Shown: piece after piece, positions 1 through 64,000 of the stretch
How positions within the stretch are numbered: position 1 is the first letter of the stretch
How the letters are laid out: the number at the start of each line of letters is the position of its first letter
IMG/VR virus record: IMGVR_UViG_3300014202_000270
Strand: one strand, 5' to 3'
Origin: a virus
DNA length: 64,000 nucleotides
Made by a program: the position numbers and the translations under genes
The notes under the pieces: model-generated
Seen by the model: the letters and a program-made list of their open reading frames with translations, nothing else
What the model was told of the DNA's origin: nothing
Database searches by the model: none

Positions 1-1749
1 GGCGATTGTGGTCGCAATACCGAGAATGATTTCACGCTGCTGCGCTGTTTCCAGTTCATCAAAGTTCTCGTTTTCTTCGTAGGCTTGGTTGATAATAGTA
101 ACGAAACTATTGTGCAGAATAACCTCGGCCTCGGTTGCCGTACTGCCCAACATACCCCGAACGGTTAGGTCATCTTTTGACCAAAGCCTGTCAAGTTTAA
201 TTTGCAGTTTAATCATTCGCTCAACCTTTGGCGATGCGTTGAACCTTGTGCCGACATACTGATAAAGCAATGATGCTACTGCGCTGTCGGGTAGCGATTG
301 TTCTTTAGCCGTGCCGATTTCACTTGTGATATCCTCGTAGCTTCTAAAGTTGAAAGAAGTTGGTACTTGAATGCTTGGCTTTTCAAAGGCATCGCCATAG
401 CGCATAAAGCCAATGGCCTCGATTGCCATATCCATTAACGCAAACAACTCGCGGGCGAACTGCACCATAAAGGTCTGCCACTCTTCCTTCTCAATCTGCT
501 TACCTGTGGCCGTTGCCGAATTCGCTTGTTCGGGTTCAAAGAACATACCGAACGCTGACCGCCGCCTTGCTTCGATTTGGTCGCTGGTGTACTTTAGAAT
601 CTCACTTGGTGGTGCAGCGAACTGAACGGGCGGGGACATGGCCAAGGTGTTTGCTTCGCCCATTCGGGTTGTGGCGGCTACTTCGTATATCCCCGTTGGA
701 CTGTGATTTAGGTTCTTGCCCGATCCGTTACATTTGCCGCAGGCAGAATAGCCGTTTGATTCGTTGTTCCAAACCTGACCGCCATCGCAGCCAGCAGCAT
801 CGCACCTGTCAACTACGGCAATAATTATCGGGAAAGCCAAACGATACGTCGACATCATTAGGTTGCTTTCCAGCCGAATGACCGTGTTAAGGTGTGGGAT
901 TGCATCGGCAAAGGCAGACCGATATAACACCTCGCCATCCTTCATTTCGGGCTTGCCGCCTAACTTCCATGCTGGCAAATATCCCCAGCCGTGCCGAAAC
1001 ACTTCAACCACTTCAAAGGTCAAGTTACCTTTGGCATCTTTGCCGTTAACGTATGCCTCGTAAATCGCCATACTATCAACGTACTTAAAGCCCATTTTAT
1101 CGCCATCTTTGCCGTTCCAAAGTAAGGCATACTCCCCAGCCTTGTAACCTGCAACGTACTTCTCCTCGTAGATTTTGGCTACTGGCGAAATCAACTCCGA
1201 CTGGTCAACCACTTCGTATTCGTTGCCTTCTTCATCAATAGCGGCCTTCATCGGCAAGTATTCAGGGCAAACCAAAAGCAATTGGTTAGGGTAGTTTATC
1301 TTGCGCTCCCGAACGATGTCAAAAAAGTAGGCTTCGATGCTGTAGTATTCGGGATAAAGCCCATAGAAATACTCCTTCTGTTCATCATTCGGCCACTCAA
1401 TAGAATAGTTTTGGCTATTGGCAACGGCCTTGGTTCTGTTCAGGGCCCTGTTCCATTCGGTGTTGGTTGTTGGTTCATAAAGCCCCTTTTGGTATTCCCA
1501 TTCTTCGGGCTGCTGGTTCGGTGCTTTTGACCGCAATATTTCGTAGGGGAATTGGTTGGCCTCGGCATGCACACAAACCGCATTGTGTTCACGAATCGTG
1601 TACTCGTATATTTCTGTGAACTCCGGTAAACTTTCGTAATATGCCTCGGTTTGAAAGGTCTTGTCGTACTTGCTGGGCATGCCAACAATGTTTCGTTTTT
1701 TACGAATTTCTTTTGCGGCGTGGTCAATTAGGGCGAAGATGTCTGCCAT
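1..1749 (-). CDS. Portal-like protein (SPP1 gp6-like) with internal Cys-rich zinc-finger insertion; runs off the window edge
   Basis: Open frame from ATG at 1749 to position 1 (583 codons; missing from the ORF track because no stop lies in the window). Hand translation: MADIFALIDHAAKEIRKK...FRHGWGYLPAWKLGG...SAFADAIPHLN...LAFPIII..CDAAGCDGG..CGKCNGSG...SATATGKQIEKEE. Size and motif order recall Bacteroidota phage portals. Confidence 0.6.
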   Translation of the reverse strand, partial: MADIFALIDHAAKEIRKKRNIVGMPSKYDKTFQTEAYYESLPEFTEIYEYTIREHNAVCVHAEANQFPYEILRSKAPNQQPEEWEYQKGLYEPTTNTEWNRALNRTKAVANSQNYSIEWPNDEQKEYFYGLYPEYYSIEAYFFDIVRERKINYPNQLLLVCPEYLPMKAAIDEEGNEYEVVDQSELISPVAKIYEEKYVAGYKAGEYALLWNGKDGDKMGFKYVDSMAIYEAYVNGKDAKGNLTFEVVEVFRHGWGYLPAWKLGGKPEMKDGEVLYRSAFADAIPHLNTVIRLESNLMMSTYRLAFPIIIAVVDRCDAAGCDGGQVWNNESNGYSACGKCNGSGKNLNHSPTGIYEVAATTRMGEANTLAMSPPVQFAAPPSEILKYTSDQIEARRRSAFGMFFEPEQANSATATGKQIEKEEWQTFMVQFARELFALMDMAIEAIGFMRYGDAFEKPSIQVPTSFNFRSYEDITSEIGTAKEQSLPDSAVASLLYQYVGTRFNASPKVERMIKLQIKLDRLWSKDDLTVRGMLGSTATEAEVILHNSFVTIINQAYEENENFDELETAQQREIILGIATTIA

Positions 1750-1779
1750 GTGGCTGGTTTTTTCATAAAAATACGTAAT

Positions 1780-3534
1780 CTACTTTATATGCTTCAAAAG
1801 TTCTTTTAGCGGCAAGCGAATAACAGCATCGGTGTAATCGTGATGTCCCGCCAAAATAAGGCAATTGCCATCGGCATCAATCTCTAAATGGCTGGGAAAG
1901 GTAACGAAATCCAGCATCGGCTTGCGCCAAGTATGGGGGGCCGGGGGTATATCCTTGCCCTCCACAAAGGTCGCTTTCCAAATCGGGGTTCTTGACCACC
2001 GAAAAGCCCTGAACGGGGGCTTTGACTCCAACTCCATAAGCCCGGACCAGTACAAATTGATAGCGTTTACCTTTTGCCGCACGTGAAAAATCGTGTAAAG
2101 TTTGCCGCCGTGCTGAACTAATTGCGTACCGCCCCTGATATGCCCCCGTGCTAATGTCGGGGCTTCGGTTTTGTATTCTGTGGTCGGTTGGTCAAGGTCA
2201 TACTCAACAACATGGCCCGGCGCATAAAGAACATAAACCTTGTTATCATAAACAAACGGCGACCAATTCTTTTCTCGGCCATCGTGGTCTATTGGCCTAC
2301 TTGCCGGGGGTTTCATTAGCCAACATTCTTGGGTGTCGATATAACCAAAGTACATCTTACCCCCATCGTTGAATACCAAAGCTGGCCGCCCGTTGAATTC
2401 AAAACATCGGGGGTCTTCGGCGTGCCCGTTTTCGGTCTTGAAATTTAGAAGCTGCGGTGTTGAAAGGTTGCCGCCCTGCCAATCCATTACGGCCAATTTG
2501 CGGTTGGCAAAGAACTTCGGTTTGTCAAGCCTTACAACGTACTTGCCTTGAACAATTGAACCGTTGAAAGCGTTAGTGAATGGCCTAGGTGCTGCCTTGC
2601 CGTATGGTAATAATTGCATTTCGGGTGTTAGTGCCGGTACAACAGAATCGTAGTTAGTCTTTCGGACATCGGCTGGGGACTTTTTGCCGGGCTTGCTAAC
2701 CGCAAACTTGGCTTTCATTAAGTGGTGCGACTTGCTGGCGTTTGAACTGCCGTAAAGCTGTTTTTCAACGTATGCCACAATCCGGTCGTACATATCATAG
2801 GTGTATCGGGCCTCGGTGCTGAACTGCCCGTAGCACCCAACGAAGTAATGGCTTTTACGAAGTTCGCCCATATCGGGCCGCCTAGCCTTGAATTGCACAG
2901 GCAGCATACCAAGGTCGGCGTTTATTTGCGTCTGGGCCAAGGCTACATTAAAAGCCAATTCATCTGGGAAACTATGCCCCCAATGTTTGGTTGCCAAATG
3001 CTCCCGGTAATTGTCCTTTGCGTTCGCCCAAAACTGCGCCGCCTTGTCGGTCTTGCGCCAGTAGATAAACGAAGAATTGATTTCAGGTATTTCGCCTTCG
3101 CTTGGTAAGTTGTATTCGGCCTTGACCTCGGGCAGCGGCAACCAAAGGCAGGGCCACTTGTCGGCAGTTAGCGGCGACTTGCTAACCACTTGCGTAGCAA
3201 TATCAAAACCAGCGCAAGCCTGCCATAAGGTGTGCAGTTCTTGTACAGCCACCCCATCAATATCAATGTACATCGTTTCATCATACGGCGAATAAAGGTC
3301 AAGGTGAAGTTTAAATTTGCCGGGTGCAATTCGGCCAGTCGCATCGTTCAAATGGTCGGTGTCAATCGGCACAACCTTGTCAATATACTTTCTTTCGCGT
3401 TCGGGCAGCAGGTTAATATCACCAACAATTGAAATAGGTACGTCGGGTGAAAAATGCGCCAGCGAATTGACCATATTTTTCGCCCATTGGCCGTAGCTTG
3501 AATTGCCTGATAAGAAAATAAGGTAGCCTTTCAT
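1780..3534 (-). CDS. Two-domain protein: N-terminal nucleotide-diphospho-sugar glycosyltransferase (GT-A, DxD) fused to C-terminal beta-propeller glycoside hydrolase-like domain (GH130/GH43-like)
   Basis: YSPYDETMYIDIDG (DxD) in the N-half; EDPRCF, REKNWSPF and RGGT motifs typical of five-bladed propeller GH-like proteins in the C-half. Confidence 0.6.
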   Translation of the reverse strand: MKGYLIFLSGNSSYGQWAKNMVNSLAHFSPDVPISIVGDINLLPERERKYIDKVVPIDTDHLNDATGRIAPGKFKLHLDLYSPYDETMYIDIDGVAVQELHTLWQACAGFDIATQVVSKSPLTADKWPCLWLPLPEVKAEYNLPSEGEIPEINSSFIYWRKTDKAAQFWANAKDNYREHLATKHWGHSFPDELAFNVALAQTQINADLGMLPVQFKARRPDMGELRKSHYFVGCYGQFSTEARYTYDMYDRIVAYVEKQLYGSSNASKSHHLMKAKFAVSKPGKKSPADVRKTNYDSVVPALTPEMQLLPYGKAAPRPFTNAFNGSIVQGKYVVRLDKPKFFANRKLAVMDWQGGNLSTPQLLNFKTENGHAEDPRCFEFNGRPALVFNDGGKMYFGYIDTQECWLMKPPASRPIDHDGREKNWSPFVYDNKVYVLYAPGHVVEYDLDQPTTEYKTEAPTLARGHIRGGTQLVQHGGKLYTIFHVRQKVNAINLYWSGLMELESKPPFRAFRWSRTPIWKATFVEGKDIPPAPHTWRKPMLDFVTFPSHLEIDADGNCLILAGHHDYTDAVIRLPLKELLKHIK

Positions 3535-3549
3535 GGCTTAAAGGTAAAG

Positions 3550-3570
3550 AAAAAGCCCCATCGCTGGGGC
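3550..3570 (-). terminator. Intrinsic terminator
   Basis: gcccca-tcgc-tggggc hairpin followed by a U-tract on the minus strand. Confidence 0.6.
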
Positions 3571-3664
3571 TGATTCGGGTTTTTAACGGAAACGAAATTT
3601 ATACCCTATCGGTAGTTGGATGCTTTACTTTTAATGCAGCCGTACCCTATCGGGGGTTGTTTGG

Positions 3665-4020
3665 CTATACATTAGTTAGCGAAAATCTTCCCACCAAAGT
3701 TTCCATAGCTCACCTGTATCTTTCCAATTATCTTTGTTTCTTTGGTCAGCATATTTGTGAACCCAAACTTCATGCAATCGTACATAGTTGTAAGCTACCC
3801 ATTCAGAGAACTTCCATGTATCTAAAATTGAATGTTTAAAACTTCCGCTAACATTGGTTTTGCGTAATGCCGACTGCTCTCCAGCATCAGCAAATTTTTG
3901 TTTCATTCGTATTCTTTGTTCTTCGTTCATAATTTAATTGTTAAAAGGTAACTATAAAACTTTACTTTTCAGTCATTTTGTAAAGGTGTTGGTTGACTGT
4001 TGCGCCTATACATTAGTTAG
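3665..4020. repeat. 15-bp direct repeat CTATACATTAGTTAG at 3665-3679 and 4006-4020 bracketing a small ORF
   Basis: Exact match read from the sequence. Confidence 0.85.
3676..3930 (-). CDS. Hypothetical protein (84 aa)
   Basis: ORF track; AT-rich leader. Confidence 0.6.
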   Translation of the reverse strand: MNEEQRIRMKQKFADAGEQSALRKTNVSGSFKHSILDTWKFSEWVAYNYVRLHEVWVHKYADQRNKDNWKDTGELWKLWWEDFR

Positions 4021-4025
4021 GTAAA

Positions 4026-4108
4026 GTGGGCGACAGGATTCAAACCTGCGTTCATCGTGTCTAACTTAATAGAGCCTCGTGCATTCATCATCTGTCTGCC
4101 ACGCCCAC
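4026..4108 (-). tRNA. Degenerate tRNA-like element (83 nt, Leu/Ser-type D arm, no clean anticodon arm)
   Basis: Acceptor stem GTGGGCG/CGCCCAC; TGGCAGA...ATGC D arm; CAGG-TTTGAAT-CCTG T arm; anticodon stem does not pair canonically; no CCA. Confidence 0.55.
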
Positions 4109-4250
4109 CTATCCCATAACATGGGCTAAAACGCAATAGCTTCAATTGGTTTCCCATCTTTTGCAGGTCTTTACACTATCTCAGATTTTCGCCCTACTCA
4201 TAGTTTATTATACCGCTACTGCGTTTAGCCCAATTCCGTTATTCACACCC

Positions 4251-4258
4251 CAAACTTA
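4251..4258 (-). promoter_or_regulatory. Bacteroidota-type -7 promoter element TAAGTTTG
   Basis: Matches TAnnTTTG; lies just downstream of a terminator and upstream of the hairpin/tRNA-like unit. Confidence 0.4.
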
Positions 4259-4268
4259 CAAAAAATGT

Positions 4269-4292
4269 AAAAGCCGGGGTGTTACCCCCGGC
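4269..4292 (-). terminator. Intrinsic terminator
   Basis: gccgggg/ccccggc stem, GTAACA loop, U-tract on the minus strand. Confidence 0.7.
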
Positions 4293-4322
4293 CTCTACTG
4301 CTTACCACTAAACCCAAAAGGG

Positions 4323-4727
4323 TTATTTTTGACTCGCTGAGGAGTCTGATAAAATCTCAGCTATTATAACTTTAATCTCTTCAGGATTTACGCTGTGAAG
4401 GTCGATTAAATTCATAATGGCTGTTTTATCATCAATATAGTATTCTTGGAAAGTCTCAATTGTTTTACGCTCTTCCATTACTGTTTTGCCACTAGGACGC
4501 TTGGTTACTTTAAGCATTCTAGGGTCACCGTTATCATCTAATCTTGGTAGCATATGTAAAGTTTGTTTAGAAACTTTAGAGATAACTACCATGATTTTGC
4601 TTTCTGGGTCCATTATACATTCTACATAAGGGCACTCGTTGCTTATAGGTATAAGCTTTGCTGTTTGCTTGCCATTCCACGTTGATTTGATAGCAAGCAT
4701 TGTTGGTTTAATACTGTTGTTTTTCAT
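4323..4727 (-). CDS. Conserved hypothetical phage protein
   Basis: 134-aa ORF in an operon-like array. Confidence 0.7.
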   Translation of the reverse strand: MKNNSIKPTMLAIKSTWNGKQTAKLIPISNECPYVECIMDPESKIMVVISKVSKQTLHMLPRLDDNGDPRMLKVTKRPSGKTVMEERKTIETFQEYYIDDKTAIMNLIDLHSVNPEEIKVIIAEILSDSSASQK

Positions 4728-4744
4728 TTAATTTTTGGGTAAAG

Positions 4745-5311
4745 TTAGCTAATTAACGCTTTTCTATCAAAATCTTCCACTAAAGATACTAGTGATTCCT
4801 TTTCTAAATCCGGCACAGAGCACAGCTCGCCAACGCTTTCTAAAAGCTCTTTAGGAACATCTAGTAGTTTCGCATAGATTTCAAAATATTTTTTTGGATT
4901 CAAGAAACTGTCTATGTAGACAGAACTTGAAGAATTATCACCAAAGAATTTTAAGATGATATTCTTTTGATTATTACTAAACTTTGAATATTTACCGCTT
5001 AGAAGGTAATACCAGTCAGATTTATGCTTAGACATATCAAATATGTAAAGTCCTGTTTTATCATCTACAAGATGAAATCTTTCAAAGTATTTAGAGCTTC
5101 GTAAGTGTATCTTTTCAAAGTTTATAAATTCTGCATCCTCACGCATATGATATTTGCATATCAAACGCATGTCTTCAGGAACAAGGTGCCCCACCCATGA
5201 AACATAAGTTTCAATGGGTGTGACACTGCTTCCTCGTTTAACACCTAAAACCGGATACATAAAGGCTTTAGATTTTTGGAAATAATCCGTGTACAAAGAT
5301 TCGATAACCAT
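4745..5311 (-). CDS. Conserved hypothetical phage protein
   Basis: 188-aa ORF in an operon-like array. Confidence 0.7.
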   Translation of the reverse strand: MVIESLYTDYFQKSKAFMYPVLGVKRGSSVTPIETYVSWVGHLVPEDMRLICKYHMREDAEFINFEKIHLRSSKYFERFHLVDDKTGLYIFDMSKHKSDWYYLLSGKYSKFSNNQKNIILKFFGDNSSSSVYIDSFLNPKKYFEIYAKLLDVPKELLESVGELCSVPDLEKESLVSLVEDFDRKALIS

Positions 5312-5316
5312 GGGGT

Positions 5317-6354
5317 TTACAGTTTTACATTACCAACTAAGAACTCATAGGGAAGACTAAATGAGCGATTTGAGTAATGATAACTTGCTTTGTTGAGTAC
5401 ATCTGTAAGACGTTCTTGCCAAACATTCATAGTTTCGTCTGTAACATCGAAAACATAGCACATGTTGAACTTATCAACTACCACAAAGTGAAAGTTGATT
5501 TTCCACATATTAGCGTCTGGTTTACTGAGAACTAACTCGTGGTGAACCATTCTGACGTAGAGTGCTGCCTGTAACCAATAATTATAGAACTCTATTGTTG
5601 TTGGAAACTCGCTGAGTGTTTTACCACTTGTCTTAAGGTCACATATTGTTATAACCTTCTTAGAGTGGTCAATGGTTATATTATCAATTATACCCTTTAA
5701 ACCAAAAGGGTAAACTGGTCTATAATCCCTTGATATAAACATCTCATTGTATACTTCTTGTAACTCAAACTGTGCCTCTGTGTTTAAAAGCTCATAAGCC
5801 CGCTTATTTTGCTTTACTGCTACAACGGCCTCTTCACAAATTCTCAGTGTCTCTTCGTCGATTAAATCTTTACCTAAGCTTGATTTGAGGTACGAGAAGT
5901 ATTGTTTGGATTGGTCTGTGATAATCTTTTCGAGTCGCTTCTTATCACCTGTCAAATGTACATCTTTTTTGTCATCTACCAAACTTTGATAGAGATTTAT
6001 TTCTTGCATGTGTGCAAGTATCTCTTTATCATAGTCTTCTAGATTTTTCTCAAATTCTTCTTGTTTTAGAAAGTGTTCTTTGAAAATGTAATCTACAATT
6101 CTCCGTATGCTATCCCCGGGAAGATTCGTGGGAACAACCACAAAGAAATCGTCAAAGCGTCCTTTATCAAGAAGAAGAGTATGTATAACCTTACCTGTAA
6201 TCAAATAAGATTCTACTTTGTCTTCTCTTTCATTTAGGATGTAATGCTTATAAAAAGCTGACGGCGAATACAGTAATTTGTTTAGTGAGGAGTAGCTAAA
6301 GTAAAAATCTGTAGCGTAGAATTCTCCTTCTAGTGCAAGTTCATCAAAGTTCAT
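5317..6354 (-). CDS. PD-(D/E)XK exonuclease (RecE/ExoVIII/Cas4-like fold)
   Basis: FSYSSL start, GKVIH, LKGIIDNI...DLKTSG, YWLQAALY motifs. Confidence 0.8.
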   Translation of the reverse strand: MNFDELALEGEFYATDFYFSYSSLNKLLYSPSAFYKHYILNEREDKVESYLITGKVIHTLLLDKGRFDDFFVVVPTNLPGDSIRRIVDYIFKEHFLKQEEFEKNLEDYDKEILAHMQEINLYQSLVDDKKDVHLTGDKKRLEKIITDQSKQYFSYLKSSLGKDLIDEETLRICEEAVVAVKQNKRAYELLNTEAQFELQEVYNEMFISRDYRPVYPFGLKGIIDNITIDHSKKVITICDLKTSGKTLSEFPTTIEFYNYWLQAALYVRMVHHELVLSKPDANMWKINFHFVVVDKFNMCYVFDVTDETMNVWQERLTDVLNKASYHYSNRSFSLPYEFLVGNVKL

Positions 6355-7582
6355 TTTGTTCTTTACGTTTATCGTTTATTTCTATTTGTTCAAGAACAGA
6401 CTCAGCAATTAAAAATTCTGTGTCTATGAAATCGCATTTTACTTTATGCTCAGAGAACATATATTTTTCAATTATCCACTTGTGTTCAGAAAACATATAT
6501 CCTGATTCTAGCAGATGTTTAGAGTCGTTTTCAACAGCTCTTTGACCACCCATAGCACCACGAAATCTATGTGGTGTACTCATCTCTCCTTTATTTAACT
6601 TTGTTCTAACAAACTGCACAACAGCTTGAAAGTTAACATGTTTAAAGTAATCAGAAGAGGCAACACTTTGATAGTTAAGATTCATCAGTAACACTATATA
6701 AAATAGAGATTCTTCAAAATCACAAGAAGCTATTATTTCTAGAGCTGTATCATTATTAGACTGGTCTTGGCTTTCTAACATGTTGTTTAATGACTCAAAC
6801 AACTCTTTATCAATAACTGTTACATTGATTAGCTTAGTAACCTCTGAAGAGTTAATGATTTTCATGTTGTTCTGCAGTGCATAAAGTAAAGCCTGTAATT
6901 TTTCATTGTTTAACTCTACATAGTGACGTAAGTCTATACATATTACATCACCATCTTCATCCTTTTCACGTGTAGGATTAGTGAGAAAATTTACTGTTAA
7001 AGGATCAGGTGCATTTGATAAATTATTAAAATAGATGCGTCTTTGAGTAGAGTCTGGTTCAGATAGCATTCTTCTAAGGTCATAATCTACTCTAACCATA
7101 AGTTTGGTTATAGAATGAGCTTTACATAGTTCTACAATTTTTGCAAACTCTAATTTTATATTTTCTTTTCCTTCATCGCTGTATCCTTGTCTATGCTGTA
7201 AATCAAACTTTACCCAGTTGTGAAGTTCATCTAGATAGATTAATTCATGAGCCCAGGTATACTCAATCATGTTGTCTATGTAACTATCTTTGTTAATAAC
7301 TAAGTAATCAGCTTTTTGAATATCTCTTTTTACCTGTAGAGTTTTATTGTCTTTAAGGGCGCCGAGTTTAGCTCTTGGAATTTTACAGGACTTATCTATG
7401 AATATACTAGGAAAGTTACTAGTGTCAAAAGTAGATAAGTTTAAATGACGCTCTATGTGTCTTTTAAGATGATCTTTATCATCATCTGCTATAATCAACG
7501 GATTTTCAGATAGTGTAATTGTTTTGAAACCTACCTCTTTATTAAAGATTACATTAACAGCTATATGTGTTGGCTTAAGCAT
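6344..7582 (-). CDS. Hypothetical protein (412 aa) downstream of the AAA+/VWA pair
   Basis: Long ORF; no motif recognised. Confidence 0.7.
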   Translation of the reverse strand: MLKPTHIAVNVIFNKEVGFKTITLSENPLIIADDDKDHLKRHIERHLNLSTFDTSNFPSIFIDKSCKIPRAKLGALKDNKTLQVKRDIQKADYLVINKDSYIDNMIEYTWAHELIYLDELHNWVKFDLQHRQGYSDEGKENIKLEFAKIVELCKAHSITKLMVRVDYDLRRMLSEPDSTQRRIYFNNLSNAPDPLTVNFLTNPTREKDEDGDVICIDLRHYVELNNEKLQALLYALQNNMKIINSSEVTKLINVTVIDKELFESLNNMLESQDQSNNDTALEIIASCDFEESLFYIVLLMNLNYQSVASSDYFKHVNFQAVVQFVRTKLNKGEMSTPHRFRGAMGGQRAVENDSKHLLESGYMFSEHKWIIEKYMFSEHKVKCDFIDTEFLIAESVLEQIEINDKRKEQNEL

Positions 7583-7687
7583 AATAGTTTGTTTTTAGCG
7601 GGATGGTTGTTACGCCATCCCGCTGAGTTAAACATTGATTAATTATTCCTTTGTGTTTCTTTACATTTGAAAAGACTGGAAGCTGAA

Positions 7688-9911
7688 TTAGCTCGCAGCC
7701 ATCTTTACTAATTCTGGATTAGTCATAATTTTCTGGAACTTCTGTTTGTTACCAGATAATAATGCACGTACAATAAAGTACTTAATATCCTTAGTAAAGA
7801 TTTCCTCATCTGTAGAAACAGTAATGATTCTTTGAATCATATCTGGGGTAACAGGATTGTTTTCCGCATGCATTAATGCATAGTTTACAATCCGAGTGCC
7901 CATTACACTAGCAATGTCTGCTCTGTAATTATCTCCTCTACCAATGTTGGTGCGTAAAGCGCCTACAATGTATGACATATCTTTGCTGAAGATATCTTTT
8001 GGAGACAATAGTTTATCAAGTTTGTTGTTGATAAACATGGTAAACATACTAGCAAATTCATTACCAACAGAACCTTCACCAATCATTTGAATTAAACCTA
8101 GTGAATCATCAAAAGATTCAATACAAGAGATTGAGTTGAAGAAAGTAGTAATGCTACGAGGGTTGAGTGTGTCAGTAACTAACTCTGGATTCAACAACAA
8201 AAAGTTGATGCATCGAGTGTCAATATTAACTTTCTCTGCCCAGCGGGCCCATACATCAATGTCAAATTTAGTTTCAACAGTGATGAAACGAGTCTTTTGA
8301 GCATTGTCAAGAGATGTAACTTGATAGTTACCATTGTCTGGGTTAGTGGTTAATACAACGTGCCAGTTCTTTGGTAAACGCCAAGAAATATATTCTTGCC
8401 GGTCAATGATTTCCATACAAGCTTGCATAAAGCGGTGCATTTGTGTTAACTCATAGGCTCTTTATCCTATGATTCTGTAGTTTCTTTTAGATTATATCTA
8501 CAGGTCAGACTATATCATCACATATTTCTATGTGTCATGCGCTCGTGGTGTTTTACTGTCTGTTCTAGACTCCATACACTAGTCGTTGCACCTTCCTTAT
8601 ATCCCTATAAGGCTTGGCTCAGGATTGTCCATCTCTGGAGTTTCCCTGAATTCACATGATTTATTGCGGACCACCCGCTTTATGCTTTTTTCCATCTATA
8701 ACCACCAGCAGTTAAGTTCTTAGATATTGCTCTATTAATATTAGAAATACCAAGTTCTTTACTTGCTTGTTTTATAGATTCCCATTTTTTGATAAAAATA
8801 TTATCAATAGTAAATTGTAATACTGGTTCCAGCTTATATTTTTTATCTCTAGAAAAAACTAGATCTACTTTATTATAAGACCAGATATATCCACCTGCAG
8901 AAGTTGAATTACTCATACAAACTGCTTTTATGCCATTAATACTTTTGGCATTAATAGATTTAGCTGCAGCTGTAAGAGATTCATAACTTTCTAAATACTC
9001 ACCTGTATCAAGTGAATACTTATGTACCGCTTTAAGATTATGAGGTTTTAAACCATTTGCAAAAGCTTTTTTTCTAGATATGCTAATCCTTTCTCTATAT
9101 ACAGAATCTCTTACTAAACTTTGTGGGTCTAGTATGTGATTTATATAAGGATTAATCTCTCTAATGTGATAAGCTTCTCTTTCAATTAATACATCTTCAG
9201 TACAAACTTCTAAAACTTCAAAATAGATGTTATTAGCACCATATTTGTTGTATAGATTTTGCATTGTTCTGTTATGATGTTTTAAGTTTTTAAGAGACCA
9301 CAAATGGTGTTTTAACCTATGACCAATATTACAAGAGCTACCAATGTACTCTTTATCATTAATTTTAATTTTATAGATTCCTATACCCTTTAATGCTGTC
9401 TTAAGAGTTTGTGTGTTTAATTTTTCCATACCATAAAGATAATTAAATTATTCACACAAATACTTCTTGACTGCATATTTTGTTAATCCGCGCGGGTATA
9501 ATCATCTAAAATTAAGAAGCCACCTTCACCACGGCCCTGAATCCACTCTGGAGCAGCATGCGTCATACGCTTTGCCCCGGTGGGTTTATATTTAGCTTGA
9601 ATATACATTGACATTACTGAATCTTGAATCCAAACTTTTTTACCGTCATCTTTTACCATCTCAAATTCTTTGACGGGAAAACCAACAAGGTCACCTAATT
9701 CCTCAATCTGAGATAAACTTAGTTTTACAATTTGCATATTAAGCTCTTCAGCTAATTGAAGTAGAGATGAAGTCTTACCAAGACCTGCCTCGCCTTCGAT
9801 ATTCACTGCTACAGGAATCTTTCCTTCTCCTTGAATATGTTGATTGTTTTTTACAATGTGACGTAAGAACTCTTTTAGTTCGTCAAGATTTAGTTTTACT
9901 ACGTTGTTCAT
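7688..9911 (-). CDS. MoxR-like AAA+ ATPase split by a group I intron (exon 1 9486-9911, exon 2 7688-8437; 391 aa spliced)
   Basis: Walker A GEAGLGKT and Walker B LILDD in exon 1; splicing restores DDYTRAD|HRFMQACME; adjacent VWA gene. Confidence 0.9.
8438..9485 (-). mobile_element. Group I intron (1048 nt) carrying a homing endonuclease ORF in loop L1
   Basis: 5' exon ends in U, intron ends in G. Core motifs AATTCAGGGAAAC, GACAATCCTGAGCCAAG, GGTGCAACGACTA, GATATAGTCTG. IGS GCGGGTG-GTCCGC (8666-8678) pairs with 5' exon GCGGAU (U.G at the splice site) and with 3' exon CACCGC. Confidence 0.92.
8680..9429 (-). CDS. Intron-encoded GIY-YIG homing endonuclease with NUMOD1-type repeats
   Basis: GIYKI...YIGSS...RLKHH; C-terminal VHKYSLDTGEYLESYESL and VLQFTIDNIFIKKWESI repeats. 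Confidence 0.9.
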   Translation of the reverse strand: MEKLNTQTLKTALKGIGIYKIKINDKEYIGSSCNIGHRLKHHLWSLKNLKHHNRTMQNLYNKYGANNIYFEVLEVCTEDVLIEREAYHIREINPYINHILDPQSLVRDSVYRERISISRKKAFANGLKPHNLKAVHKYSLDTGEYLESYESLTAAAKSINAKSINGIKAVCMSNSTSAGGYIWSYNKVDLVFSRDKKYKLEPVLQFTIDNIFIKKWESIKQASKELGISNINRAISKNLTAGGYRWKKA

Positions 9912-9921
9912 GTTGATTTAA

Positions 9922-11124
9922 TTAATTGTTTGTTTCTTTTTCTTCTAATTTAACTACTTGTCCAGGTAAGTGATCAAAGTGTGTGGACACTGATGATACT
10001 ACCCATAATACTTTACCTTTTACATCAATTGGTGCAGGTGCTTCTCCATCTGTAAAGAAGATTAGCGCCGTGTACTTTTTAAGATTCTCTCTGTAATAAT
10101 CAATAATAGGTTGAAAATTGGTGCCGCCACGACCATGAATAGTAAACTCTTTTTTTCTAGGATTGAATTCCTCAATAGAAGAGATTGCCGCGTCAGTTTG
10201 TGCAACAGTGATTTTACCACCAGTTTTGTGGATATGAACTAGTTCATTCACAAATTCCTCGAGCTCATCCTTATTAACAGACCCAGATGTATCAATAGCA
10301 ACAAGCAAATGCTTGTGATACTTAATCTTTAAACCAGGGTTATCTTCATAACGTTTGTTATACTTACGTCTTAGCTTCTTTGTGTATGGTATATTAGACC
10401 CACCACTAAAGCGACGTAAATACTGGCGCCAATCAAACTTTGGAGGAATGTCTTGTAGTAGTTCTAAGAGCTCTGCTACTTTACCGGGCATAGTACCTCG
10501 TGTTTTAACTGCAGATTCAGCTTCTTTAAGTAAATGTACAGTTTGTCTTTTAAGAAGCTGTTTGTCAGCATCTGATAAACCTTCAAACTCTTTCCATGTT
10601 GGGTGATCACAAGGAAGCTCCCCACCATTTTCCATTTTTTCAAAAAGTTCATCTGCAGCTTGACAGCCACAACTACCTTTTTTCTGATATTCTTCCTGAG
10701 CGTTTTGTAAAGCTTTGTAATAATAGTCGCTGCCTGCTTTCAGTTCTAGATTTAGTTCAGCATAGTTTTCTATGAAAATACCTTCTTTGGGTAAATCTTC
10801 ACGGTCAATATACTGGTTAATTTCCATGTCAGCGGCTACATTAAAGAGCTCTTTATCACTATAACCATCGTGCAAGTAAAGGTGAAAGAAAGCAATGTGC
10901 ATAAGCTCGTGTTTCAAAATACCTTCTTTGACATTAGGTTGTAAACTATCCCAGAATTCTGGATTTATGCATAGTTTATAGTTAATGCCCATTTTTGCAA
11001 CACCTGCGGTGGGTACTTTATCCTTGTTAAACTCTTTACTAAGAGACAAGGCGAATATCCCATAAAAGGGTTCTTTTAGCATAAGATTTTTTACTGTCTT
11101 TGCTAGGTTTTCATGTCTGTTCAT
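9922..11124 (-). CDS. Metallopeptidase-like (HExxH) plus VWA domain protein (DUF2201-type)
   Basis: LKHELMH; MIDAS motif AIDTSGS, GRGGT, FFTDG. Confidence 0.85.
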   Translation of the reverse strand: MNRHENLAKTVKNLMLKEPFYGIFALSLSKEFNKDKVPTAGVAKMGINYKLCINPEFWDSLQPNVKEGILKHELMHIAFFHLYLHDGYSDKELFNVAADMEINQYIDREDLPKEGIFIENYAELNLELKAGSDYYYKALQNAQEEYQKKGSCGCQAADELFEKMENGGELPCDHPTWKEFEGLSDADKQLLKRQTVHLLKEAESAVKTRGTMPGKVAELLELLQDIPPKFDWRQYLRRFSGGSNIPYTKKLRRKYNKRYEDNPGLKIKYHKHLLVAIDTSGSVNKDELEEFVNELVHIHKTGGKITVAQTDAAISSIEEFNPRKKEFTIHGRGGTNFQPIIDYYRENLKKYTALIFFTDGEAPAPIDVKGKVLWVVSSVSTHFDHLPGQVVKLEEKETNN

Positions 11125-11486
11125 AATATTTGAAAGTTGAATTTTACGGTATAACCCATTGTTTTTAGATTTATTATTGTTTCTGCAGATCTTGACATCT
11201 CATAAAGAATTAATTCTAAAGGCCCTAAGTCATCACTATAGTTTATTATGTCTAAAACTTGAGTATAGGATGTTACTTCAGAATTAGAATTGTAGATTGT
11301 TGCCAAACTTGTAAAATTAGCCTCTTTAAATTCAATAGGTATCCCGCGAAGTTTAATTAGAACTAACCATAATTTAGCTACCATTATGTCTTGGCTATCA
11401 ATAATAAATTTAGCTACTAATTTATCATCGTTTCCTGCTTTTAATTGTTTACATACATTTTCAAATTCATCTATTAAATCACTCAT
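11121..11486 (-). CDS. Hypothetical protein
   Basis: 121-aa ORF, overlapping start/stop. Confidence 0.6.
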   Translation of the reverse strand: MSDLIDEFENVCKQLKAGNDDKLVAKFIIDSQDIMVAKLWLVLIKLRGIPIEFKEANFTSLATIYNSNSEVTSYTQVLDIINYSDDLGPLELILYEMSRSAETIINLKTMGYTVKFNFQIL

Positions 11487-11685
11487 TTTCTAAAGCATTT
11501 AGTTTTTCATATACGCGTTGCCACACTTCGTATTTTAACCTGTAATCTTTTAGGTTTAGTTTACCAAGTTCTTCTACTAGATATAATGCTTGTTTAGCAT
11601 TAATTATAGCATCACTAACAGAATACTTATCTAATAGCTCGTTTACTTTTTTGTCAGCCTTAAGTTCTACAAATTGTTTCGACAT
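11479..11685 (-). CDS. Hypothetical protein
   Basis: 68-aa ORF in array. Confidence 0.5.
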   Translation of the reverse strand: MSKQFVELKADKKVNELLDKYSVSDAIINAKQALYLVEELGKLNLKDYRLKYEVWQRVYEKLNALENE

Positions 11686-12179
11686 GCGAATTCAGATATA
11701 AGTAATGCATCAACTATTCCATCATGAGGTTTATTCTTAGGATTAGTTCTTAGCATTTCTGGATTAAACATTCTGTTAGCTGCTACTAAAGCCATTGCTT
11801 TAGTGTCGTTGGCGCTACTTTTTGCTTTAGATATCACCGGTATTCCTAGAAAGATATCTTTTTGCCAGGTTTTAGGTGGCACCAAAACATATTTGTAACC
11901 ATTAGCTACAGCACACATTTCTATAGCCCCAGATTGGTGACCCATTGAAAACGCGGTTGTTTTACTGGTACCGAAGATTACACCAACCTTTTCTATAACA
12001 AGAACTACGTCTGAGTTATCACCTGCTAGACTGGTTATAATTTTGTTTAGCGCGTGGTAGTCGAGCTCCTTCTTTATCAAGGGCATTGTGTGAATCTTTA
12101 TTTCGCTTTCAGGTAAGTTTTTGTCGCGGTACACAATAGCACCATTCTTACCGGGGTCAATAGCAATGTATTTACTCAT
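11667..12179 (-). CDS. RuvC-like Holliday junction resolvase
   Basis: YIAIDPGKNG, VIEKV, VPPKTWQK, HDGIVDALLI. Confidence 0.8.
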   Translation of the reverse strand: MSKYIAIDPGKNGAIVYRDKNLPESEIKIHTMPLIKKELDYHALNKIITSLAGDNSDVVLVIEKVGVIFGTSKTTAFSMGHQSGAIEMCAVANGYKYVLVPPKTWQKDIFLGIPVISKAKSSANDTKAMALVAANRMFNPEMLRTNPKNKPHDGIVDALLISEFACRNNL

Positions 12180-12385
12180 GGGTTTTTATTTATTTCTTTA
12201 ATAATCTGTTCTACTTCTGAGATGTATTCATAGATAGTTTCATCTACAGGGGCGCCATCATCAATTTCTTGACAACAGCTTAGATACAAAACAAGAAAAC
12301 TTTCACTCTCATCTGGAAACTCTTTAGCTTTACGTTTCATGTAATCTTCAAAGTCTTTTATAGATGTTTTTTTATGATTCTCCAT
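12176..12385 (-). CDS. Hypothetical protein
   Basis: 69-aa ORF in array. Confidence 0.5.
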   Translation of the reverse strand: MENHKKTSIKDFEDYMKRKAKEFPDESESFLVLYLSCCQEIDDGAPVDETIYEYISEVEQIIKEINKNP

Positions 12386-13343
12386 ATTTCTGTTTGTAAG
12401 AGGTTATTAACGCGTGTCTTGTTTTAGCTACGCCGTGGTTTTTTACACAATCTGCCAAATCTTTATCTAAAAGTATGTTTACACTTTTAACATTAAAAGT
12501 TTCTTCATATTTCTTTGAGGATTTCATACCCGCATCGTCATTATCAAATACAACGATTACGTCTTTAAACTTAGATTTTAGCTTGGTCATTGTTTTCTCT
12601 GGGATAGTGGTGTTTTCACTATCTGGTACAATTTGCGTAGCATTACCAAACTGCAGTAATGTAAATGCCATTAGGTCTTTTAGAGAAGCTAGTATAAACA
12701 GCAATTCTTTGTTGTAGTCTATCTGTTCTAAGCCTTGAATATAAGGCTTGACTTTCAAGAACTTAGCTGTTGTACTATAAGGTTGATAAATTTTGTAGAG
12801 AGATCCGTCTTCTTTAAAGTAACCATAGGTATAGTTCTTAGCAATCTTGGAGTATCTTATTTCCGTACCTTTGCTTTTAGAATACGTATAGCTTTCAAGG
12901 GGCTGAACATTATAATGCTTAAGTAGAGCACTACCAATCTGATATTTTTGCCAAAACTTTGCATCGTAGTCTGTCCAGTGCCGCATTGAGTAATCTTCAA
13001 TTTTAAAGATTTCTCTTTTGATGATTCTTGTTTCTGTATCACCGGTGTTGTTTTTAGAGAAGTCCTCCATGATTTTGTTAATTGCTTGAACTCTGGTTAT
13101 ACCAAACAGTTCAGCAACTAAATCTATGTGATCACCTTGGGTGCCGGTTGAAAAGTCTTTAAACTTATACCTACCTGTTGGATTAACATAGAGAAACATA
13201 GAAGGGTTTTTATCATTGGGATTAAATACAGATTTGATTTTTACATTTTGACCGGTAAGAACATCACAACAGAGATAGTGCTCAAAAACCCATGTAGCGG
13301 GCACACTGTCTATGTCAAATACTACATTTTTAGTTTTTAGCAT
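12372..13343 (-). CDS. DNA primase (Toprim domain, crAss-like type)
   Basis: SVFNPNDKNPSM/FKDFSTG degenerate zinc-binding region; VVFDNDDAG Toprim motif. Confidence 0.75.
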   Translation of the reverse strand: MLKTKNVVFDIDSVPATWVFEHYLCCDVLTGQNVKIKSVFNPNDKNPSMFLYVNPTGRYKFKDFSTGTQGDHIDLVAELFGITRVQAINKIMEDFSKNNTGDTETRIIKREIFKIEDYSMRHWTDYDAKFWQKYQIGSALLKHYNVQPLESYTYSKSKGTEIRYSKIAKNYTYGYFKEDGSLYKIYQPYSTTAKFLKVKPYIQGLEQIDYNKELLFILASLKDLMAFTLLQFGNATQIVPDSENTTIPEKTMTKLKSKFKDVIVVFDNDDAGMKSSKKYEETFNVKSVNILLDKDLADCVKNHGVAKTRHALITSYKQKYGES

Positions 13344-13364
13344 TGTTAGAGATATTTGTTAACT

Positions 13365-13389
13365 AAAAACCCCGGCTGTTACACCGGGG
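13365..13389 (-). terminator. Intrinsic terminator
   Basis: ccccgg/ccgggg stem, GTAACA-containing loop, U-tract on the minus strand. Confidence 0.7.
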
Positions 13390-13405
13390 CTTTAGTTACA
13401 TTTAG

Positions 13406-14134
13406 TTAAAGTTCAAAATCCCCTGTGGGAGAACCAAACGACTCTCCTGTATCAAAAGGAGGTAGATCATCAGAATCACCACCACCTGCAAAAGAAGAAA
13501 CTTCTTTAGCTCCAGGTTTCTTGGTGACATGTACGTTAGCATCAAAAGGCATCAATCTAGAAGATCCCTCTTCTACATCATTTCTTTCCATTGCTACTTG
13601 ACCTTTTCCTGTTCTTGGTAGGAACAAATCATATCTTGTGTAACCCTCGCGGCTCAGATACTCCTTACCACCAATACAGAAATTAATCAATGCACCACGG
13701 AAAGGTTTTTGAGCATTTAATGCATTAACAAAAGACTCAATAGTGTCATGCTTCTCATCTTGATCATTAAACCAAGATGTTGTATCGGTAGCTTCACAGA
13801 TAGTTTTAATTGCCCGCAAGATTTCTGTATCACGAGAAACTTCACGGCCAGTTTTAGTAACACCATCTACATAGGCATACTGACTCATTTTAACGCGTCC
13901 AACTTGACCTTTGTATTTAGGCCCATCTGGTTTGTCTTTGTTAATAGCAAAACCTTCAAATCCAGGAATCTCTTTAGTTTCTAACTCCAGGATAATATGG
14001 TAGGAGTTTTCTACAAAAGTGAAAGGTTCTAGTCTTACTTCAAGAATCTTTGCTGTTACATTTCCTGGCTCAATTGTTTTTGAGACATAACTACCACCAC
14101 CTTCAGTGGTTACTTTTTTTGTGCTTAGTGCCAT
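13406..14134 (-). CDS. Putative single-stranded DNA-binding protein
   Basis: Lies between primase and AAA_24 ATPase; acidic C-terminal tail ending GDFEL. Confidence 0.55.
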   Translation of the reverse strand: MALSTKKVTTEGGGSYVSKTIEPGNVTAKILEVRLEPFTFVENSYHIILELETKEIPGFEGFAINKDKPDGPKYKGQVGRVKMSQYAYVDGVTKTGREVSRDTEILRAIKTICEATDTTSWFNDQDEKHDTIESFVNALNAQKPFRGALINFCIGGKEYLSREGYTRYDLFLPRTGKGQVAMERNDVEEGSSRLMPFDANVHVTKKPGAKEVSSFAGGGDSDDLPPFDTGESFGSPTGDFEL

Positions 14135-14145
14135 TTTTGATTGAT

Positions 14146-15102
14146 TTAAAAGTTAATGATTGATTTACGTACTAGTTCTAGATCGTTAGGAATCTCATCT
14201 GATTCAAACATTTCGAGTGGTGCTTTACATGTGTTATCGCCACTGTTCTTTGTCTCAAAGACATATCTAAGATTATTGTCCTTGTCTTTCTTTACCTTGC
14301 CATATAGTACAATGGAAAATAAACCTTCGAGAGTAAGTTTCTCGTCAATCATTTTGCCGATTGTTTTAGCTTTGGTTTTACGAGCGCCAGCGCTATCATA
14401 AAAGTCTTCAGCATGTGTAAGGAAGAAGATTACAAGATCTTGTCTCAAATCTTTTGGTGTTTTAGCAACAGCTGCTATACCGGCACCAATCTGAGTAAAT
14501 TTCTCATCGTTAAACCTATATACTTTCATATATAGCCGGACTATATCATATTTGATTTTTTTTATAGCATAAATACTTTTATAAATCAAATCCACCTCTT
14601 TAGTCTCTGAACCTTCATCCTTTATAGGAAGCTTGGCTGCGGATTGTCCATTGTACATACTATAGCTTTTTACTATACTGTTGTGATTAGCAACACCCTT
14701 TATTATATTACTATATAAAGTTAGTACCATAGTCTTTAGGATATCCCCGCAATTTAAGTGGTTTTACAAGGGCATGATTTAATTCCACCCTTTTTCTAGA
14801 GCTCTATCAAAGAACTCAAAGCTTGACATATACTGCCAATCATCAATTACAATAGTTTTGATCTCTGGCCGGGATGTGGATACATATTCTAAAGCTTTGA
14901 TAACACCTCCAGGAGTAGATGTATTACTCATGTTACCCTGGGGATAGTCTTTGCTTACAAGTATGTACTTTTCTCGCCAGCCTTTAAAAGGCAAAGGTTT
15001 GTTTGCAACGTTGATAATAAACGTTGTTTCAGGATCTAAAGTGCGGATACTGGTAGACTTACCAGATCCAGACTCAGCAATGATTAAGCATGCTTCGGCC
15101 AT
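14146..15102 (-). CDS. AAA_24/Sak4-like ATPase split by a group I intron (exon 1 14787-15102, exon 2 14146-14507; 225 aa spliced)
   Basis: Walker A AESGSGKS, Walker B IVIDD; splicing joins GGG T|AT GAG to give ALEKG-Y-EKFTQIG in frame. Confidence 0.88.
14508..14786 (-). mobile_element. ORF-less group I intron (279 nt)
   Basis: Core motifs AATTGCGGGGATATCC, GGACAATCCGCAGCCAAG, AGGTTCAGAGACTA, ATGATATAGTCC. P1 exon AAGGGU pairs with intron GCCCUU (U.G at the site); P10 UCAU pairs with 3' exon AUGA; terminal G. Confidence 0.9.
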
Positions 15103-15632
15103 CTTTCTTTAATTAATTGGTTTAAAAATGATTTGTCGCTTACAGGAGACTGCCACAATATTGCAGCAAGGTCCTTAATAGTCATCTGATCAATGGGCGC
15201 ATCATTGTCAGGATCCATGATTTCAAAAGATTTACTCTTAGTCTTAAGACTTGGTAACTCTTTTGGTGCAGATTCAATTTTTGTATCTACAGTTACTTCA
15301 TGTAACTCATCAACAGGAATTAAATATCTCATATGTCCAGAGCTAGTAGGTATAGTGTCATACTCCTCAGCAAAATGAGGATTGTATTTCCATCTATAAA
15401 GTTTACGCTGTGGATCCTCGGGTTCTAAATTAGAACTCACATATTCTGTATAGACATCAGTGCCTCCGCTAAGTTCATTAGCAAAGAAGCCCATACAGTA
15501 ATAATCTTTGTCTTGAGGTTTCCAAGCTAACTTAGGAACAAAGTTAGCATCTGGGATTCCGAGTGCGTTAAATACTAGTTGATGATGTTCTTTTAATTCT
15601 TTGACGATTTCTGCTCTTGTTTTTGTTGACAT
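15084..15632 (-). CDS. Conserved hypothetical phage protein
   Basis: 182-aa ORF between DnaB and the ATPase. Confidence 0.7.
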   Translation of the reverse strand: MSTKTRAEIVKELKEHHQLVFNALGIPDANFVPKLAWKPQDKDYYCMGFFANELSGGTDVYTEYVSSNLEPEDPQRKLYRWKYNPHFAEEYDTIPTSSGHMRYLIPVDELHEVTVDTKIESAPKELPSLKTKSKSFEIMDPDNDAPIDQMTIKDLAAILWQSPVSDKSFLNQLIKERWPKHA

Positions 15633-15633
15633 G

Positions 15634-16632
15634 TTATGTGATTTTGGTTAATGTTCTTTTTTCTTGTGTGGGTGGAGTATCTGTTTCTACAATCTGCATC
15701 TTCTCAAACTCTGCTTTAAAGAAACTCATTCTGTTATCGCCGTTTCTACATTTTAGGAAGTGCATGACAAGAATTTTGTCATCTTCAATAATGTATCTAT
15801 CTGGGCCATAAAATCTAATCTTTTGTTTACCTGGCCGGTTTATACCAACTACCATGTCTGCATGTTGCAACAAAGCATCGGCACCAAAAAGATCAGATTC
15901 TAGAATGTAGTTTCCATATTTACCATCTTCACTGCGCTCTGGCGAGTCAATGTTTCTGTTAAGCTGGCTTAATATGATAAATGCTATAGGATACTTTCTT
16001 TTTAACTCAGTTATTGTTTCGCTTAAATTGTAAAGTGTTTCATATTTATCTTTTTCGTAAGTCTCTTTTTTAACCAGTAGTGAATGATCTAAGGTAATAA
16101 TTGTTTTTGTAAAAACCTTCTCTTCGTCAACTATTTCTGCGTGTTCTTCCATGTAAGTTTCTACGATCTTTTTGAACTCTTTTGTTGTGCAAGGTTCATC
16201 TACAACATCAATTGGATACTTTACTCTACTCTTTGCATAAGAATAGCATTTAGTTAAATCTTCTGTTGTAAGTTGACCATCCGCGCTACATAGATACTTG
16301 TAAGATTTACCTAGATAACTGCTGTATTCACGAATGGCAGAGACACGAGCAAGCATCTCAAACTGAAACTGTAATACTCTAAACTTTTGCCCTTTATTAA
16401 GAGAATAAGCGCTTCGTATTATCTGGGCCGCAATAAGAGTTTTACCACTGCCTGGTCTTCCACCAATAACAGTCATAGAGTTCCACTCAATACCATCTGT
16501 AGATGCGTCATTAAATTTTACCCAGGGTGTTCTGATGCTTTTAATCAAGCCTTCTTGCCTACCTTTTAGGTAGTTAAGAGAATCAACAAACCCTTCCTTT
16601 TGGCTTTTCCAAGCCTGTTTACCTTTCAACAT
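15634..16632 (-). CDS. dnaB: Replicative DNA helicase (DnaB-like ATPase domain)
   Basis: GGRPGSGKT, ITLDH, ILSQLNR, SDLFGADALLQHAD, KCRNG. Confidence 0.88.
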   Translation of the reverse strand: MLKGKQAWKSQKEGFVDSLNYLKGRQEGLIKSIRTPWVKFNDASTDGIEWNSMTVIGGRPGSGKTLIAAQIIRSAYSLNKGQKFRVLQFQFEMLARVSAIREYSSYLGKSYKYLCSADGQLTTEDLTKCYSYAKSRVKYPIDVVDEPCTTKEFKKIVETYMEEHAEIVDEEKVFTKTIITLDHSLLVKKETYEKDKYETLYNLSETITELKRKYPIAFIILSQLNRNIDSPERSEDGKYGNYILESDLFGADALLQHADMVVGINRPGKQKIRFYGPDRYIIEDDKILVMHFLKCRNGDNRMSFFKAEFEKMQIVETDTPPTQEKRTLTKIT

Positions 16633-16646
16633 ATCTATCTATTTAA

Positions 16647-17282
16647 TTATACTACTCTTTCGCTGAAATGCTCGCTTCCAGGATCTTCGTAATTACCTGT
16701 TATAATCATCTCACAATAATTAGCTAGCTCAGACTCTGAGGTGCGATCAGGTAACGTTTTACGAATAAAGTACTGGGATGTACGCATGTAAAGATAGTTG
16801 CGTAGCCGGTACTCATTTATATAAAGCTCTGTTGCTTTAAGCACTGTTTCCCAAGAGTAATCAAAGCTTTTAAAGAACCATTTGAAAGCAGATTCTAGAT
16901 TTTTAGGATTTACTCTTGCTTGTTTACCGCTAGGTAACTTACCTCGAGGAAACAATAGATTATAGCTTCTAATGTGTTCTTCATACTCATTGCCAATAAT
17001 ACCCTTAGAAAGAGTTTCAACTGTCTTATCATATAAAGTCTCCATTTCTGCAAGCAGTAAATTACCTTTTTCAGTAACAAGAGTTTTTTCTTCTTCTTCA
17101 GAGTAAACAATGTAATCTTCAGATTTAAGCCTGCGCATCTCAAAATAAAGATTGATTTTAGTATGATCAATCATTATCTTCTCTTTAAAACATAAAAGAG
17201 CAAATAACTCATTCGGAGTTATCGACATTTTCAGAGTTTGCTGAAAAAGTGTTATAAGTTTGTTCTTGGGGCTTAAGCTCAT
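16647..17282 (-). CDS. Hypothetical protein upstream of dnaB (possible loader or DNA-binding protein)
   Basis: 211-aa ORF; positional inference only. Confidence 0.5.
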   Translation of the reverse strand: MSLSPKNKLITLFQQTLKMSITPNELFALLCFKEKIMIDHTKINLYFEMRRLKSEDYIVYSEEEEKTLVTEKGNLLLAEMETLYDKTVETLSKGIIGNEYEEHIRSYNLLFPRGKLPSGKQARVNPKNLESAFKWFFKSFDYSWETVLKATELYINEYRLRNYLYMRTSQYFIRKTLPDRTSESELANYCEMIITGNYEDPGSEHFSERVV

Positions 17283-17709
17283 GTAAACATTTATTATGGG
17301 TTAGAATAACGTTATAATCTTTAACTTCTATAAGATTTGTAATGGTTTTTATAGAATATATTACGGTGCCATGGTTTTTACCTAAATAAAAAGCAATCTG
17401 TAATTTTTTATGACCTAAATCATAAGCAATCTTACAAAATATTTGTCTGTATAAAGCACCTCCTCGTTTTAGTGTTTTGATTGTTTCACCGGGATATTGT
17501 ATTTGAACTATATTGTTTATTGCTTGCTCTATTGTTTCTAGGGGTAGCTTTGTAACAATGTCTATTTTTTCTAATGTTGAAACCTGTATAGTAACATCAT
17601 ATATTTTAGAAATACGTTTACAAAATCTGGAGATTTCTTGATGTAAATCGTGGTAATAATTTGGATTCATTACCATTGTATCTGGTTTTTCTGTATTTTC
17701 AGTAGACAT
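17209..17709 (-). CDS. Protein with a DnaA C-terminal-like helix-turn-helix
   Basis: YRQIFCKIA...LQIAFYLGKNHGTVIYSIKTITNLI resembles DnaA domain IV (IG..F..RDHTTV.HA). Confidence 0.6.
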   Translation of the reverse strand: MSTENTEKPDTMVMNPNYYHDLHQEISRFCKRISKIYDVTIQVSTLEKIDIVTKLPLETIEQAINNIVQIQYPGETIKTLKRGGALYRQIFCKIAYDLGHKKLQIAFYLGKNHGTVIYSIKTITNLIEVKDYNVILTHNKCLHELKPQEQTYNTFSANSENVDNSE

Positions 17710-18380
17710 TCGTTTATCTTGTTGAATACATCCCCGGAATCCCAGTTCTCAAGTTTGTTATGAGCAGCAGATGCGGGATGTGAAGTTACTAACTTTTTAT
17801 TGTTGTCTGATACAGAATCCTGCCATTCACTAGCTTTTTTACCCATGTAAACATAGATAGTTTGAGGCTTGTGCCAATTGAGCATATCAAAGAGATAAGC
17901 TAAAAATGGTTGCCAGATAAGATAGTGTTGGCCTACTTTATTTACTGTAGTAGTAAGAGCAATGTTTAGTAACAATACTCCTTGATTAGACCATCTTGAC
18001 AAATCTGGTTGAAAATTCTGTTTCTCTTTGTATACAGTTCGCTCTATCTCTTTGAAGATATACTTTAGCGATGGCGGCACATGCTTAGAATCATTACTCA
18101 CAGAAAAAGCTTTACCATCCGCTACCCCTACATAGGGATAAGGATCCTGTCCAATCATGACTACACTTAACTTGTCATAAGGACAATCATAAAAAGCACT
18201 AAACATTTTACTAAGAGAAGGAGTAAATCTTCTGCCCTCTTTAGTTTCTTGTTCTAGCTTTAATAGGATTTTGGTAAACTCATCACTGTAAATAAAGTGT
18301 CTAAGTACTGTTGCCCAACCAGACGGTTCTAATTTTGCGTGTAATTTGTCTCGTATAGAATCTATATCTATATTTGTCAT
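17670..18380 (-). CDS. ung: Uracil-DNA glycosylase (family 1)
   Basis: GQDPY, VPPSL, QGVLLLN, SHPAS. Confidence 0.92.
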   Translation of the reverse strand: MTNIDIDSIRDKLHAKLEPSGWATVLRHFIYSDEFTKILLKLEQETKEGRRFTPSLSKMFSAFYDCPYDKLSVVMIGQDPYPYVGVADGKAFSVSNDSKHVPPSLKYIFKEIERTVYKEKQNFQPDLSRWSNQGVLLLNIALTTTVNKVGQHYLIWQPFLAYLFDMLNWHKPQTIYVYMGKKASEWQDSVSDNNKKLVTSHPASAAHNKLENWDSGDVFNKINECLLKIQKNQIQW

Positions 18381-18400
18381 AAACTTTAAACATTTAAATT

Positions 18401-18724
18401 ATGGCTGTTACAGTTAAGGAACTTCAAGATGACCATTTGGTATCAATTAAAATCAGTGGATTTTTTTATAAGCGTGTAAAATCTATGCTTTTTCGTCAGT
18501 TAAATAAACTTGATCCAGAGATTGTAAAAGAGTTTTTGAATCCACAAGCATCAGAAAAGTCTCCTGAGTTTTACAACAGTAATCCAGAAGCTTTTGATAT
18601 TCAAACACTTTTCATTTTGCTCAGTGAAATTGAGAATGCTTCTGTAGAACAAAAGCAGTTTAATGAGAAAGAAATTCTAGAGCCAGGAGACGAGGGATAT
18701 GTAGAACCAACTAGTGAAGGCTAA
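18401..18724 (+). CDS. Hypothetical protein; lone plus-strand gene in the minus-strand arm
   Basis: 107-aa ORF divergent from ung; TATATTTG at 18369-18376. Confidence 0.65.
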   Translation: MAVTVKELQDDHLVSIKISGFFYKRVKSMLFRQLNKLDPEIVKEFLNPQASEKSPEFYNSNPEAFDIQTLFILLSEIENASVEQKQFNEKEILEPGDEGYVEPTSEG

Positions 18725-19097
18725 AACCTACTATATCTCCAATTTCTAGGCAGGCATTAATAGCCATACCGAGTTCTATTTTAGAACAGGCTGCAAAAGA
18801 TTTGCACACTTTTACTTGAGAGCCGTTTAGGTCTTTAACAAGACATAAACCGGCTTTTTCTTTTACCTCATATTTCATCTCCTCGAAAGTGTAACCCAGG
18901 AAATTTGCTAGTTCTCTTATCATAGCATGAACTTTAGCAAGCTGGGCTACACTCCCATCAGATTTAACGGCTTCTACATAGATTTCAATTGTGGCACCCT
19001 CGGGCAGGTTCTTTAAAAACAGATCATACTTTAATTTCTCAGCATGATCAGAGTATACAAGCTTTCCATTTTCTTTCTTAAGAACGCCGTGAAACAT
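18711..19097 (-). CDS. Hypothetical protein (possibly NinB-like)
   Basis: AQLAKVHAMIRELANFLGYTFEEMK. Confidence 0.5.
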   Translation of the reverse strand: MFHGVLKKENGKLVYSDHAEKLKYDLFLKNLPEGATIEIYVEAVKSDGSVAQLAKVHAMIRELANFLGYTFEEMKYEVKEKAGLCLVKDLNGSQVKVCKSFAACSKIELGMAINACLEIGDIVGFSLH

Positions 19098-19351
19098 TAT
19101 TTGTTAGGTTTATCTATTTTGTGATCTACAGTAATGATATTCAGAGTAAATCCTAACCAGCTGATCACAATCTCTCTTCTTTTTTCTAAGATTTGTGTGC
19201 AGAAAGGATCTTTACACTTTCTGGTATTGATGCATCCTTTCAGGCAGGATTCAACTTTACTAGGATTTTTACGCACGATCTGCGTATGTGGAATAAGATT
19301 AATGTGTTGGTAACTTTCTTTCCACCCGTTTACAAAAGTAATTGTAGTCAT
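19097..19351 (-). CDS. Hypothetical protein
   Basis: 84-aa ORF. Confidence 0.45.
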   Translation of the reverse strand: MTTITFVNGWKESYQHINLIPHTQIVRKNPSKVESCLKGCINTRKCKDPFCTQILEKRREIVISWLGFTLNIITVDHKIDKPNK

Positions 19352-19377
19352 AGTTTTTCTTCAAAGATATTAAGTTT

Positions 19378-20001
19378 TTAGTAAATGTATTTGCCTACCA
19401 AAACGGTTTGGCCTTGGGGGTTGGTTGTGGTTTTTGGTTCATCTTGATGAAACTCAGGCATTTGTTTTGTAGTCCATTCACACTCAAACCCAACAGGCAT
19501 CTTTGGTTGTTGTAGGGATTGGATGATTTCATCCTCATCTATAATAAGTTCACCATAAGATTCCTTTAGTTCTTTATTACAGACAAGTATTGTTTTATCA
19601 ATAGCCTTTCTCAAATCTTCCCCTGTGTACTTATACTTCTCTTTGGCTTTGTTGTAGCCCCAAGTCGCACCAAATTCAAACCCTACCAACTGCCCATCAT
19701 TATATTGACCATCATCAAGATGTTTCGTGTATGGTAGCTTTTCTAATTCGGCTAGAAGTCCTTGCTCCCACACTTCTTCATTATCATCTTCAAGTGGTGG
19801 CAAAAGGGGTACAAATTCAAGAACAGGTGAGTTGTTGAGCGGTAGGTGGGCTGTGATTTTTTTAGCTTCATTAACGGGTTTAACACTTATATACTCTGCA
19901 ATTATGTTAGCATCATTTAAGTAAAACCAATCATTTACTTTAATCTCTAAATCATTTACCACCAGCAGATAGTTTTCCGTTTTGATAATGTTGTGTGTCA
20001 T
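19378..20001 (-). CDS. Hypothetical modular phage protein
   Basis: 207-aa ORF. Confidence 0.65.
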   Translation of the reverse strand: MTHNIIKTENYLLVVNDLEIKVNDWFYLNDANIIAEYISVKPVNEAKKITAHLPLNNSPVLEFVPLLPPLEDDNEEVWEQGLLAELEKLPYTKHLDDGQYNDGQLVGFEFGATWGYNKAKEKYKYTGEDLRKAIDKTILVCNKELKESYGELIIDEDEIIQSLQQPKMPVGFECEWTTKQMPEFHQDEPKTTTNPQGQTVLVGKYIY

Positions 20002-20002
20002 A

Positions 20003-20917
20003 TTATTTCTTTTTAAATTGTTTAAACACTTTTCTAACTATTAAGTCAGTTGTATGAGTAATACAACATTCTTCTTTTTTATGATTAAGTGCTTCAAATA
20101 ACATATCTTTAACTTCTTCCTCACTATACATTCTTTCAGCTTGCTTGATAAGTTGTTCTGTTAATTCAGCTCTACCATAAAAACAATTATCACAACCACA
20201 CTTTGTTGGTTCCCTTGTTAAATCATCTTCATCATAAGGAAAGTAATCAGGATTCCTTTTATCATGTACACAGAGTCGTGATAAATCTATTTCAGCAGCT
20301 TCTTCAAGCGTTTCTTGTTTAGGTTCTTCATTTTTTATAAACCATTTATCACCTCTTTTTATAAAAAATAAATTAGGATTATAAATTATATCCCCATTGC
20401 CTAAATATTCGACATTTCCCATATTTAAAACATCAAGAATACTACTTGATTCAAAATCTTTTAGTTCTAATTCTTGTTTAGGTTCTTCTTGTGGGATTAT
20501 GATTTTGTAATCAAGAAAATTGTAACCCCAAGCAGTTCCATCTGCAAAACCTTTTTTTACCTCAACACTCTCACAACTTGGATTCTTGACAAACCATTCT
20601 AAAAACTCATCATCAATAGGTTGTACCCCTTCTGCGATTAGGTCTTGGTCTGTTGTTAGGATGATTTTTTTATATATAGTATGATAACCATTTAATAATA
20701 ATCCTTCTTTTTTAAAACATTTTAATACATTATTATTTTGAAAACAATAAAACCAATCTCCTTCTTTAATTTCTTCATCAGAAGTAATGTAGATATGTTG
20801 GTTTGTTATATGTTTACTACTATATCCTTCTATATCACTATAATTTAATTCATTACAAGAATTATCTATACATAATCTACTCGGTTTATCTGTTGGTAAT
20901 ATGTGTATGTTTTTCAT
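20003..20917 (-). CDS. Hypothetical modular phage protein with repeated EEPKQE module
   Basis: 304 aa; 18-bp direct repeat at 20312-20329 and 20471-20488. Confidence 0.7.
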   Translation of the reverse strand: MKNIHILPTDKPSRLCIDNSCNELNYSDIEGYSSKHITNQHIYITSDEEIKEGDWFYCFQNNNVLKCFKKEGLLLNGYHTIYKKIILTTDQDLIAEGVQPIDDEFLEWFVKNPSCESVEVKKGFADGTAWGYNFLDYKIIIPQEEPKQELELKDFESSSILDVLNMGNVEYLGNGDIIYNPNLFFIKRGDKWFIKNEEPKQETLEEAAEIDLSRLCVHDKRNPDYFPYDEDDLTREPTKCGCDNCFYGRAELTEQLIKQAERMYSEEEVKDMLFEALNHKKEECCITHTTDLIVRKVFKQFKKK

Positions 20918-21081
20918 AAGTTATTTGTTAAAGGTTTCATTGTAGTATTGTTCTGCTGACATGCATCAATAATAGGTTTAGGTGTACATACATGACCATC
21001 ACTCCATTTAATACCTGGAGGAGGTGTTAATTCTGGTGAGCTGTACTTGGTACCACACTCACTACATATAAATTTATTCAC
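20914..21081 (-). CDS. Small Cys-containing hypothetical protein (55 aa, GTG start)
   Basis: Hand translation MNKFICSECGTKYSSPELTPPPGIKWSDGHVC... Confidence 0.45.
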   Translation of the reverse strand: MNKFICSECGTKYSSPELTPPPGIKWSDGHVCTPKPIIDACQQNNTTMKPLTNNL

Positions 21082-21085
21082 TGTT

Positions 21086-21214
21086 TTATTTTTTAGTAAT
21101 CATTCTCCAAAAGTCTGGCACAGCTTTAAACCAGAATAGATAGAGCATTACAATTACACACGTAGCTACTGTTATACCTAGTATAACCAATAGTATTCCT
21201 CCTAATATTTTCAT
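21086..21214 (-). CDS. Small membrane protein (42 aa)
   Basis: Hand translation MKILGGILLVILGITVATCVIVMLYLFWFK... Confidence 0.5.
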   Translation of the reverse strand: MKILGGILLVILGITVATCVIVMLYLFWFKAVPDFWRMITKK

Positions 21215-21266
21215 AGTTTTTGTTGTTTAACAATTTTAATAAGGTTTTTAAGACATTCAAGTTCTG

Positions 21267-21917
21267 CTAAAGATATTTAAATATAAATCCATTTACATAT
21301 TTATAACATATTCCTCTACAACATTTTGATATAGAGCCAGTATCTATATTAAGTTCTCTAGATGCCTGTCTTAATGATTCAAATTCTTTTATTAGATTAT
21401 CATCTTTATCATATTGACCAACCTTTTTTCTAAGTTTTACAGAGTGCTTATATCTTTCATTTTCATCTTGGTATCTTTTTTTATGTGCTTCTGATATGGC
21501 CTTACCAGAGTTAGGTCTTTTTTTACCAATCATACTTTTTGATATGGTATCTTTTTCTTCTTGTGTTCTTTTTCTTCCAGTTAAAGAGTTTTTAATCTTA
21601 GTTTTAGTATATTCATTATGACCTACACCATCACCACCTTCTGATAGGTTACAAAGAGATTCTATACCATAAAAAGAAATCCAATACTTTTCTCTTTCAA
21701 CCCAATTATCTTCACATTCTTCTATAACTTCCATTATAGGAAGAAGATTGTTCGATAACAGCTTTAGTATCCAAGCCGCTAATTTTTTACTAGCAGTTTT
21801 TTCTAGACATTTTTTACTCTTATGTTGATGCCACCTTCTTTTTAAATTAGTTGTTTTACCAACATATTTAATCTCAAGTGTCTCAGGATGCTTTAATATG
21901 TATATGTATGTTTTCAT
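21267..21917 (-). CDS. Free-standing GIY-YIG homing endonuclease with NUMOD3/NUMOD1-like DNA-binding repeats
   Basis: YIYILK...KYVGKT..RW.QH; NLSEGGDG; KKVGQYDKDDNLIKEFESL. Confidence 0.85.
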   Translation of the reverse strand: MKTYIYILKHPETLEIKYVGKTTNLKRRWHQHKSKKCLEKTASKKLAAWILKLLSNNLLPIMEVIEECEDNWVEREKYWISFYGIESLCNLSEGGDGVGHNEYTKTKIKNSLTGRKRTQEEKDTISKSMIGKKRPNSGKAISEAHKKRYQDENERYKHSVKLRKKVGQYDKDDNLIKEFESLRQASRELNIDTGSISKCCRGICYKYVNGFIFKYL

Positions 21918-21936
21918 AAACTATATACCACAAAAA

Positions 21937-22254
21937 TCATACCAACGAGCATTTAGATGACAGTCTGTCTATTAATTCTTTTAGTAAAATAATCTGTGAT
22001 TCTTCATCTAGTGGCATCACTCCATTTATTTCAAGCTTCTGATATAACCATCTAAATGCTTGTTGGTAAAGTGGGGTTGAAATTACTGTTACGCTACACC
22101 ACTCAATAAATTCGTCAGGATGAGTTTGGAAGTTATAGATAAAACTATTGTTTTGTTCATCCACATAATACATGCAAGGTTCATCAAAACCAAGTTCTTT
22201 AAGTTCTAATGCTTGTTCGTAAGGCACAAAGTCCTTTTCATAGTTTTCAGTCAT
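21937..22254 (-). CDS. Hypothetical protein (FVPYEQALELKELGFDEPC type)
   Basis: 105-aa ORF. Confidence 0.65.
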   Translation of the reverse strand: MTENYEKDFVPYEQALELKELGFDEPCMYYVDEQNNSFIYNFQTHPDEFIEWCSVTVISTPLYQQAFRWLYQKLEINGVMPLDEESQIILLKELIDRLSSKCSLV

Positions 22255-22265
22255 AAGTTTTATTG

Positions 22266-22517
22266 TTAAGGATGAATGATTACTCCGTTTGGATAATAAC
22301 TTTGTTCTATTGAGGTTATATAATCACTTACTGATTCCCAACTTTCTTCAACAGGAAGTATTGTTGCTGATGATAGGATTTTTTTTAAACAATAAAGATG
22401 CCCCTGTATATTACCTTCAAGATGTAAATCTTGTGTAGCATAAGTATAATCTTCAAGTTCAGCTATTTTAGCTTCAATCTCTTGTTTACCTTCTTGTGTT
22501 AAATAGATTCCTTTCAT
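22266..22517 (-). CDS. Hypothetical protein
   Basis: 83-aa ORF. Confidence 0.6.
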   Translation of the reverse strand: MKGIYLTQEGKQEIEAKIAELEDYTYATQDLHLEGNIQGHLYCLKKILSSATILPVEESWESVSDYITSIEQSYYPNGVIIHP

Positions 22518-22840
22518 AATTCTTTGTTGTTATAAAGTTTAGCAAAATCAGATACAACTACAAAGACATCTTCAATATTACTATATAATGGATATCTTTC
22601 AATTGTAGTCCAATATCTGTCTTTACTTTCAAAGTCTTTCTTTAAAAATTGAATTGCTTCCATAAGCCAATCATAATTTACATGAAAACATAGCTGCTCT
22701 TGATGATGTCTTTCACTAACACCATATGTGAAGTTATTCCACATTTTATTTTTGAAAATATAACGTAAACTTTCTTCATCATATTTACATATCATTTTAG
22801 CGATTTCTATATTACGTTCTTGTATTTCTTGTTGTGTCAT
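22514..22840 (-). CDS. Hypothetical protein
   Basis: 108-aa ORF. Confidence 0.6.
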   Translation of the reverse strand: MTQQEIQERNIEIAKMICKYDEESLRYIFKNKMWNNFTYGVSERHHQEQLCFHVNYDWLMEAIQFLKKDFESKDRYWTTIERYPLYSNIEDVFVVVSDFAKLYNNKEL

Positions 22841-23007
22841 ATCAATTCAATCTTAACATTGGGTTTAGGATACTTAATTCTTATTGTAGAATCTGGATTT
22901 AATGTTCCTACTACAATCATATATTTCCCTTGTACATATGCTCCTTTGGCTTGATATTCTAAACCAAAAGGTGTGGGAAAATCTCCTTTGATTATTGTAA
23001 CTTTCAT
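22837..23007 (-). CDS. Small hypothetical protein (56 aa)
   Basis: Hand translation MKVTIIKGDFPTPFGLEY...; fills the gap with an ATGA overlap. Confidence 0.5.
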   Translation of the reverse strand: MKVTIIKGDFPTPFGLEYQAKGAYVQGKYMIVVGTLNPDSTIRIKYPKPNVKIELI

Positions 23008-23012
23008 TCCAT

Positions 23013-23396
23013 TCATAATATTTCTTTTAAAATGTAATCAAATGCTGCTGAGTACGCTTCTTGGGGTGTATTGAATATTTTAGAACTTGAGGTATATCCT
23101 ACACCGTTATAGTAGAAGTACAGCCATTTATTTTTTTGTTCTTCTTTGCAGTAAATCCAAATACCATATTTAACTCTTAGCCATTCAACCACTTGCCATT
23201 CTTCAGGTCTTGAAAACAATTCAACTTCATCCATGTGATCTTCTATTCTTTTATTCCAATTTGTCCCGGGAATATCTGAACCAATAGAGATATGATTATT
23301 TACTAATCCGTAATGATATGTACACTCTACATCAAATCCTTTTTCTTTAAGAAGTTTAGCTTGTTCAAAGGTTACATATGTTGGTACTATACTCAT
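23013..23396 (-). CDS. Hypothetical protein, tandem paralogue of 23393-23779
   Basis: Shared PTYVT.EQAK.LKEK.F, PE.WQVVEWLRV..GIWI and FN.PQEAYSAAFDYIL. Confidence 0.75.
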   Translation of the reverse strand: MSIVPTYVTFEQAKLLKEKGFDVECTYHYGLVNNHISIGSDIPGTNWNKRIEDHMDEVELFSRPEEWQVVEWLRVKYGIWIYCKEEQKNKWLYFYYNGVGYTSSSKIFNTPQEAYSAAFDYILKEIL

Positions 23397-23779
23397 AATT
23401 TTGCTAAAATGTAATCAAATGCTGCTGAATATGCTTCTTGTGGTGAGTTAAAATCACCATCTTTAAGCCTTGTATTATCTTTTCTCTTAATTTGAAAGAA
23501 GTATTTTTGGAATAAATCTGTTTCAATAACTTCAATCCAAATACCATGATTAACTCTTAACCATTCAACTACTTGCCATTGTTCAGGTGCTGAAATGTAT
23601 CCAATTAACATTTTATGCATTGGAGTATCCCCAATTGTAGTTTGAGAATGGTTTTTATACTCTCCTGTATAAAAGTTTAACCCACTATAATAAGCATAAG
23701 TAGGTAAATCAAATTCTTTCTCTTTAAGCCATTTAGCTTGTTCACGGGTGACGTATGTTGGTTTTATTTCTTGTGTCAT
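23393..23779 (-). CDS. Hypothetical protein, tandem paralogue of 23013-23396
   Basis: Same shared motifs. Confidence 0.75.
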   Translation of the reverse strand: MTQEIKPTYVTREQAKWLKEKEFDLPTYAYYSGLNFYTGEYKNHSQTTIGDTPMHKMLIGYISAPEQWQVVEWLRVNHGIWIEVIETDLFQKYFFQIKRKDNTRLKDGDFNSPQEAYSAAFDYILAKL

Positions 23780-24321
23780 AACTTATTTTTAAAGTATAGT
23801 TTTGAGTAATAAAAACTTCTTGGTTCATATGTTTCACTACCGCCAACTTGAAAGTGTTCTGTCTTTTCTTTAGCTATTGTGTAATAAGCATCTTGGCTGG
23901 TGATAGGACACACCGCGGGACAGATCTCTATCTTTGTGGCATAGGGTAAAATCTCTTTTATCTCATCAAAAGGCTCACCTTCTGCTGATAATTGAATACT
24001 ACTTACGTATATAGTCTTACCTTGTTTGAACAGCGTTAATAACGCTTGAGATAAACCTTGGATTAGAAATGCTTCATCTACAGCAATGATGTCATAATCT
24101 TTGCTGTTAGTTAAGATGTCATCTCCGGTAACAACGGTTTTACATTCCCAGGATAAACCACTATGGGTTAATACATGATCTAGAGAGTATCTAGAATCTA
24201 TCTTGGGTTTGTAAAGAATAATCTTTTTCTTTTGGTATCGCGCTCTTTCTAGCACGGATAATAACCTAGTGGTTTTACCGCCAAACATGGGGCCGGTAAA
24301 TATTACAAATTCAGGAAACAT
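23776..24321 (-). CDS. tdk: Thymidine kinase
   Basis: GPMFGGKTT, KPKIDSRY, IAVDEAF, GGSETYEPR. Confidence 0.9.
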   Translation of the reverse strand: MFPEFVIFTGPMFGGKTTRLLSVLERARYQKKKIILYKPKIDSRYSLDHVLTHSGLSWECKTVVTGDDILTNSKDYDIIAVDEAFLIQGLSQALLTLFKQGKTIYVSSIQLSAEGEPFDEIKEILPYATKIEICPAVCPITSQDAYYTIAKEKTEHFQVGGSETYEPRSFYYSKLYFKNKL

Positions 24322-24371
24322 AAGCTTTGGGTTAATGCGCCCTCCTTATAAACAGGAGGGCGCTAATTAAA

Positions 24372-24728
24372 TTACCAGGAAATCTTCCACAAACCCCAGA
24401 AGATACTAATGGTTCTTTTTGTTGGAGTAATTCCTTTTTTAGTATTTCTACTTTTTTTCATAGTTCTTGATTTAGCATTTTCAACGTCAATGTAACTTTG
24501 ATAAGTCCTTGCTAAAGCAATAGATGGTGTAGAGTTTCTACCAATCACAATCTTATCATTTTCTTTCTTGATAAGGTTGTTTTTAAATAGAAAGCCTATT
24601 AATCTAGAATCGCATTTCATCTCGGCTCTAAGATCTTTAGCATTTTTTACATCATTTTGCTCAATGTGCTCGTAAATTCTCTTGATTAGCTCAAGTTTCT
24701 TTTTTGTTGCTTTAACGTCTGTTGTCAT
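24372..24728 (-). CDS. Hypothetical basic protein
   Basis: 118-aa ORF. Confidence 0.6.
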   Translation of the reverse strand: MTTDVKATKKKLELIKRIYEHIEQNDVKNAKDLRAEMKCDSRLIGFLFKNNLIKKENDKIVIGRNSTPSIALARTYQSYIDVENAKSRTMKKSRNTKKGITPTKRTISIFWGLWKISW

Positions 24729-25141
24729 GGTTTTTGGTTTAAGAGATAAATAAAATAATCGTAGTCTTCAGATAAATCACCGTCTAGTGGTAGATCATCT
24801 AGTAAGTTATCAAACTTTAGTTTTTCAAGATTTGGTGAGTACCTTACCTTATCAATAAAGAGTTCAACCATGTTAAGTTCTTTATCTGTTTTTGCATTTT
24901 TGGCTCGCCCATAGAAATAAGCTATGAGTAAACCATGTAACATGTAAAAAGATGTTTTGGCTAGTTTTCCATATGTTAAAGGCTCCGTTTGAGTAATATA
25001 TTGTCCCCTTGCTGTAGTGACTACTTCATCAACGGTTACATCATACTTATGGAGCTTTTTAAAAAGCTTTTTTAATTTTATTAGCTCTTTAGGTGTACAG
25101 CTTAAAACACTAACTAGTATGTCTTTATTCTTTATCATCAT
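24725..25141 (-). CDS. Hypothetical protein
   Basis: 138-aa ORF. Confidence 0.6.
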   Translation of the reverse strand: MMIKNKDILVSVLSCTPKELIKLKKLFKKLHKYDVTVDEVVTTARGQYITQTEPLTYGKLAKTSFYMLHGLLIAYFYGRAKNAKTDKELNMVELFIDKVRYSPNLEKLKFDNLLDDLPLDGDLSEDYDYFIYLLNQKP

Positions 25142-25361
25142 TGTCGTAGCGATATTCTTGTATACATGTTGGACACAGTTTTAATCCAGAAATTTCATCT
25201 TGAGACATCTCTGAAATGATTTCAGAATCACAATTAGGACAAAGATTTCTTTCAAAGTCTTTATCTGAGGTCCCCGGTGGTAAATTTGGTGAGTACATAG
25301 TTAAACAGTTATGATTTCTACTTTTGTTAAATCTAGGTGAGAAATGGCTTCGTTTACCCAC
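25125..25361 (-). CDS. Small zinc-ribbon protein (real start probably internal, MYSPN...)
   Basis: CPNC...CPTC. Confidence 0.45.
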   Translation of the reverse strand: MGKRSHFSPRFNKSRNHNCLTMYSPNLPPGTSDKDFERNLCPNCDSEIISEMSQDEISGLKLCPTCIQEYRYDNDDKE

Positions 25362-26389
25362 TTTTCATCTATGGTGTTAGCGTAACACAAAATGTGTATA
25401 GTTGCTGTTTGATCTGCAGATAGGCGTAACAATCGACCTATGCGCTGGCTAGATTTGCGCTCGTTACCATATGCATGCATAATAATCCCTTCTTTAAGAT
25501 TAGGGATATTAACACCTTCATTAAGCTGTAAGACACAAGATAACTTAGTTATATATCCATTCTTAAAATCTTCCAGGTTCTCTTCAGATTGGGGATTGTT
25601 AGAATGATAACTGTGGCTACACATCTTATCGGCCTGCTTTTGTGTGTTGGTAAAGAGAATGCATTTCTCCTGGCTGGCATTAAACAGCTTTTGAGCATAT
25701 TGTTCTTTGCTCGGGAACTCCATTAACGCCTTCATGCGCATTATACGCATGATCTGTTGTTGTTTAGGAGAATTAGCTGTGATTGTTGCCTGGGTCCAGT
25801 AATTATACTCTGCTAGTTCGCTAGTGTACCAAGATCGGCGGCCATCCTTGCTTGTCTTACAAACAGACTTATTAGGATTAAGCTTAAGCATATGAACTTT
25901 GATTCTATAATCGTTAAGAATCTCGTCTTTAACAGCGTCATCAGTAATATACCGATATATAATCGGGCAATAGCGTTCAACCATAATACCTTTCTCTGAA
26001 GATTTGTATTTAGGTGGTGTGCCTGTTAAGCCAATTACGGCGCCGGTATAGTTTGCTAACCAATCTTGGTGTGAAAATAACAAAGAGTGACACTCATCTA
26101 GGTAAACTACATCGTAATAAATACTCTGTTTATTCAAAGATAAGTATGTCGTAAAGCTTATGTGCTCAAGTAAATGCTCGAGGTTATGTTTTTTAGCTTC
26201 ATCTTTCCAAGATTGGAAAATACTCTTCTTTGGGGCAACTACTAAAACCGTTAGGTTCTCTGTATAAAGAGAATTTATGTGTTTTAACGCAATCAGTGTT
26301 TTACCTACGCCAACGCTTACAGCTAAACCAGCTTTCTTTTTTCCTTTTAAAGCTACCAGCGCTTCTTCTTGTATCTGATCTCGTGTCAT
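25301..26389 (-). CDS. Superfamily 2 helicase
   Basis: SVGVGKT, YLDECH, GLTGT, LNEGVNIP, QRIGRLLR. Confidence 0.88.
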   Translation of the reverse strand: MTRDQIQEEALVALKGKKKAGLAVSVGVGKTLIALKHINSLYTENLTVLVVAPKKSIFQSWKDEAKKHNLEHLLEHISFTTYLSLNKQSIYYDVVYLDECHSLLFSHQDWLANYTGAVIGLTGTPPKYKSSEKGIMVERYCPIIYRYITDDAVKDEILNDYRIKVHMLKLNPNKSVCKTSKDGRRSWYTSELAEYNYWTQATITANSPKQQQIMRIMRMKALMEFPSKEQYAQKLFNASQEKCILFTNTQKQADKMCSHSYHSNNPQSEENLEDFKNGYITKLSCVLQLNEGVNIPNLKEGIIMHAYGNERKSSQRIGRLLRLSADQTATIHILCYANTIDEKWVNEAISHLDLTKVEIITV

Positions 26390-26485
26390 TTAAACTATTT
26401 GTTATTGTAATAAGTGTAAATAAAAATGTTGCTAATACTACTAGTAAGTATATCAGTGAAAATACTATGTCATAGGTTGTGTAAT

Positions 26486-26887
26486 TCATCGTGTTCTAAG
26501 ATTTAGAGTTACGGCGTCCTCCATGCTAAGTGTGTCATGAATATAATTATGACAGGTTCTGCATACAGGCAGCCAGGTTGATTCTTTTAAATGATTATCG
26601 CCAGTGCGACCAGCTTTATGATGCACATCTGTAGCATTCAGCGTACATCCTGGAAGATTAGCTTTACACAATGGATTTTTATCCATGAATACTTTTCTGA
26701 GTTTTGTGTATAGAGCATCATCTAAAACCCTCTTAGGAGAGCGGGGGCGTATTGGTTTTTTAGTCTGCAATTCTTGACTAGGTTTTTGGCAACTCCAGCA
26801 TGATTTACAATACTTTTCACGCCCCACGCTCTTCCATATGAGGGACTCCCTTTTACAAGACGAACATATTTTCTTTTTAGCTTTCAC
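26486..26887 (-). CDS. HNH endonuclease with zinc-binding Cys pairs
   Basis: DVHHKAGR...VCRTCHNYIH. Confidence 0.8.
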   Translation of the reverse strand: MKAKKKICSSCKRESLIWKSVGREKYCKSCWSCQKPSQELQTKKPIRPRSPKRVLDDALYTKLRKVFMDKNPLCKANLPGCTLNATDVHHKAGRTGDNHLKESTWLPVCRTCHNYIHDTLSMEDAVTLNLRTR

Positions 26888-27374
26888 AAGCTTTTAGTCG
26901 AGGTAGAAAATTAGGATCTTGTTCAAGTTGATAGAAGTTTGGTGGTAAAATACGCTCTTTAATAAATCTCTCAACTAAATCTTTCTTAGAAATGTTGAGG
27001 TCTTTAAAAGAAGAGGTGTTTACTACTTCTAAGGAGGGTTCTTGTTCAGCAAGTAACTCTTGCACGAGGCTGCTTTTAGGGAACAATACGGTAAATAACC
27101 GGTTTGTGCGATCCATTACAACTTCGTGTTTCATTAGATTTACGACTTGCTGTGCTCTCTTATGCACTTTAAAGATACGAGATTTTTTCTGTTTGCTCAT
27201 AACTTTAAGTTCTGTTTCTTCATACACTTTTAAGCCATATATAGCTCTGTGATAAAGAAAGTTTTGGTACTGCGAGAATTCATCTTTTTCATAATTCATT
27301 ACTCGCTTGGGAGAGACTTGGTACTCTTGCATTTTGCCAGAGTACATTGGTTTTGAATAAGGTTTTTGTGACAT
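26877..27374 (-). CDS. Conserved hypothetical phage protein
   Basis: 165-aa ORF. Confidence 0.65.
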   Translation of the reverse strand: MSQKPYSKPMYSGKMQEYQVSPKRVMNYEKDEFSQYQNFLYHRAIYGLKVYEETELKVMSKQKKSRIFKVHKRAQQVVNLMKHEVVMDRTNRLFTVLFPKSSLVQELLAEQEPSLEVVNTSSFKDLNISKKDLVERFIKERILPPNFYQLEQDPNFLPRLKACES

Positions 27375-27449
27375 AATTGATAGATAGATTTAATTTACAA
27401 TTTTGATATTGGGGGCCCACTAGGAGCCCCCGTTATCGTTAATACATAA

Positions 27450-27986
27450 TTACAGATCAAATGTGCCTTGGATGGCGTCATCACTGTCATCATCACCGGC
27501 GAACACTTCTTCCTCTTCTTCAACTTCCTCTTCTTCAAAAGTAGGTTGAACACGAGTAGATACTAAGCTTGCTTGATAAGCAGCTTTGATATCATCTGTG
27601 TTATTGTGCTGAATAGTTTCATCTTGTGCATTGATGTCTTCACGGAAGAATGTTTTGCGGTAGATGGGTTGACCATCAACGCAACAAATAACACCGGTAG
27701 CACCAGCAACTTTGTAATCGCGTGCCGGTTCTTTAGTGTTAAATGGCTCTAAAGACTCGATTACGACGATTTTACCAGGCAACTTTTGGCCTTTGAAGAA
27801 TCCCATTTCTGTGAGATCTTCCATTTTACCATGAATAAGAGCGCTCATTTTAGATTTGCGCAAGAATCCTTTGTCATCAATTTGTACTCGGGTTTGTTCT
27901 ACCCTGACGTGTCCCCATTCAGCGTTATTCTCGCTAGGGATGATTACATTTCCAAGTTGGTCTGCTGTTACTACAACTGGGTTCAT
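27450..27986 (-). CDS. Hypothetical protein with acidic tail (SSB-like?)
   Basis: C-terminus EEEEVEEEEEVFAGDDDSDDAIQGTFDL. Confidence 0.55.
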   Translation of the reverse strand: MNPVVVTADQLGNVIIPSENNAEWGHVRVEQTRVQIDDKGFLRKSKMSALIHGKMEDLTEMGFFKGQKLPGKIVVIESLEPFNTKEPARDYKVAGATGVICCVDGQPIYRKTFFREDINAQDETIQHNNTDDIKAAYQASLVSTRVQPTFEEEEVEEEEEVFAGDDDSDDAIQGTFDL

Positions 27987-28081
27987 AAAAAATGATTGAA
28001 TTGGTTAAGCCCAAAATTAAAAAACTCCACTGCGCACGGGCCTTTATGCACAGTAGAGTATCACAACTTCGTGTTGCAATA

Positions 28082-28396
28082 TTATTCGAGAGGATCTATG
28101 TCCTCTAATAAGTCAGTATCATCAACAATTATATCTTCAACAGATTCTATATCTTCATTATCATCTACAACCTCATCAAGGTCTGGATCATAGTATCTTT
28201 GAGATTTATTAATTGAGGACCCACTAAATGGGTTGTGAATTATGCTGCCACAATCAAGAGAAATTAAGAATTGTATCTCCTCATGATCTAACTGAAGGTA
28301 TTGCTCAAGTGACATTGAGATTACTTTTCCGTTTGGTAATTGATACAGCACGAGCAAAGTTAAATAAATAAAATTTATAAATGGGGGGCCTCTCAC
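28082..28396 (-). CDS. Hypothetical acidic protein
   Basis: 104-aa ORF; start uncertain. Confidence 0.5.
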   Translation of the reverse strand: MRGPPFINFIYLTLLVLYQLPNGKVISMSLEQYLQLDHEEIQFLISLDCGSIIHNPFSGSSINKSQRYYDPDLDEVVDDNEDIESVEDIIVDDTDLLEDIDPLE

Positions 28397-28425
28397 CCCC
28401 CATATATAAACAATCTACCTCTCTG

Positions 28426-28854
28426 TCAATCTTTTTCTAACAAGGGATTCTTACAGTATTCTGACATTTTTATCAGTTCAATTTCAGTAAACCTTTTTAT
28501 ATCAGATTCTTTTTCAGGATCACGGTTATCAGCAAAATAGGTTTTAACCTCATAAGATTTTTGATGATAAATAGAAAAGTCTGTGATTATGCCCATCACA
28601 TAAGTAGCGTTGTCAATGAAAAATATAAGATCTTTCTTTAGAGAATTTTCTTCGCTGTAATTGTAGCCTAAGTTTTTTGTATGAACATATACATACTCAC
28701 CAACTTTAAATTTAGGCTGCGGCAACTTTTCCTTACTAAAAAGCTCTAGATACATTGCATACAAATAGTCTTTTTCAAAACCTTGATAGGTGTTTCTTTC
28801 CAAAAGTTCTAAGATGTCTTTTACAAAATCTTTAGGTGTTTGTGGAATCTTCAT
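28426..28854 (-). CDS. Hypothetical protein
   Basis: 142-aa ORF. Confidence 0.6.
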   Translation of the reverse strand: MKIPQTPKDFVKDILELLERNTYQGFEKDYLYAMYLELFSKEKLPQPKFKVGEYVYVHTKNLGYNYSEENSLKKDLIFFIDNATYVMGIITDFSIYHQKSYEVKTYFADNRDPEKESDIKRFTEIELIKMSEYCKNPLLEKD

Positions 28855-29210
28855 TTGAGGTCACATTTATAAAATTTAGGGTACATTAGATTACTAACCT
28901 TTATCCAGTAGTTAAATGTAGTGGGTTTAAGGTGGCCACTAGGACCACCATTCCACTTTCTAGCAATTACCTCTGGATTAGTATAGTTCTTGATTTCAAC
29001 CCATTTCTCAAATGCTTCTACAGATTTTGTTCTAGAGTATCTGTCATCAAGACTAAACTCTATTCCTAATCTATTAAGTTCAGCAACCATAATTGGCCTG
29101 ATTTGTAGTACACCTACGGCATCTTCTTTAGGGTTAAATGCATTAGGGTTACCACCACTCTCTACCATTATCATAGCAGATATGAGTTTGAATAAGATTA
29201 ATCCTTTCAT
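28851..29210 (-). CDS. Lysozyme-fold (SLT/lytic transglycosylase-like) protein
   Basis: MIMVESGGNPNA...AVGVLQI...ARKWNGG. Confidence 0.75.
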   Translation of the reverse strand: MKGLILFKLISAMIMVESGGNPNAFNPKEDAVGVLQIRPIMVAELNRLGIEFSLDDRYSRTKSVEAFEKWVEIKNYTNPEVIARKWNGGPSGHLKPTTFNYWIKVSNLMYPKFYKCDLK

Positions 29211-29344
29211 AGTTCTTGTTTTTTAGAGATTTCTGAAATGTGTTCTATAATGACACTCATGAAAGGAGTAAAATCCAATCCATAATATGCCTCGGTTGTG
29301 TCTCTCCAACCTAATTCTTGAAACTTTTTATCTAATTCTTCCAT
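29207..29344 (-). CDS. Small hypothetical protein (45 aa, MEELDKK...)
   Basis: Start re-placed downstream of the tRNA-like element. Confidence 0.5.
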   Translation of the reverse strand: MEELDKKFQELGWRDTTEAYYGLDFTPFMSVIIEHISEISKKQEL

Positions 29345-29359
29345 TTGTTTTAAATTAGT

Positions 29360-29431
29360 AGTCAGGGCGGGATTTGAAATTGCATTTGTCACAATATTTT
29401 GTTTAGCGTCTACCAATTCCGCCACCTGACT
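29360..29431 (-). tRNA. Degenerate tRNA-like element (72 nt)
   Basis: Acceptor AGTCAGG/CCTGACT; canonical D arm TGGCGGAATTGGTAGACGC; TTCAAATCCCGC T-loop remnant; anticodon and T stems decayed. Confidence 0.7.
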
Positions 29432-29436
29432 GTACT

Positions 29437-29574
29437 TTATATATAAATCTGAATGATTAAGAAAGGAATTTCTAATGAAATATATCTACGATTTGGTATA
29501 GTAGAAGTCCCCCATGTTATCATCAATCCTATTTGATTGAAAGTCATCAGTCTTCCCCATTTATATTCTTTCAT
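29437..29574 (-). CDS. Small hypothetical protein (45 aa)
   Basis: Hand translation MKEYKWGRLMTFNQIGLMITWGTSTIPNRRYISLEIPFLIIQIYI. Confidence 0.55.
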   Translation of the reverse strand: MKEYKWGRLMTFNQIGLMITWGTSTIPNRRYISLEIPFLIIQIYI

Positions 29575-29590
29575 ACTTTTTTTAAGTTAA

Positions 29591-29625
29591 TTTGTAGTCA
29601 GGACAGGATTCCGCCACCTGACTAT
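29591..29625 (-). repeat. 35-bp tRNA-derived mini-hairpin repeat, copy 1
   Basis: tttgtagtcaggacaggattccgccacctgactat, identical to 29941-29975. Confidence 0.9.
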
Positions 29626-29627
29626 TT

Positions 29628-29921
29628 TTAATCTGTTACGTAATTCAAATTGTGTTTTTGTGCAACTTCTATAAACTTATCCTTAACAAAGTCGTCTATC
29701 GATTTATATTCTCCACTATCCTTGGCCATTTCCCACCACCAACCTCTAATCTCGTCTAATTGTGAGATATCATTGATGAATGGATAATGTAAATCCCTAT
29801 TGTGTAAGTCAATCAGCATCACTGAATAATTTTCAATATCAGTTCCTGCACTTAAATCGTTACCATAGACTTCACATTCTACAATAGTTTGATTTCTTTG
29901 ATTCCTTAAAAAATGTATCAT
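29628..29921 (-). CDS. Hypothetical protein flanked by the 35-bp repeats
   Basis: 97-aa ORF. Confidence 0.7.
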   Translation of the reverse strand: MIHFLRNQRNQTIVECEVYGNDLSAGTDIENYSVMLIDLHNRDLHYPFINDISQLDEIRGWWWEMAKDSGEYKSIDDFVKDKFIEVAQKHNLNYVTD

Positions 29922-29940
29922 TTTGTTTGTTTTTATTTAG

Positions 29941-29975
29941 TTTGTAGTCAGGACAGGATTCCGCCACCTGACTAT
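29941..29975 (-). repeat. 35-bp tRNA-derived mini-hairpin repeat, copy 2
   Basis: Identical to 29591-29625. Confidence 0.9.
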
Positions 29976-29981
29976 GTTTAT

Positions 29982-30389
29982 CTATTCTCTAGTCCAGAGA
30001 ATATAAAACTTGTCTTTACTCGTAGTTTCTATAGATGCGTGGTATGAGTTACCTTTTGTATAAACTCTCCACGATTTATTACTTAAAACTACAAAATGTT
30101 TGTTATAATCTTGAATTGCGGCGTTAAACTTAAATGCATCGTTATAAAAGATAGCGTTTGTTATACATTCGCCATTTTTGTAAAACAATAGAGCAACTCT
30201 TTCCGGGTGCTCATGAGATAATAGAGTAACTACCACTTGACCTTTATAGTCTTCTTCTTTGTCAATGTAGTTCCCGTCTTCTGTTAGGGACTCTTTCATT
30301 GCTTTGTAAGTGTGATCTATATAGATCATGTTTTGAGCGTTTGCAGCGCTTCCTATAAACAGTAATAAGAGAAATAATAGATTTTTCAT
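29982..30389 (-). CDS. Secreted hypothetical protein (signal peptide)
   Basis: MKNLLFLLLLFIGSAANA|Q. Confidence 0.7.
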   Translation of the reverse strand: MKNLLFLLLLFIGSAANAQNMIYIDHTYKAMKESLTEDGNYIDKEEDYKGQVVVTLLSHEHPERVALLFYKNGECITNAIFYNDAFKFNAAIQDYNKHFVVLSNKSWRVYTKGNSYHASIETTSKDKFYILWTRE

Positions 30390-30406
30390 AATTGATTGTG
30401 TATAAA

Positions 30407-30432
30407 GGGCGGGGATTAGTTTCCCCGCCCAT
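30407..30432. terminator. GC-rich hairpin, probable terminator or processing site
   Basis: gggcgggga/tccccgccc inverted repeat. Confidence 0.5.
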
Positions 30433-30446
30433 GGTTCAAAAATAGT

Positions 30447-30740
30447 TTAATCAAACATTTTCTTGAATGATTGAATCAAGTTCATCATGACTTTTGGGTC
30501 ACTGGCAACCCGGAGTTTCATGACTTCGCAGCCTACCATGTAGCCAACTGCTAGAAGTCTACGTTCATACAATGAGAGTTCAATACCGTTAATATTAAAC
30601 TCATCACTTTTAACGTGATTTCCAGAACTTTCAAGACAGCTTGCTACTGTTGAATCATCTTCTCTGACAACTTTGTCTACAAATTTGTCATCTTGTTCCC
30701 ACAAATTTTGTGGAATGTTTAAAGCTTCATTTACGGTCAT
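30447..30740 (-). CDS. Hypothetical protein
   Basis: 97 aa; N-terminal NEALNI shared with 30776-31000. Confidence 0.6.
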   Translation of the reverse strand: MTVNEALNIPQNLWEQDDKFVDKVVREDDSTVASCLESSGNHVKSDEFNINGIELSLYERRLLAVGYMVGCEVMKLRVASDPKVMMNLIQSFKKMFD

Positions 30741-30775
30741 AAAAAATGGATTTAGTGGTTAATTGATTAAATGAT

Positions 30776-31000
30776 TTAGGATTGACGAATAGTGGACATA
30801 TAGTGGCCCAAGGCAAAGATTGAGAAGATCGCTTCTTTTTCTTCTGTAGTAAGATCTTCTTTGCCTGTAATTCCAGAATACAAACTTGTTAAAGCCTGAT
30901 CAAGCGTTTCACTTGCTTTAAGGGTTTCTACAGATTTTCCTGCAAGCTCTTCTGCTCTTTCTTCTGAGATGTTTAGAGCTTCATTTAAGGATTGTGACAT
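30776..31000 (-). CDS. Hypothetical protein
   Basis: 74-aa ORF. Confidence 0.6.
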   Translation of the reverse strand: MSQSLNEALNISEERAEELAGKSVETLKASETLDQALTSLYSGITGKEDLTTEEKEAIFSIFALGHYMSTIRQS

Positions 31001-31116
31001 AAAATTGAGATAAATGTTTGTAAGTTTATAAAGGTATACTTACGACCACCTATAAGTTTGGCGGGCCCCCCAAGTTGGGATGGAGTTAGGAAACGTTGTG
31101 GGAGACCCGCCGTAGT

Positions 31117-31398
31117 TTACTGTTCGTTGTTTAACATATAGATTGCGTAATCTATGTTGTTGCGATAAGCTTGTAGGCGTGTGGTTAACACAGAATCTTC
31201 TTCTACATATTCTAAATCTTCATTAACCCAATCACGCATATCTTCCAGGGCGTTGATAGCTTGGATTTTCTCGTAAGAAAGTTGTTTTAGCGGCGGCGCC
31301 GGTTCTTTATCAAGAGTCTCAATAGTAAAAGCACTAATGAATATACCGGTAAGAACCACAGCAATGGCTAATAGAATGTTTTGAAATCTTTGTTTCAC
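31117..31398 (-). CDS. Hypothetical membrane-anchored protein
   Basis: N-terminal hydrophobic helix. Confidence 0.6.
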   Translation of the reverse strand: MKQRFQNILLAIAVVLTGIFISAFTIETLDKEPAPPLKQLSYEKIQAINALEDMRDWVNEDLEYVEEDSVLTTRLQAYRNNIDYAIYMLNNEQ

Positions 31399-31590
31399 GG
31401 TTTTTGGTTTTTAAAAGAGGTTATTCATCCACTAGAGTAGGATGATTCACTGTGTTTTACACCTAAAACTTTGATAAAGGTTTAACAAACCTATAAAGTA
31501 CTGCAGCACATTTTGTGTTATTCTGCATTGTTCTTAAATCAAAGAAAAACTGGTGCCCTCAACAACTTGGGAAGTTATTAAGTTTTTTAC

Positions 31591-31703
31591 CCCTCTGCAC
31601 TCAGTTGTAGTCCCACACTTTCGACTATCCATAGAAACCTATTTATGGTGACTACACCGCCTATGGTAGTATGTGGTTTACGTGTCTCTACTACTACAAC
31701 TGA
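31591..31703 (-). ncRNA. Candidate structured RNA element A
   Basis: 19-nt flank ccctctgcactcagttgta shared with element B; 11-bp closing helix 31601-31611/31693-31703. Confidence 0.5.
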
Positions 31704-31718
31704 AATGCATTAGGAATA

Positions 31719-31859
31719 TCATAATTTTACTAATAAGTTTAGCTCAACTGTATATTTTTTTTTATGACCGTCTACTACAGTAGCTATGTTTTCTTCAACA
31801 TTGTGTATTTCATAGACATGAGAATCGCCTTTTACTTTTACAAAATCACCTTTTTTCAT
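31719..31859 (-). CDS. Small hypothetical protein (46 aa, KOW/SH3-like start)
   Basis: Hand translation MKKGDFVKVKGDSHVYEIHNVEENIATVVDGHKKKYTVELNLLVKL. Confidence 0.55.
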   Translation of the reverse strand: MKKGDFVKVKGDSHVYEIHNVEENIATVVDGHKKKYTVELNLLVKL

Positions 31860-31896
31860 AATGTTTATTTTTAAAATGATTGATAATTAATTAGTT

Positions 31897-31998
31897 ATCC
31901 CTCTGCACTCAGTTGTAATAGTTTTAGTCCTATTGTTCCAATAACTACTAAGGTGAGACTCTACAATACTCACATTACAACTGCTCACCCCTTGGGAG
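31897..31998 (-). ncRNA. Candidate structured RNA element B
   Basis: Same 19-nt flank at 31899-31917; 10-bp helix 31910-31919/31974-31983; internal hairpins tattg/caata and gtgag/ctcac. Confidence 0.5.
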
Positions 31999-32254
31999 CT
32001 GATTAAAACGCTGACTGGTATATTATATCTTTACCTAAAAAGGATTATCCAGATATAACGATAGTCTATTAATCAGGTAGTTTCACATCTTATCACGAGT
32101 ATTCAAATAAGCTTTACGTGTTTAAGAAGTCTTACCTCTCCTAGGATGAATGTGCATCGGGGATAATGAAGCCAGCACTATTTAGCACACTATTTCTGGT
32201 TACAAGGAAACATTTGTCATAAGACCGCCGAGTTTCTTAGTGCTGGCTTTAATA

Positions 32255-32602
32255 CTAATAGTATTCTTCATCTTGGTCAGCATATCCTATATCAGGAGAT
32301 ACATATCTCAGTCCTTCCTGATTAACATGGTGAACAATAGAATGATCATAACCAAATTGAAGATACATTTGCTCGTTATCTAACTTGTTGTTAGCAATGG
32401 TGTAATCATGAGATAAATTCTCATAATTATTAAACTTCTCCACTATGCGAGCAATGGCACCTTTTTCAGACCTTAAAGCATCACCCACCTTAAAATATTT
32501 CTCTTTATGAGATTTAAGGTGAGTGAGCTTATGGTCTTTGAGGAATTGTTCATACTCTTCTTCTGAATAATTCCAAGACATTTCAAATGTGTACTTAGCC
32601 AT
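32255..32602 (-). CDS. Hypothetical protein
   Basis: 115-aa ORF. Confidence 0.6.
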   Translation of the reverse strand: MAKYTFEMSWNYSEEEYEQFLKDHKLTHLKSHKEKYFKVGDALRSEKGAIARIVEKFNNYENLSHDYTIANNKLDNEQMYLQFGYDHSIVHHVNQEGLRYVSPDIGYADQDEEYY

Positions 32603-33120
32603 AAAATATAGGTCGTTCAGATTATCCTGCTAATAGACCACAGCAGCTTGTTGAGGACTCGCAATCTTTGGTAGATCACTTACAAGGTTAGTATTTTCCC
32701 CCTGTCGGTTGTTATTTCTCATATAAATAGGATTCAACAGATTACCAGTCTGCATCATGTGGCTTAACACATATACTCCTAAATTAATATGGTTCGTCAC
32801 AAACCATTAAGCATCTACCTCTGTGACTTTCTTGAGATAGAGATAAGCGTCAACAAAGAATAAATTCTTTATAATACTTCTAAAGTTATATAACTTCCAC
32901 AACATATCAAGTTGCTTATAACTGCATGGTTTTTAAGTCTGCACAAACGCTTAATCATAGAGATTATATCTCATATGATACCATTACACTCTGCAAAAGT
33001 GTTTGATACTATCTATTTTACTTGCAGTAATAGATAGAATGGTGTCGTTGCCCCACATGCTTGTCAAGGTTTATCAACCTTAAAGAAAAATTTGGAAGCT
33101 TACGGTTTACCAACCTTGGT

Positions 33121-33447
33121 CTACCAACCAGTCAAGCCATCAGGATACTTTTTATCGTATTCTTTCTTTAGCTCTTCTAGTTTCGCCGGGAAATCAAGAA
33201 TGCTTAGACCCTTAAGCCCACGCATATCATTAGTTTCCTTAAGCCAGTAGATAAAACCAATAGTACAATGTACTTTGATTTTAGAAATGTCTTGATTGTC
33301 AATCATGGTGATTAGGTATTTGAGTTGTTTATGGTCGTGTGTAAAAAGTTCTGTGCTATTACCCCCGCGGCGGATTCTCTTTATCAACAAATCAAATCCC
33401 TTATATAAGAGAAGAGAAAAAGACAATAGATAAGATAAGAGTAGCAA
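33121..33447 (-). CDS. Hypothetical protein (real start probably internal, MIDNQ...)
   Basis: ORF track; the 5' part looks non-coding. Confidence 0.4.
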   Translation of the reverse strand: MLLLSYLLSFSLLLYKGFDLLIKRIRRGGNSTELFTHDHKQLKYLITMIDNQDISKIKVHCTIGFIYWLKETNDMRGLKGLSILDFPAKLEELKKEYDKKYPDGLTGW

Positions 33448-33927
33448 CGCTAGGTATTCTCCGTGCTATATCTCCCAAATGTTATCTGGTGCCTGGCCTA
33501 AATTAGTTTGATTATCAAGTTACTAAGAATAGGGGGTATATGGCCACCCACTCACTGATACTCAAGCACTTACGTCGTGTTACTTAAAGTAAAACTGCTG
33601 TATTTATGTTGTTGTTGTGAGTGATAAGCGACCCCCACCAGTGATATCGTAAACAATCGCCTTTTCGCGAGTTTATCCACGCGGTGGGAAAGTGAGACTA
33701 ACTGCTTGATTATCAATACTAACTTCATCGTAAACAATTTTAGTTTTTAGCGTCTAGAGATGAGCGACACCCCGAGTGCAATTTTACTCGAGGTACTTGA
33801 TAATGAGAAGGTTAGGCTTATAACTCATAACCCGGCAGGCCCCGCTTGTTTCTGCGGGTGGATTTGAGGGTGGGCTTAACGAAGCAAAAGAATGTAAATT
33901 TGGCACACACTGAAAAAAAAGGTAATT

Positions 33928-33965
33928 AAAAAACAGGGTTACCCGCAAATGCGAGCAACCCTGTT
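33928..33965 (-). terminator. Intrinsic terminator
   Basis: aacagggtt/aaccctgtt stem with U-tract on the minus strand. Confidence 0.7.
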
Positions 33966-33980
33966 GTGTGCGAGATTAGG

Positions 33981-34505
33981 TTAGATATCGCCTAAACCTG
34001 CGTCTTCGGGTGTGGCCTGTACAGGCTCCTTAGACTTACGCTTTGGCGTCTCTTGCTGTGGTTCTTCATTGATAATATCATCAATGGCTTCCACGATAGG
34101 TTCCTGTGCAGGGGTTGGCGCGACAATACCGCTTGTTCCTGCGCGTAGGCCACGGCGGCGGGCAAGGATTTCCTCTGCGACCTGTTGTGCGACAGCTTGG
34201 CCTACAACACCGGGTAATGAGGCAGCGAATTCAGCGTCGTCGTAAGCTGTGTCAAAGCACATTTCGTAGCCATCACGACGATAATTGGGCTCAATCATCA
34301 TCACGCTAGGATAGGGTTTGCCTTGTGCGTCGTTTTCGCTGCGAAAGAACAGGGGTCTACCTTTGTCGTCTGCGACATAGTTGTTACCCTGAATTTCTTT
34401 GTACTCGGCGAGAGCGTCTTTGCTGCCGGTGACAACATAACGCTTGGTCAAGTTGCCTTTTTTGTTGGTGTATTTACCAACAAGACTTGCTTTTAATTGA
34501 GACAT
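33981..34505 (-). CDS. Hypothetical early protein
   Basis: 174-aa ORF. Confidence 0.7.
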   Translation of the reverse strand: MSQLKASLVGKYTNKKGNLTKRYVVTGSKDALAEYKEIQGNNYVADDKGRPLFFRSENDAQGKPYPSVMMIEPNYRRDGYEMCFDTAYDDAEFAASLPGVVGQAVAQQVAEEILARRRGLRAGTSGIVAPTPAQEPIVEAIDDIINEEPQQETPKRKSKEPVQATPEDAGLGDI

Positions 34506-34631
34506 AGTTTTTGGATTTAGTGGTTGTGTTGCAAAATTGCATTATGTCTTAACGGATTAAATGAATGTAAATTTGGCATAAACAGAAGCAAAAGCAACCG
34601 TGGCTCGAGGCCACGGCTACTTGTTCAGGTA

Positions 34632-35072
34632 CTACTCGGCTAGCCCTAAGCACTCAACGAGCTCAATGGGAATAAGGTGCGAATCGCGGCAATTAGTCTT
34701 TTTGCCAGGAATTGTTTCACCTGTAACTGCGTCTATCTGCGGGTGTTTCTGCACCTCATAGCGGTAGCGCTCATTGAATGGGTTAACACCAATCACCACG
34801 CATTCGCCATATTCAACGTAGGTACCATCTTCAGCACCTTCTGGTTTGTGATAATGGGTGTCTGTGCAGTACACCATGTCACCAACAGCAAACTTGGGCT
34901 CCTCGAAGGTACCTAATAGCACGTGCATCAGAGCTTCTTTGTTGCCGCATGTTTCTACAATGCAGTCAACGAGTAGATTGTTTACACCGTCGAGTTTTCT
35001 AGCGAGTTGTCGCTTAAGAAAATCTACTGGCAAATCTACACGCACAGTTTCGTTTTGAGATGTTTGTTTCAT
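34632..35072 (-). CDS. Hypothetical early protein
   Basis: 146-aa ORF. Confidence 0.7.
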   Translation of the reverse strand: MKQTSQNETVRVDLPVDFLKRQLARKLDGVNNLLVDCIVETCGNKEALMHVLLGTFEEPKFAVGDMVYCTDTHYHKPEGAEDGTYVEYGECVVIGVNPFNERYRYEVQKHPQIDAVTGETIPGKKTNCRDSHLIPIELVECLGLAE

Positions 35073-35181
35073 AATGTAAAAGGATTTAGTTAATTAACCA
35101 AGTGAATGTAAATTTGGCACACACACATACAAAAGGAATAACGAGGCTTGCGCCCCGTTATCCTAACCAAATACACCTTAT

Positions 35182-35385
35182 TCAAGGCTTGCCTACCACG
35201 CTAATAGGTGCGGGTAAATTTCTTACTACAGCGAGAATCATGTTGGTTTTCATGCACCATTTCCTTACTGTCATAGTCTTGGTGCGATGATAAATCACAC
35301 GCTCAACACGAACAGGAATGGGTTCTTCACTGTGAGATAGACATACGTCTAAATAGATTTCTTTTGTGACATTTTCATTAGTCAT
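35182..35385 (-). CDS. Hypothetical early protein
   Basis: 67-aa ORF. Confidence 0.55.
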   Translation of the reverse strand: MTNENVTKEIYLDVCLSHSEEPIPVRVERVIYHRTKTMTVRKWCMKTNMILAVVRNLPAPISVVGKP

Positions 35386-35538
35386 AATTGATAAGTGTTT
35401 ATGGTTAATGAATCAAATGAATGTATTACCGCGTCGAGGCAAAGACTACGAGTTAAGGTACTTGGGCCCGCGAGCGGTGCCCTGCACTACCCTACAAACA
35501 GTAAAGCCCCGCATCACTGCGAGGCTTTACAACTGTTG

Positions 35539-35748
35539 TTACAACTTATCTTCTTCTGCTGTGCCGAAGAGCACAAGCATTAGAATCATCGCGAATGTGG
35601 CGAATATCCAGAATGAGCCATGACTTGTAACCTGCAAGAACCCAATATCTGTGAATACAGAGATTAGAAATGCAATGCTCAACAGTGGAACAAAGGTTGC
35701 TACTAATGCAGAGAACCATACGCGTAGGAAAAGAACTAATAGTTTCAT
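35539..35748 (-). CDS. Small two-helix membrane protein
   Basis: 69 aa, two hydrophobic segments. Confidence 0.6.
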   Translation of the reverse strand: MKLLVLFLRVWFSALVATFVPLLSIAFLISVFTDIGFLQVTSHGSFWIFATFAMILMLVLFGTAEEDKL

Positions 35749-35806
35749 AAGATAAAGTGTTTAGTTAAGGGATTAAATGAATGTATCGCCGAGAAAATAC
35801 TGGTGC

Positions 35807-35995
35807 TTATGCAGCACCAGTATCTTTCTTGCGAAGAACGCGGAACAAGAGCGTATCACCGCAGGCGGTAACGTCAAACTTCAACAGAGAACCTGCGGTA
35901 ATCCATTGATTCAAACGCGTTTGCATTTGCGTAAGCTCTTGGCTGTTGTCGTTCTTTACAAAGAACAAATCAACACGATGATTAGAGTTGCTCAT
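35807..35995 (-). CDS. Small hypothetical early protein (62 aa, MSNSNHRV...)
   Basis: Start re-placed to the ATG just downstream of the 36026 motif. Confidence 0.6.
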   Translation of the reverse strand: MSNSNHRVDLFFVKNDNSQELTQMQTRLNQWITAGSLLKFDVTACGDTLLFRVLRKKDTGAA

Positions 35996-36039
35996 ATAAC
36001 AAGGGGTATTAGTTAAGTAATCAGATGAATGTACACATA

Positions 36040-36370
36040 GAACCTTCGTAGCAACACAATGCATGCACCGCATGCATGACATGACTAGCAACGCATGTGC
36101 ATGCACAGTATGCACAGCACAGCATGACAACAACAAAAGTTTTTCCCTTGGAAAAAAACTTTTGTTGGTGTGCGCGCTGGCTTGCGCCGTAGCACGCGCA
36201 GCATAGGGGGTGGCCACCCGCGCGTGCACGGCGGGGGCTCGTTTTGTGGGGCCCCCCTCACACTGTCTATTATCTTATATTGTATATCCCTCACACTGTT
36301 TAATGTATCAAGTTTTCTATTCCTAATATGGTGGGGGGTGGGTAAAAATGTGTAGGTACCCGGGGGTATT
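36040..36370. other. Strand-switch region with GCATG/ATGCA low-complexity repeats and G-tracts; candidate genome terminus, pac or ori
   Basis: Coding strand flips here; repeats and G-runs read directly. Confidence 0.45.
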
Positions 36371-36394
36371 GTTATTTTTATTTATATTAGTAAT

Positions 36395-36727
36395 ATGAAA
36401 AGTGAAGATGCTTATTATTTAGATGGTGAGGGTGATGGTATGCGCGGGGTTAAGTTTGACTCCGAGAATTTTGAGGATGTGATGATATCTGTTGGTTATA
36501 ATAATACCAGGAAGATATTGTTTGGTGTTATTAGTTATGAGGAGTTATTAGAGCGTGCGCGGAAGGAGAACATGGTGTTGTTTTTAGGGCACGACCCTGA
36601 TGAGGGTATTACTGACGAGATTATTCAGGACATGTTGGGATATTATGAGTATACTGAGGAGTATGAGATTTGTGTAGAGATCCGCGACTTTTTATTGAAG
36701 CGTGATGGTGGGAGTTTGGATAAGTAG
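36395..36727 (+). CDS. Hypothetical acidic protein
   Basis: 110-aa ORF. Confidence 0.65.
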   Translation: MKSEDAYYLDGEGDGMRGVKFDSENFEDVMISVGYNNTRKILFGVISYEELLERARKENMVLFLGHDPDEGITDEIIQDMLGYYEYTEEYEICVEIRDFLLKRDGGSLDK

Positions 36728-36765
36728 GGAATAATGGTTATATTAAGAGGTATAATTGTACAAAA

Positions 36766-36906
36766 ATGGCAGCGAAAAAAGAGAATTCTGGTGTAAAGCG
36801 GGTTGATGTTAAGATTAGCCGTCCTGGTGTGCATTCAAAGAAGAAGTCTAGTGGATTAAAGACTAGCAAGAATTATAAGAAGCGGTATAATCGTCAAGGC
36901 AGGTAA
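36766..36906 (+). CDS. Small basic protein (46 aa)
   Basis: Hand translation MAAKKENSGVKRVDVKISRPGVHSKKKSSGLKTSKNYKKRYNRQGR. Confidence 0.6.
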   Translation: MAAKKENSGVKRVDVKISRPGVHSKKKSSGLKTSKNYKKRYNRQGR

Positions 36907-36908
36907 GC

Positions 36909-37598
36909 ATGTTAAACAATTTATTGAATTTATTCAATTTGATTAGGATAAGGGCCCAGCGCACTGTGCCCGAGGCTTCTGATCTTTTCATGCTTGGTGT
37001 TAGAAATGATAAGTATGATGGTGATTATAGACCAGCTATTATTACAGTGCAGGATTTCATGGCATATATAAACTTCAATGTTGCTACTGGTGGGGGATTG
37101 TTTAGTCAAACTGTGAATGGTCCCACTGTTACGAATACTACTACCGAGACAAATATTTTGGGTACCGGTGTTGGTAGCTTGAGTGTGCCGGCGAATGTGT
37201 TTATGGTTGGTGATAGCTTTCATATAACAGTTATTGGCCATTTATCCTCTAAAAACAATGACGATCTGCGTATAAGGGTGAAATCTGGGGGTGTAGTATT
37301 GGTTGATACAGGCAACATAAACATGCCTGGGTTGACTAATCAACATTTTGAACTAAACCTTGACTTCACTATTCGCGCTATTGGTCCCGCTGGGGTGGCT
37401 AGCATTGCTAGTGGTGGCCAGTTTACATATATAAAAGATGCCTCTTCTGCTTTTGAGGGGGTAGATTTTAGTGTTATTAACAACACAACTTTTGATACAA
37501 CGGTGCTTAACACACTGACTATCACCGCACAATGGGATGCTGCTAATCCATTAAACTCTATTTACACTGAAATTGTAACTTTAACTAAAACATATTAA
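36909..37598 (+). CDS. Putative virion structural/fibre protein
   Basis: 229 aa, Thr/Gly-rich beta-type sequence. Confidence 0.55.
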   Translation: MLNNLLNLFNLIRIRAQRTVPEASDLFMLGVRNDKYDGDYRPAIITVQDFMAYINFNVATGGGLFSQTVNGPTVTNTTTETNILGTGVGSLSVPANVFMVGDSFHITVIGHLSSKNNDDLRIRVKSGGVVLVDTGNINMPGLTNQHFELNLDFTIRAIGPAGVASIASGGQFTYIKDASSAFEGVDFSVINNTTFDTTVLNTLTITAQWDAANPLNSIYTEIVTLTKTY

Positions 37599-37600
37599 CC

Positions 37601-37966
37601 ATGTCTGCAGGTAATATAAAAACATATGGTCAAAAGGGTAGTAATATGCCCTACCAGCTCAAGGTACTTGAGGGGTTGCAAGCTTTATTTACGTCACTAT
37701 CTACACTTGTTAGTAATACAGGTAGTTCTACTGGTGCTTTGTTGTCGTCAACGGGTGCTGGTACTATTGCTGTAGCCACTAAGTCTGTATCTATTTATAA
37801 TGCTGGTGCCGCGCCGGGCACTGTGAATGTGAATGGTGGGGGCAATGTTAGTCTCCCTGCGGGTGTAACTTTGAACTTTGATGCTGGCACCGCCTCTAAA
37901 TATCCGGCTGGTCATTTTGCATACAACGCTTCTGGTACAACCTTTATTATTACCTATACCTACTAA
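37601..37966 (+). CDS. Putative virion structural protein
   Basis: 121 aa, Gly/Ser/Thr-rich. Confidence 0.5.
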   Translation: MSAGNIKTYGQKGSNMPYQLKVLEGLQALFTSLSTLVSNTGSSTGALLSSTGAGTIAVATKSVSIYNAGAAPGTVNVNGGGNVSLPAGVTLNFDAGTASKYPAGHFAYNASGTTFIITYTY

Positions 37967-38895
37967 TGGGCAATAGCATTAACATAAGCAAGTATCTTGG
38001 CTCCAAGGTAAGGGGTATTGAACCGCCAATTGTAACAGGTTCTCCTTTATTTTTGGATGATTATCCTGGAGCTGGGGTAGCGTATTCGTTTCGTAAGCAA
38101 AGACTTGCTTATGGAGGAAATGCTGTTCGTGTGCGTAGGAGCAGTGATAATGCTGAGTTAGATATACCTTTTGCTGGTGGAGTGCTTAGTACAGCAACAT
38201 TAAGTTCTTTCTGTGCTGGAACAAACGGTTTTGTAACAACTGTATATGGTCAAGATCTTTCACTTAACAATGCTAGACAGTCTGTGTTATTGTTTCAACC
38301 AAAAATATACGATTCTGTAGGTGGCGTTATAACTCAAAATGGTAAGCCTGCTATGTTGTTTGATGGTATTGATGATCATTTAGTTATAGATACAGCTTTA
38401 CCTTTGACTAGTCATACTATATTTGATGTAGTTAGTGTAAGCGGTGTAACAGCATCATCATCACCAAGAATTAAATATGGAGGATCACCAAGCGGCCCAT
38501 CTTTTTCTGAGATGTTATATGGTTATGGTGCAGTTACTGGCACCTTAACTAACGAAACTGAGTTTTTCATTTCTTTCCTTGCAGGTCAAGTGTATGGTTA
38601 TGGTAATACTGTAAGCCCTCTTAATGGTCAGCTTTTGAACTCATTGGTGTATATTAGTAATTCTTCTTTTACAGCTAGAAGAAACAATACACTGTTGTCA
38701 TTAAATACAGCTACAACCGGTGGTTTTAATAGTGTTAGAGAGCCAGATGATATAAAATACATAGGTGCAAGAAACGACGGCACTTTGAATTTTAGTGGAT
38801 ATATGCAAGAGATAACAGTATATCCAAGTGATCAAACATCTATTGTTAATGCTGCAACGTTAGATATAAATACATATTACAATGTCTACCCTTAA
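37966..38895 (+). CDS. ConA-like lectin / arabinofuranosidase-B-like domain protein
   Basis: AYSFRKQRLAYGGNAVRVRRSSDNAELDI; NGKPAMLFDG; FSGYMQEITVY. Confidence 0.65.
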   Translation: MGNSINISKYLGSKVRGIEPPIVTGSPLFLDDYPGAGVAYSFRKQRLAYGGNAVRVRRSSDNAELDIPFAGGVLSTATLSSFCAGTNGFVTTVYGQDLSLNNARQSVLLFQPKIYDSVGGVITQNGKPAMLFDGIDDHLVIDTALPLTSHTIFDVVSVSGVTASSSPRIKYGGSPSGPSFSEMLYGYGAVTGTLTNETEFFISFLAGQVYGYGNTVSPLNGQLLNSLVYISNSSFTARRNNTLLSLNTATTGGFNSVREPDDIKYIGARNDGTLNFSGYMQEITVYPSDQTSIVNAATLDINTYYNVYP

Positions 38896-39895
38896 CGGTT
38901 ATAAGTTTAACACACAGGCTGATGCCATTTTAGCAAAAAGTGCATGTGATGCATTTTATGGTATTCCTGTAGGACCATCTAGTATAACACAAAGTTATGT
39001 AGACTACCATTTTGCTGATAGGGATAATCCTGTATTCTGGTATATAAAGGGAGATCCTTCGCTAATACCAGTTTTAGGTTCACCAACAACATTTACAGTT
39101 AATGATAGTGTAGATCCTCCAGCTTTGCTTTTAGACTCATATCCAGGAGCATCAGTAGCTTATTCTCTTAGACTATTAAGTAGTAGTTATACAGGAGCAG
39201 CAGTTCGTGTTAGAAGATCTACGGATAATGCTGAACAAGATGTTAATTTTACAGCAGGGGTTTTAGATACTAATGCTCTATTAGCTTTTTGTGGAAGCGG
39301 TAATGGTTTTATATCAAGATGGTATGATCAAAGTGGGAATCTAAAAGATAATATACAATTGTCATTAGGAGCTCAACCAAGAATTGTATTGTCAGGAAGC
39401 CTGGAAACAGTAAATTTAAAACCTGCAGTAAACTACATATCTGGTACGTTTACAGCTACATCTTTAGAAAATGTAACTGCTCAAAGTATATTCACTGTAG
39501 GTCAAGTAGTTACATATAACCAACTTCAGTCACTTATTTCTTTTGATAGTGTATCAATAGGTTTTGGCCCATGGATTCGTTCTATAGCTCCTAATTATTG
39601 GAGAACACCTAGCACAAGTGCAACAGACGCTTTTGATTTTACACATTTAAGCAATATGTATTTTGATGGAAGTTTACATATAACAGCAAACAACTTCTTA
39701 AACCCACACATCTTATCTTCTTTTGCATCAGTAGCCCTTAATAATAGAAAGTTTGGTATAAGCGATGCAACCTATCTTGGAAGATGGTTTCTAGGTAAGA
39801 TGTCTGAATGTATTGTATATCCTACCAGTCAAGAGACTGGGTTCAGGTCAGGGATCGAATCAAATATGAGCACCAATTATTCAATTACAATATGA
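38882..39895 (+). CDS. ConA-like lectin domain protein with an extra N-terminal module
   Basis: AYSLRLLSSSYTGAAVRVRRSTDNAEQDV; paralogous to 37966-38895. Confidence 0.65.
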   Translation: MSTLNGYKFNTQADAILAKSACDAFYGIPVGPSSITQSYVDYHFADRDNPVFWYIKGDPSLIPVLGSPTTFTVNDSVDPPALLLDSYPGASVAYSLRLLSSSYTGAAVRVRRSTDNAEQDVNFTAGVLDTNALLAFCGSGNGFISRWYDQSGNLKDNIQLSLGAQPRIVLSGSLETVNLKPAVNYISGTFTATSLENVTAQSIFTVGQVVTYNQLQSLISFDSVSIGFGPWIRSIAPNYWRTPSTSATDAFDFTHLSNMYFDGSLHITANNFLNPHILSSFASVALNNRKFGISDATYLGRWFLGKMSECIVYPTSQETGFRSGIESNMSTNYSITI

Positions 39896-40125
39896 CCGTA
39901 TTAGGCTATAAATACTTAACTGAGGAAGATGCTCAACAGGCAAGGAAAGATTGCTCTGACTATTATGGCATTCCTGTTTCTCCAAATGATACTACCCGGT
40001 ACTGGGTTGATTATCAATGTGCAATGTTAGATGAACCAAAGTTTTGGTTTATACTATTTAATGATAGTCTAACTGTTGTGTTAGGAGAACCTACAGAATT
40101 TGAAGTAAACACAAATATATCTTAA
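39892..40125 (+). CDS. Stand-alone copy of the N-terminal module of 38882-39895
   Basis: GYKY.T..DA..A...C..YYGIPV..YWVDY vs GYKFNTQADA..A...CDAFYGIPV..YVDY; start re-placed to 39892. Confidence 0.6.
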   Translation: MTVLGYKYLTEEDAQQARKDCSDYYGIPVSPNDTTRYWVDYQCAMLDEPKFWFILFNDSLTVVLGEPTEFEVNTNIS

Positions 40126-40127
40126 CC

Positions 40128-40640
40128 ATGGACGCAGTAACACTAGGAAGAATCGAGCATTTACATCCTCAACTTAGAGATGAGGTACGCTCAATATACA
40201 TTGATAAGATAGTGCCCGCGCTATCTGGTCGCGCTACATGTCGTTTTGCTTATACTCTACGCACTTTCAAGGAGCAAGATGATCTCTATGCTAAAGGTAG
40301 AACTGTTTTGTTTGATAGTTTTGGTAATCGTATTGGTAAGGTAACCAATGCTAAAGGTGGCCAATCTTATCATAACTATGGCCTAGCTTTAGATATATGC
40401 CTTATTGTTGATAAGAGACACGCATCGTGGGACTATAAAACCGACTTTGACGGCGATAAAGTAAGTGACTGGATGGAGGTAGTAAAGATCTTCAAAGCTC
40501 ATGGTTGGGCATGGGGTGGTGATTGGAAGTTTATAGATAGACCTCACTTTGAAAAAACCTTTGGTTTATCTAACAAAGAATTGCTTCGTCGCTATAACGC
40601 TAAAGAGTTTATTCCGGGTACAGAGTACGTGAGATTGTGA
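40128..40640 (+). CDS. Endolysin, peptidase M15 family (L-Ala-D-Glu peptidase-like)
   Basis: RTFKEQDDLYAKGR, GQSYHNYGLALD, WGGDWKFIDRPHFE. Confidence 0.88.
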   Translation: MDAVTLGRIEHLHPQLRDEVRSIYIDKIVPALSGRATCRFAYTLRTFKEQDDLYAKGRTVLFDSFGNRIGKVTNAKGGQSYHNYGLALDICLIVDKRHASWDYKTDFDGDKVSDWMEVVKIFKAHGWAWGGDWKFIDRPHFEKTFGLSNKELLRRYNAKEFIPGTEYVRL

Positions 40641-41170
40641 AACAAACCTGGGCCAATAGAGTAAAAGAGCACGTTCATTTTAACTGGGATGTGTTAGAAA
40701 TTATCACTAAAGGTGGTAATGGAAATATGTATTTGGCCAATGATGGTACTTACAAACCTGTATCTGGTGGTGGTGGAGGCATTCCTGTAGTTGGTGAATA
40801 TCGCCATGACTGGGTTGCACCATATTCATATTGTGGCACCGCGCCCACGGGAGCACTAGACACAGATCCTGTATGGCAGATTGATAGACTAGAGATTACA
40901 AACACAGGAGACGTTATATTTTCGTCAGCTTATAATGTAGCTTGGACGAATAGATTAACGGCAACTTATTCCCCGGGTCAGCTTCTCTTACAAACAGAAA
41001 GTGACTGGGTAAGTCCCTATAGTTATTGCGGGGTGGCACCAATTGGTGTATCAACAAGCGATCCCTATTGGGATATACAACGAATACAGGTAAACAATGA
41101 TGGCTCAACAACTGTGTTGAGTGCTAACAATGTTGCCTGGGATAACAGATATAGTACTATATATAATTAA
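40637..41170 (+). CDS. Hypothetical virion-associated protein with internal duplication
   Basis: Two copies of W..PYSYCG.AP.G.....P.W.I.R....W.NR....Y. Confidence 0.6.
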   Translation: MKQTWANRVKEHVHFNWDVLEIITKGGNGNMYLANDGTYKPVSGGGGGIPVVGEYRHDWVAPYSYCGTAPTGALDTDPVWQIDRLEITNTGDVIFSSAYNVAWTNRLTATYSPGQLLLQTESDWVSPYSYCGVAPIGVSTSDPYWDIQRIQVNNDGSTTVLSANNVAWDNRYSTIYN

Positions 41171-41176
41171 ACAGAT

Positions 41177-41470
41177 ATGACAACAAATAAACCAATTACA
41201 ATCGATGGAGTTACTTATGATAAAGTAGCCGCCTCTTTATCTTCAATGCCTTTATTCAGGGAAACTGAAATTGGGCAAACTGTAGCTATTAGATTACAGT
41301 ATTATGCAAAGGACGAAAACGGAAACGTAATTAGACCTGAAGATCCATCTCAGTATGATGTACCCATTGTGTTTGGAGATGTAGTAACTTCTCAAGATAC
41401 TGATGCTTTAGTAGCATTTTCTAAAATTACTGAGGCAATTCAAGGATATATTAACGCAAAAGGTCTTTAA
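41177..41470 (+). CDS. Hypothetical protein (possible fibre chaperone)
   Basis: 97 aa directly upstream of the fibre gene. Confidence 0.45.
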   Translation: MTTNKPITIDGVTYDKVAASLSSMPLFRETEIGQTVAIRLQYYAKDENGNVIRPEDPSQYDVPIVFGDVVTSQDTDALVAFSKITEAIQGYINAKGL

Positions 41471-41472
41471 CC

Positions 41473-43140
41473 ATGGCTATTAGATTTGCAAAGCAAGCTG
41501 GTAACTGGAGTGACCCTTTAACTTGGGATGATGGATTAACCATTCCTACTACAGGTGATGAGGTTTATTTGAACGGTTACAATGTAACTGTTGACCAAGA
41601 TGTAACCACAGGTTTTATTTCCAACTCAATAACCCCTATTGGTGTTCCATTAGACCCAATACCTGACATGACTTCTAACACAAGTCCTGTTGGTGTAGGG
41701 CAAGCATTTGCTGCTTTAGGCCCAAATCTTGATGCTTGGAAACCATTTAGAAAAGGGATAACTACATTTTTGCCTACAACTGATGGTTGGCTAAGTACAG
41801 CAGCCAATGTTGGTCAAGTAGGATTTCAATTTAATTCAGCAAAAAGTATCCAAAGATATGCTTGGTATAGTAATCAACAAAGTACTAACTACAGACCTAG
41901 AGATTGGACATTCCAAGGTAGTAATGATGGGGTAACATGGGTTACGCTTCATACTGTTGTTACAGCAACAAATGCTGCTGCATATAATAGTCCAAACATT
42001 TCTAACCCATCTTCATATACATACTATAGGATAAATGTTACAGCTACACAAGGTGGGTGGCAAATATTTTTGAATGGCTTAAGCATGACTGAAAGTACCT
42101 CTTTTGGTAATGGGTATCTTAGTGGCGGAACAGCAACAATTGCAACATCAAGAACTGTTAACGCTAATTTATATAATGGATTTGGCACAAACCTAATTGT
42201 AATAAGTGCTGCATCTCCTAATGTAGTGAGTATAACAGGCAATATGCCTGGAACAAAAGCAGCATCAAGTAGTACAGTTATATCAGTTACAGGAAACTGT
42301 ACATTGAATTATGTAGGTAATGTTGCAGGAGCATTTGGGATAAGTGGACAGTTGCAAAATGCTCGTGGAATTGTTTTATCTGCTGCCGCTACAGTAAATG
42401 TTACAGGAGATGTATATGGTGGTTCAAATAGCCATGACAACTTTGGTGGGTCTGAAGATATAGGAATTCAATCTTCAACAGGTGCTATAATTAACGTAGT
42501 AGGAAATGTATCAGGAGGAACAGGTGCAGGTAATAGGGGAATACAAGGAAGTAATAATGATACAATAAATATTACAGGTAATGTAACAGGCGGAGCAGGA
42601 ACAAATTCAACTGTTATTCTAAGGGGAATATTACTTACAGGTACATCAACTGTGCCTTGTAGTATTGTAGGTAATGTGACCGGTAGTGTTAATTCTTTTG
42701 CTATACTATCAACATCAACATATCCTGTTAAAATTACAGGAAACATAGAAAATCATTCTAGCGGTAGAATGGCTATATCGGCAATTTTCTTATTCCTAGA
42801 AAGCACTAATATGAGTTGGCAGTTTAGAAAGTTTGACCTAACTACCAACACGCTCTACACCCCCGGTGTTGCAACTGGCCACCCAGCAGAGGCAAATGTA
42901 AGAACAGGTATTGTTTACGGCCCTACAAACAACCTAACAGGTACTTGTGCTGTGCCGCCTGCTGCTGCTGTTAGTATTGGTGTACCTGTTGATAATACAG
43001 TAGGTACTGGTTACTTAAATGCTACAGACATCTGGAATGTACCACTAGCAAGTATTACTACACCTAATAGTATTGGAGAGAGATTAAAAGATGCATCTAC
43101 TGTTCAAAGCACCGGCGCCCAGCTAGCTGCATTCTTGTAA
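41473..43140 (+). CDS. Tail fibre/spike-like protein with F5/8 type C (discoidin) domain and beta-helix-like repeats
   Basis: PRDWTFQGSNDGVTWVTL, YTYYRINVT; repeated INITGNVTGG units. Confidence 0.7.
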   Translation: MAIRFAKQAGNWSDPLTWDDGLTIPTTGDEVYLNGYNVTVDQDVTTGFISNSITPIGVPLDPIPDMTSNTSPVGVGQAFAALGPNLDAWKPFRKGITTFLPTTDGWLSTAANVGQVGFQFNSAKSIQRYAWYSNQQSTNYRPRDWTFQGSNDGVTWVTLHTVVTATNAAAYNSPNISNPSSYTYYRINVTATQGGWQIFLNGLSMTESTSFGNGYLSGGTATIATSRTVNANLYNGFGTNLIVISAASPNVVSITGNMPGTKAASSSTVISVTGNCTLNYVGNVAGAFGISGQLQNARGIVLSAAATVNVTGDVYGGSNSHDNFGGSEDIGIQSSTGAIINVVGNVSGGTGAGNRGIQGSNNDTINITGNVTGGAGTNSTVILRGILLTGTSTVPCSIVGNVTGSVNSFAILSTSTYPVKITGNIENHSSGRMAISAIFLFLESTNMSWQFRKFDLTTNTLYTPGVATGHPAEANVRTGIVYGPTNNLTGTCAVPPAAAVSIGVPVDNTVGTGYLNATDIWNVPLASITTPNSIGERLKDASTVQSTGAQLAAFL

Positions 43141-43182
43141 TACCCAACAATAATTTGTATATTATAAGATATCAAGAACAAA

Positions 43183-43659
43183 ATGGAAAAGCTAAATCTT
43201 AAAGTAACTCTACTTTCATATATATCAGTGGTAATAACATTCTTTACACCACTCGTACCACTACTACTTTTAGTATTCTTTGCTGTTGTAGCAGATACTT
43301 TTGCAGGAAGATGGTATGCGAAAAAACAAGGTGAAGAAGTACTTAGTGAAATCACAAGAAAAGGTTTTGTAAACAAGATGTTTACATACGGCGGAGGACT
43401 CACGTTTATTTTTATGTTAGATAGCTGGGTGCTTAATGATTTTGTAATGATGTACTTTCCTAAAGAATATCTATCTACATTATTTACTGCTTTGTTTATA
43501 ATCTGGATAGAGTACAGTTCTGTTGATGAAAAAGTGAGATGGGAAACCGGAAAAGGTATTACTGAAAGAATATTTGAGTTTGTTAAAAGCATTAAGAAAT
43601 CTATAGGTGTAATCATCAACATCAAAAAACATAAACATGATGAACCTGCAGACATTTGA
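43183..43659 (+). CDS. Putative holin
   Basis: Several hydrophobic helices, ADTFAG, RKGFVNK, basic C-terminus; followed by spanin-like genes. Confidence 0.65.
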   Translation: MEKLNLKVTLLSYISVVITFFTPLVPLLLLVFFAVVADTFAGRWYAKKQGEEVLSEITRKGFVNKMFTYGGGLTFIFMLDSWVLNDFVMMYFPKEYLSTLFTALFIIWIEYSSVDEKVRWETGKGITERIFEFVKSIKKSIGVIINIKKHKHDEPADI

Positions 43660-43999
43660 TAGATTTGTACGATATGCCAGTTTGGTTGGTATAGGTGTAA
43701 TCATATTCTTTATGTTTGATACATATTTAACTAAAGATGAAGAATTAATATCTACAACTAAGCTAGAACTTGATGTTTATAATCTTGGTAAGAAGATTGA
43801 TTCTACAAATTATCAGATTAAAACTTTAAATGTGCAAGCTGATAAAATCTCAAACCAGGTAAATGTTACTCTTACAAATGTCAAACAAATCAAAAAGCAG
43901 CGTGATGAAAAGATTAACTATGTTTCTAATCTTAATGATTCTGCATCCTTTGTGTTTTTCACAGGTTGGATATCCCAGGATTTTAGTACTGGAAGGTGA
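43637..43999 (+). CDS. Spanin-like membrane protein
   Basis: N-terminal transmembrane helix plus coiled coil. Confidence 0.45.
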   Translation: MMNLQTFDRFVRYASLVGIGVIIFFMFDTYLTKDEELISTTKLELDVYNLGKKIDSTNYQIKTLNVQADKISNQVNVTLTNVKQIKKQRDEKINYVSNLNDSASFVFFTGWISQDFSTGR

Positions 44000-44324
44000 T
44001 ACAGTTATTGCTATAACTAAACAGCAACAACGTAATCTAAACGTGCTTTATCTAAGGCACGAATATGCCCAGATACAAGTAGATAGTCTAGAAAAAGTTG
44101 GTACAGATTGCCAAGAATTAATACTGATTAACAAGAAGTTACAAACTACACTTGGTATCAAGGATTCTCTTATTGACAAAAAAGACGCTACTTACACAGA
44201 GATAATAAACGTCAAAGATCAAAACATTAACAAGCTTGAGAAAAAAATTAAAAAAAGAACTGTGATTAGTAGTGTGGTTGGTGGCCTACTAGTTGTTTTA
44301 ATTATTATATTTGGAGTCTCATAA
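43905..44324 (+). CDS. Spanin-like protein overlapping the previous gene
   Basis: Signal-like MKRLTMFLILMIL, coiled coil, C-terminal TM; Rz/Rz1-like overlap; no clear lipobox. Confidence 0.45.
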   Translation: MKRLTMFLILMILHPLCFSQVGYPRILVLEGDTVIAITKQQQRNLNVLYLRHEYAQIQVDSLEKVGTDCQELILINKKLQTTLGIKDSLIDKKDATYTEIINVKDQNINKLEKKIKKRTVISSVVGGLLVVLIIIFGVS

Positions 44325-44350
44325 AACGGTGTTTTTAATTGGTTACAGAG

Positions 44351-44380
44351 CCCCGTAGTTTTTACTACGGGGTTTTCTTT
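44351..44380 (+). terminator. Intrinsic terminator
   Basis: ccccgtagt/actacgggg stem followed by a T-tract. Confidence 0.8.
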
Positions 44381-44411
44381 TTGTACACTTTAAACATTTT
44401 ATGTATATTTG
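44380..44411 (+). promoter_or_regulatory. Bacteroidota primary-sigma promoter (TTTG-N20-TATATTTG)
   Basis: Exact match to the -33 TTTG / -7 TAnnTTTG consensus upstream of ATG 44428. Confidence 0.7.
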
Positions 44412-44427
44412 TGTAAACTTTAATGAT

Positions 44428-44682
44428 ATGGAAAACCAACAAGAAAACATTAGTCCTGAAGAACTAGTTCGCAGGCGTGAGGAGCTAAGTGCTCATTACA
44501 AGGAAACTATTCCCTTTTTAAAGAGGCAGCTAGAGTATGAAGAACTGCTCACAAAAATTGAGGAAGCTCGTGCTAACCGGTTTATGATTCAGGTTAAGGT
44601 GGCCCAATATATGGCGCCAGATCCTGAAGAAGAGCCTTTACCAGAAACTAGTTCTAAATCTCGTAACCTAAAAAAGTCTTAA
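44428..44682 (+). CDS. Hypothetical coiled-coil protein
   Basis: Start re-placed to MENQQEN. Confidence 0.65.
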   Translation: MENQQENISPEELVRRREELSAHYKETIPFLKRQLEYEELLTKIEEARANRFMIQVKVAQYMAPDPEEEPLPETSSKSRNLKKS

Positions 44683-44683
44683 G

Positions 44684-45046
44684 ATGGCCATAGTTAATCA
44701 AGTTCAAAAAAGAACTAGATTAAATTTGGCTGACATCATTAAGTATCAGTTTTGGCACCATTGCTTAGTTAATGGTATAAAAATTACTGAGACTGAGATT
44801 GATTGTTTATCACATCTTGCAGTTTTGGGGGAGTTTGAGTTGATCCCGTTTTGTGACCATATTGTCAATCACGAGATTCTCTCAAACCCCCAATCTGTAA
44901 GAAACCTGGTGGTAAAACTGCAGACAAAGAATCTAGTTCTTAAACGTAAGAAGTCTAGGACTATTTACGTGAATCCTGAAATAAAGGTTGTTATACAACA
45001 TCCTGTGTTTTTAGACATCAAAATGTTATCTAATGACCCCTCATAA
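44684..45046 (+). CDS. Hypothetical protein, possible winged helix
   Basis: NPQSVRNLVVKLQTKNLVLK. Confidence 0.5.
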   Translation: MAIVNQVQKRTRLNLADIIKYQFWHHCLVNGIKITETEIDCLSHLAVLGEFELIPFCDHIVNHEILSNPQSVRNLVVKLQTKNLVLKRKKSRTIYVNPEIKVVIQHPVFLDIKMLSNDPS

Positions 45047-45431
45047 GATTAAGTCATTTATACCAGAGATAGCTGCTGATATGGGTGTATCAGAAGCAGA
45101 TCTTACAAGAATAGTAGACTTTTACTATAAAGAGTTGCGTCAAGCTCTAACTGGTCTTAAGTACAAACAGATTATTGTAGAAGGTCTTGGTAAGTTTAAC
45201 TTAAAAGAAAACGCTGTAAGGAAGAAGATAGATACTCATAAGAACATCATTGAGCATTCCCGGCGTGATACCATGCAAAACTACAAGCTTGTAAAAATTT
45301 GTGAAGAAGAACTAGTAGATCTTGAGCGTGCTCTACAGCAGGTTATAGAAGATAAACAACGCATGAAAGCTTTTTACGATGAAAAAAACAGATATATTAA
45401 AGATTTGGAAGAACAAAAAAAAGATTCTTGA
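45033..45431 (+). CDS. HU/IHF-like DNA-binding protein
   Basis: IAADMGVSEADL..IVDFYY...IIVEGLGKFNL; an IHF-like gene is typical of crAss-like head modules. Confidence 0.65.
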   Translation: MTPHKIKSFIPEIAADMGVSEADLTRIVDFYYKELRQALTGLKYKQIIVEGLGKFNLKENAVRKKIDTHKNIIEHSRRDTMQNYKLVKICEEELVDLERALQQVIEDKQRMKAFYDEKNRYIKDLEEQKKDS

Positions 45432-45699
45432 GGGTATTAAGAACTCTATTATTACCAAAGAATCTATTGAGCAAGTAGCTGATGTACGCATGGCTATTTG
45501 TAACAAGTGTCCACACATTGATAATGCTGGGGCATCTTGTTTAATGCCCGGCACGCAACCTTGTTGTGGGTTATGTGGTTGTAATCTTAAATGGAAAACG
45601 CGTTCTTTGTCTAGTGCCTGCGATGATAATCGCTGGGATGCACTGACAGATGAAGAAACAGAAGAACAAGTTAAAAACGATCTTAATCTAGAATACTAA
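45379..45699 (+). CDS. Cys-rich hypothetical protein
   Basis: CNKCPH...C..C GLCGC..C. Confidence 0.6.
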   Translation: MKKTDILKIWKNKKKILEGIKNSIITKESIEQVADVRMAICNKCPHIDNAGASCLMPGTQPCCGLCGCNLKWKTRSLSSACDDNRWDALTDEETEEQVKNDLNLEY

Positions 45700-45920
45700 T
45701 GTCTTATCAAAAATGTCCTATTTGTAATGGTACAGGTTTATTTTCAAACCCTGTTTCATCAGATGTTATTTGCCCCACATGCAAAGGCACTCGCATAATC
45801 AGCGAGTTAAATGGTTTACCACCAATATATGTGGACTGTTTCAACTCAAACGACAACTCAATTAATCTTAATCATGGCAGTCAAATTTATCCCGGAGACA
45901 CACACCTACCTTTCGACTAA
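45699..45920 (+). CDS. Small zinc-finger protein
   Basis: CPICNGTG...CPTCKGT. Confidence 0.5.
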   Translation: MSYQKCPICNGTGLFSNPVSSDVICPTCKGTRIISELNGLPPIYVDCFNSNDNSINLNHGSQIYPGDTHLPFD

Positions 45921-46680
45921 TCAGAGTGAAAACATTCAATGGACTAGTGTAACATCAGTTATTAGCAAGTTCAAAGAGCCTTTTGATCCTGTATCTCAAG
46001 CAAAGAAGTCTTCTCAAAACAAGAGGTCTAAGTGGTATGGTATGGCGCCAGCCGAGATTCAACAGATTTGGAAAAATGAATCTGAGCGCGCGATGTCCAT
46101 GGGCACCTTCTACCACCAACAAAGAGAGAATGACCTATACGCATGTGAGAACATTACACTAGAGGGTAAACAACTACAGATTGTAAAGCCTATTGAGTTT
46201 GATGGTATCAAGCATGCACCTGATCAAAATCTTGTTGAGGGTATTTACCCAGAGCACTTTGTTTATCTTAAATCAGCAGGTATATGCGGCCAGGCTGATA
46301 GAATTGAGGTGGTTAACTCAAAGGTTAACATCATTGACTATAAGACAAACAAGGAGATTAAGCGCGAGGGTTTTAAAACCTGGGAGGGTGTAACTAAGAA
46401 GATGCAGAAACCTTTGGGTCATCTAGATGATTGTAACTTTAATCATTATGCATTACAGCTTAGTATTTACATGTATATTATCTTGAAGCATAATCCAAGA
46501 TACAAACCAGGTAACATGCAGATTCATCATATTGAGTTTGAACAGAAAGCTGAGGATAAGTATGGTAACCCAATTTATCATCAAGATGAGCGCGGAGACT
46601 TTATTGTCAAAAGAGTTAATGTAATAAATGTACCCTATTTGAAAAGAGAAGTTGTAGACATAATCAAACATCTATCATAA
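45874..46680 (+). CDS. PD-(D/E)XK nuclease
   Basis: WTSVTSVI, MGTFYH, ICGQADRI...IIDYKTN, YALQLSIY. Confidence 0.8.
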   Translation: MAVKFIPETHTYLSTNQSENIQWTSVTSVISKFKEPFDPVSQAKKSSQNKRSKWYGMAPAEIQQIWKNESERAMSMGTFYHQQRENDLYACENITLEGKQLQIVKPIEFDGIKHAPDQNLVEGIYPEHFVYLKSAGICGQADRIEVVNSKVNIIDYKTNKEIKREGFKTWEGVTKKMQKPLGHLDDCNFNHYALQLSIYMYIILKHNPRYKPGNMQIHHIEFEQKAEDKYGNPIYHQDERGDFIVKRVNVINVPYLKREVVDIIKHLS

Positions 46681-47319
46681 ATGGCTATTCTAAACGAAAA
46701 CATAGAACTGTTCAAATGTTATGTTAAAGCATCACATTTTACAAAAGATGATAAAGATTCTGATGACTATCATTTATGTTATGCATTTGCAATACAATCA
46801 GTAGCAGGAAAGATATTAACATTTCATGTTATGACTGAATATGGTATGCTCAGATCAAGAGTTCCTATATCAGAAATATATATGGATGAACCAACTAATG
46901 ATATCCCTTTTCATTTTAAACAGTTATGGGATTGTTTTAGCGAAAACGTATCAGTTATTACCTATGATTATCTGTATGAAAAGCGCTGTCAAGTCGTATT
47001 AAAAGATGGGTCTAAAGTATGGGCAACATATTTAATGACAGTAGATTGGTACAGAAATTCTTATTCTGATGAACCTTCTGATTATAAATGTGGACACATA
47101 TTAATTGCAGACGACGGTTATTTACTATGTCAACCAAACAATAGAATCTTCTGGAAAGATTCTAACTGGATAACAAAACCTTTTCCTATTGAGCCTTTAA
47201 AGCTTAAGGTAGATACAGATTTATTGTCTGTTGAAACCCAATCTGATAAATGGGTTTCAGAAAATGGAGATAGCTATTATTACGATATAAAACCTATTAA
47301 AGATGGTGAGAATATTTGA
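46681..47319 (+). CDS. Conserved hypothetical phage protein
   Basis: 212 aa; QLWDCFS, YLMTVDW, CQPNNRI. Confidence 0.65.
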   Translation: MAILNENIELFKCYVKASHFTKDDKDSDDYHLCYAFAIQSVAGKILTFHVMTEYGMLRSRVPISEIYMDEPTNDIPFHFKQLWDCFSENVSVITYDYLYEKRCQVVLKDGSKVWATYLMTVDWYRNSYSDEPSDYKCGHILIADDGYLLCQPNNRIFWKDSNWITKPFPIEPLKLKVDTDLLSVETQSDKWVSENGDSYYYDIKPIKDGENI

Positions 47320-47815
47320 TATTCAAAATGGTGCTGTGGTGCCTACTGAGCACTGTTACACTATGAAAAGTCTTAAGACTATTATGGAAGAATATCCTGA
47401 TAACCATCTTAAGATTTATCAGTACGTGTTTTACATGACCTGTATGAATCCGGATCTAAATCCTTTTTTTGATGTTCCAGATATTGATCGCGAAGAGCTT
47501 ATTCTTCAAGAAATAGATGCTGACTTTTCTACAGAGGATCCTTATATCATGCATGCATTAGATGTTGTTAAGAAACTGTATGAAACACCAACCTCGCGCG
47601 CGTACAAGGGAATCAAAACAATGCTTGATAGATTGGCGGATTACATGGAAAATACACCCATTGAGCATGGTAGAGATGGTAATATCAACTCTCTTGTTAA
47701 TGCTGCAGCTAAGTATCAACAGATTCGTGAAAGCTTTAAAGGTGCATACAGAGATCTTAAAGATGAACAACAATCCTCAGTTCGCGGGGGCCAAAACTTA
47801 GCATATGATCAGTAG
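47303..47815 (+). CDS. Putative terminase small subunit
   Basis: Helical 170-aa ORF overlapping terL; positional inference. Confidence 0.45.
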   Translation: MVRIFDIQNGAVVPTEHCYTMKSLKTIMEEYPDNHLKIYQYVFYMTCMNPDLNPFFDVPDIDREELILQEIDADFSTEDPYIMHALDVVKKLYETPTSRAYKGIKTMLDRLADYMENTPIEHGRDGNINSLVNAAAKYQQIRESFKGAYRDLKDEQQSSVRGGQNLAYDQ

Positions 47816-50009
47816 GAGTGGAGTAAAATACTATGAGCGTATACCAACGTGGCGTAACGGAAACTGGGAAGTTACAGAATTTGGTAATCGCGAAGAGTTT
47901 AAATCTTTTGTACTTGACCGGTTTAAAGAACCAGGTCAGTATGGCTTTAATGAAGACACTGCTATCTTTAAAGAACAGGCAACCATATTTAATGCACGCA
48001 ACTATTTTTGCCAGGCGCCTATTAAAAGCAAAGATTTTGTCAACTACTGGGATGATCAGAAAGTTAAAAACAGAAATGGTATAATCGTTATTTCTGGTGA
48101 TAGGACATGGTATGTATGCCGTGATTACTACATGTGGCTCAATTTCTTACCTATTTACGATAAGGAAGAGAGCTTGTTTGGTTTTGCAAAAGTTCGCGAT
48201 GCTCAGTATCATATGGCCCTTTATGAGTTACTAGCAGAGCTTCATTATAAACACAGCGCCATTCTTAAGAAACGTCAGATTGCTAGTTCATACTTTCACT
48301 CAGCAAAATTTATAAATCAGGTTTGGTTTGAAGAGGGTGTTACCTTAAAAATGGGTGCTAGTCTTAAAGATTACATCAATGAAAAAGGTACGTGGAAAAT
48401 GCTTGATGAATACGCTGCTTTCTTGAATGAGCATACTGCGTGGTATAGACCATTCAATCCTAGCAAGACATTAATGTGGCAACAGAAGATTGAGGTGCGT
48501 AAAGGCAATAGAAAAAGTGAGGTTGGTCTTAAAGGTACTATTCAAGGTATGTCATTTGAAAAAGATCCCACAAATGGTGTAGGTGGTCCATGTAAATACT
48601 TCTTTCATGAAGAAGCCGGTATTGCGCCAAAGATGAATGATACTTTTGAGTATATAAGACCTGCACTAAAATCTGGTTTTATAACTAGTGGTATGTTTAT
48701 AGCAGCAGGATCTGTAGGTGATCTTGATCAATGCGAACCTCTCAAAGAGATGATTCTAAAACCAGAGGTAAATGATATTTACGCGGTGGAATCAAACTTG
48801 ATTGACAAAGACGGCACCCATGGAAAATCTGGATTATTCATACCAGAGCAGTGGTCAATGCCACCCTTTATCGACAATTATGGCAATTCAAAAGTGGAAG
48901 AAGCCCTTGTAGCATTAGAAGAACAGTTTGCTACATGGAAGAAAGAGTTGCCTGCAGATAAGTATCAATTGCGTATATCACAGCATCCTAGAAATATAGA
49001 AGAGGCTTTCGCATTTAGAAAAGAGTCAAAGTTTCCACAACATCTTGTTAATGCACAAATTAGACGTATTTTGGATAAAGAAATTTCTATTGAATATGTT
49101 AATTTAATTCGTGATGAACATGATAAAGTTGTTATTAAAGAAACTCGTAAGCTCCCTATTAATGAATTTCCAGTCCCTAAAAATGCGGTTGATAAAGAAG
49201 GTGTTGTTGTTATATACGAGCGCCCTGTTAAGGATCCGTCTTTTGGTATGTACTACGCGTCTATTGACCCTGTGGGAGAGGGAAAAACTACAACGTCAGA
49301 TTCGTTGTGTTCGATATATGTGTATAAAGCTCCAACGGAAGTTACAAAGATTGAAGCTGATAGCGTAAATAGTTATGTAGAGGGAGACAAAATTGTTGCA
49401 TCCTGGTGTGGTCGGTTTGATGATATTAAGCAAACTCATGAGCGCCTGGAAAACATAATTGAATTGTATAATGCCTGGACTCTTGTAGAGAATAACGTTA
49501 GTTTGTTTATTCAATACATGATGATGAAGCGTAAGCAAAAGTATTTGGTGCCAAAAGATCAGATACTTTTCTTGAAAGAAATTACTTCTAACAAAGCTGT
49601 GTATGCAGATTATGGTTGGAAGAACACAGGCACCTTGTTTAAAAGCCATCTTCTATCTTATGCTATTGAGTATCTGCAAGAAAAACTAGATGAGGAGATA
49701 GATGAAGATGGTAAAATTGTACGTACAAAATTTGGTGTTGAACGTATACCTGATATAATGCTGTTGCGCGAAATGCAGGCTTATCAAGATGGTCTTAACG
49801 TGGATAGATTAGTTGCTTTTTCTGCTCTGGTAGCATTTGCTAAAATTCAGCAAACAAACAGGGGATATGTAAAGCGTGTAATTAGAGATGACGGTAAATT
49901 GGAAAAATCAGATAAATTGAGTAAATTTAATAATAGTCCGTTTAGACACATGGGTAAATCTGTATTACCAGTAGGTATGAAGAGGAGTCCATTTAAAAAC
50001 TTTAAATAA
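47805..50009 (+). CDS. terL: Terminase large subunit
   Basis: LKKRQIASSY Walker A variant, FFHEEAG Walker B, YASIDPV, MDRLVAF nuclease motifs. Confidence 0.92.
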   Translation: MISRSGVKYYERIPTWRNGNWEVTEFGNREEFKSFVLDRFKEPGQYGFNEDTAIFKEQATIFNARNYFCQAPIKSKDFVNYWDDQKVKNRNGIIVISGDRTWYVCRDYYMWLNFLPIYDKEESLFGFAKVRDAQYHMALYELLAELHYKHSAILKKRQIASSYFHSAKFINQVWFEEGVTLKMGASLKDYINEKGTWKMLDEYAAFLNEHTAWYRPFNPSKTLMWQQKIEVRKGNRKSEVGLKGTIQGMSFEKDPTNGVGGPCKYFFHEEAGIAPKMNDTFEYIRPALKSGFITSGMFIAAGSVGDLDQCEPLKEMILKPEVNDIYAVESNLIDKDGTHGKSGLFIPEQWSMPPFIDNYGNSKVEEALVALEEQFATWKKELPADKYQLRISQHPRNIEEAFAFRKESKFPQHLVNAQIRRILDKEISIEYVNLIRDEHDKVVIKETRKLPINEFPVPKNAVDKEGVVVIYERPVKDPSFGMYYASIDPVGEGKTTTSDSLCSIYVYKAPTEVTKIEADSVNSYVEGDKIVASWCGRFDDIKQTHERLENIIELYNAWTLVENNVSLFIQYMMMKRKQKYLVPKDQILFLKEITSNKAVYADYGWKNTGTLFKSHLLSYAIEYLQEKLDEEIDEDGKIVRTKFGVERIPDIMLLREMQAYQDGLNVDRLVAFSALVAFAKIQQTNRGYVKRVIRDDGKLEKSDKLSKFNNSPFRHMGKSVLPVGMKRSPFKNFK

Positions 50010-50010
50010 G

Positions 50011-52785
50011 ATGCAAATATATAATGCATTACAGCTCAAGAAAGGAGCAAAGGCAGATTACAACAGGTTGGGTAGTGTTACCCAACCTTTACAATTTATT
50101 CCTGACAAAGAAAAGACTGATGAGTGGGCAGCTTGGAATGTTGACTGGTTAGAGTGGAATGGTATAAAGCAGCTGCGTCGTAATGCGCGGCGCCTTATGA
50201 AGAACTACAAACTAGCAAAGGGTATCATTGATAAGACAGATTACATTGTTAGTGAAAACAATGAGATGTCAGATCTTGTTGAAACTCTTACACAAGAAGA
50301 CTATAGTGCACTAGAGCTTAAGTTCTACCCTATTATCCCAAATGTGATTAACGTTCTTGTATCTGAATTTGCTAAAAGAAATACTAAGATCGCTTTTAAA
50401 GCCATTGACGAATATTCATACAATGAGCTTCTTGAACAAAAGAAGTCAATGGTTGAAGAGTTTCTTTTAACTGATGCTCAAACTAAGATTACAAATAAGT
50501 TGCTCGAAATGGGCATAGATATTGAATCTGAAGAAGGTCAACAAGAATTATCACCCGAAAAGCTAAGGAGTTTACCAGAAATTGAAGATTACTTTAGAAC
50601 TAACTATAAGTCACAAGCAGAGCAGTGGGCTACGCACCTTATGCAGCATGACATGGAGCGTTTCAAAATTGAAGAGTTAGAGGAACGTGCTTTTCGTGAT
50701 ATGTTAATTACAGATAGAGAGTTCTGGCATTTTCATATGATGGAGGATGACTATGATGTAGAACTCTGGAATCCCGTTTTAACTTTCTATCATAAGTCAC
50801 CTGATATTCGTTATATCTCCCAGGGTAACTATGTTGGTAAAACAGATATGATGTCTGTATCAGATGTCATTGATAAATATGGTTATTTGATGACTGAAGA
50901 TGAACTTAAGTCATTAGAAGCTATTTACCCGGTGCGATCTGCAGGTTATCCTATTCAAGGATATCAAAATGACGGTACCTACTATGATGCTACCAAATCT
51001 CATGAGTGGAATACTAGCATGCCAAGTCTTGCATATCGTCAGTTTACATCTGTATATGACAACTGGATTTATAATGGTGGTGATATTGTAAACTGGATTC
51101 TTTCTGAGAGCGAGGATTACTTAGATGTCGGCGTGGCCCACTTACTAAGAGTAACAACTGTATATTGGAAGTCACAAAGACGCGTAGGTCATCTAACTAA
51201 AGTTGATGAACTAGGAAATGTAGAAACAGCTATTATTGGGGAAGATTATATTGTTACAGATAAGCCTGTATACGATACCACTCTTTTTAAGAACAAAAAC
51301 AAAGAAAATTTAATTTTTGGTGAGCACATAGACTGGATCTGGATTAATGATGTTTGGGGTGGCGTAAAGATTGGTCCTAATCACCCTTCTTTCTGGGGAA
51401 TGAATAACCCCGGTGGTATTAATCCTATTTACTTAGGTGTACAAAAGAATCGTCCAGGAAGACTACGCTACCAAATGAAAGGTGATACTACCCTGTATGG
51501 TTGCAAGTTACCTGTTGAGGGTTCTGTTTTCTCAGATCGTAATACTAGATCAACCTCGCTAGTTGATTTGATGAAACCTTTCCAAATTGGTTATAACATT
51601 GTTAATAACCAGATTGCTGATATTCTTGTTGACGAGCTTGGTACCGTAATTCTACTCGATCAAAATACTTTACCTCGCCACTCTGCAGGTGAAGATTGGG
51701 GTAGGAATAATCTAGCCAAGGCATATGTAGCAATGAAGAACTTTCAGATGCTACCTTTAGACACAAGTATTACTAATACTGAGAATGCGTTAAACTTTAA
51801 TCATTTCCAAAAACTAGATCTTTCTCAAACAGAAAGACTAATGTCTAGGATCCAGCTTGCTAATTACTTTAAGATGCAAGCCTTTGAAGTGGTTGGTGTA
51901 ACACCACAACGTATGGGTCAACAGATTGGTCAACAAACAGCTACTGCTATTGAGCAAGCTGTTGTTGGTTCATATGCTCAAACAGAACAATACTTTATAC
52001 AACACTGTGACTATCTAATGCCTCGCGTGCATCAAATGCGTACTGACATTGCACAATACTATTATTCTACTAAACCTTCATCTCGTTTACAATACATCTC
52101 TTCTAAAGACGAGATTGTTAACTTCCAGATGAATGGCACTGATCTGTTGTTAAGAGACATTGGTGTATATGCTACAACCAAAGCTAATCATAGAGCTATC
52201 TTAGATCAGATTAAACAACTAGCTGTTCAAAACAATACTGCCGGCGCAAGCATATATGATCTTGGTCAAATTATTGAGGCTGAATCTATGGCAGATGTTT
52301 CTGGTGTTCTTAAGAAGATTGAGGAGAAAACTACTGCTCAACGTCAAGAACAGTATCAACAAGAACAGCAACTTGCCCAACAAGCACAACAGGCTAAACA
52401 ACAAGAAGAGCAGATGAAACAACAATATGAGGCTGCAGAGAAAGAGAAAGATCGTCAAAAAGATATTCTTGTTGCTGAGATTAGAGCTGCCGGCTATGGT
52501 TCTATGATGGACATTAATAAAAACGAGCAATCTGATTATCAAGATGCTATGAAAGATATCAGAGAAACAGAACAGTATCAAGAGCAAACCAATCTTCAAA
52601 GAGAAAAAGAAACTAATAGAAAGCTTACAGAGGCTGAAAAACTAACTCTTCAAAGAGAAAAGTTACAAGTTGAACGAGAAAAAATAAATGCCCAGGTACA
52701 AATTGCTCGTGAAAACAAGAATCAGTATGACTTAAAGAGCATTAAAAAAGAGAAAGAAACAGAATCAAACAAGAAGAAAAAATAG
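50011..52785 (+). CDS. Portal protein (crAss-like)
   Basis: 924 aa after terL; FYPIIPNVINVL, SLVDLMKPFQ..YNIV, VTPQRMG; Gln-rich coiled-coil tail. Confidence 0.85.
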   Translation: MQIYNALQLKKGAKADYNRLGSVTQPLQFIPDKEKTDEWAAWNVDWLEWNGIKQLRRNARRLMKNYKLAKGIIDKTDYIVSENNEMSDLVETLTQEDYSALELKFYPIIPNVINVLVSEFAKRNTKIAFKAIDEYSYNELLEQKKSMVEEFLLTDAQTKITNKLLEMGIDIESEEGQQELSPEKLRSLPEIEDYFRTNYKSQAEQWATHLMQHDMERFKIEELEERAFRDMLITDREFWHFHMMEDDYDVELWNPVLTFYHKSPDIRYISQGNYVGKTDMMSVSDVIDKYGYLMTEDELKSLEAIYPVRSAGYPIQGYQNDGTYYDATKSHEWNTSMPSLAYRQFTSVYDNWIYNGGDIVNWILSESEDYLDVGVAHLLRVTTVYWKSQRRVGHLTKVDELGNVETAIIGEDYIVTDKPVYDTTLFKNKNKENLIFGEHIDWIWINDVWGGVKIGPNHPSFWGMNNPGGINPIYLGVQKNRPGRLRYQMKGDTTLYGCKLPVEGSVFSDRNTRSTSLVDLMKPFQIGYNIVNNQIADILVDELGTVILLDQNTLPRHSAGEDWGRNNLAKAYVAMKNFQMLPLDTSITNTENALNFNHFQKLDLSQTERLMSRIQLANYFKMQAFEVVGVTPQRMGQQIGQQTATAIEQAVVGSYAQTEQYFIQHCDYLMPRVHQMRTDIAQYYYSTKPSSRLQYISSKDEIVNFQMNGTDLLLRDIGVYATTKANHRAILDQIKQLAVQNNTAGASIYDLGQIIEAESMADVSGVLKKIEEKTTAQRQEQYQQEQQLAQQAQQAKQQEEQMKQQYEAAEKEKDRQKDILVAEIRAAGYGSMMDINKNEQSDYQDAMKDIRETEQYQEQTNLQREKETNRKLTEAEKLTLQREKLQVEREKINAQVQIARENKNQYDLKSIKKEKETESNKKKK

Positions 52786-52893
52786 TGCGTGCTATATAAT
52801 AAACTATTTTTCCTGATTACAACCTTAACTGTTTCAACTTTTTAAAGTTTATATAATAAATTTGTATATATTAATACCATAAACCAACAAACA

Positions 52894-54156
52894 ATGGCAG
52901 AAAATAAAAATGAAGAGGTAACGCAGGTTACACAAGCAGACATCAATATTGATGAATTGTTTGCTCTTCCCGGCGCCGAGAACATTATAGTTCAAGGTGA
53001 AGAGGAAGATGAAAAAAAACCTACTATCTTTTCGTCTACAGGTGTAGACACTTCGTTCCTTGACAATAAACCGCAACCAGCAAAACCTGCTGCAAAGGTT
53101 GAAACTTCAAATGATGATGATGAACCATTAAGTACTGAAGATGCTGAAGAAGCATTAAATGAACTTGATAGTTTAATCTCTCAACAAGAGGATACAACAG
53201 GTCGTGGTCGTAAAAAAGTTGATAAGAGTGGTCTCTTAGAACTTGCATCAAAAATGATTGAAGAAGGTGTTCTTTTTCCATTTGATGACGACAAGCCGTT
53301 AGAAGATTATTCTGCAAAAGATTTTCGTGAGCTTTTTGAAGCTAACATGAAAGAAAAAGAAGCAGAACTTTCACAAAAAATTCCTCAGCAGATTTTTCAA
53401 TCTATGCCTGGAGAAATGCAATACCTTATGGATTATATATCCAAAGGTGGAACAGATCTTAAAGGTATGATGCAACAACTGTCTCAAGTTAATGAGGCAA
53501 TGGAACTTGATCCTTCTGATCCTACAGATCAAGAAGTAATTGTTCGTCAATATTTATCTCTAAAAGGTGACATGTCACAAGAAGAGATTGAAGATGAGAT
53601 TGCAACATTTAAGGACATGGATCGTCTTGAGCAAAAAGCTAGTCAGTATAAACCTAAACTAGAAGCTGTTCGAGAAAAAGAAGTTGCCCGTCGCATTGCA
53701 GAGCAGGAAAAACAAAAAGAACAACAACAAGCTATCGCAGGTCAATTTGTAGATAGTGTATATGGAGTTCTTGAAAAAGGTGAACTTGGTGGTGTAAAGC
53801 TTGATCGTAAGACTCAAAATATGCTTTATACTGGATTAGTACAACCAGGATATCCATCTATTAGTGGTAAACCAACTAACTTGTTGGGGCACCTTTTAGA
53901 AAAGTATCAGTGGGTTGAACCTAATCATGAGTTAATTGCTGAAGCTCTATGGTTGTTAGCAGATCCTGAAGGATTTAAAACTAAAATTAAATCTCAAGGT
54001 AATCGCGTCGCAACTGAGCAAACTGTGCGCTCCTTAAAAACAGAACAAGCTCGTAGAGTAGGTTCTGCAGTAGTAGAGCGTGAAAGTGATACAGAAACTA
54101 ACAAATCCAGAAAAACTTTACAACGATCAAACAAAAATATTTTTCAACGTTTTTAA
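52894..54156 (+). CDS. Putative scaffolding/head assembly protein
   Basis: Acidic, coiled-coil, between portal and MCP. Confidence 0.6.
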   Translation: MAENKNEEVTQVTQADINIDELFALPGAENIIVQGEEEDEKKPTIFSSTGVDTSFLDNKPQPAKPAAKVETSNDDDEPLSTEDAEEALNELDSLISQQEDTTGRGRKKVDKSGLLELASKMIEEGVLFPFDDDKPLEDYSAKDFRELFEANMKEKEAELSQKIPQQIFQSMPGEMQYLMDYISKGGTDLKGMMQQLSQVNEAMELDPSDPTDQEVIVRQYLSLKGDMSQEEIEDEIATFKDMDRLEQKASQYKPKLEAVREKEVARRIAEQEKQKEQQQAIAGQFVDSVYGVLEKGELGGVKLDRKTQNMLYTGLVQPGYPSISGKPTNLLGHLLEKYQWVEPNHELIAEALWLLADPEGFKTKIKSQGNRVATEQTVRSLKTEQARRVGSAVVERESDTETNKSRKTLQRSNKNIFQRF

Positions 54157-54198
54157 CTTTTGACTTTTAACAATTAACCCTTAATCAAACAACAAAAC

Positions 54199-55815
54199 AT
54201 GGCAACTCCAGTTTTAAATAATGGTATATTCCTACGAGATACCAAGTATGCTGCCAGTTCTCACGTGGATTCTTACCACTTAGTGAACATGTTGAAAGAT
54301 GCAGAACCTATGGATATGGGCCCCGTTGACCTTTGGGCAATGGCTCAGAAAGTAGAAATGCCTCTCTATCAAATGTCCTCTTTCGGCGGTAAGAATGTTA
54401 TCCAAGTTGATAACGCTCGCGGTGAGTACAAATGGCAAACCCCAGTAAGCCTTGAGCTTCCTTACATCATTGAAGATATTGAGCCTAACAACCTTACTAA
54501 AGGTATTGATGGTCAAACCTTCAAAATCAAATTAAACAAGCGTGAGTTTGGTCATGGTGATATCATCACTTATGACAAATATAATGGCGCTGAATTGTAC
54601 ATCACTGCTGATGACATCCTACCTATTGGTGATGGATTTATCTACACTGTGCAGTTGGTGAACAATGACAACTACCGGTTCTTGGACAACAAGTATCTTG
54701 CTAATGGTACCCGTGTATTCCGTAAAGGTTCTGCACGTGGAGAATATGGAGAGCGTTTCTCTGATATTCAAACCGGTGCTGGATACCGTGAGTTCTACAA
54801 CTACGTTGGTGGTGCTGAAGCTCACGTTCACTATAGCATTTCTTCTCGCGCTGATCTTATGATCAAAGGTGGCATGAATGCTGACGGTACAGTTCCTGTA
54901 ACTGAGATCTGGCGTAACTTTGATAAGCGCATGGATCCTTCTATCACGTCTCTAGAAGACATGGTAAAAGTTATGGGTAAAGATGCTGTTAAGCGTGCCA
55001 TGCAAAATGGAGATTTGTCTCGCACTTTCTTGACCACAATGGAAGCTGCTCACTTGACCAAAATTGCTACTGATATCGAAACCTACTTGATGTGGGGACA
55101 CGGTGGACGTATCAAACAAGATGGTCCAGATGATTTGCGTTTGTCTGTAGGTCTATGGAAGCAGCTTGATAACTCTTTCAAGCGTGTTTACAACAAAAAC
55201 AACTTCAACCTTGACTTGTTCCGCTCTGAGATTTTCAACTTCTTCAATGGTAAAGTTGAATTCAAAGGCCCAGATCCACAACGTTCACTAGTTGTACAAA
55301 CTGGTATGGGTGGTATGCGCATGGTCAATGAGGCTATCAAACAAGAAGCTATCAGCTCTGGTTTGGTGATTCAAGCTGCTGATATTGGTGCTATCACCGG
55401 TAAAGGTATGGACTTGAACTTTGGATTTGCATACACTAGCTATGTGATTCCTTTCTTGGCCAACGTGAAGTTTGTATTGAACCCTGCGTTTGATAACGTA
55501 TATACTAACGACATTGAAAACCCAATCATTGATGGTTATCCTTTGTCTTCTTATAGCTTCATCATCTTTGATATCACTGACAATGTTAACGACAACATCT
55601 TCTTGTTGAAGTTATCTTGGGATAATCAGTTGAAGTGGTTCTACCAAAACGGTACCATGGATTACATGGGACGTTCTCAAGGATTTGCAAGCTCTGGTCA
55701 ATTCAACGGTTACCGTGTGTATATGACTCAGACTATGCCTGCAATCTGGGTAAAAGACCCCACCAAAGTTTTGAAGATTGTTATGCGTAACCCAATCACT
55801 GGAGGCTCATTCTAA
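54199..55815 (+). CDS. Major capsid protein (crAss-like, HK97 fold)
   Basis: 538 aa; YKWQ, IKLNKREFGHGDII, GLWKQLDN, IWVKDPTKVLKI pattern recognised as crAss-type MCP. Confidence 0.85.
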   Translation: MATPVLNNGIFLRDTKYAASSHVDSYHLVNMLKDAEPMDMGPVDLWAMAQKVEMPLYQMSSFGGKNVIQVDNARGEYKWQTPVSLELPYIIEDIEPNNLTKGIDGQTFKIKLNKREFGHGDIITYDKYNGAELYITADDILPIGDGFIYTVQLVNNDNYRFLDNKYLANGTRVFRKGSARGEYGERFSDIQTGAGYREFYNYVGGAEAHVHYSISSRADLMIKGGMNADGTVPVTEIWRNFDKRMDPSITSLEDMVKVMGKDAVKRAMQNGDLSRTFLTTMEAAHLTKIATDIETYLMWGHGGRIKQDGPDDLRLSVGLWKQLDNSFKRVYNKNNFNLDLFRSEIFNFFNGKVEFKGPDPQRSLVVQTGMGGMRMVNEAIKQEAISSGLVIQAADIGAITGKGMDLNFGFAYTSYVIPFLANVKFVLNPAFDNVYTNDIENPIIDGYPLSSYSFIIFDITDNVNDNIFLLKLSWDNQLKWFYQNGTMDYMGRSQGFASSGQFNGYRVYMTQTMPAIWVKDPTKVLKIVMRNPITGGSF

Positions 55816-55835
55816 TCATAAACTTGAGTAACAAA

Positions 55836-55866
55836 TGGGGAGGAGTCAAATCCTCCCCATTTTTAC
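55836..55866 (+). terminator. Intrinsic terminator after the MCP gene
   Basis: tggggagga/tcctcccca stem plus T-tract. Confidence 0.8.
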
Positions 55867-55885
55867 TTACTAAAAAAATATAACA

Positions 55886-56380
55886 ATGGAACTGATTAAT
55901 TTTTCATATTTAGTAGCAAACGAAATCGTTTCTACCACTATACCTGATAATGCATTACTATTGTTTGGTAATCCTGATTCTACTCGTGATGATGGTTATA
56001 AAACATGGAGTATTGAGTTTACTAGCTTTAAAAATGAGCTTGTTTCTGATTTGTATGATTCTTTCCTAGGAACTAATTCTACTGTTACTCAGCAAACAAA
56101 CTTATCAACAGCTGTAACTATTAATGCCGCATCTGGTAAAATCACAACCGTATCCTCAACTTTAGGATCAAATGGTGAACAACAATTTACAGTAAATAAC
56201 AACACCGTACTTACTACAAGTACTATTTTAGTTACTGTAGAATATCCTTCTGCTTCTGCTGGTTATCCACTAGCATCAATTAGTGCGGTTGCAAACGGTT
56301 CTTTTAGTGTTGATATTAAGAATATTTCTTCTTCAGCATTAAATGCAGCCATGAAAATTCACTTCTTAGTAATTAACTAA
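55886..56380 (+). CDS. Putative capsid decoration/structural protein
   Basis: 164 aa, Thr/Ser-rich, follows MCP. Confidence 0.5.
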   Translation: MELINFSYLVANEIVSTTIPDNALLLFGNPDSTRDDGYKTWSIEFTSFKNELVSDLYDSFLGTNSTVTQQTNLSTAVTINAASGKITTVSSTLGSNGEQQFTVNNNTVLTTSTILVTVEYPSASAGYPLASISAVANGSFSVDIKNISSSALNAAMKIHFLVIN

Positions 56381-56403
56381 TCCCTTTTTAAAACCAACAA
56401 ATC

Positions 56404-57408
56404 ATGACAATTGTCGAAACTTTAGATCCAAAGAAACTAACACCTGTTTCTGTAAGGCCATATTTTGATGGCAACATTTCTAACCTAGGTCTTGAAAAAT
56501 ACGGGCTTACGCTATATGATGGTGTTTACCATGAAGAGCAACTAGCTTGTGTAGAGATGAATGGTGTTACTCGTTACCTTACAGGTTTAAACGAGTTTGC
56601 TCCTGAAATTAAAAAACTAGACCCTGAAGTTCGTGAAGCTCGCATCCGTGAGATTCGTGTAGCTGTTGCTGAGTTAGAACGCGAGCTTGCAGCTAACATC
56701 ATTGAGCCAGAAGACAAAGATTTTTGGAATAAGGTTGAGTTGCTTCAACCTAACAACAAAACCTTCTGGAACAAGATTACGTTACGTTGTGGTAATGATC
56801 CTGTATACTTAGATCCTAGTGATCCATTTGATAGGATTAAGCTTTATGCTATTAACTCTGGAGGTTTTTCCATTGTTGCTAAAAGTTTAGATGACGCACG
56901 CGCACGCGCGGTACCACCTAAATTTTATCTTGATAGGGTAGAAGAAACCATGGTTACTAAGACCGAGGGTAAAAAACTACGCAACCGCGCACTATCTGAA
57001 CTGCAAAAACTTTATGATAAGAATAGCAGTAAGTTGTTCTATGTTGCTAAAGTTGTAGATGCAGCTAGCCAGATCTATAAAAAGAATACTCCTAATGACG
57101 TTATCTATGACGCCATGGATAGATTCATTAATGGTGAAGGTGTTGAGTCTAATAAAACCCGCGCGGCTAATCAGTTCTTGGATGCTACAAAGTTAGACAT
57201 GGAAACTTTGAAAATCCGGTCAATTGTTAAAGACTCTACTTTCTACAAGTTTATTTTGACTAAGGGAGATGGTTATATCTATCACACCGAGACAAATGTA
57301 TTGTTAGGAAGAAATGTTGCTGACATTGTAGAATATTTAAAGAATCCATTGCATGAGGATATTTTGCTTGACCTTACTAAAAAGGTTGAGCGTAACTGGA
57401 CACTTTAA
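56404..57408 (+). CDS. Conserved crAss-like head-module protein of unknown function
   Basis: 334 aa; LDPSDPFDRIKL; syntenic position after MCP. Confidence 0.55.
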   Translation: MTIVETLDPKKLTPVSVRPYFDGNISNLGLEKYGLTLYDGVYHEEQLACVEMNGVTRYLTGLNEFAPEIKKLDPEVREARIREIRVAVAELERELAANIIEPEDKDFWNKVELLQPNNKTFWNKITLRCGNDPVYLDPSDPFDRIKLYAINSGGFSIVAKSLDDARARAVPPKFYLDRVEETMVTKTEGKKLRNRALSELQKLYDKNSSKLFYVAKVVDAASQIYKKNTPNDVIYDAMDRFINGEGVESNKTRAANQFLDATKLDMETLKIRSIVKDSTFYKFILTKGDGYIYHTETNVLLGRNVADIVEYLKNPLHEDILLDLTKKVERNWTL

Positions 57409-57426
57409 CCCTTAATCCTTTATACA

Positions 57427-57636
57427 ATGAACGCTGTAAAACCCAAAATGAATACCATGAAAAAAGGTGGAGCTGCTAAAGCAAAACCTATGATGAAAAA
57501 AGGCGGATCTATGCCTATGGTAAAAAAAGATGGCAAAATGGTACCTGCATTTGCTGCTGATGGCAAAGGTAAAATGATGTACGGTGGTGCCAAGAAATCT
57601 ATGATGAAAAAAGGCGGCGCTGCTCGCAAAAAGTAA
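57427..57636 (+). CDS. Small Lys/Met-rich protein with MKKGG repeats
   Basis: 69 aa. Confidence 0.75.
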   Translation: MNAVKPKMNTMKKGGAAKAKPMMKKGGSMPMVKKDGKMVPAFAADGKGKMMYGGAKKSMMKKGGAARKK

Positions 57637-57836
57637 TGGCTGCTTCTAAGTCAAAAACTAAGTCTAAAGTAAATCAGGCTGGTGTTTACACCAAGCCTGG
57701 TTTACGTAAGACAATCTTCAATAGAGTCAAAGCTGGTTCTAAGGGAGGTGATCCTGGAGAATGGAGTGCGCGCAAAGCACAATTAATGGCCAAAGAGTAT
57801 AAAGCTGCTGGTGGTGGCTATAAGACTAAAAAGTAA
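57636..57836 (+). CDS. Small basic protein
   Basis: YTKPGLRK...GGDPGEWSARKAQL...GGGYK. Confidence 0.75.
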   Translation: MAASKSKTKSKVNQAGVYTKPGLRKTIFNRVKAGSKGGDPGEWSARKAQLMAKEYKAAGGGYKTKK

Positions 57837-58102
57837 TGGCTAAGGATCCACAACAAAGTTTACGTGACTGGACTAAGCAAGAGTGGATGACTTCTGGCAC
57901 CGCCGCTAATAAAAAGCGAGGGTCTTCTAAAGAAGTAAAATCTAAAGGTAAAAAGCGCTACTTACCCAAGGCCGCGTGGGATTCCTTATCAACAGGAGAG
58001 AAAGCCGCAACAAACAAAGCTAAAGCCGAGGGCAATAAGAGAGGTAAACAATTTGTACCTCAACCTAAAAGCGCTCGCGAAAAAGCTAAAAGATATCGTT
58101 AA
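57836..58102 (+). CDS. Small basic protein (DUF5872-like)
   Basis: SLRDWTKQEW...RYLPKAAWDSL. Confidence 0.7.
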   Translation: MAKDPQQSLRDWTKQEWMTSGTAANKKRGSSKEVKSKGKKRYLPKAAWDSLSTGEKAATNKAKAEGNKRGKQFVPQPKSAREKAKRYR

Positions 58103-58120
58103 TTTTTGTATATTAATCTT

Positions 58121-58267
58121 ATGAAAAAGACTAAACCCTTAAAGAAAAAAGCTTACGGTGGTGTACAAAGTGGCGCCGGCGTAGAAGAACTACAGCGCTT
58201 TAAAGCTGCTGGTAAAAAGAAACCTGCCTACAAACGTGGCGGAAATGTTAAACCAAAAACCAAATAA
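58121..58267 (+). CDS. Small basic protein (48 aa)
   Basis: Hand translation MKKTKPLKKKAYGG...YKRGGNVKPKTK. Confidence 0.65.
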   Translation: MKKTKPLKKKAYGGVQSGAGVEELQRFKAAGKKKPAYKRGGNVKPKTK

Positions 58268-58269
58268 TT

Positions 58270-58494
58270 ATGGCTAAGTCTAAAGCACTTTCTATTTCTG
58301 CAGATGAAAAAAAGTGGCGCACTGAGTCTGACTTATCAACTCTACAACGCGCTAAAGAAATCATGGCTGATAAATCTCGTATGTCAGCTGTACAGAGTCT
58401 TGCTAAACAGCAACTTTCTGCATTATCTACAATTGTTCAAAAGAACGCATCTAAACCTGCACAGAGTACACCTGTGCGCAAACTTAAAAAGTAA
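58270..58494 (+). CDS. Small basic protein
   Basis: 74 aa. Confidence 0.65.
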   Translation: MAKSKALSISADEKKWRTESDLSTLQRAKEIMADKSRMSAVQSLAKQQLSALSTIVQKNASKPAQSTPVRKLKK

Positions 58495-58664
58495 TGGCAA
58501 AGACAGAAATTAATTATTGGGAACTAGCAGATGAATATGCCTCCTCAAAACATAAAATGGAAACAGGCGATCATATTTCTAAGTATGAAAGATATGAAGA
58601 AGTAAAAGAAGCTTATGAAGCCGGGTTTTTGAAAGCTATGGAATTATTAAAAAGTGAAAACTGA
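58494..58664 (+). CDS. Small acidic protein (56 aa)
   Basis: Hand translation MAKTEINYWELADEYASSK...EAGFLKAMELLKSEN. Confidence 0.6.
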   Translation: MAKTEINYWELADEYASSKHKMETGDHISKYERYEEVKEAYEAGFLKAMELLKSEN

Positions 58665-59158
58665 TGGCAAAGACAGCTGCGTGGTTAAAATGTATTGATT
58701 GTGGTAAAGAAGGATATTCTAACAGTAAGCTGTTTAAAAAATCTGGTCATGGAAGATGTATTCGATGCAATAAAATAAAGTGGGAAAAAGATAATCCTGT
58801 AAAACTTAGAGCTCAAAGACTTCAAGGGAATACTACAAAGAGAGCTAAGCAAATGGGATGGCCAACACCAGACTTTAATACTGAATGGATCTATGAAAAA
58901 ATCAAGAAGGGACATTGTGAAGTAACTGGCATTCTATTTGATTTAGAAACAGAAGTTCGTTCATCAATACATGCTAAAAATCCTTGGGTACCATCAATTG
59001 ATAGAATAGATAGTTCCAAGCCGTATCTAAAAGATAATGTTCAAATTGTGGTGTACATGTATAACGTATGTAAATCAGAGTTTAATCATGAAGATGTTGT
59101 AACGTTTTGTAAATCATTAATTGATAACGAAAATGTCAAAAACATACAAGAGTCCTAG
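58664..59158 (+). CDS. Free-standing HNH-like endonuclease
   Basis: CIDC..CIRC zinc finger; PSIDRIDSSKPYLKDNVQIV..YN..K. Confidence 0.75.
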   Translation: MAKTAAWLKCIDCGKEGYSNSKLFKKSGHGRCIRCNKIKWEKDNPVKLRAQRLQGNTTKRAKQMGWPTPDFNTEWIYEKIKKGHCEVTGILFDLETEVRSSIHAKNPWVPSIDRIDSSKPYLKDNVQIVVYMYNVCKSEFNHEDVVTFCKSLIDNENVKNIQES

Positions 59159-59414
59159 TTGGCAACGTAAAGAAGGTAAGGATCCCAAAGGGGGTCTTAA
59201 TGCTAAAGGTGTAGCTTCTTATCGCCGGGAAAATCCTGGTAGTAAGTTACAAACGGCAGTTACAAAAAAACCTTCTGAGCTTAAACCAGGTAGTAAAGAT
59301 GCTAAAAGAAGAAAAAGTTTTTGTGCTAGAATGTCAGGTATGCCTGGGCCCATGAAAGATGAAAAAGGTAGACCTACTAGAAAAGCGCTTTCTTTAAGAA
59401 AATGGAACTGTTAA
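59133..59414 (+). CDS. Small basic protein (DUF6321-like)
   Basis: WQRKEGKDPKGGLNAKG...RRKSFCARMSG...SLRKWNC. Confidence 0.7.
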   Translation: MSKTYKSPSWQRKEGKDPKGGLNAKGVASYRRENPGSKLQTAVTKKPSELKPGSKDAKRRKSFCARMSGMPGPMKDEKGRPTRKALSLRKWNC

Positions 59415-59424
59415 TTTCTTAGTT

Positions 59425-59670
59425 ATGAAATGCATGAAATGCGGTGGTGCAATGACACCAACTAAACTTACTAAAATGGAAGCTGGTGGCAGCTGGATTA
59501 AGGGTGCCATTAAAAAACCTGGATCATTGCGTGCTACCGCTAAAGCAGCAGGAGCTATTACTCCTGAAGGTACTATTAAAAAATCATGGTTAAACGAGAA
59601 AGCTAAAGGTGCCGGTAAGACTGCTCAACGAGCTAGACTTGCTAAGACTCTTGGTAAGATGAAAAAATAA
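59425..59670 (+). CDS. Small basic protein
   Basis: WIKGAIKKPGSLRA...RARLAKTLGKM. Confidence 0.7.
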   Translation: MKCMKCGGAMTPTKLTKMEAGGSWIKGAIKKPGSLRATAKAAGAITPEGTIKKSWLNEKAKGAGKTAQRARLAKTLGKMKK

Positions 59671-59673
59671 TCA

Positions 59674-60372
59674 ATGCTAAATTCAACTATACAGCTTAAG
59701 ATCAAGCAACGCCTTAACAAACTAGATAGTCAGGATTATGATAATCTTGAGTGTTGGCATATTGTTGAGGCTTTTAATAAAGCGCAAGTCGAATGGTGCC
59801 GCCGTCAACTTCATGGTTTTAACCAATTTAAAGAAGGTGATGAGCAAAGCAATCGGCGCATTGATGACCTTCAAATTCTTTTAACCTCAGCAAACATTAT
59901 TCTTACTGACAAAGAAAACTACAGTTTTGGTCTAATACCTGCTGATTATTTTCAATGGAAGAGAATAACTGTACATGCTAAAAATGAATGCTGTCCTGCT
60001 AAGAGAATGGTAGTTTATCTTGTTGAAGAAGGTAACCTAGACATTATTCTTAAGGATACAAACAAACGTCCAAGTTTTGAGTGGGGTGAGACAGTAGCTA
60101 CACTACGTGACGGCAAACTTTTTGTTTATACTAACGAAGAGTTTGAAGTTACAAAAGGAGACTTTATCTATTACCGCCAACCTCGGCGTATTCAGATTAC
60201 CGGTTGTGTAGATCCTTATACAGGTTTTACATCAACAACAGATGTTACTAGTGAATTTAAAGATGATGTTGTAGAAGTCATGATTGACGAAGCAGCATCA
60301 ATTCTTGCTGGTGATATGGAGATCTTTACTCAATACCAGAGAGAACAACAACGCGTAGAACAAAACAATTAA
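59674..60372 (+). CDS. Putative head-tail connector (ring) protein
   Basis: 232 aa; syntenic position in the crAss-like head module. Confidence 0.5.
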   Translation: MLNSTIQLKIKQRLNKLDSQDYDNLECWHIVEAFNKAQVEWCRRQLHGFNQFKEGDEQSNRRIDDLQILLTSANIILTDKENYSFGLIPADYFQWKRITVHAKNECCPAKRMVVYLVEEGNLDIILKDTNKRPSFEWGETVATLRDGKLFVYTNEEFEVTKGDFIYYRQPRRIQITGCVDPYTGFTSTTDVTSEFKDDVVEVMIDEAASILAGDMEIFTQYQREQQRVEQNN

Positions 60373-60376
60373 TATC

Positions 60377-61003
60377 ATGTCTGAAAAACGAATTTTAAAA
60401 AGACCCGAGGTTATCAAAGTTCCAGAATCAATTGGTATTCCAAACATTGATAAACCCAGTATCGGTACAACAAAAGATGTACCTGACTTTAACACAATGA
60501 ACCCTTTAATTACTGAATCTGTAGTTGAGTATTTAAACTATAGAATTCAGCAAGAAGAGTATTCTTCTCGTATATACATGTCTATGACAATGTGGTTAGA
60601 CGAAAAAGGATTTAAAGGAGCCTCAGCTTTGTGGCGTAAATATTCAGATGAAGAATTAACTCATGCAGACATTGCACGTAAGTATCTTCTATCATTTGGT
60701 GTACAACCTGTTACTCCTAGATTAGATTCTCCACAACAAGATTTTCCAGGCAGCTTGCCAGAAATTGTAAAGCTCTCTTATAAACATGAGATTGAGGTTT
60801 CAACACAAATCAAAAAAATGGCTGATCATGCTCTTGGCACCAAAGATCATATTTTATATGAGCTATGCCTTTCTTATTTGAAAGAACAAGTCGAAGAGCA
60901 TGATAAAATGCAAACCTGGATGGATAAGCTAAAAACTTTTGGTACTGATCCATTAGCATTACGCTTATTAGATAATGATATGGGAGAAGTTGCAGGTGGA
61001 TAA
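60377..61003 (+). CDS. Ferritin (non-heme, FtnA-like)
   Basis: Ferroxidase ligands QQEEYSS, EELTHA, HEIEVS, EQVEEH. Confidence 0.85.
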   Translation: MSEKRILKRPEVIKVPESIGIPNIDKPSIGTTKDVPDFNTMNPLITESVVEYLNYRIQQEEYSSRIYMSMTMWLDEKGFKGASALWRKYSDEELTHADIARKYLLSFGVQPVTPRLDSPQQDFPGSLPEIVKLSYKHEIEVSTQIKKMADHALGTKDHILYELCLSYLKEQVEEHDKMQTWMDKLKTFGTDPLALRLLDNDMGEVAGG

Positions 61004-61076
61004 TTTTTTAGAATTTTGCATTTGAAAAACTTTTTCTTATATTATAGTATGTTTATAACCCTTTTAATCTAAAACA

Positions 61077-62711
61077 ATGGCTTATTTTAATCATTCTTTC
61101 CAGAAAGTGTTCGTAGGAACTGCTGGAAACCAAGTTGAGTCGCCAACGGCGGCAGGCTTGGATCAAGGTTATGTTACCAGTGTAGGTATGCCTATGGTAA
61201 ACCTTAATGGTACATTTGTTACTGGTCGCAGTATTGCTCCCACTAATCCAAAAGCAACTCCTGCTTATGGTCTTTTTTACAAAGATACTTATGCATCTGT
61301 AGGAACTGATACTTCATGGAGCGGTGCTAGTGCATGTTGCCCTTTGATCCTTGCTGGTTCATCTTTTTATGAAAATGACAAGATTGGTAAATTTCATGGT
61401 GGATACCAAGAGACCAACAAGTCTAAAGAGATCAATCCTAAATATGTTCAAAATTTCTACGTTGTTGAGCCATGTACTCCTCAACAAGCAATTGTGAACA
61501 TTGGTAAAACTCCGTTTAACACAGCAGTTAGTGGAGTATCTATTACTGCTCCTGGTACTACTTATGTAGGAGGTGTTGGTGAGACTACCACAACTGTTAC
61601 TGGTAACGGTAATGGTCTTACTGTTGATACAACTGATACTGGCGGTGCTATTACAGCTGTATCTATCAACAACCCAGGTTTTGGTTACAAAGTTGGGGAT
61701 GTTGTTGCAATTGATGGTGGTGATGGACTTGCTCAACTAACTATTACTTCTGTAAATGGAAGCAGTGTAGATGGTGAGTGTTGCTTTGAATTCCTTTGTG
61801 ATGAGACCTACTACTTGCGTCTTGACATCAAAGGTTCTCCTGCACTACGTTTCTTGAACCACCAAGTGTATAACACTTTGGATCACTATACCGGTTGCTG
61901 CGCTCCTGGTGTATTGGCACCTGCTCCTGTAGATTCTACCTTGGTTATGATTGGCTGGGCCTCTCAAATCATGGACACTACTCGTAACGTACCATACCTT
62001 GCAGATTTCATCTACCCTGTAGTAATTTCTGAAACTATTGCTGGTAACACATACTGGTTGTATCCTCCTGGAACTAACCTAAGCACTTTAGCTCCTGCTC
62101 CTGCTGGTGTAACTTATGCAACTTGGGATAATTATGTATCTCCTGGTCATACTGCTAATGAGTGTGCTGGTTTGGTATTATTTGGTGCATATGTAGATAC
62201 CACTTTTGGTAACTGCTCTTTCCAAGTATCTGACTTCTATGAAGTTGAGCCAATTCAGATCTATGCTTCTATGGTAGATTACACTGGAGATCCTTGTAAG
62301 TTTGAAGGCATCTGTGTAAACCGCACTGAGTGTCTTGGTTTACAAGGTAACGGATTTGGTGAGACTGTTTTGCGTGACTTGATTCTTTCTGAGAGCTATC
62401 GCCAAAACTTCTTTGCAACCGATATTCGTATCCGGGAAATCACTCAAGGTGATAACGTGTTCAATGTAATTAACCGTAGCACTCGTTACTATCGTTACTA
62501 CTTGTTGCACAGCGTACCTCGTTTCAACAATCCTACTGGAGTGTTTGATAATGACCGGTATATGTTGGAGATTATTACAAATGGTCGCTCTACTAGTTTT
62601 GAACAAACTGTAAACGCATGGCTTACTGCTTGCGCTCAGTGTCCAGAATTGGAAACGGTTGCTTGTACTCCTTGCAGCACTTCAGTAATTGATATTCCAA
62701 GCAATAGTTAA
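61077..62711 (+). CDS. Virion structural protein (crAss-like auxiliary capsid/tail protein)
   Basis: 544 aa, Thr/Gly/Cys-rich; conserved position. Confidence 0.55.
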   Translation: MAYFNHSFQKVFVGTAGNQVESPTAAGLDQGYVTSVGMPMVNLNGTFVTGRSIAPTNPKATPAYGLFYKDTYASVGTDTSWSGASACCPLILAGSSFYENDKIGKFHGGYQETNKSKEINPKYVQNFYVVEPCTPQQAIVNIGKTPFNTAVSGVSITAPGTTYVGGVGETTTTVTGNGNGLTVDTTDTGGAITAVSINNPGFGYKVGDVVAIDGGDGLAQLTITSVNGSSVDGECCFEFLCDETYYLRLDIKGSPALRFLNHQVYNTLDHYTGCCAPGVLAPAPVDSTLVMIGWASQIMDTTRNVPYLADFIYPVVISETIAGNTYWLYPPGTNLSTLAPAPAGVTYATWDNYVSPGHTANECAGLVLFGAYVDTTFGNCSFQVSDFYEVEPIQIYASMVDYTGDPCKFEGICVNRTECLGLQGNGFGETVLRDLILSESYRQNFFATDIRIREITQGDNVFNVINRSTRYYRYYLLHSVPRFNNPTGVFDNDRYMLEIITNGRSTSFEQTVNAWLTACAQCPELETVACTPCSTSVIDIPSNS

Positions 62712-62736
62712 TCATTTCTGAAATCTTAAGTTAAAG

Positions 62737-62770
62737 GGAGAGTGAGAGTTTATCTCTCCTCTCCCTTTTC
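62737..62770 (+). terminator. Probable intrinsic terminator
   Basis: gggagag/ctctccc stem plus T-tract. Confidence 0.6.
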
Positions 62771-62786
62771 TTATATATCTTAGCAT

Positions 62787-63329
62787 ATGGCAAATCACGT
62801 TTTAAGTCTTGATGTACCAACCATAATGACAGGTTGTGTTCTTAAAGTAGTAGATACTAGCGTTTATGCTACAGGTTTACCTATTACATGTCCTACACTG
62901 CATATAACATTACCAGGATATTCTTTTTCTAAAGAGTTAAGTGTAACAGAAAACTTTAATCTAAATATCACGGCCTGTGATTTAGGAACACAAACTAGTG
63001 GTTGTGGTACCACATATACAGACTTACCAGATGGAATATGGATTATTAAGTATAGTCTATCTCCCTCTGATCAGTTGTATGTAGAGTACAATCATCTGCG
63101 TATAACAGCAGCCCTCAAAAAATATGAGAAAGCTTTGTGCGCGTTAAACCTTGCAAACTGTGATCCAACCACCAAGGTTAAAGATAAACTGCGTCAGTTG
63201 CAATATATTCGTACACTATTAGATGCCGCTAAAGCTGCAGTTGAATACTGCCATGAGCCAACAAAAGGTATGGATATTTACAACTATGCTGTAAAACTTC
63301 TTGATAAAATCAATTGTGTGAACTGCTAA
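62787..63329 (+). CDS. Putative structural protein
   Basis: 180 aa; DLPDGIWIIKYS. Confidence 0.5.
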   Translation: MANHVLSLDVPTIMTGCVLKVVDTSVYATGLPITCPTLHITLPGYSFSKELSVTENFNLNITACDLGTQTSGCGTTYTDLPDGIWIIKYSLSPSDQLYVEYNHLRITAALKKYEKALCALNLANCDPTTKVKDKLRQLQYIRTLLDAAKAAVEYCHEPTKGMDIYNYAVKLLDKINCVNC

Positions 63330-63348
63330 CTATTTAAAACCAACAAAT

Positions 63349-63558
63349 ATGGCACAATGTTCAAATTGCAAAAGTAAACTAGGGTGTGGTTGTCAGCGTA
63401 AGACAGCTACTGATGGACGCTCAGTTTGTGTAAACTGCGCGGCGAAGTATGAGTACGATCTGTCTCTTATAAACAGAAACAAACTTGTACAACCAAATCC
63501 TACAAAATCTGATGCACCTGTTATTCAAAAAGTAAGTGTAAGATTAAGCGATGTTTAA
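63349..63558 (+). CDS. Small Cys-rich protein
   Basis: CSNC..CGC..CVNC. Confidence 0.55.
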   Translation: MAQCSNCKSKLGCGCQRKTATDGRSVCVNCAAKYEYDLSLINRNKLVQPNPTKSDAPVIQKVSVRLSDV

Positions 63559-64000
63559 AACATATGTTGTAGGAGACAATAGCCTTATAAAAAGGCTAGA
63601 TAATCACACTCTACCATGGGTAGATTTGACTAGCACTCTGTTCCCAAATTTACAGATGCTATCAATTCTAGATGTTATGTCTAGACCCGGTGTAGCTGAC
63701 TCAGCTATTATTGTTGGTAGGGTAGGTGGTGTGTCGACTATTAACAAAGGTATTCTTGTTACTAATAATGCAGGGCTTACATGGGGAACCCCTTCTGGTA
63801 ATTATCAAACTGTATGGAATGTAGGTTTTGCCTGGCATGAAGTATGGTGTATAGATAGTTCTAATATTGTAGTTGCTGGAAATAATGGAAGAGTTGCTAT
63901 TTCTAATGACCAGGGTAACTTCTTTAATCTTGCATTAGGACAAGTTCTTGATAGCGGATTAAATCCTGTTGATCTATACTCTATACATTTTATTACAACT
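63551..64000 (+). CDS. BNR/Asp-box (YCF48-like) beta-propeller protein, truncated by the window edge
   Basis: Hand translation MFKTYVVGDNSLIK...TNNAGLTW...SNDQGNFF; open to the end of the window. Confidence 0.6.
   Translation, partial: MFKTYVVGDNSLIKRLDNHTLPWVDLTSTLFPNLQMLSILDVMSRPGVADSAIIVGRVGGVSTINKGILVTNNAGLTWGTPSGNYQTVWNVGFAWHEVWCIDSSNIVVAGNNGRVAISNDQGNFFNLALGQVLDSGLNPVDLYSIHFITT

What the first reader, a model, noticed from the sequence alone, without database searches (positions are those of the whole stretch)
7688..9911. Group I intron in a MoxR-like AAA+ gene with its endonuclease in loop L1
Splice sites are resolvable by eye (GAT|TAAC...AAATG|CAC), restoring RAD-HRF. The internal guide sequence lies about 800 nt into the intron, immediately after the GIY-YIG stop codon, and pairs with both exons, which places the ORF in L1. 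Familiar phage intron hosts are td, nrd, DNA polymerase, terminase and lysin genes. An AAA+ chaperone target looks unusual.
Basis: partly seen in the sequence, partly recalled or inferred. Interest (0 to 1): 0.7.

Follow-up and report, generated by a model that had tools for sequence, protein, structure and literature searches.

The report
Mobile intron splitting phage MoxR-like ATPase
A 1,048-base self-splicing-type (group I) intron that carries its own DNA-cutting "homing" enzyme gene interrupts an ATPase gene of a distant crAss-like phage. The call is correct in every detail I could check, but it is a new host gene and a rare gene placement for a well-known kind of mobile element, not a new kind.

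Summary
Confirmed. On the minus strand, exon 1 (9911-9486, 142 aa) and exon 2 (8437-7688, 249 aa) are separated by a 1,048-nt group I intron (9485-8438). Rfam RF00028 scores 84.9 bits, E 3e-20.

- **Junction:** the RAD|HRF junction matches thousands of uninterrupted 389-391-aa homologues. Two near-identical natural intron-less alleles (L001, L003) break at exactly 9486|8437.
- **RNA structure:** 24 distinct copies of the same intron at the same site give 99.7% pairing for my P1-P10 model, with 14 pairs changed on both sides (0/500 shuffles).
- **Endonuclease position:** The segment next to it (8678-8672) pairs with exon 2 (P10).
- **Exon flanks:** intron-bearing alleles always carry the P1/P10-complementary codons GCG GAT|CAC CGC. 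Intron-less alleles rarely do.
- **Host protein:** it folds like NorQ/CbbQ (MoxR family) and sits beside a VWA-like gene.
- **Spread:** the intron is far more conserved than its host exons (92-94% against 64-69%), which indicates horizontal spread.

Splicing and cleavage are inferred, not shown. Introns are already known to be dense in crAss-like phages, and this scan has followed up several in a different (Sak4-like) ATPase. Verdict: new member of a known kind.

The parts
9486..9911 (-). Exon 1 of the MoxR-like AAA+ ATPase gene (142 codons; Walker A GEAGLGKTS, Walker B LILDD, ends ..YTRAD)
   Evidence: It aligns to residues 1-142 of continuous 391-aa homologues and to phrog_1297 positions 19-112.
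8438..9485 (-). Group I intron, 1,048 nt. It begins UAA (in-frame stop) and ends with G (omega-G).
   Evidence: The stretch is exactly absent from intron-less alleles L001 and L003. Rfam hit. Covariation.
9430..9485 (-). Intron 5' leader (nt 1-56) before the endonuclease start codon. It contains the P1-extension strand UAUGC (9477-9473).
   Evidence: UAUGC/GCAUA is paired in 24/24 copies but almost invariant, so it is uninformative.
8680..9429 (-). Homing endonuclease gene (249 aa + stop): N-terminal GIY-YIG domain and C-terminal NUMOD1 DNA-binding motif. It lies inside loop L1.
   Evidence: NUMOD1 at 34.3 bits; GIY-YIG at 20.8 bits, just under the 22.6 cut-off. TIGR01453 at 61 bits, over the 56 cut-off. 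I-TevI catalytic domain 1MK0, E 5e-7. The ORF is intact in all 24 distinct copies.
8672..8678 (-). 5' part of the guide region, GCGGGUG. It pairs with exon 2 CACCGC (P10, with G at 8674 bulged).
   Evidence: 97% of cells paired, with one G-C to U-A double change at exon position +3.
8665..8671 (-). Internal guide sequence GUCCGC(A). It pairs with exon-1 GCGGAU (9491-9486; the 7th pair would involve 9492) to form P1, with U.G at the splice site.
   Evidence: six pairs hold in 24/24 copies. The 7th pair is U-A in 20 copies and G-C in 2 (a double change across 815 nt). In the window itself it is a C.A mismatch.
8438..8659 (-). Ribozyme core: P3, P4, P5, P6/P6a, P7, P7.1, P7.2, P8, P9, P9.1 and the terminal G. 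There is no P2.
   Evidence: Rfam alignment. Helix-by-helix counts: double changes in P3 (3 pairs), P7.1, P7.2, P9 (2 pairs) and P9.1 (5 pairs).
7688..8437 (-). Exon 2 of the ATPase gene (249 codons + stop; starts HRFMQACMEI)
   Evidence: It matches phrog_1297 positions 116-344.
9922..11124 (-). Gene on the same strand, immediately 5' of the ATPase: putative metallopeptidase domain plus VWA-like domain, the usual kind of partner for a MoxR-type ATPase
   Evidence: Pfam DUF2201_N at 81.6 bits and DUF2201 (VWA-like) at 56.7 bits.

Best explanation
This is a mobile group I intron of the IA type (it has P7.1/P7.2 and no P2). It sits in the MoxR-like AAA+ ATPase gene of a distant crAss-like phage, directly after the Walker B/RAD motif.

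**Splicing (inferred from the anatomy).** The gene is transcribed as one pre-mRNA.
- The last six exon-1 bases, GCGGAU, pair with GUCCGC 815 nt downstream to form P1.
- The adjacent GCGGGUG pairs with exon-2 CACCGC to form P10.
- The core then removes the 1,048 nt in two guanosine-initiated transesterifications, joining GAT-CAC to give a 391-aa protein.
- Unspliced RNA stops at the UAA that opens the intron.

**Homing (inferred by analogy with I-TevI).** The I-TevI-like GIY-YIG/NUMOD1 endonuclease is encoded in the long P1 loop. During mixed infection it would cut intron-less alleles near this site. Repair from the intron-bearing genome would copy in the intron plus a few flanking exon bases.

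**Shown here:** the ribozyme structure, by model match and covariation; the exact insertion point; the presence/absence polymorphism; intact endonuclease genes; and an intron far more conserved than its host exons.

**Not shown:** splicing itself and DNA cleavage.
For: - **Ribozyme match:** RF00028 at 84.9 bits, E 3e-20.
- **Uninterrupted homologues:** 5,081 homologues were found, mostly 389-391 aa and continuous across TRAD-HRF.
- **Exact boundaries:** L001 (97% identical) and L003 (from a 118-kb viral genome) lack exactly window 8438-9485.
- **Same site elsewhere:** 37 IMG/VR contigs carry the same intron at the same site. All complete copies are 1,047-1,050 nt, apart from a 1,523-nt variant, L101.
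- **Covariation:** on 24 distinct copies, 99.7% of cells pair and 14 pairs change on both sides. 0/500 shuffles reach this, and slid registers give 0-1 such pairs.
- **Exon codon choice:** intron-bearing alleles have GCG GAT in 20/20 distinct 45-nt upstream flanks (also 24/24 distinct copies), against 2/73 intron-less alleles. They have Arg CGC in 24/24, against 7/73, where AGA dominates. This fits a P1/P10 constraint, co-conversion, or both.
- **Relative conservation:** identity to the window is 92-94% for the ribozyme and 84-86% for the endonuclease gene, but 64-69% for exon 2.
- **Endonuclease:** TIGR01453 at 61 bits, over the 56 cut-off. I-TevI 1MK0 at E 5e-7, with the Arg and Glu that I recall as catalytic in I-TevI aligned. 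The ORF is intact in 24/24 copies, with about 35 synonymous against 45 non-synonymous codon differences.
- **Host protein:** AlphaFold2 pLDDT 94; nearest solved structures are NorQ and CbbQ2; midasin profile hit at E 1e-25.
Against: - There is no RNA evidence.
- P1 positions -1 to -6 never vary, so the long-range helix rests on one double change at -7 plus position and codon choice. In the window itself, -7 is a C.A mismatch.
- GCGG (8678-8675) can also pair locally with CCGC (8669-8666). It occupies the place where a sister intron in a DNA polymerase gene has a hairpin that I read, by position only, as P2. One copy breaks this hairpin while keeping P10.
- Covariation counts come from related sequences and count cells, not independent events.
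- The window endonuclease scores just under Pfam's GIY-YIG cut-off (20.8 against 22.6 bits).
Confidence: 0.9

Rival explanations
1. The intron is real, but the endonuclease gene is not in L1. On this view the GCGG...CCGC hairpin right after the ORF is a P2-like hairpin, P1 uses a different guide sequence, and the ORF sits in another peripheral element.
For: The local hairpin 8678-8675/8669-8666 pairs in 23/24 copies. It occupies the position of the hairpin that I read as P2 in a sister intron in a DNA polymerase gene (L087). Two other 6-bp matches to the exon tail, allowing wobble pairs, exist inside the ORF at intron positions 279 and 564.
Against: - The 56-nt leader contains no complement to GCGGAU.
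- The candidates at 279 and 564 lie inside coding sequence, far from the core.
- GUCCGC sits 6 nt before P3, with the P10 complement directly 5' of it, which is the canonical layout.
- The -7 pair covaries with the exon (U-A to G-C).
- In L100, position 811 changes to U. This breaks the hairpin but restores a pair with exon-2 A.
- Intron-bearing alleles are fixed for GCGGAT and CGC.
Confidence: 0.06
2. The element is a decaying or splicing-defective intron, so in this phage the ATPase gene is effectively broken or only makes the 142-aa N-terminal fragment.
For: Splicing was not observed. The -7 P1 pair is mismatched in the window. Long-range P1 formation across 815 nt may be inefficient.
Against: - All core helices are intact and 100% paired in the window copy.
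- Both exons are intact and 99% identical in protein to the uninterrupted P0001.
- The same intron is kept with intact ORFs in 24 distinct backgrounds.
- L110 carries a nearly identical copy.
Confidence: 0.03
3. It is a split gene: two separate polypeptides (a P-loop half and a lid half) with a free-standing endonuclease gene between them, and no splicing.
For: Gene callers report the halves as separate 141-142-aa and 250-251-aa proteins in several metagenomes.
Against: - A full ribozyme lies between the halves.
- Exon 2 has no start codon of its own apart from the ATG formed by the last three intron bases.
- The break falls between Walker B and sensor 1, inside one AAA+ fold.
- Intron-less alleles are precisely continuous.
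Confidence: 0.01

Closest known systems
Phage T4 td intron with I-TevI (group IA2 intron carrying a GIY-YIG homing endonuclease)
   Same: - Group I intron of the IA type (P7.1/P7.2) in a phage protein-coding gene.
- The endonuclease is of similar size, with an N-terminal GIY-YIG domain related to I-TevI (1MK0, E 5e-7) and a C-terminal DNA-binding module.
- An in-frame stop codon lies at or near the intron start.
- The insertion is in a highly conserved motif of the host protein.
   Different: - From my own knowledge, the td ORF loops out of P6a. Here the ORF lies in L1, so the two strands of P1 are 815 nt apart.
- There is no P2.
- The host gene is a MoxR-like ATPase, not a nucleotide-metabolism gene.
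- Cleavage was not tested. A CNNNG motif at the I-TevI-like distance is no more frequent in intron-less alleles (28/74) than in intron-bearing ones (5/20).
Group I introns of crAss-like phages (Yutin et al. 2021, PMC7886860)
   Same: - The phage's large terminase is most similar to crAss-like phages, at about 25% identity.
- That paper reports group I introns in core genes (MCP, PolB, primase, ATP_43b) and a high intron density in some groups.
- The window holds a second group I intron at 14517-14822.
   Different: - ATP_43b appears to be the small Sak4-like ATPase. The host of the window's second intron matches Bacteroides crAss-like phages.
- The MoxR-like protein finds no crAss-like phage among GenBank phages. 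Its best match is a Vibrio phage 'MoxR-like ATPase' at 28% identity.
- That paper found its introns through protein domains, not RNA structure.
Group I introns with the endonuclease gene in P1: nuclear S1389 introns of myxomycetes (PMC8395846) and a fungal mitochondrial cox3 intron (PMC4964425)
   Same: The endonuclease gene is inserted as an extension of P1, between the 5' splice site and the guide sequence.
   Different: - Those are eukaryotic nuclear rDNA or mitochondrial introns with His-Cys box or LAGLIDADG enzymes.
- This one is a phage intron in an mRNA with a GIY-YIG enzyme.
- Here translation of the ORF runs to within 9 nt of the guide sequence, and in two copies it runs through it.
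NorQ/CbbQ-type MoxR AAA+ ATPases with VWA partners (NorD, CbbO)
   Same: - NorQ and CbbQ2 are the best structural matches: Foldseek E about 1e-8 and TM about 0.6 normalised by target length.
- Walker A and B motifs are present.
- The adjacent gene has a VWA-like domain.
   Different: - Sequence identity is only 12-15%.
- Pfam AAA_5/AAA_3 matches are below threshold.
- There is an extra helical region of about 140 residues at the C-terminus.
- The partner carries a metallopeptidase-like domain (DUF2201_N).
- The function in the phage is unknown.

Membership tests
Group I intron (Rfam RF00028) | Covariance-model match above the curated gathering score | tested here: met
   84.9 bits against 50, E 3.4e-20, full model 1-253. 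Relatives L083 (79.9 bits) and L002 (71.8 bits) also pass. L084 and L086 did not reach the threshold with default filters, although they align throughout.
Group I intron (Rfam RF00028) | Conserved core helices P3-P9, including the P3/P7 pseudoknot, supported by compensatory changes | tested here: met
   77 pairs, 99.7% paired, 14 with double changes, 0/500 shuffles. P4, P5, P6, P7 and P8 show no double changes and are therefore uninformative.
Group I intron (Rfam RF00028) | [quoted passage not shown] | tested here: met
   Exon GCGGAU pairs with GUCCGC in 24/24 copies, and the U.G pair never varies. Position -7 covaries (U-A 20, G-C 2). GCG GAT is fixed in intron-bearing alleles but present in 2/73 intron-less ones.
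Group I intron (Rfam RF00028) | Terminal G (omega-G) and precise excision that restores the reading frame | tested here: met
   G at 8438 in all copies. Removing 8438-9485 gives a 391-codon frame collinear with P0001, and L001/L003 lack exactly this stretch.
Group I intron (Rfam RF00028) | Guanosine-dependent self-splicing of the RNA | not testable with these tools
This needs in-vitro splicing or RT-PCR.
Subgroup IA | Extra helices P7.1 and P7.2 between P7 and P3' | tested here: met
   Two 4-bp helices, each with one compensatory change in 7 of 24 copies. The finer subgroup (IA1, IA2 or IA3) was not tested.
GIY-YIG homing endonucleases of the I-TevI type (TIGR01453) | N-terminal GIY-YIG catalytic domain with the conserved Arg and Glu | tested here: met
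   TIGR01453 at 61 bits, over the 56.05 cut-off. I-TevI 1MK0/1LN0 at E 5e-7, with GIY, YIG, Arg and Glu aligned. The Pfam GIY-YIG match is just below its cut-off, 20.8 against 22.6 bits.
GIY-YIG homing endonucleases of the I-TevI type (TIGR01453) | C-terminal sequence-specific DNA-binding module | tested here: met
   NUMOD1 at 34.3 bits, over the 22.8 cut-off, residues 202-229.
GIY-YIG homing endonucleases of the I-TevI type (TIGR01453) | Cleavage of the intron-less allele near the insertion site | not testable with these tools
   Indirect evidence only: a presence/absence polymorphism, and an intron more conserved than its exons.
MoxR family of AAA+ ATPases | Sequence match to AAA_5/AAA_3 (MoxR/dynein/midasin clade) profiles | tested here: inconclusive
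   AAA_5 at 15.8-19.7 bits (cut-off 22) and AAA_3 at 16-17 bits (cut-off 27). A family profile hits midasin AAA domains at E 1e-25, MoxR 2R44 at 5e-4 and CobS at 1.6e-3.
MoxR family of AAA+ ATPases | AAA+ fold closest to solved MoxR-family members | tested here: met
   Model pLDDT 94.4. Foldseek ranks 1-19 are NorQ and CbbQ2 ('a MoxR AAA+-ATPase'), E 9e-9 to 4e-7.
MoxR family of AAA+ ATPases | Neighbouring gene for a VWA-domain partner | tested here: met
   DUF2201 (VWA-like) at 56.7 bits in the adjacent gene 9922-11124. Binding was not tested.

The most novel reading that the evidence does not exclude
One ribozyme lineage is actively retargeting within and between genes of these freshwater crAss-like phages.

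- The same 23-nt P4-P6 core occurs in four places: at the RAD|HRF site; inside the Walker A motif (GEAGI|GKTS) of the same ATPase family, with a different GIY-YIG gene that is again 5' of the core; in a family A DNA polymerase gene; and as an ORF-less copy in another gene.
- With the ORF ending 9 nt before the guide sequence, translation of the endonuclease and formation of P1/P10 should exclude each other. In two copies the ORF runs through the guide sequence.
- If so, the L1 placement would couple endonuclease expression to delayed splicing of the ATPase mRNA.
Probability: 0.2. Interest if true: 0.55.

Novelty: new member of a known kind. Interest (0 to 1): 0.35.

Why it matters
**Annotation.** Gene callers split this ATPase into two 'hypothetical proteins' plus an endonuclease in many metagenomes. 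Recognising the intron restores a 391-aa MoxR-like protein.

**Biology.**
- It adds a MoxR-type ATPase to the list of phage genes invaded by group I introns.
- It gives a natural series for studying homing, co-conversion and target switching of GIY-YIG endonucleases. The series comprises intron-less alleles, 24 distinct intron-bearing alleles, a two-endonuclease variant, and a sister intron at Walker A.
- It provides a phage example of an endonuclease gene lodged in P1, where the two strands of the substrate helix must find each other across about 800 nt.

None of this changes the known picture of how such elements work.

Tried and rejected
- **GenBank phage searches:** megablast of 7000-11200 and tblastn of exon 2 found nothing. 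Only the full-length protein at a relaxed E-value found distant 'MoxR-like ATPase' genes.
- **Own genome:** the window's assembly is not held. The nearest viral record, G001, has no RF00028 match and carries the intron-less allele.
- **The search for related loci with alignment A1:** it failed for lack of conserved stretches, so I repeated it with P0001.
- **I-TevI-style cleavage motif:** CNNNG at -25 is present in 28/74 intron-less and 5/20 intron-bearing alleles, which is no signal. The cluster of synonymous differences between the window and L001 at -25 to -22 is therefore not interpretable.
- **P1 extension UAUGC/GCAUA:** paired in 24/24 copies but nearly invariant, so it is neither supported nor refuted.
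- **Ungapped 4-bp P10 (GGUG/CACC):** it holds in the window but in only 13/24 copies at its third pair. The model with one bulged G fits better, at 23/24 for that pair.
- **Rfam's first helix:** in the window hit it falls inside the ORF and has several non-standard pairs marked. I did not use it.
- **Supplements of PMC7886860:** they hold no mapping of ATP_43b to Pfam names.
Full report
**1. What is there**

The feature lies on the minus strand. Three ORFs follow one another.
- ORF 9911-9483 (142 aa) has a Walker A motif (GEAGLGKTS) and ends LILDDYTRAD followed by TAA.
- ORF 9429-8680 is 249 aa.
- ORF 8440-7688 begins M-HRFMQACMEI.

Rfam's group I intron model matches 8724-8488(-) over its full length at 84.9 bits, against a gathering score of 50, with E 3.4e-20. 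The same scan found a second group I intron at 14517-14822(-) and a Hatchet ribozyme at 32924-33087(-).

**2. Splice sites**

- exon 1: 9911-9486;
- intron: 9485-8438 (1,048 nt, UAAC...AAAUG);
- exon 2: 8437-7688.

Three independent lines confirm them.

(a) Exon 2 finds 5,081 homologues, most of them 389-391 aa long. Aligned with both exons, they run without a gap through ...LILDDYTRAD-HRFMQA.... Exon 1 and exon 2 also match consecutive parts of one PHROG profile: phrog_1297 positions 19-112 and 116-344.

(b) Intron-less alleles exist as DNA. Contig L001 is 96-97% identical to the window and aligns as two blocks: L001 1-827 to window 10312-9486, and 828-2686 to 8437-6579. The 1,048 nt are exactly missing. 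The nearest complete viral genome, IMG/VR record L003 = G001 (118,243 bp), carries the same uninterrupted 391-codon gene and has no RF00028 match.

(c) Divergent phages carry the same insertion at the same codon boundary (...GCGGAT|TAAY...AATG|CAMCGC). Their ATPase exons are only 64-69% identical in DNA to the window.

**3. The RNA structure**

A 23-nt core word retrieved 48 IMG/VR contigs.
- 37 are this intron at this site. All complete copies are 1,047-1,050 nt, apart from a 1,523-nt variant, L101.
- With the copies, that gives 24 distinct full-length sequences (alignment A3).

I defined the helices on the window sequence, counting intron position n as window coordinate 9486-n:

| Helix | Positions |
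|---|---|
| P1 | exon -7..-1 with 815-821 |
| P1 extension (possible) | 9-13 with 801-805 |
| P10 | 808-811 and 813-814 with exon 2 +6..+1 |
| P3 | 827-833 with 945-951 |
| P4 | 837-842 with 862-867 |
| P5 | 847-850 with 855-858 |
| P6 | 868-870 with 894-896 |
| P6a | 874-880 with 885-891 |
| P7 | 902-906 with 974-978 |
| P7.1 | 907-910 with 935-938 |
| P7.2 | 916-919 with 925-928 |
| P8 | 952-957 with 962-967 |
| P9 | 983-988 with 1006-1011 |
| P9.1 | 1014-1020 with 1029-1035 |

On A3, 99.7% of 1,848 cells form standard pairs, and 14 of 77 pairs show changes on both sides. No shuffle out of 500 reaches the observed values, and sliding the partners by 1-3 columns leaves 0-1 such pairs. The compensatory changes fall in P3 (3 pairs), P7.1, P7.2, P9 (2 pairs), P9.1 (5 pairs), P1 (1 pair) and P10 (1 pair). 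P4-P8 show no double changes and add nothing either way. These sequences are related, so the counts are cells and not independent events.

P7.1/P7.2 place the intron in subgroup IA. There is no P2: only six bases separate the guide sequence from P3.

**4. Is the endonuclease gene really in L1?**

- The guide sequence GUCCGC (8671-8666) starts 9 nt after the ORF's stop codon (8682-8680).
- The 56-nt leader between the 5' splice site and the ORF start holds no complement to GCGGAU.
- Allowing wobble pairs, two other 6-bp matches exist inside the ORF. A 6-bp match somewhere in 1,048 nt is expected by chance (52% of shuffles), but one within 30 nt of P3 is not (1.9%).

Further support:
- The pair at exon position -7 is U-A in 20 copies and G-C in 2, a double change between sites 815 nt apart. 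In the window it is a C.A mismatch, which leaves a 6-bp P1.
- Directly 5' of the guide, GCGGGUG pairs with exon 2 CACCGC if one G is bulged. In L100, where exon 2 reads CAACGC, the partner has changed G to U.
- The exons themselves carry the signature. GCG GAT occurs in 20/20 distinct 45-nt upstream flanks and in all 24 distinct copies, and CGC for Arg occurs in 24/24. Among 73 intron-less alleles, GCG GAT occurs twice, GAC replaces GAT in 44, and Arg is AGA in 66. A GAC allele could not form the U.G pair.

This pattern fits selection for P1/P10, co-conversion of short exon flanks during homing, or both.

One competing structure exists. GCGG (8678-8675) can pair locally with CCGC (8669-8666), at the place where a sister intron in a polymerase gene has a hairpin that I read as P2 by position only. 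It shows only one-sided (wobble) changes, and the L100 change breaks it while keeping P10. I take it as a possible alternative conformer and not as evidence against L1. I put the L1 placement at about 0.85.

**5. The endonuclease**

- The 249-aa protein matches NUMOD1 above threshold and GIY-YIG just below it.
- It matches homing-endonuclease PHROGs.
- It matches NCBIfam TIGR01453 'group I intron endonuclease' above its cut-off.
- It matches the I-TevI catalytic domain (1MK0, E 5e-7), with the GIY and YIG motifs, the Arg and the Glu aligned.
- The ORF is intact in all 24 distinct copies. In two copies (L100, L102) a 2-nt insertion near the ORF's 3' end shifts the frame, so the ORF (256 aa) reads on through the guide sequence.
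- Against the window there are about 35 synonymous and 45 non-synonymous codon differences. This indicates moderate purifying selection.

**6. Mobility**

Identity to the window is 92-94% for the ribozyme and 84-86% for the endonuclease gene, but only 64-69% for exon 2 of the same contigs. The intron is therefore much younger than the divergence of its hosts. Together with the presence/absence polymorphism between near-identical phages, this is what homing predicts. Cleavage itself is untested. A CNNNG motif at the I-TevI-like distance does not separate the two kinds of allele.

**7. The host gene and phage**

- Pfam gives only sub-threshold AAA_5/AAA_3 matches for the full-length protein.
- A 58-sequence family profile hits midasin AAA domains (E 1e-25), MoxR 2R44 and CobS.
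- An AlphaFold2 model (pLDDT 94.4) has NorQ and CbbQ2, both MoxR-family ATPases that work with VWA partners, as its 19 best solved matches.
- The adjacent gene (9922-11124) has a metallopeptidase-like domain and a VWA-like domain. 'MoxR-like' is therefore a fair name. Its role in the phage is unknown.
- The intron sits between Walker B and the following helix, a nearly invariant stretch of the family. That is typical of homing sites.
- The large terminase is most similar to crAss-like phages, at about 25% identity. Replication genes (primase, DnaB-like helicase, resolvase, exonuclease) surround the ATPase.

**8. Comparison with what is known**

- Group I introns with GIY-YIG endonucleases in phage genes are textbook (T4 td/I-TevI; review PMC3984707).
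- ATP_43b appears to be the other ATPase of this window, the Sak4-like gene that holds the second intron. It matches Bacteroides crAss-like phages. The MoxR-like protein finds none.
- I found no paper linking group I introns with MoxR genes.
- Endonuclease genes in P1 are documented in nuclear rDNA introns of myxomycetes (PMC8395846) and in a fungal mitochondrial intron (PMC4964425). I know of no phage example, but I could not search for one exhaustively.
- Earlier notes of this scan describe several introns in the Sak4-like ATPase of crAss-like phages. None describes this gene.

**9. Side observations in relatives**

- L095 and L105 carry a sister intron with the same core word in the same ATPase family, but inside Walker A (GEAGI|GKTS). 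It has its own GIY-YIG/NUMOD1 gene, again 5' of the core.
- L101 has the RAD|HRF intron enlarged to 1,523 nt by a second, LAGLIDADG-type ORF.
- Other sister introns sit in a family A DNA polymerase gene, with the ORF 3' of the core, and ORF-less in another gene.

**10. Verdict**

It is a well-formed, probably active mobile group I intron in a new host gene, with an uncommon but precedented ORF position. Splicing and cleavage remain to be shown experimentally.

Noticed in passing
window 14517-14822 (-): A second group I intron (RF00028, 60.6 bits) splits a small P-loop ATPase. Exon 1 is about 15102-14823 (MAEACLIIAESGSGKST...), and exon 2 starts near EKFTQIG and runs to 14146. This ATPase matches Bacteroides and Flavobacterium crAss-like phages, so it is probably the 'ATP_43b' of the literature.
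   Followed up: partly
window 32924-33087 (-): Hatchet self-cleaving ribozyme (RF02678, 64.1 bits against a gathering score of 51). The match is interrupted by a large insertion within the stem between the conserved 5' and 3' parts.
   Followed up: no
L095:10065-11075 (also L105): A sister intron with the same P4-P6 core word sits in the same MoxR-like gene family, but inside the Walker A motif (GEAGI|GKTS). It has a different 262-aa GIY-YIG/NUMOD1 gene, again upstream of the ribozyme core, whose 3' end overlaps the presumed guide region. The RAD|HRF site is uninterrupted there.
   Followed up: partly
L101:2478-4000: The same RAD|HRF intron is enlarged to about 1,523 nt. It holds the GIY-YIG ORF plus a second 149-aa LAGLIDADG-type ORF between it and P4. 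The usual guide/P3 sequence is not at its normal place, so how or whether this copy splices is unclear.
   Followed up: no
L087, L091, L094, L097, L104, L126 (type A); L096, L106 (type C): Introns sharing the identical 23-nt core occur in a family A DNA polymerase gene (between ...SNPNI and QQIP...), with a 259-aa ORF 3' of P8, and as short ORF-less copies in a Gly/Ala-rich, probably structural, gene. One ribozyme lineage therefore occupies several genes of these phages.
   Followed up: no
L100 and L102 (intron copies): A 2-nt insertion near the 3' end of the endonuclease ORF shifts the frame, so the ORF (256 aa) reads through the P10 strand and the guide sequence. Translation and P1 formation would then overlap physically.
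   Followed up: no
representatives P0121, P0123, P0129, P0133, P0134, P0212: Several relatives of the ATPase are 415-497 aa long and match in two stretches. Many other representatives start near residues 59, 74-75, 89-95 or 141-150. This hints at further insertions (inteins or read-through introns) or other split points in this gene family.
   Followed up: no
intron-less alleles among L003-L082: Seven of 73 intron-less alleles carry the intron-type Arg codon CGC, and one has the full GCGGAT-CACCGC context. These could be naive homing sites or footprints of precise intron loss.
   Followed up: no

What the first reader, a model, noticed from the sequence alone, without database searches (positions are those of the whole stretch)
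14146..15102. Hidden 279-nt ORF-less group I intron in an AAA_24/Sak4-like ATPase
The ORF track reads through the intron as a false 194-aa protein. P, Q, R and S motifs, a 6-bp P1 with U.G, a P10 and the terminal G are all present, and splicing yields KG-Y-EKFTQIG. This is a very compact ribozyme in a recombination/annealing gene.
Basis: partly seen in the sequence, partly recalled or inferred. Interest (0 to 1): 0.7.

Follow-up and report, generated by a model that had tools for sequence, protein, structure and literature searches.

The report
ORF-less group I intron in phage ATPase
A 279-base self-splicing-type (group I) intron really does split the Sak4-like recombination ATPase gene of this crAss-like phage; it is a well-supported but ordinary new example of a known kind of mobile element, here caught without its homing endonuclease gene.

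Summary
Confirmed. On the minus strand, window 14508-14786 is a 279-nt group I intron that splits a 225-aa Sak4-like/AAA_24 ATPase gene (exon 1 15102-14787, exon 2 14507-14146). Rfam RF00028 scores it 60.6 bits against a cut-off of 50. Two close relatives (G001, 97% nt; L008) carry the same gene uninterrupted and lack exactly these 279 nt. This fixes the junction at AAAGGGT|ATGAGAAA (EKG-Y-EKF). P1 (6 bp with U.G), P10 (4 bp), the terminal G and the P/Q/R/S core are all present. Of 77 proposed base pairs, 16 show compensatory double changes across five distinct family members. The same intron sits at the same site in seven other viral contigs whose ATPases are only 55-60% identical. Four of those carry an intact HNH endonuclease gene in loop L8. 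One of them (L088) has a ribozyme 98.9% identical to this one, so the window's copy is most likely a recent endonuclease-deletion derivative. The intron lacks P2 and P7.1/P7.2. It has a P5abc-like extension shared with Bacillus Herelleviridae introns. Group I introns in the crAss-like ATPase gene ATP_43b (apparently this gene) were already reported (Yutin 2021). This is a new member of a known kind. Splicing itself was not observed.

The parts
14787..15102 (-). Exon 1 of the Sak4-like/AAA_24 ATPase gene (codons 1-105 plus the first base of Tyr106). It holds Walker A (AESGSGKST) and Walker B (IVIDD).
   Evidence: Translation. PHROG 2872 profile 1-99, E 4.6e-22. Collinear with G001 and L008 up to 14787.
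14508..14786 (-). Group I intron, 279 nt, with no endonuclease ORF. An in-frame TAA lies at intron nt 6-8. The last base is G (14508).
   Evidence: Rfam RF00028 60.6 bits. Exactly absent from G001 and L008. Covariation.
14146..14507 (-). Exon 2 (last two bases of Tyr106 through the stop codon at 14148-14146).
   Evidence: Translation. PHROG 2872 profile 101-210, E 2.2e-34.
14768..14792 (-). P1 and the internal guide sequence. Exon AAGGGU (14792-14787) pairs with GCCCUU (14773-14768), with U.G at the 5' splice site. UCAU (14777-14774) is the P10 guide for exon 2 AUGA (14507-14504). No P2 follows.
   Evidence: coordinates. P1 is recovered by the MFE fold. All pairs are invariant in 5 family members. 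The Gly codon is GGG in all intron-bearing alleles but in only 4 of 80 intron-less ones.
14592..14761 (-). P3 (CCACUU 14761-14756 with AGGUGG 14597-14592), which encloses the P4-P6 domain and the 5' strand of P7.
   Evidence: 3 of 6 pairs show compensatory double changes.
14637..14752 (-). P4 (14752-14746/14643-14637), P5 (14741-14739/14649-14647) and a P5abc-like three-way extension. The extension has a 12-bp stem (14733-14722 with 14675-14672 and 14666-14659) carrying an AAAAA bulge (14671-14667). It also has hairpins P5b (14720-14698) and P5c (14695-14679).
   Evidence: RNAalifold consensus. The count of structure pairs on this domain together with P6: 96.7% of cells paired against 34-51% for slid controls, 16 of 35 pairs with double changes, 0 of 500 shuffles as high. 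The domain is shared with the Bacillus phage Mater polA and Grass terL introns.
14612..14636 (-). P6 (CC 14636-14635 with GG 14613-14612) and the P6a hairpin (14629-14618).
14539..14605 (-). P7 (GACUA 14605-14601 with UAGUC 14543-14539; the R and S elements, the guanosine-binding helix). It forms a pseudoknot with P3. P8 (14591-14583 with 14558-14550) has a 24-nt L8 loop. No P7.1/P7.2 lies between P7 and P3'.
   Evidence: Rfam alignment, MFE fold. P8 has 2 compensatory pairs. L8 is the site of the 560-nt HNH insert in L088.
14516..14535 (-). P9, an 8-bp hairpin with a GAAA tetraloop, followed by an 8-nt tail (GUUUAACG) whose last base is the terminal G.
   Evidence: One compensatory and two one-sided changes.

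Best explanation
Window 14508-14786 (minus strand) is a group I intron in the conserved Sak4-like (AAA_24, RecA-fold) ATPase gene of the replication block of an uncultured crAss-like phage. The gene is transcribed as one pre-mRNA. The ribozyme folds into P1, P3-P9 and a P5abc-like extension. An external guanosine bound in P7 attacks after the U of the P1 U.G pair (14787). The freed exon 1 is held by the guide sequence, and P10 aligns exon 2. The freed exon 1 end then attacks after the terminal G (14508). The result is an mRNA with the junction AAAGGGU|AUGAGAAA that encodes a 225-aa ATPase. Unspliced RNA yields only a 107-aa fragment, because a TAA follows two codons into the intron. The element belongs to a site-specific mobile intron family whose full form carries an HNH homing endonuclease gene in loop L8. 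The window's copy is most likely a recent derivative that lost that 560-nt gene, so it can no longer home by itself. It is inherited vertically, or mobilised in trans or by recombination during co-infection. Shown here: the ribozyme signature, the exact boundaries, structural covariation, presence/absence polymorphism and the endonuclease-bearing sibling. Inferred: catalysis, the direction of the endonuclease change (loss rather than gain) and homing.
For: The Rfam group I model scores 60.6 bits against a cut-off of 50, E 6.8e-13.

Exact intron-less alleles exist. G001 (97% nt; 18 differences in 678 nt, of which 2 change an amino acid) and L008 both join window 14787 directly to 14507. L008 has identical flanks, GGGT|ATGAG. 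All 80 best viral-contig relatives are uninterrupted, as are 218 of 219 deposited phage records.

The spliced protein aligns without a gap over EKG-Y-EKF to the Acinetobacter, Vibrio and Hafnia phage homologues. PHROG 2872 profile positions run on continuously across the junction. AAA_24 passes its Pfam cut-off only for the joined protein.

The structure is supported. The MFE fold recovers P1, P4-P9. Of 77 proposed pairs, 16 carry compensatory changes and only 1 of 385 cells is broken. The P4-P6 domain is 96.7% paired against 34-51% in slid controls, with 0 of 500 shuffles as high.

There is evidence of mobility. The same intron sits at the same site in 7 other viral contigs whose exons are only 55-60% aa identical. 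L088's ribozyme differs from the window's at 3 of 279 positions. It carries a 560-nt L8 insert encoding an intact HNH endonuclease (phrog_3377, E 1.6e-43). L097 and L117 carry intact orthologous endonucleases at 81% and 69% aa identity.

The window's L8 keeps 20 nt identical to the sequence just upstream of L088's endonuclease gene. The GCTATA motif in that stretch is conserved in all endonuclease-bearing copies. The other ORF-less lineage (L095) has only a 4-nt L8 loop.

All intron-bearing alleles use GGG for the glycine codon, which gives the third G-C pair of P1. Only 4 of 80 intron-less alleles do.
Against: No RNA evidence was obtained.

The single-sequence fold energy is not exceptional (z = -1.2), which is usual for AT-rich introns.

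The direction of the endonuclease event (loss versus gain) rests on parsimony and on L8 remnant similarity, not on a rooted tree.

No co-conversion tract longer than about 12 nt is visible in the exons, so homing history is inferred from intron-versus-exon identity alone.

No endonuclease homologue lies in the 64-kb window, so the current means of spread, if any, is unknown.
Confidence: 0.92

Rival explanations
1. The element is a group I intron by descent but is no longer able to splice. The ATPase gene is then a pseudogene, or is expressed only as a 107-aa N-terminal fragment.
For: The endonuclease gene has been lost, which in the homing cycle precedes intron decay (general knowledge; review PMC3984707).
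Against: All core pairs, including the P7 G-binding helix, P1 U.G, P10 and the terminal G, are intact and identical to those of the endonuclease-bearing L088 copy. Both exons are open. They differ from the intron-less G001 allele by 16 silent and only 2 amino-acid-changing substitutions. The gene is one of four highly conserved replication-block genes, present in most crAss-like phages (PMC7886860).
Confidence: 0.04
2. The ORF-less intron is the ancestral state in this lineage. On this view the HNH gene invaded L8 of an L088-type copy later, and the window never carried the endonuclease.
For: ORF-less members exist in a second lineage (L095/L110/L129, 261 nt). Endonuclease invasion of ORF-less introns is a documented route (collaborative homing; PMC3984707).
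Against: The endonuclease-bearing copies are the more diverse set, with ribozymes 81-99% identical to the window's and endonucleases 69-81% identical to each other. Their endonucleases sit at the same place in L8 with a conserved upstream GCTATA motif. The window shares 20 nt of that upstream L8 sequence, whereas L095 has a minimal 4-nt loop. A 98.9%-identical ribozyme pair differing only by a clean 560-nt block is more simply a recent deletion within an old endonuclease-bearing clade.
Confidence: 0.25
3. It is not an intron. On this view two separate genes (a Walker-A/B half and a C-terminal half) are divided by a structured intergenic RNA or a recombination scar.
For: The mechanical ORF track shows two ORFs of 107 aa and 194 aa.
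Against: Rfam hit above threshold. Exact 279-nt absence in two relatives restores one ORF. The 194-aa ORF starts inside the ribozyme's P5 extension. The homologue profile is continuous across the junction.
Confidence: 0.01

Closest known systems
Group I introns in crAss-like phage core genes, including the AAA ATPase ATP_43b (Yutin et al. 2021, PMC7886860)
   Same: Same phage assemblage. The neighbouring helicase's best hits are crAss-like phages at about 33% identity, and the ATPase is 35% identical to the crAss001 'ATP/GTP-binding protein'. It is apparently the same conserved replication-block ATPase, next to DnaB and primase, and it is interrupted by a group I intron.
   Different: Those introns were found in human-gut Delta and Zeta group genomes by searching for endonuclease domains, so ORF-less copies like this one would have been missed. 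Insertion sites and ribozyme structures were not described in the text I read. I did not test whether ATP_43b is the orthologue, beyond homology and gene order.
HNH-bearing group I introns of Bacillus Herelleviridae (SPO1-like) phages, for example the Mater DNA polymerase intron and the Grass terminase intron
   Same: The P4-P6 domain, including the P5abc-like three-way extension with its A-rich bulge, is 71-77% identical at the DNA level and covaries consistently. The Mater intron carries an HNH (NUMOD4) endonuclease ORF downstream of the ribozyme's 5' half.
   Different: The host phylum and host genes differ (polA and terL rather than Sak4). The Grass intron has extra sequence after P1 and between P7 and P3', where P2 and P7.1/P7.2 would lie; in the shorter Mater stretch I saw only unaligned extra sequence there. 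The window's intron has nothing at either place. The window's copy has no ORF.
Phage T4 td/nrdB/sunY and Staphylococcus phage Twort introns (subgroup IA2; background knowledge and review PMC3984707)
   Same: [quoted passage not shown] They have a stop codon early in the intron, endonuclease ORFs in peripheral loops, and natural presence/absence polymorphism among related phages.
   Different: IA2 introns have P7.1/P7.2, which are absent here. The host gene and insertion site are different. I did not assign a subgroup.
Group I intron in Bacillus anthracis recA (Ko et al. 2002, cited in PMC3984707)
   Same: A group I intron inside a RecA-fold recombination ATPase gene.
   Different: That host gene is a bacterial chromosomal recA, not a phage Sak4-like core-only ATPase. 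No sequence relationship was tested here.

Membership tests
Group I intron (Rfam RF00028) | Covariance-model score at or above the curated gathering score | tested here: met
   60.6 bits against 50, E 6.8e-13, full model 1-253.
Group I intron (Rfam RF00028) | P1 helix formed by the 5' exon end and an internal guide, with a U.G wobble at the 5' splice site | tested here: met
   AAGGGU pairs with GCCCUU, 6 bp with a terminal U.G. It is invariant in 5 family members.
Group I intron (Rfam RF00028) | Terminal guanosine (omega G) as the last intron base, and a P10 pairing with the 3' exon | tested here: met
   The intron ends ...UUUAACG|AUGA. UCAU, immediately 5' of the guide, pairs with AUGA. Boundaries are fixed by the intron-less alleles.
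Group I intron (Rfam RF00028) | Conserved core P3-P9 with the P3/P7 pseudoknot and the P, Q, R and S elements, supported by covariation | tested here: met
   All helices were located. 16 of 77 pairs show compensatory changes and 1 of 385 cells is broken. The P4-P6 domain beats shuffled and slid controls.
Group I intron (Rfam RF00028) | Guanosine-binding G-C pair in P7 next to a bulged A | tested here: met
   The sequence CAGAGACUA / UAGUCC gives G182-C248 with A181 bulged and G180-C249 stacked above. These numbers count from the first intron base; G182 and C248 are window 14605 and 14539. This is shown at the level of sequence only. The assignment is by analogy with the Tetrahymena P7, from background knowledge.
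Group I intron (Rfam RF00028) | Excision restores a continuous, conserved reading frame | tested here: met
Group I intron (Rfam RF00028) | GTP-dependent self-splicing activity | not testable with these tools
Subgroup IA2 (T4 td / Twort type) | P7.1 and P7.2 helices between P7 and P3' | tested here: not met
   Only 3 nt (AAG) separate P7 (to 14601) from P3' (from 14597). The second intron of the window and the Grass intron do have an insert there.
Subgroup IA2 (T4 td / Twort type) | P2 helix between P1 and P3 | tested here: not met
   Only 6 nt (GUAAAA) lie between the P1 3' strand and the P3 5' strand.
Mobile (homing) group I intron | Intron-encoded homing endonuclease | tested here: not met
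   There is no endonuclease ORF in the 279 nt. The only long frame is read-through into exon 2. There is no HNH homologue in the window. The sibling copies in L088, L097, L105 and L117 do carry an intact HNH.
Mobile (homing) group I intron | The same element at the same site in divergent host genes, together with intron-less alleles | tested here: met
   The ribozyme is 98.9% identical to L088's, against about 55% aa identity in the exons. 7 viral contigs carry the intron, while the 80 best relatives do not.
Sak4-like / Pfam AAA_24 ATPase (host gene) | Pfam AAA_24 at or above the gathering score, and a PHROG Sak4-like profile match | tested here: met
   P0003, the intron-less allele that differs by 2 aa, scores AAA_24 30.6 bits against 27 over residues 5-194. 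PHROG 2872 gives E 4.6e-22 and 2.2e-34 for the two exons. Exon 1 alone is below the Pfam cut-off.
Sak4-like / Pfam AAA_24 ATPase (host gene) | Single-strand annealing or recombination-mediator activity | not testable with these tools
   The name comes from PHROG and GenBank annotations only.

The most novel reading that the evidence does not exclude
The endonuclease-less intron may not be mere junk on its way to loss. It may be kept because it acts as an immunity allele. By splitting the EKG|YEKF target in a core replication gene, it would protect this phage from the HNH endonuclease of co-infecting L088-type crAss-like phages. This would be interference competition of the kind shown for PhiPA3 (PMC11620839), at no coding cost. 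The same gene is a two-site intron hotspot with three endonuclease families (HNH, LAGLIDADG, GIY-YIG). That fits an ongoing arms race over this ATPase among environmental crAss-like phages. A second, smaller novelty would be that the pared-down architecture (no P2, no P7.1/P7.2, but a P5abc-like domain shared with Herelleviridae introns) marks an undescribed structural variant.
Probability: 0.3. Interest if true: 0.5.

Novelty: new member of a known kind. Interest (0 to 1): 0.3.

Why it matters
For annotation, the two fragment ORFs (107 aa and 194 aa) should be merged into one 225-aa Sak4-like ATPase. ORF-less introns like this one are invisible to endonuclease-domain searches of the kind used to count introns in crAss-like phages, so intron load in these genomes may be underestimated.

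For biology, the locus offers a ready natural series in one gene family:
- intron-less alleles (G001, L008);
- an endonuclease-less intron (the window; L095);
- an endonuclease-bearing intron (L088, L097, L117);
- twin-intron alleles (L088, L095).

That series is a compact system for studying the homing cycle and possible intron-mediated competition in uncultured crAss-like phages. The near-identity of the ribozyme across ATPases only about 55% identical also documents recent horizontal transfer among distinct environmental phages.

Tried and rejected
- The window's own assembly is not held. I used the nearest record, G001.
- Megablast of 12 kb around the locus against deposited phages found nothing.
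- Rfam failed to detect the endonuclease-bearing copy and the upstream intron in L088, at both the gathering and the E-value thresholds. The large loop inserts break the model. I identified those introns by alignment to the window's intron and by their S-element motif instead.
- Pfam found no domain in the L088 endonuclease, nor in the two genes flanking the ATPase in the window. PHROGs identified the endonuclease as HNH but gave nothing for the flanking genes, so there is no sign of a free-standing endonuclease next to the intron.
- A global MAFFT alignment of full-length endonuclease-bearing and ORF-less introns misplaced the 3' ends. I redid it in blocks.
- I looked for a co-conversion tract in the exons. 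Apart from the GGG codon at -2 and about 10 identical bases, none is visible.
- I considered assigning a subgroup (IA2, IB or IC). The defining IA2 features were not met and no subgroup-specific models were available, so the subgroup is left unassigned.
- The metagenome-contig scan, structure prediction and complex prediction were not used, because the question did not need them.

Full report
**The observation**

The gene lies on the minus strand. The mechanical ORF list shows a 107-aa ORF (15102-14779) ending ...ALEKGWN*. It also shows a 194-aa ORF (14730-14146) whose first 74 or so residues have no homologues and which then reads ...EKFTQIG.... Translating 15102-14788 and 14505-14146 gives the two halves of one protein. 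PHROG 2872 ('Sak4-like ssDNA annealing protein') matches the first half to profile positions 1-99 (E 4.6e-22) and the second to 101-210 (E 2.2e-34). Exactly one position is left over, for the split Tyr codon. An Rfam scan of the whole window returns Intron_gpI (RF00028) at 14517-14822(-) with 60.6 bits, E 6.8e-13, against a gathering score of 50.

**Boundaries**

The proposed intron is 14786..14508, 279 nt, beginning GGAAUU and ending UUUAACG. The window's own assembly is not held. The nearest held virus record is G001 (118 kb). It carries the same gene at 97% nucleotide identity, with 18 differences in 678 nt and only 2 amino-acid changes. It has none of the 279 nt: window 14787 is joined directly to 14507.

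G001 differs at exon position -2 (GGT instead of GGG). A second relative, L008, is also uninterrupted and has identical flanks, GGGT|ATGAG. No other placement of the boundaries is compatible with these alleles.

The joined protein (225 aa) aligns without a gap over EKG-Y-EKFTQIG to uninterrupted homologues from Acinetobacter, Vibrio and Hafnia phages. The intron-less allele P0003 passes the Pfam AAA_24 gathering score (30.6 against 27 bits) with one match spanning residues 5-194. Exon 1 alone does not pass.

**Structure**

The minimum-free-energy fold of the single sequence already recovers P1, P4, P5 with its extension, P6/P6a, P7, P8 and P9. The coordinates of all helices are:

- P1 pairs AAGGGU with GCCCUU, 6 bp with U.G at the splice site.
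- P10 pairs UCAU with AUGA, 4 bp.
- P3 is 6 bp and P4 is 7 bp.
- P5 is 3 bp and carries a three-way extension. The extension is a 12-bp stem interrupted by an AAAAA bulge, with two hairpins.
- P6 and P6a follow, then P7 (GACUA with UAGUC, preceded by a bulged A and a further G-C pair).
- P8 is 9 bp with a 24-nt loop.
- P9 is 8 bp with a GAAA loop.
- The intron ends in an 8-nt tail whose last base is G.

Only 6 nt separate P1 from P3 and only 3 nt separate P7 from P3'. There is therefore no P2 and no P7.1/P7.2.

Five distinct family members gave covariation data (see the next section). Of the 77 proposed pairs, 16 show compensatory double changes: P3 has 3, P5a has 5, P5b has 3, P5c has 2, P8 has 2 and P9 has 1. 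Only 1 of 385 cells is unpaired. P1, P10, P4, P5, P6 and P7 are invariant.

I also ran the session's pair-counting tool on seven sequences, including two Bacillus phage introns. The P4-P6 domain is 96.7% paired against 34-51% when partners are slid by 1-3 columns. 16 of 35 pairs have double changes, and 0 of 500 shuffles reach the observed values.

**Family and mobility**

- *Rarity.* The 80 best relatives of the ATPase in IMG/VR are all uninterrupted. So are 218 of 219 matching deposited phage records.
- *Other carriers.* Searching intron sequence instead found the same intron at the same codon in seven viral contigs. Their ATPases are only 55-60% identical to the window's.
- *ORF-less copies.* L095, L110 and L129 hold a 261-nt ORF-less version, 80% identical to the window's intron.
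- *Endonuclease-bearing copies.* L088, L097, L105 and L117 hold 836-839-nt versions.
- *The nearest sibling.* In L088 the ribozyme differs from the window's at 3 of 279 positions. The whole length difference is one 560-nt block in loop L8. That block encodes a 184-aa HNH endonuclease (phrog_3377, E 1.6e-43). Its stop codon is the TAG inside the GAUAUAGUCC S element.
- *Orthologous endonucleases.* L097 and L117 carry intact orthologues at 81% and 69% aa identity.

A ribozyme 98.9% identical inside exons about 55% identical indicates recent horizontal transfer.

**Loss or gain of the endonuclease gene**

The window's L8 keeps 20 nt identical to the sequence just upstream of L088's endonuclease gene. 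That stretch includes a GCTATA motif found in all endonuclease-bearing copies. The L095 lineage has only a 4-nt loop. I read this as deletion of the endonuclease gene in the window's lineage, at about 65-75% against later gain. I found no HNH homologue in the window, and the two flanking genes match no family.

**The target site**

Among the 80 intron-less alleles the glycine codon before the site is mostly GGT or GGC, and is GGG in only 4. Every intron-bearing allele has GGG, which supplies the third G-C pair of P1. L008 shows that a GGG allele without the intron exists in the window's close kin. It is either the susceptible recipient type or the product of precise intron loss; I could not tell which. 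Beyond this codon I saw no co-conversion tract.

**Context**

The neighbouring DnaB-like helicase has its best matches in crAss-like phages, at about 33% identity. The ATPase is 32-35% identical to the 'ATPase', 'ATP/GTP-binding protein' or 'Sak4-like' genes of crAss001, DAC15 and uncultured cr-phages, where it likewise sits beside the replicative helicase.

Yutin et al. 2021 list an 'ATP_43b AAA domain ATPase' among the conserved crAss-like replication genes. [quoted passage not shown] Those introns were found through endonuclease domains (PMC7886860). A full-text search for 'group I intron' together with 'Sak4' returned one paper, which I did not open; neither term is in its title or abstract.

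The P4-P6 domain of the window's intron is 71-77% identical to unannotated stretches of Bacillus Herelleviridae genomes. These stretches are introns in the Mater DNA polymerase gene (with an HNH/NUMOD4 ORF) and in the Grass terminase gene. The Grass intron has additional sequence where P2 and P7.1/P7.2 would lie.

**Mechanism**

This part is inferred from the established group I pathway and was not tested here. External guanosine docks in P7 and attacks after U14787. P10 then aligns exon 2. The freed exon 1 end attacks after G14508. The TAA two codons into the intron stops ribosomes on unspliced RNA, a feature noted for many bacterial and phage introns (PMC3984707). Without its endonuclease the intron cannot home by itself. 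It may persist vertically, be mobilised by a relative's endonuclease during co-infection, or serve as protection against that endonuclease (compare PMC11620839).

**Verdict**

The element is a new, well-documented member of a known kind (phage group I introns; introns in the crAss-like ATPase gene were already reported). It is therefore of modest interest. The added value is a corrected gene model and the natural series of allele states listed under 'why it matters'. What is missing is any direct evidence of splicing.

Noticed in passing
window 8438-9485 (-), Rfam core hit 8488-8724: A second, larger group I intron (RF00028, 84.9 bits) lies here. A block of 1048 nt is exactly absent from the 96-98% identical relative G001, so both introns of this window are missing from that relative. 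Its Rfam alignment shows an insert between P7 and P3', where P7.1/P7.2 would lie, unlike the intron studied here.
   Followed up: partly
window 32924-33087 (-): Rfam assigns a Hatchet self-cleaving ribozyme (RF02678, 64.1 bits against a cut-off of 51, E 9e-11) with a large insert in its variable stem. The region is conserved at 92% in G001.
   Followed up: partly
L088 5972-8406 (+): The ATPase gene of this 24.8-kb viral contig has two introns. The upstream one (about 6239-7147) sits right after the Walker B motif (...IIDD|WQY...). It encodes a LAGLIDADG_2 endonuclease (Pfam E 2.8e-22) and has a GAUAUAGUCU S-like element. The downstream one is the HNH-bearing copy of the window's intron. The exon between them is only 52 nt. 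Rfam detects neither intron.
   Followed up: partly
L095 3378-5199 (+), also L110 and L129: These contigs combine the ORF-less 261-nt version of the intron with an upstream intron of about 830 nt at the same ...VIDD| site. The upstream ORF starts MAYIYTLEHP...IRYIGVT, which looks like a GIY-YIG endonuclease. That reading is by eye only and was not profile-tested. Three endonuclease families therefore target two sites of one small gene.
   Followed up: partly
L089-L129 (viral contigs): The 22-nt P5'-P4'-P6 core string AATGGACAATCCGCAGCCAAGC occurs exactly in 42 stretches of IMG/VR, including contigs labelled as giant-virus MAGs (GVMAG). One 226-kb contig has five copies (L099, L102, L109). This suggests the intron core lineage is spread widely across very different viruses.
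   Followed up: no
window 13406-14134 (-) and 15084-15632 (-): The two genes flanking the ATPase (242 aa and 182 aa) match no Pfam or PHROG family. A homologue of the 242-aa protein follows the ATPase in L088 too (the ORF at 8406-9023 shares the GQVGRVK motif), so the pair is syntenic.
   Followed up: no

Follow-up and report, generated by a model that had tools for sequence, protein, structure and literature searches.

Probable decayed members of a phage family of non-decoding tRNA-Leu-like RNA genes at a variable locus of a freshwater crAss-like phage

The locus lies in a 64,000-nucleotide window (the whole stretch of DNA analysed; IMG/VR record IMGVR_UViG_3300014202_000270) whose source genome is a freshwater crAss-like phage; a near-identity search of GenBank phages with the 25–35 kb part of the window gave no match. 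All coding between 28.4 and 31.4 kb is on the minus strand in the list of open reading frames. Read in that direction, the locus opens with a stretch that carries a -7 box and a GC-rich hairpin (30397–30444), the box being of the Bacteroidota type (TATTTTTG, 30444–30437). Just downstream is a 135-aa gene (29982–30389) with a signal-peptide-like N-terminus and no significant Pfam match, which is 89–94% identical across four sibling phages (G001, L315, L316 and L317) and forms the conserved left flank of a variable locus. A 30-nt element (mini A, 29945–29974) separates it from a 97-aa gene (29628–29921) that has no Pfam match and no assigned function and is found, among the five siblings, in the source phage only. 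A second 30-nt element of the same sequence (mini B, 29595–29624) is followed by a putative coding 45-aa ORF (29437–29574), which has no Pfam match and is missing from all four siblings, and to which a related stretch was found in metagenome contigs. A 73-nt tRNA-like pseudogene (29359–29431) then precedes the conserved right flank, a 45-aa gene beginning MEELDKK (29207–29344), and this is followed by a lysozyme-like gene with an SLT domain (28851–29210; PF01464, E = 2e-5).

All three tRNA-derived elements are on the minus strand. They lie between small genes, as a sequence-only reading of this DNA had proposed, and measure 30, 30 and 73 nt. They begin 7, 3 and 5 nt after the preceding stop codon, within the 2–7 nt given by that reading, and the next ATG follows the discriminator by 23, 20 and 14 nt, a slightly wider spread than the 15–20 nt it had given. 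In a motif scan the minus-strand pattern TAnnTTTG occurred in this region only at 31493, 30444 and 28362, and no terminator-like site was found on the minus strand between 30390 and 28060; downstream of about 30444, as far as 28400, there was neither a promoter-like -7 box nor a terminator-like site. The box at 30444 is the probable start of a transcription unit that holds all three elements, which on these scans lie between apparently co-transcribed genes with no promoter or terminator of their own.

Minis A and B are identical, consisting on the minus strand of TAGTCAGG, a 14-nt loop and CCTGACTA, and the 54 nt around them are 91% alike (repeat family D5). The 16-mer AGTCAGGTGGCGGAAT has exactly three copies in the 64 kb, all at this locus; with up to 3 mismatches 0.25 matches were expected, and 0 of 100 shuffles reached 3. 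The full stem pattern of the minis was found twice, against an expectation of 0. In an alignment with a full element, the 5′ part of each mini corresponds to the 5′ acceptor strand and the start of the D arm as far as GAAT, and the 3′ part to the last 5 nt of the T stem, the 3′ acceptor strand and the discriminator A. A mini is thus what remains of a full element once everything from the D-loop GAAT up to the T-loop GAAT is taken out, and the fusion through a shared GAAT that had been proposed from the letters holds. What is kept includes the first 9 nt of the D arm (TGGCGGAAT) and the T-stem 3′ strand CCTGT. The minis have no Rfam tRNA match, and they are predicted to fold into a hairpin of 8 bp and 4 bp separated by a UG bulge and closed by a tetraloop (z = -3.0 for mini A and -3.2 for mini B; -14.2 kcal/mol for both).

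Stable hairpins such as these, with a plus-strand T-run after copy B, could be read as plain transcription terminators or antisense terminators, a reading that we consider most improbable. The T-run, taken at first sight as a possible sign of antisense termination, is nothing more than the TAA-AAA at the end of the 97-aa gene read on the opposite strand. Downstream of the stems the coding strand reads CAAA... and has no U tract, the terminator scan misses the elements on both strands, and no plus-strand genes converge here. In sequence the elements are, moreover, homologues of tRNA-like elements and not of the GC-rich hairpins that serve the phage as terminators near 30400 and 28395.

The 73-nt element aligns end to end with the Rfam tRNA model (RF00005) at 24.7 bits, below the gathering score of 29 (E = 0.022 in a 1.5-kb search), and was missing from an E-value scan of the whole window with Rfam. 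Its acceptor stem and Leu-type D arm (TGGCGGAAT(T)GGTAGACGC) are intact. There is no anticodon arm with a 7-nt loop, the anticodon region being unaligned to the model, and the T stem GCAAT/CCCGC forms 2 of 5 pairs and leaves 3 positions unpaired, with the loop TTCAAAT present. The alignment agrees with the sequence-only reading, which had seen a shared acceptor stem and a canonical D arm with scrambled anticodon and T arms. ARAGORN found 0 tRNA genes in the window.

We found that the window elements belong, in decayed form, to a large, phage-only family of tRNA-Leu-like RNA genes that cannot decode. A first scan for both stem halves with a gap of 10–40 nt was noisy and by design excluded full-length elements; the family was instead collected by 5′-anchored and T-arm-anchored scans. 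Its frame consists of a 7-bp acceptor stem (most often AGTCAGG/CCTGACT), a discriminator A, a class-II (Leu-type) D arm and a standard T arm, and surrounds a hypervariable centre of 20–140 nt that replaces the anticodon and variable arms and offers no usable anticodon. Among the matches listed, the exact 17-mer of the 5′ frame is present in more than 120 viral contigs, and the 170 unique elements from these listed contigs have the acceptor, D and T frame in common around centres very unlike in length and sequence. The pattern AGTCAGG...CCTGACT-A-C of all three window elements is that of 136 of the 153 family members among the matches listed. In the family the T arm combines a paired 5-bp stem with a TTCRANT loop, a combination absent from the window copies; since their T arms are broken or lost, the window copies are derivatives and not intact members. 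Of 153 members among the matches listed, 144 have a completely paired T stem, with many compensatory variants; the 73-nt element is one of the 9 exceptions. The family's stems covary as RNA, with changes that preserve G-U pairs included, and the T-arm-anchored scan recovered the same D arm and a variable centre joined to some ten further acceptor stems, all of them fully complementary.

The likeness to bacterial class II tRNA-Leu extends over the D arm, the discriminator A and the T arm, whereas the family has no anticodon stem-loop and an unrelated centre in its place, and is mostly rejected by ARAGORN and Rfam. ARAGORN made calls in 36 of the 170 unique elements from the matches listed, with scattered or impossible anticodons, and Rfam has no model for the family beyond weak tRNA matches. 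Searches of the literature for a description of the family returned nothing specific. Two other identities were rejected: a tmRNA-like RNA, as there is no G3:U70 and the D arm is full, and Y-RNA mimics, as neither a Ro-binding stem nor a Ro gene was seen. In 185,579 species genomes there were only 18 matches, all on MAG contigs and mostly in Bacteroidota bins. The parent family is abundant in freshwater viromes; the summed contig depth of bins holding an element is roughly 10- to 2,000-fold that of flanking genes, depending on run and bin.

Typically a family member is embedded in an operon of small co-oriented genes, the phages being those of freshwater Bacteroidota. For the listed members, the 80 nt downstream of the element contain the start of a co-oriented ORF in 52% of cases (antisense control, 16%), and the 60 nt upstream contain the stop of an ORF in 44% (antisense control, 15%). 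Arrays of up to five units of gene plus element occur (L049). No constant partner protein was found in an all-against-all clustering of 1,812 ORFs, in which the best cluster was present in 11 of 114 loci.

Minis are rare in this family, about 1 in 111 members among the matches listed. At the 5′-anchored loci, 110 of the 110 other unique elements listed are full length, and one further mini was found, in L002, where the flanks have no homology to the endonuclease locus of L226 described below. Minis with slightly different loops also occur at gene boundaries in L002, L011, L021/L022 and L004-type phages; these form a biased sample, because the search pattern demanded both stem halves. At the exact position of mini A, the sibling phages have full elements of 92–123 nt. 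Full-length elements in the very same slots indicate that the minis are recent internal deletions, and the earlier idea that retention of only the acceptor helix reflects a conserved design does not survive these comparisons.

The four siblings, of which the 99%-complete G001 is the nearest record to the window, are 93–97% identical to the source phage in the flanks. In the first slot, after the 135-aa gene, the source phage has mini A, G001 a 123-nt element followed by an endonuclease gene and an orphan 3′ end, and L315, L316 and L317 elements of 92, 102 and 96 nt with unrelated centres. In the second slot, before the MEELDKK gene, the 73-nt element is matched by elements of 71 nt in L316 (T stem intact, GCAAG/CTTGC), 100 nt in G001 (GCGGG/CCCGC) and 99 nt in L317 (GAGGG/CCCTC). 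In an alignment the 73-nt element is a mosaic of an L316-type body and a G001-type 3′ T strand, a recombinant of two allelic elements with differently covarying T stems, so that pairing in its own T stem is broken. Between the slots lie the 97-aa gene, mini B and the 45-aa ORF in the source phage, a 67-aa membrane gene in G001, L316 and L317, and nothing in L315. The five sibling loci hold five different gene contents, the cassette-like variation for which the sequence-only reading had advised a search.

Homology to the siblings, and to the unrelated L223, ends inside or at the elements. L223 is a 288-kb viral contig with 96% nucleotide identity to the window over 29961–29608 only, and directly after its homologue of the 97-aa gene there is a full element of about 112 nt. 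On this comparison mini B is a deleted version of that element, and the 97-aa gene travels with the tRNA-like element downstream of it. The left end of the module common to the window and L223 falls within the leader instead of at a fixed core site. Because gene content from element to element differs in each sibling and homology breaks inside elements, cassette-like exchange at this locus is real; it looks like a homologous or endonuclease-driven process and not an integrase system.

A comparable arrangement is known from the PeSL cassettes of T4-type phages, in which an early promoter is joined to a terminator stem-loop (Arbiol et al. 2010, PMC2839356; Comeau et al. 2014, PMC4122927). As with PeSLs, small ORFs in hyperplastic regions have short conserved repeats in the intergenic spaces on either side, and these offer portable homology by which related phages insert, delete and replace genes; here too an intergenic motif is repeated, the ORFs differ between relatives, and homology breakpoints fall in the motif. 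The phage elements differ in being tRNA-derived, with no promoter box and no U tract, and their full forms are structured RNAs with covariation.

The endonuclease gene of G001 sits at the T-loop point at which the minis are fused. Its product matches Pfam PDDEXK_5 (7e-23) and PDB 2OST (1e-6), and the window has no homologue of it. In G001 and in L226–L229 the endonuclease stop abuts an intact TCCTGT-CCTGACT-AC, and the element upstream of the ORF carries 1-nt indels in the same motif; in L230 only an endonuclease ORF running into an intact CCTGACT-AC is visible. The gene is thus at one fixed T-loop junction in five phage contigs, each time beside an altered copy of the site, and a gene lodged at one set position in a conserved target, together with a changed target copy, is the arrangement of a homing locus. 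The presumed target, deduced from the insertion geometry, is the family frame, which the enzyme would cleave. A group I intron holding the endonuclease gene was rejected, as the boundaries misfit the U...G splice pair and L061 gave no Rfam intron match.

Homing endonucleases are familiar in phage tRNA gene clusters, as with the SegB enzyme of T4 and the F-Tfl enzymes of T5. The closest likeness is to I-Ssp6803I (PD-(D/E)XK; PDB 2OST, Pfam PF11645): in both, a PDDEXK_5 gene lies in a tRNA-shaped gene with an altered copy of the presumed target. Unlike I-Ssp6803I, the phage endonuclease has a promoter of its own and stands free instead of residing in a group I intron; it is inserted at the T loop and 3′ end, not in the anticodon loop, its host gene is non-decoding, and its cleavage is putative. 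Prokaryotic tRNA gene fragments, most of them 3′ ends that integrases have copied at attachment sites (bioRxiv 10.1101/2022.07.05.498093, PMC9897764), are partial, non-functional remains of mobile-element activity. The minis are of this kind, as is the orphan 3′ end downstream of the endonuclease gene in G001, with the differences that this is a lytic-type phage without an integrase and that the source is a tRNA-like gene, not a true tRNA gene.

The sequence-only reading had also proposed att-like sites for gene-cassette exchange, and the swapping of genes is borne out by the differing gene contents and the homology breaks. A site-specific, integron-like system, in which the inverted-repeat ends would serve as att sites for a phage or host recombinase and units of gene plus element would move as circles, is very improbable. 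The family has the conserved inverted-repeat ends, variable centre and length, single small promoterless ORF per unit and co-oriented arrays of up to five units that one knows from integron attC sites, and the order mini-gene-mini is what a circular gene with a joined element would leave on insertion into a mini at GAAT. Yet G001 has no Phage_integrase domain (PF00589) and no IntI-type recombinase, there is no R/L core-site pattern, the leader boundary of the 97-aa module gives no fixed core site, and no protein family recurs beside the elements. Conserved D- and T-loop sequence, together with the G-U-tolerant covariation of the stems, points to selection on RNA and not on a folded-DNA site. 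It is the lack of a tyrosine recombinase in G001 and the RNA-type covariation that make an att/integrase system unlikely. Apparent joints in DNA runs were rejected as excision products, being cross-matches between different elements whose frames are common to very many contigs.

A tRNA-like element fills the first slot in 5 of 5 siblings, which hints at a local role in cis rather than pure selfishness. Functional punctuation would mean that the polycistronic mRNA is cut at the elements by RNase P and RNase Z of the host or by some other structure-specific RNase, or that the elements cap the upstream mRNA against 3′ exonucleases; we regard this as possible, though on the unlikely side. The tight spacing of all three elements between stops and starts in one apparent transcription unit speaks for it, as do the enrichment of the family at such boundaries, the RNA-level covariation, and the capacity of a mini to stack 8 + 4 bp on a continuous 3′ strand like an acceptor/T minihelix. 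Family frames are also present in the metatranscriptome assemblies of four studies, although these are contigs, which carry no RNA ends, strand or level. One contig from an RNA run has the adapter directly after ...CCTGAC, an anecdotal observation. RNase P and RNase Z measure their substrates by the T loop and T stem, and the minis have neither, while the T stem of the 73-nt copy is broken. The rarity of minis and the full elements that siblings have in their place likewise count against punctuation by the window copies, as does L064, a close relative with no element upstream of the same lysozyme-like gene. Relatives found through that gene at about 62% identity have no elements or tRNAs nearby and were uninformative.

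In plant mitochondrial t-elements and animal mitochondrial tRNA punctuation, tRNA-like structures at polycistronic mRNA boundaries are processed by tRNA-maturing nucleases (Forner et al. 2007, PMC1920247). The phage family likewise places non-decoding tRNA-like structures at gene boundaries, here known from sequence alone. It differs in that the window copies have no working T arm, and in that a constant frame surrounds a hypervariable centre and is also a target of recombination and of an endonuclease.

At the level of the family, the elements may instead be trans-acting phage RNAs, a processed tRNA-frame chassis, perhaps CCA-tailed and even leucylated, that presents fast-evolving cargo, for example a decoy or inhibitor against tRNA-directed host defences; the window copies would then be inactivated alleles. 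We consider this unlikely, though not implausible. Centres are wholly replaced between phages with 93–97% identical flanks, sub-families of centres are common to unrelated contigs and show covariation, and a -7 promoter box lies just upstream of 12 of 159 elements against 2 of 159 controls. The frame also carries A73 and a Leu-type D arm, which make up the LeuRS identity set in E. coli. Against these points stand the lack of a recurrent partner protein and the evident tolerance of the source phage for the loss of all three centres and T arms. The stable RNAs C and D of phage T4 (species 1 and 2) are non-decoding, have tRNA-like ends and are co-transcribed and processed with tRNAs. They are single genes in a tRNA cluster, unlike this hypervariable, multi-copy family between protein genes.

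Taken together, the three elements are probably damaged copies of a phage-specific, non-decoding tRNA-Leu-like family at a locus changed by homologous or endonuclease-driven exchange, with the minis as scars. The conserved frame acts as portable homology for exchange and would also be the target of a PD-(D/E)XK homing endonuclease, and the two properties together would cause element centres, and the small genes between them, to be replaced at high frequency. Two window copies have lost everything between the D-loop GAAT and the T-loop GAAT, leaving 30-nt hairpins. These are most simply read as scars, left either by replication slippage between the two GAAT repeats or by repair, through those repeats, of an endonuclease break in the T loop. 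Lacking the T arm, the minis would presumably be immune to re-cutting. From what is established of tRNA processing, RNase P and RNase Z of the host would be expected to cut full-length relatives out of polycistronic transcripts, and such excision would necessarily sever the mRNA at gene boundaries.

The minis can still form a 12-bp minihelix-like hairpin. They are identical, and both acceptor strands are perfectly kept, which runs counter to a scar. The same can be said of a stable, bulged 12-bp hairpin with z of about -3 at 3–7 nt after stop codons. Stable hairpins in this position would suit a retained role in RNA processing or stabilization. The similar minis at gene boundaries in other phages, in the biased sample given above, also count against the scar reading.

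A broader proposal, which we put forward tentatively and with more doubt than belief, is of a phage-wide system, with its decayed end visible in the window, in which a constant tRNA-Leu chassis with hundreds of fast-changing cargo domains is cut out by RNase P and RNase Z and possibly CCA-tailed and charged. It would at once punctuate operons of small genes, serve as a universal homology and homing target for accessory-gene swaps among Bacteroidota phages, and deliver trans-acting RNAs of the arms race. On this view the minis would be minimal processing sites that resist the endonuclease, rather than dead scars.

The accessory-gene regions of phages change very fast, and the sequences that enable this are known in few cases, such as the PeSLs of T4. 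Here a tRNA-shaped RNA gene appears to play a PeSL-like part in gene turnover, and five near-identical phages display its stages: replacement of a centre, a gene swap, invasion by an endonuclease, internal deletion and a broken-stem mosaic. Neither tRNA finders nor Rfam pick up the family, which therefore marks an annotation gap and possibly a new class of phage RNA. If its elements are processed, they would be the counterpart, in viruses of bacteria, of mitochondrial tRNA punctuation.

The minus strand of the window carries genes from about 28.4 to 31.4 kb, and in their order these are a 135-aa gene (30389-29982), a 30-nt hairpin that we call mini A (29974-29945), a 97-aa gene (29921-29628), a second hairpin, mini B (29624-29595), a 45-aa ORF (29574-29437), a 73-nt tRNA-like element (29431-29359), a 45-aa gene, MEELDKK (29344-29207), and a gene matched by Pfam as SLT-domain lysozyme-like (29210-28851). 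The minis are identical in sequence, with an 8-bp stem (TAGTCAGG/CCTGACTA) and a 14-nt loop, and are 91% alike over the surrounding 54 nt. The 16-mer AGTCAGGTGGCGGAAT has three copies in the 64 kb, every one at this locus; with up to 3 mismatches, 0.25 would be expected by chance, and 3 matches were reached in none of the shuffles. The 73-nt element aligned end to end with the Rfam tRNA model, scoring 24.7 bits against a threshold of 29; its acceptor stem and D arm fit well, three T-stem pairs are mismatched and the anticodon region could not be aligned. ARAGORN found zero tRNAs in the entire window, and a permissive Rfam scan of it gave no additional tRNA-like match; membership of the elements among canonical tRNAs failed. 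The sequence-only reading thus described the elements accurately.

We then scanned viral contigs with an exact 5' 17-mer (TAGTCAGGTGGCGGAAT) and found a family of tRNA-Leu-like elements on >120 contigs, a lower bound. The 170 unique elements extracted from the matches listed read, 5' to 3', acceptor strand, TG, Leu-type D arm, centre, T arm, 3' acceptor strand, A and usually C; their centres (about 20-140 nt) are without shared sequence, and their T arm is mostly ACAGG-TTCGAAT-CCTGT. The T stem is completely paired in 144 of 153 elements, with many double, compensatory variants, and a scan with the T arm only recovered the D arm and variable centre joined to about 10 other acceptor stems, perfectly complementary and still followed by AC, indicating that the family helices are selected as RNA. 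ARAGORN accepts just 36 of the 170, with anticodons scattered or impossible; judged by sequence, the family RNAs do not decode. The family is viral and not host tRNA: among 185,579 species genomes, just 18 contain the 3' 22-mer, each time on a MAG contig, in bins that are mostly Chitinophagia, Sediminibacterium, Flavobacterium and Saprospiraceae. In metagenomes, the summed contig depth of element bins was ~10- to 2,000-fold that of adjacent genes, varying by run and bin, and family frames were present (presence only) in metatranscriptome assemblies from four studies. Rfam 15 holds no model of the family, and a literature search found no description of it.

Family members tend to sit between genes. 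A co-oriented ORF starts within 80 nt downstream of 52% of 176 elements (mode 10-25 nt) and an ORF stops within 60 nt upstream of 44% (mode 5-10 nt), the antisense figures being 16% and 15%, respectively. L049 packs five elements (147, 39, 100, 124 and 104 nt) into 1.3 kb, with the ATG of a small ORF within about 20 nt after four of the five. Some members are located in ordinary tRNA arrays, and a -7 box of their own immediately precedes 12 of 159, versus 2 in controls. Separately, five contigs (L013:7188-7241, L014:3893-3946, L026, L053 and L030) carry 52-57-nt versions whose acceptor stem and T arm are unchanged and in which one short hairpin, covarying across contigs, replaces the D arm and centre; these may be a distinct shorter sub-family and not deletions. 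GOLLD RNA (322 bits) and phage tmRNAs also occur on viral contigs with three-arm (about 55-nt) relatives of the element (L014:7219-7625 and 7805-8203; L026:78-450), and in L026 a tmRNA gene lies 11 nt downstream of a tRNA-like element.

In our reading, the window belongs to a crAss-like phage that infects Bacteroidota in fresh water. Among its products are a major capsid protein of Crassvirus type (PF23898, 1e-29) and a P22-like portal protein; structural genes lie on the plus strand and replication genes on the minus strand, and the -7 box of Bacteroidota, TAnnTTTG, occurs in its repeated upstream motifs. Its nearest record is G001, a viral contig of 118 kb with an estimated completeness of 99%, and public runs with parts of the window come mostly from lake, river and other freshwater, and also from sediment, subsurface and hydrocarbon-site samples. 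Around the elements, -7 boxes occur at 30444 and 28362 only and no terminator-like sites were found between these positions, placing all three elements in one apparent transcription unit; with promoter and terminator both absent, we rejected the elements as PeSLs, the intergenic promoter/stem-loop cassettes of T4-type phages.

Further features were recorded in the window. A 47-nt motif with TAAATTTG, again containing TAnnTTTG, has three plus-strand copies (33875-33921, 34548-34594 and 35089-35135) spaced 540-670 nt at the beginning of the plus-strand arm, which are probably repeated promoters. A Hatchet ribozyme (RF02678, 64.1 bits, E 9e-11) at 32924-33087 (-) heads ~1.7 kb (31.4-33.1 kb) with little coding sequence on the minus strand. 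This stretch also holds a 34-nt direct repeat (31576-31609 and 31884-31917, 82% alike; its minus-strand reading includes ACAACTGAGTGCAGAGGG). A 26-nt exact match lies in an unrelated viral contig (L034:9946-9971); the repeat may be another conserved RNA motif. In the replication-gene arm, two group I introns exceed the Rfam threshold, at 8488-8724 (-) (84.9 bits), flanked by minus-strand ORFs 7688-8440 and 8680-9429, and at 14517-14822 (-) (60.6 bits), flanked by minus-strand ORFs 13406-14134 and 15634-16632, the latter a DnaB-like helicase; the ORFs adjoining each intron may be exons of one gene. A tandem duplication at 23018-23767 (period ~377 nt; repeat families D2-D4, 81-85% identity) is probably two paralogous small genes.

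The flanks of the locus are common to four other contigs at 93-97% nucleotide identity (G001/L061, L315, L316 and L317). At a first position, slot 1, 7 nt past the stop of the 135-aa gene, all five siblings, the window included, carry some element: mini A in the window, 92 nt in L315, 102 nt in L316, 96 nt in L317, and in G001 123 nt, after which come an endonuclease gene and an orphan 3' end. The centres are mutually unrelated. At slot 2, directly ahead of the MEELDKK gene, lie 73 nt in the window, 71 nt in L316 (same centre as the window's; T stem GCAAG/CTTGC intact), 100 nt in G001 (GCGGG/CCCGC) and 99 nt in L317 (GAGGG/CCCTC), the last two differing by a compensatory change. The T stem of the window's 73-nt element fails because it is a mosaic, with an L316-type body (5' T strand GCAAT) and a G001-type 3' T strand (CCCGC). 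The slots enclose the 97-aa gene, mini B and the 45-aa ORF in the window, and a gene for a 67-aa membrane protein in G001, L316 and L317; in L315 nothing intervenes, and a single element directly links both flanking genes. In a sixth relative, L064, the lysozyme-like protein is 95% identical, the upstream genes are wholly different and no element lies upstream of the lysozyme-like gene. Gene content between repeats therefore varies, in the cassette-like way that the sequence-only reading had proposed as a test.

Homology with G001 is lost from the D-loop GAAT of slot 1 onward and restarts inside the slot-2 T arm. The 97-aa gene matches a different phage (L223, 288-kb contig) at 96% nucleotide identity only across 29961-29608, a span reaching from mini A's leader and 3' end to mini B's GAAT; in L223 a full-length element (~112 nt) occupies the place of mini B after the gene. 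Thus a gene has passed from one phage to an unrelated one together with its downstream element, which in mini B has lost its interior. A 77% homolog in L224 is without elements. L223 also has a further tRNA-like 3' end upstream of the gene (330-395; GGTTCGAATCC, then a different acceptor strand), so tRNA-shaped elements stand on both sides, as in the window.

The ORF within slot 1 of G001 matches Pfam PDDEXK_5 (7e-23) and PDB 2OST (1e-6), the latter of the I-Ssp6803I type, which is encoded in a tRNA-gene intron. The arrangement recurs in four contigs (L226-L229; homologs of 87-93% identity): a full element altered in its T-stem/3'-acceptor sequence (by a 1-nt insertion or otherwise), a spacer containing a TATATTTG -7 box, the ORF, and an intact TCCTGT-CCTGACT-AC immediately past the stop codon. 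L230 (79% identity) has the last part only, the ORF running into intact CCTGACT-AC, and in L104, L112 and L146 other insertions split the 3' acceptor strand. We infer that the enzyme homes to the conserved T-loop/3'-acceptor DNA and that variant or deleted sites are immune to it. The insertion junction, AAT|CCTGT, is the fusion point of the minis; no homolog of the endonuclease was found in the window.

The minis would most simply be recent products of deletion within a single element, from one of its two 4-nt GAAT repeats to the other, by slippage or by repair of an endonuclease break, and the 73-nt element would be a recombinant pseudogene. A 5'-anchored sample yielded full-length copies for 110 of 110 unique elements, plus just one other mini (L002, identical). 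Minis with other junctions (L011, L021/L022 and a 39-nt L004 type retaining the D arm) were found by a pattern in which each half of the stem was required, which makes their intact stems uninformative. Since the T arm is missing or broken, we rejected the window copies as intact family members; loss of all three T arms and centres is evidently tolerated by this phage. A residual role for the minis in RNA processing or protection is possible, if unlikely, given their predicted fold (8-bp stem, UG bulge, four further pairs and a tetraloop; z about -3), which resembles an acceptor/T minihelix with a 12-bp stack and continuous 3' strand, a slot 1 never empty among five siblings, and the single apparent transcription unit. 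Of the earlier interpretation, real, tRNA-derived elements bounding swappable genes hold up; the mini form reflects decay, not design. There is no evidence for a dedicated att system, G001 having no tyrosine recombinase, and attC (integron) sites were rejected for want of an integrase and because conservation is RNA-type.

Functionally, the elements come closest to the t-elements of plant mitochondria and to mitochondrial tRNA punctuation (PMC1920247). For genome dynamics the closest comparison is with PeSL cassettes in T4-type phages (PMC2839356, PMC4122927), and for the G001-type endonuclease with homing enzymes that target tRNA genes. The parent family is a more interesting object than the decayed copies of the window, and to it this locus contributes a clear allelic series, a turnover mechanism and a link to a homing endonuclease.
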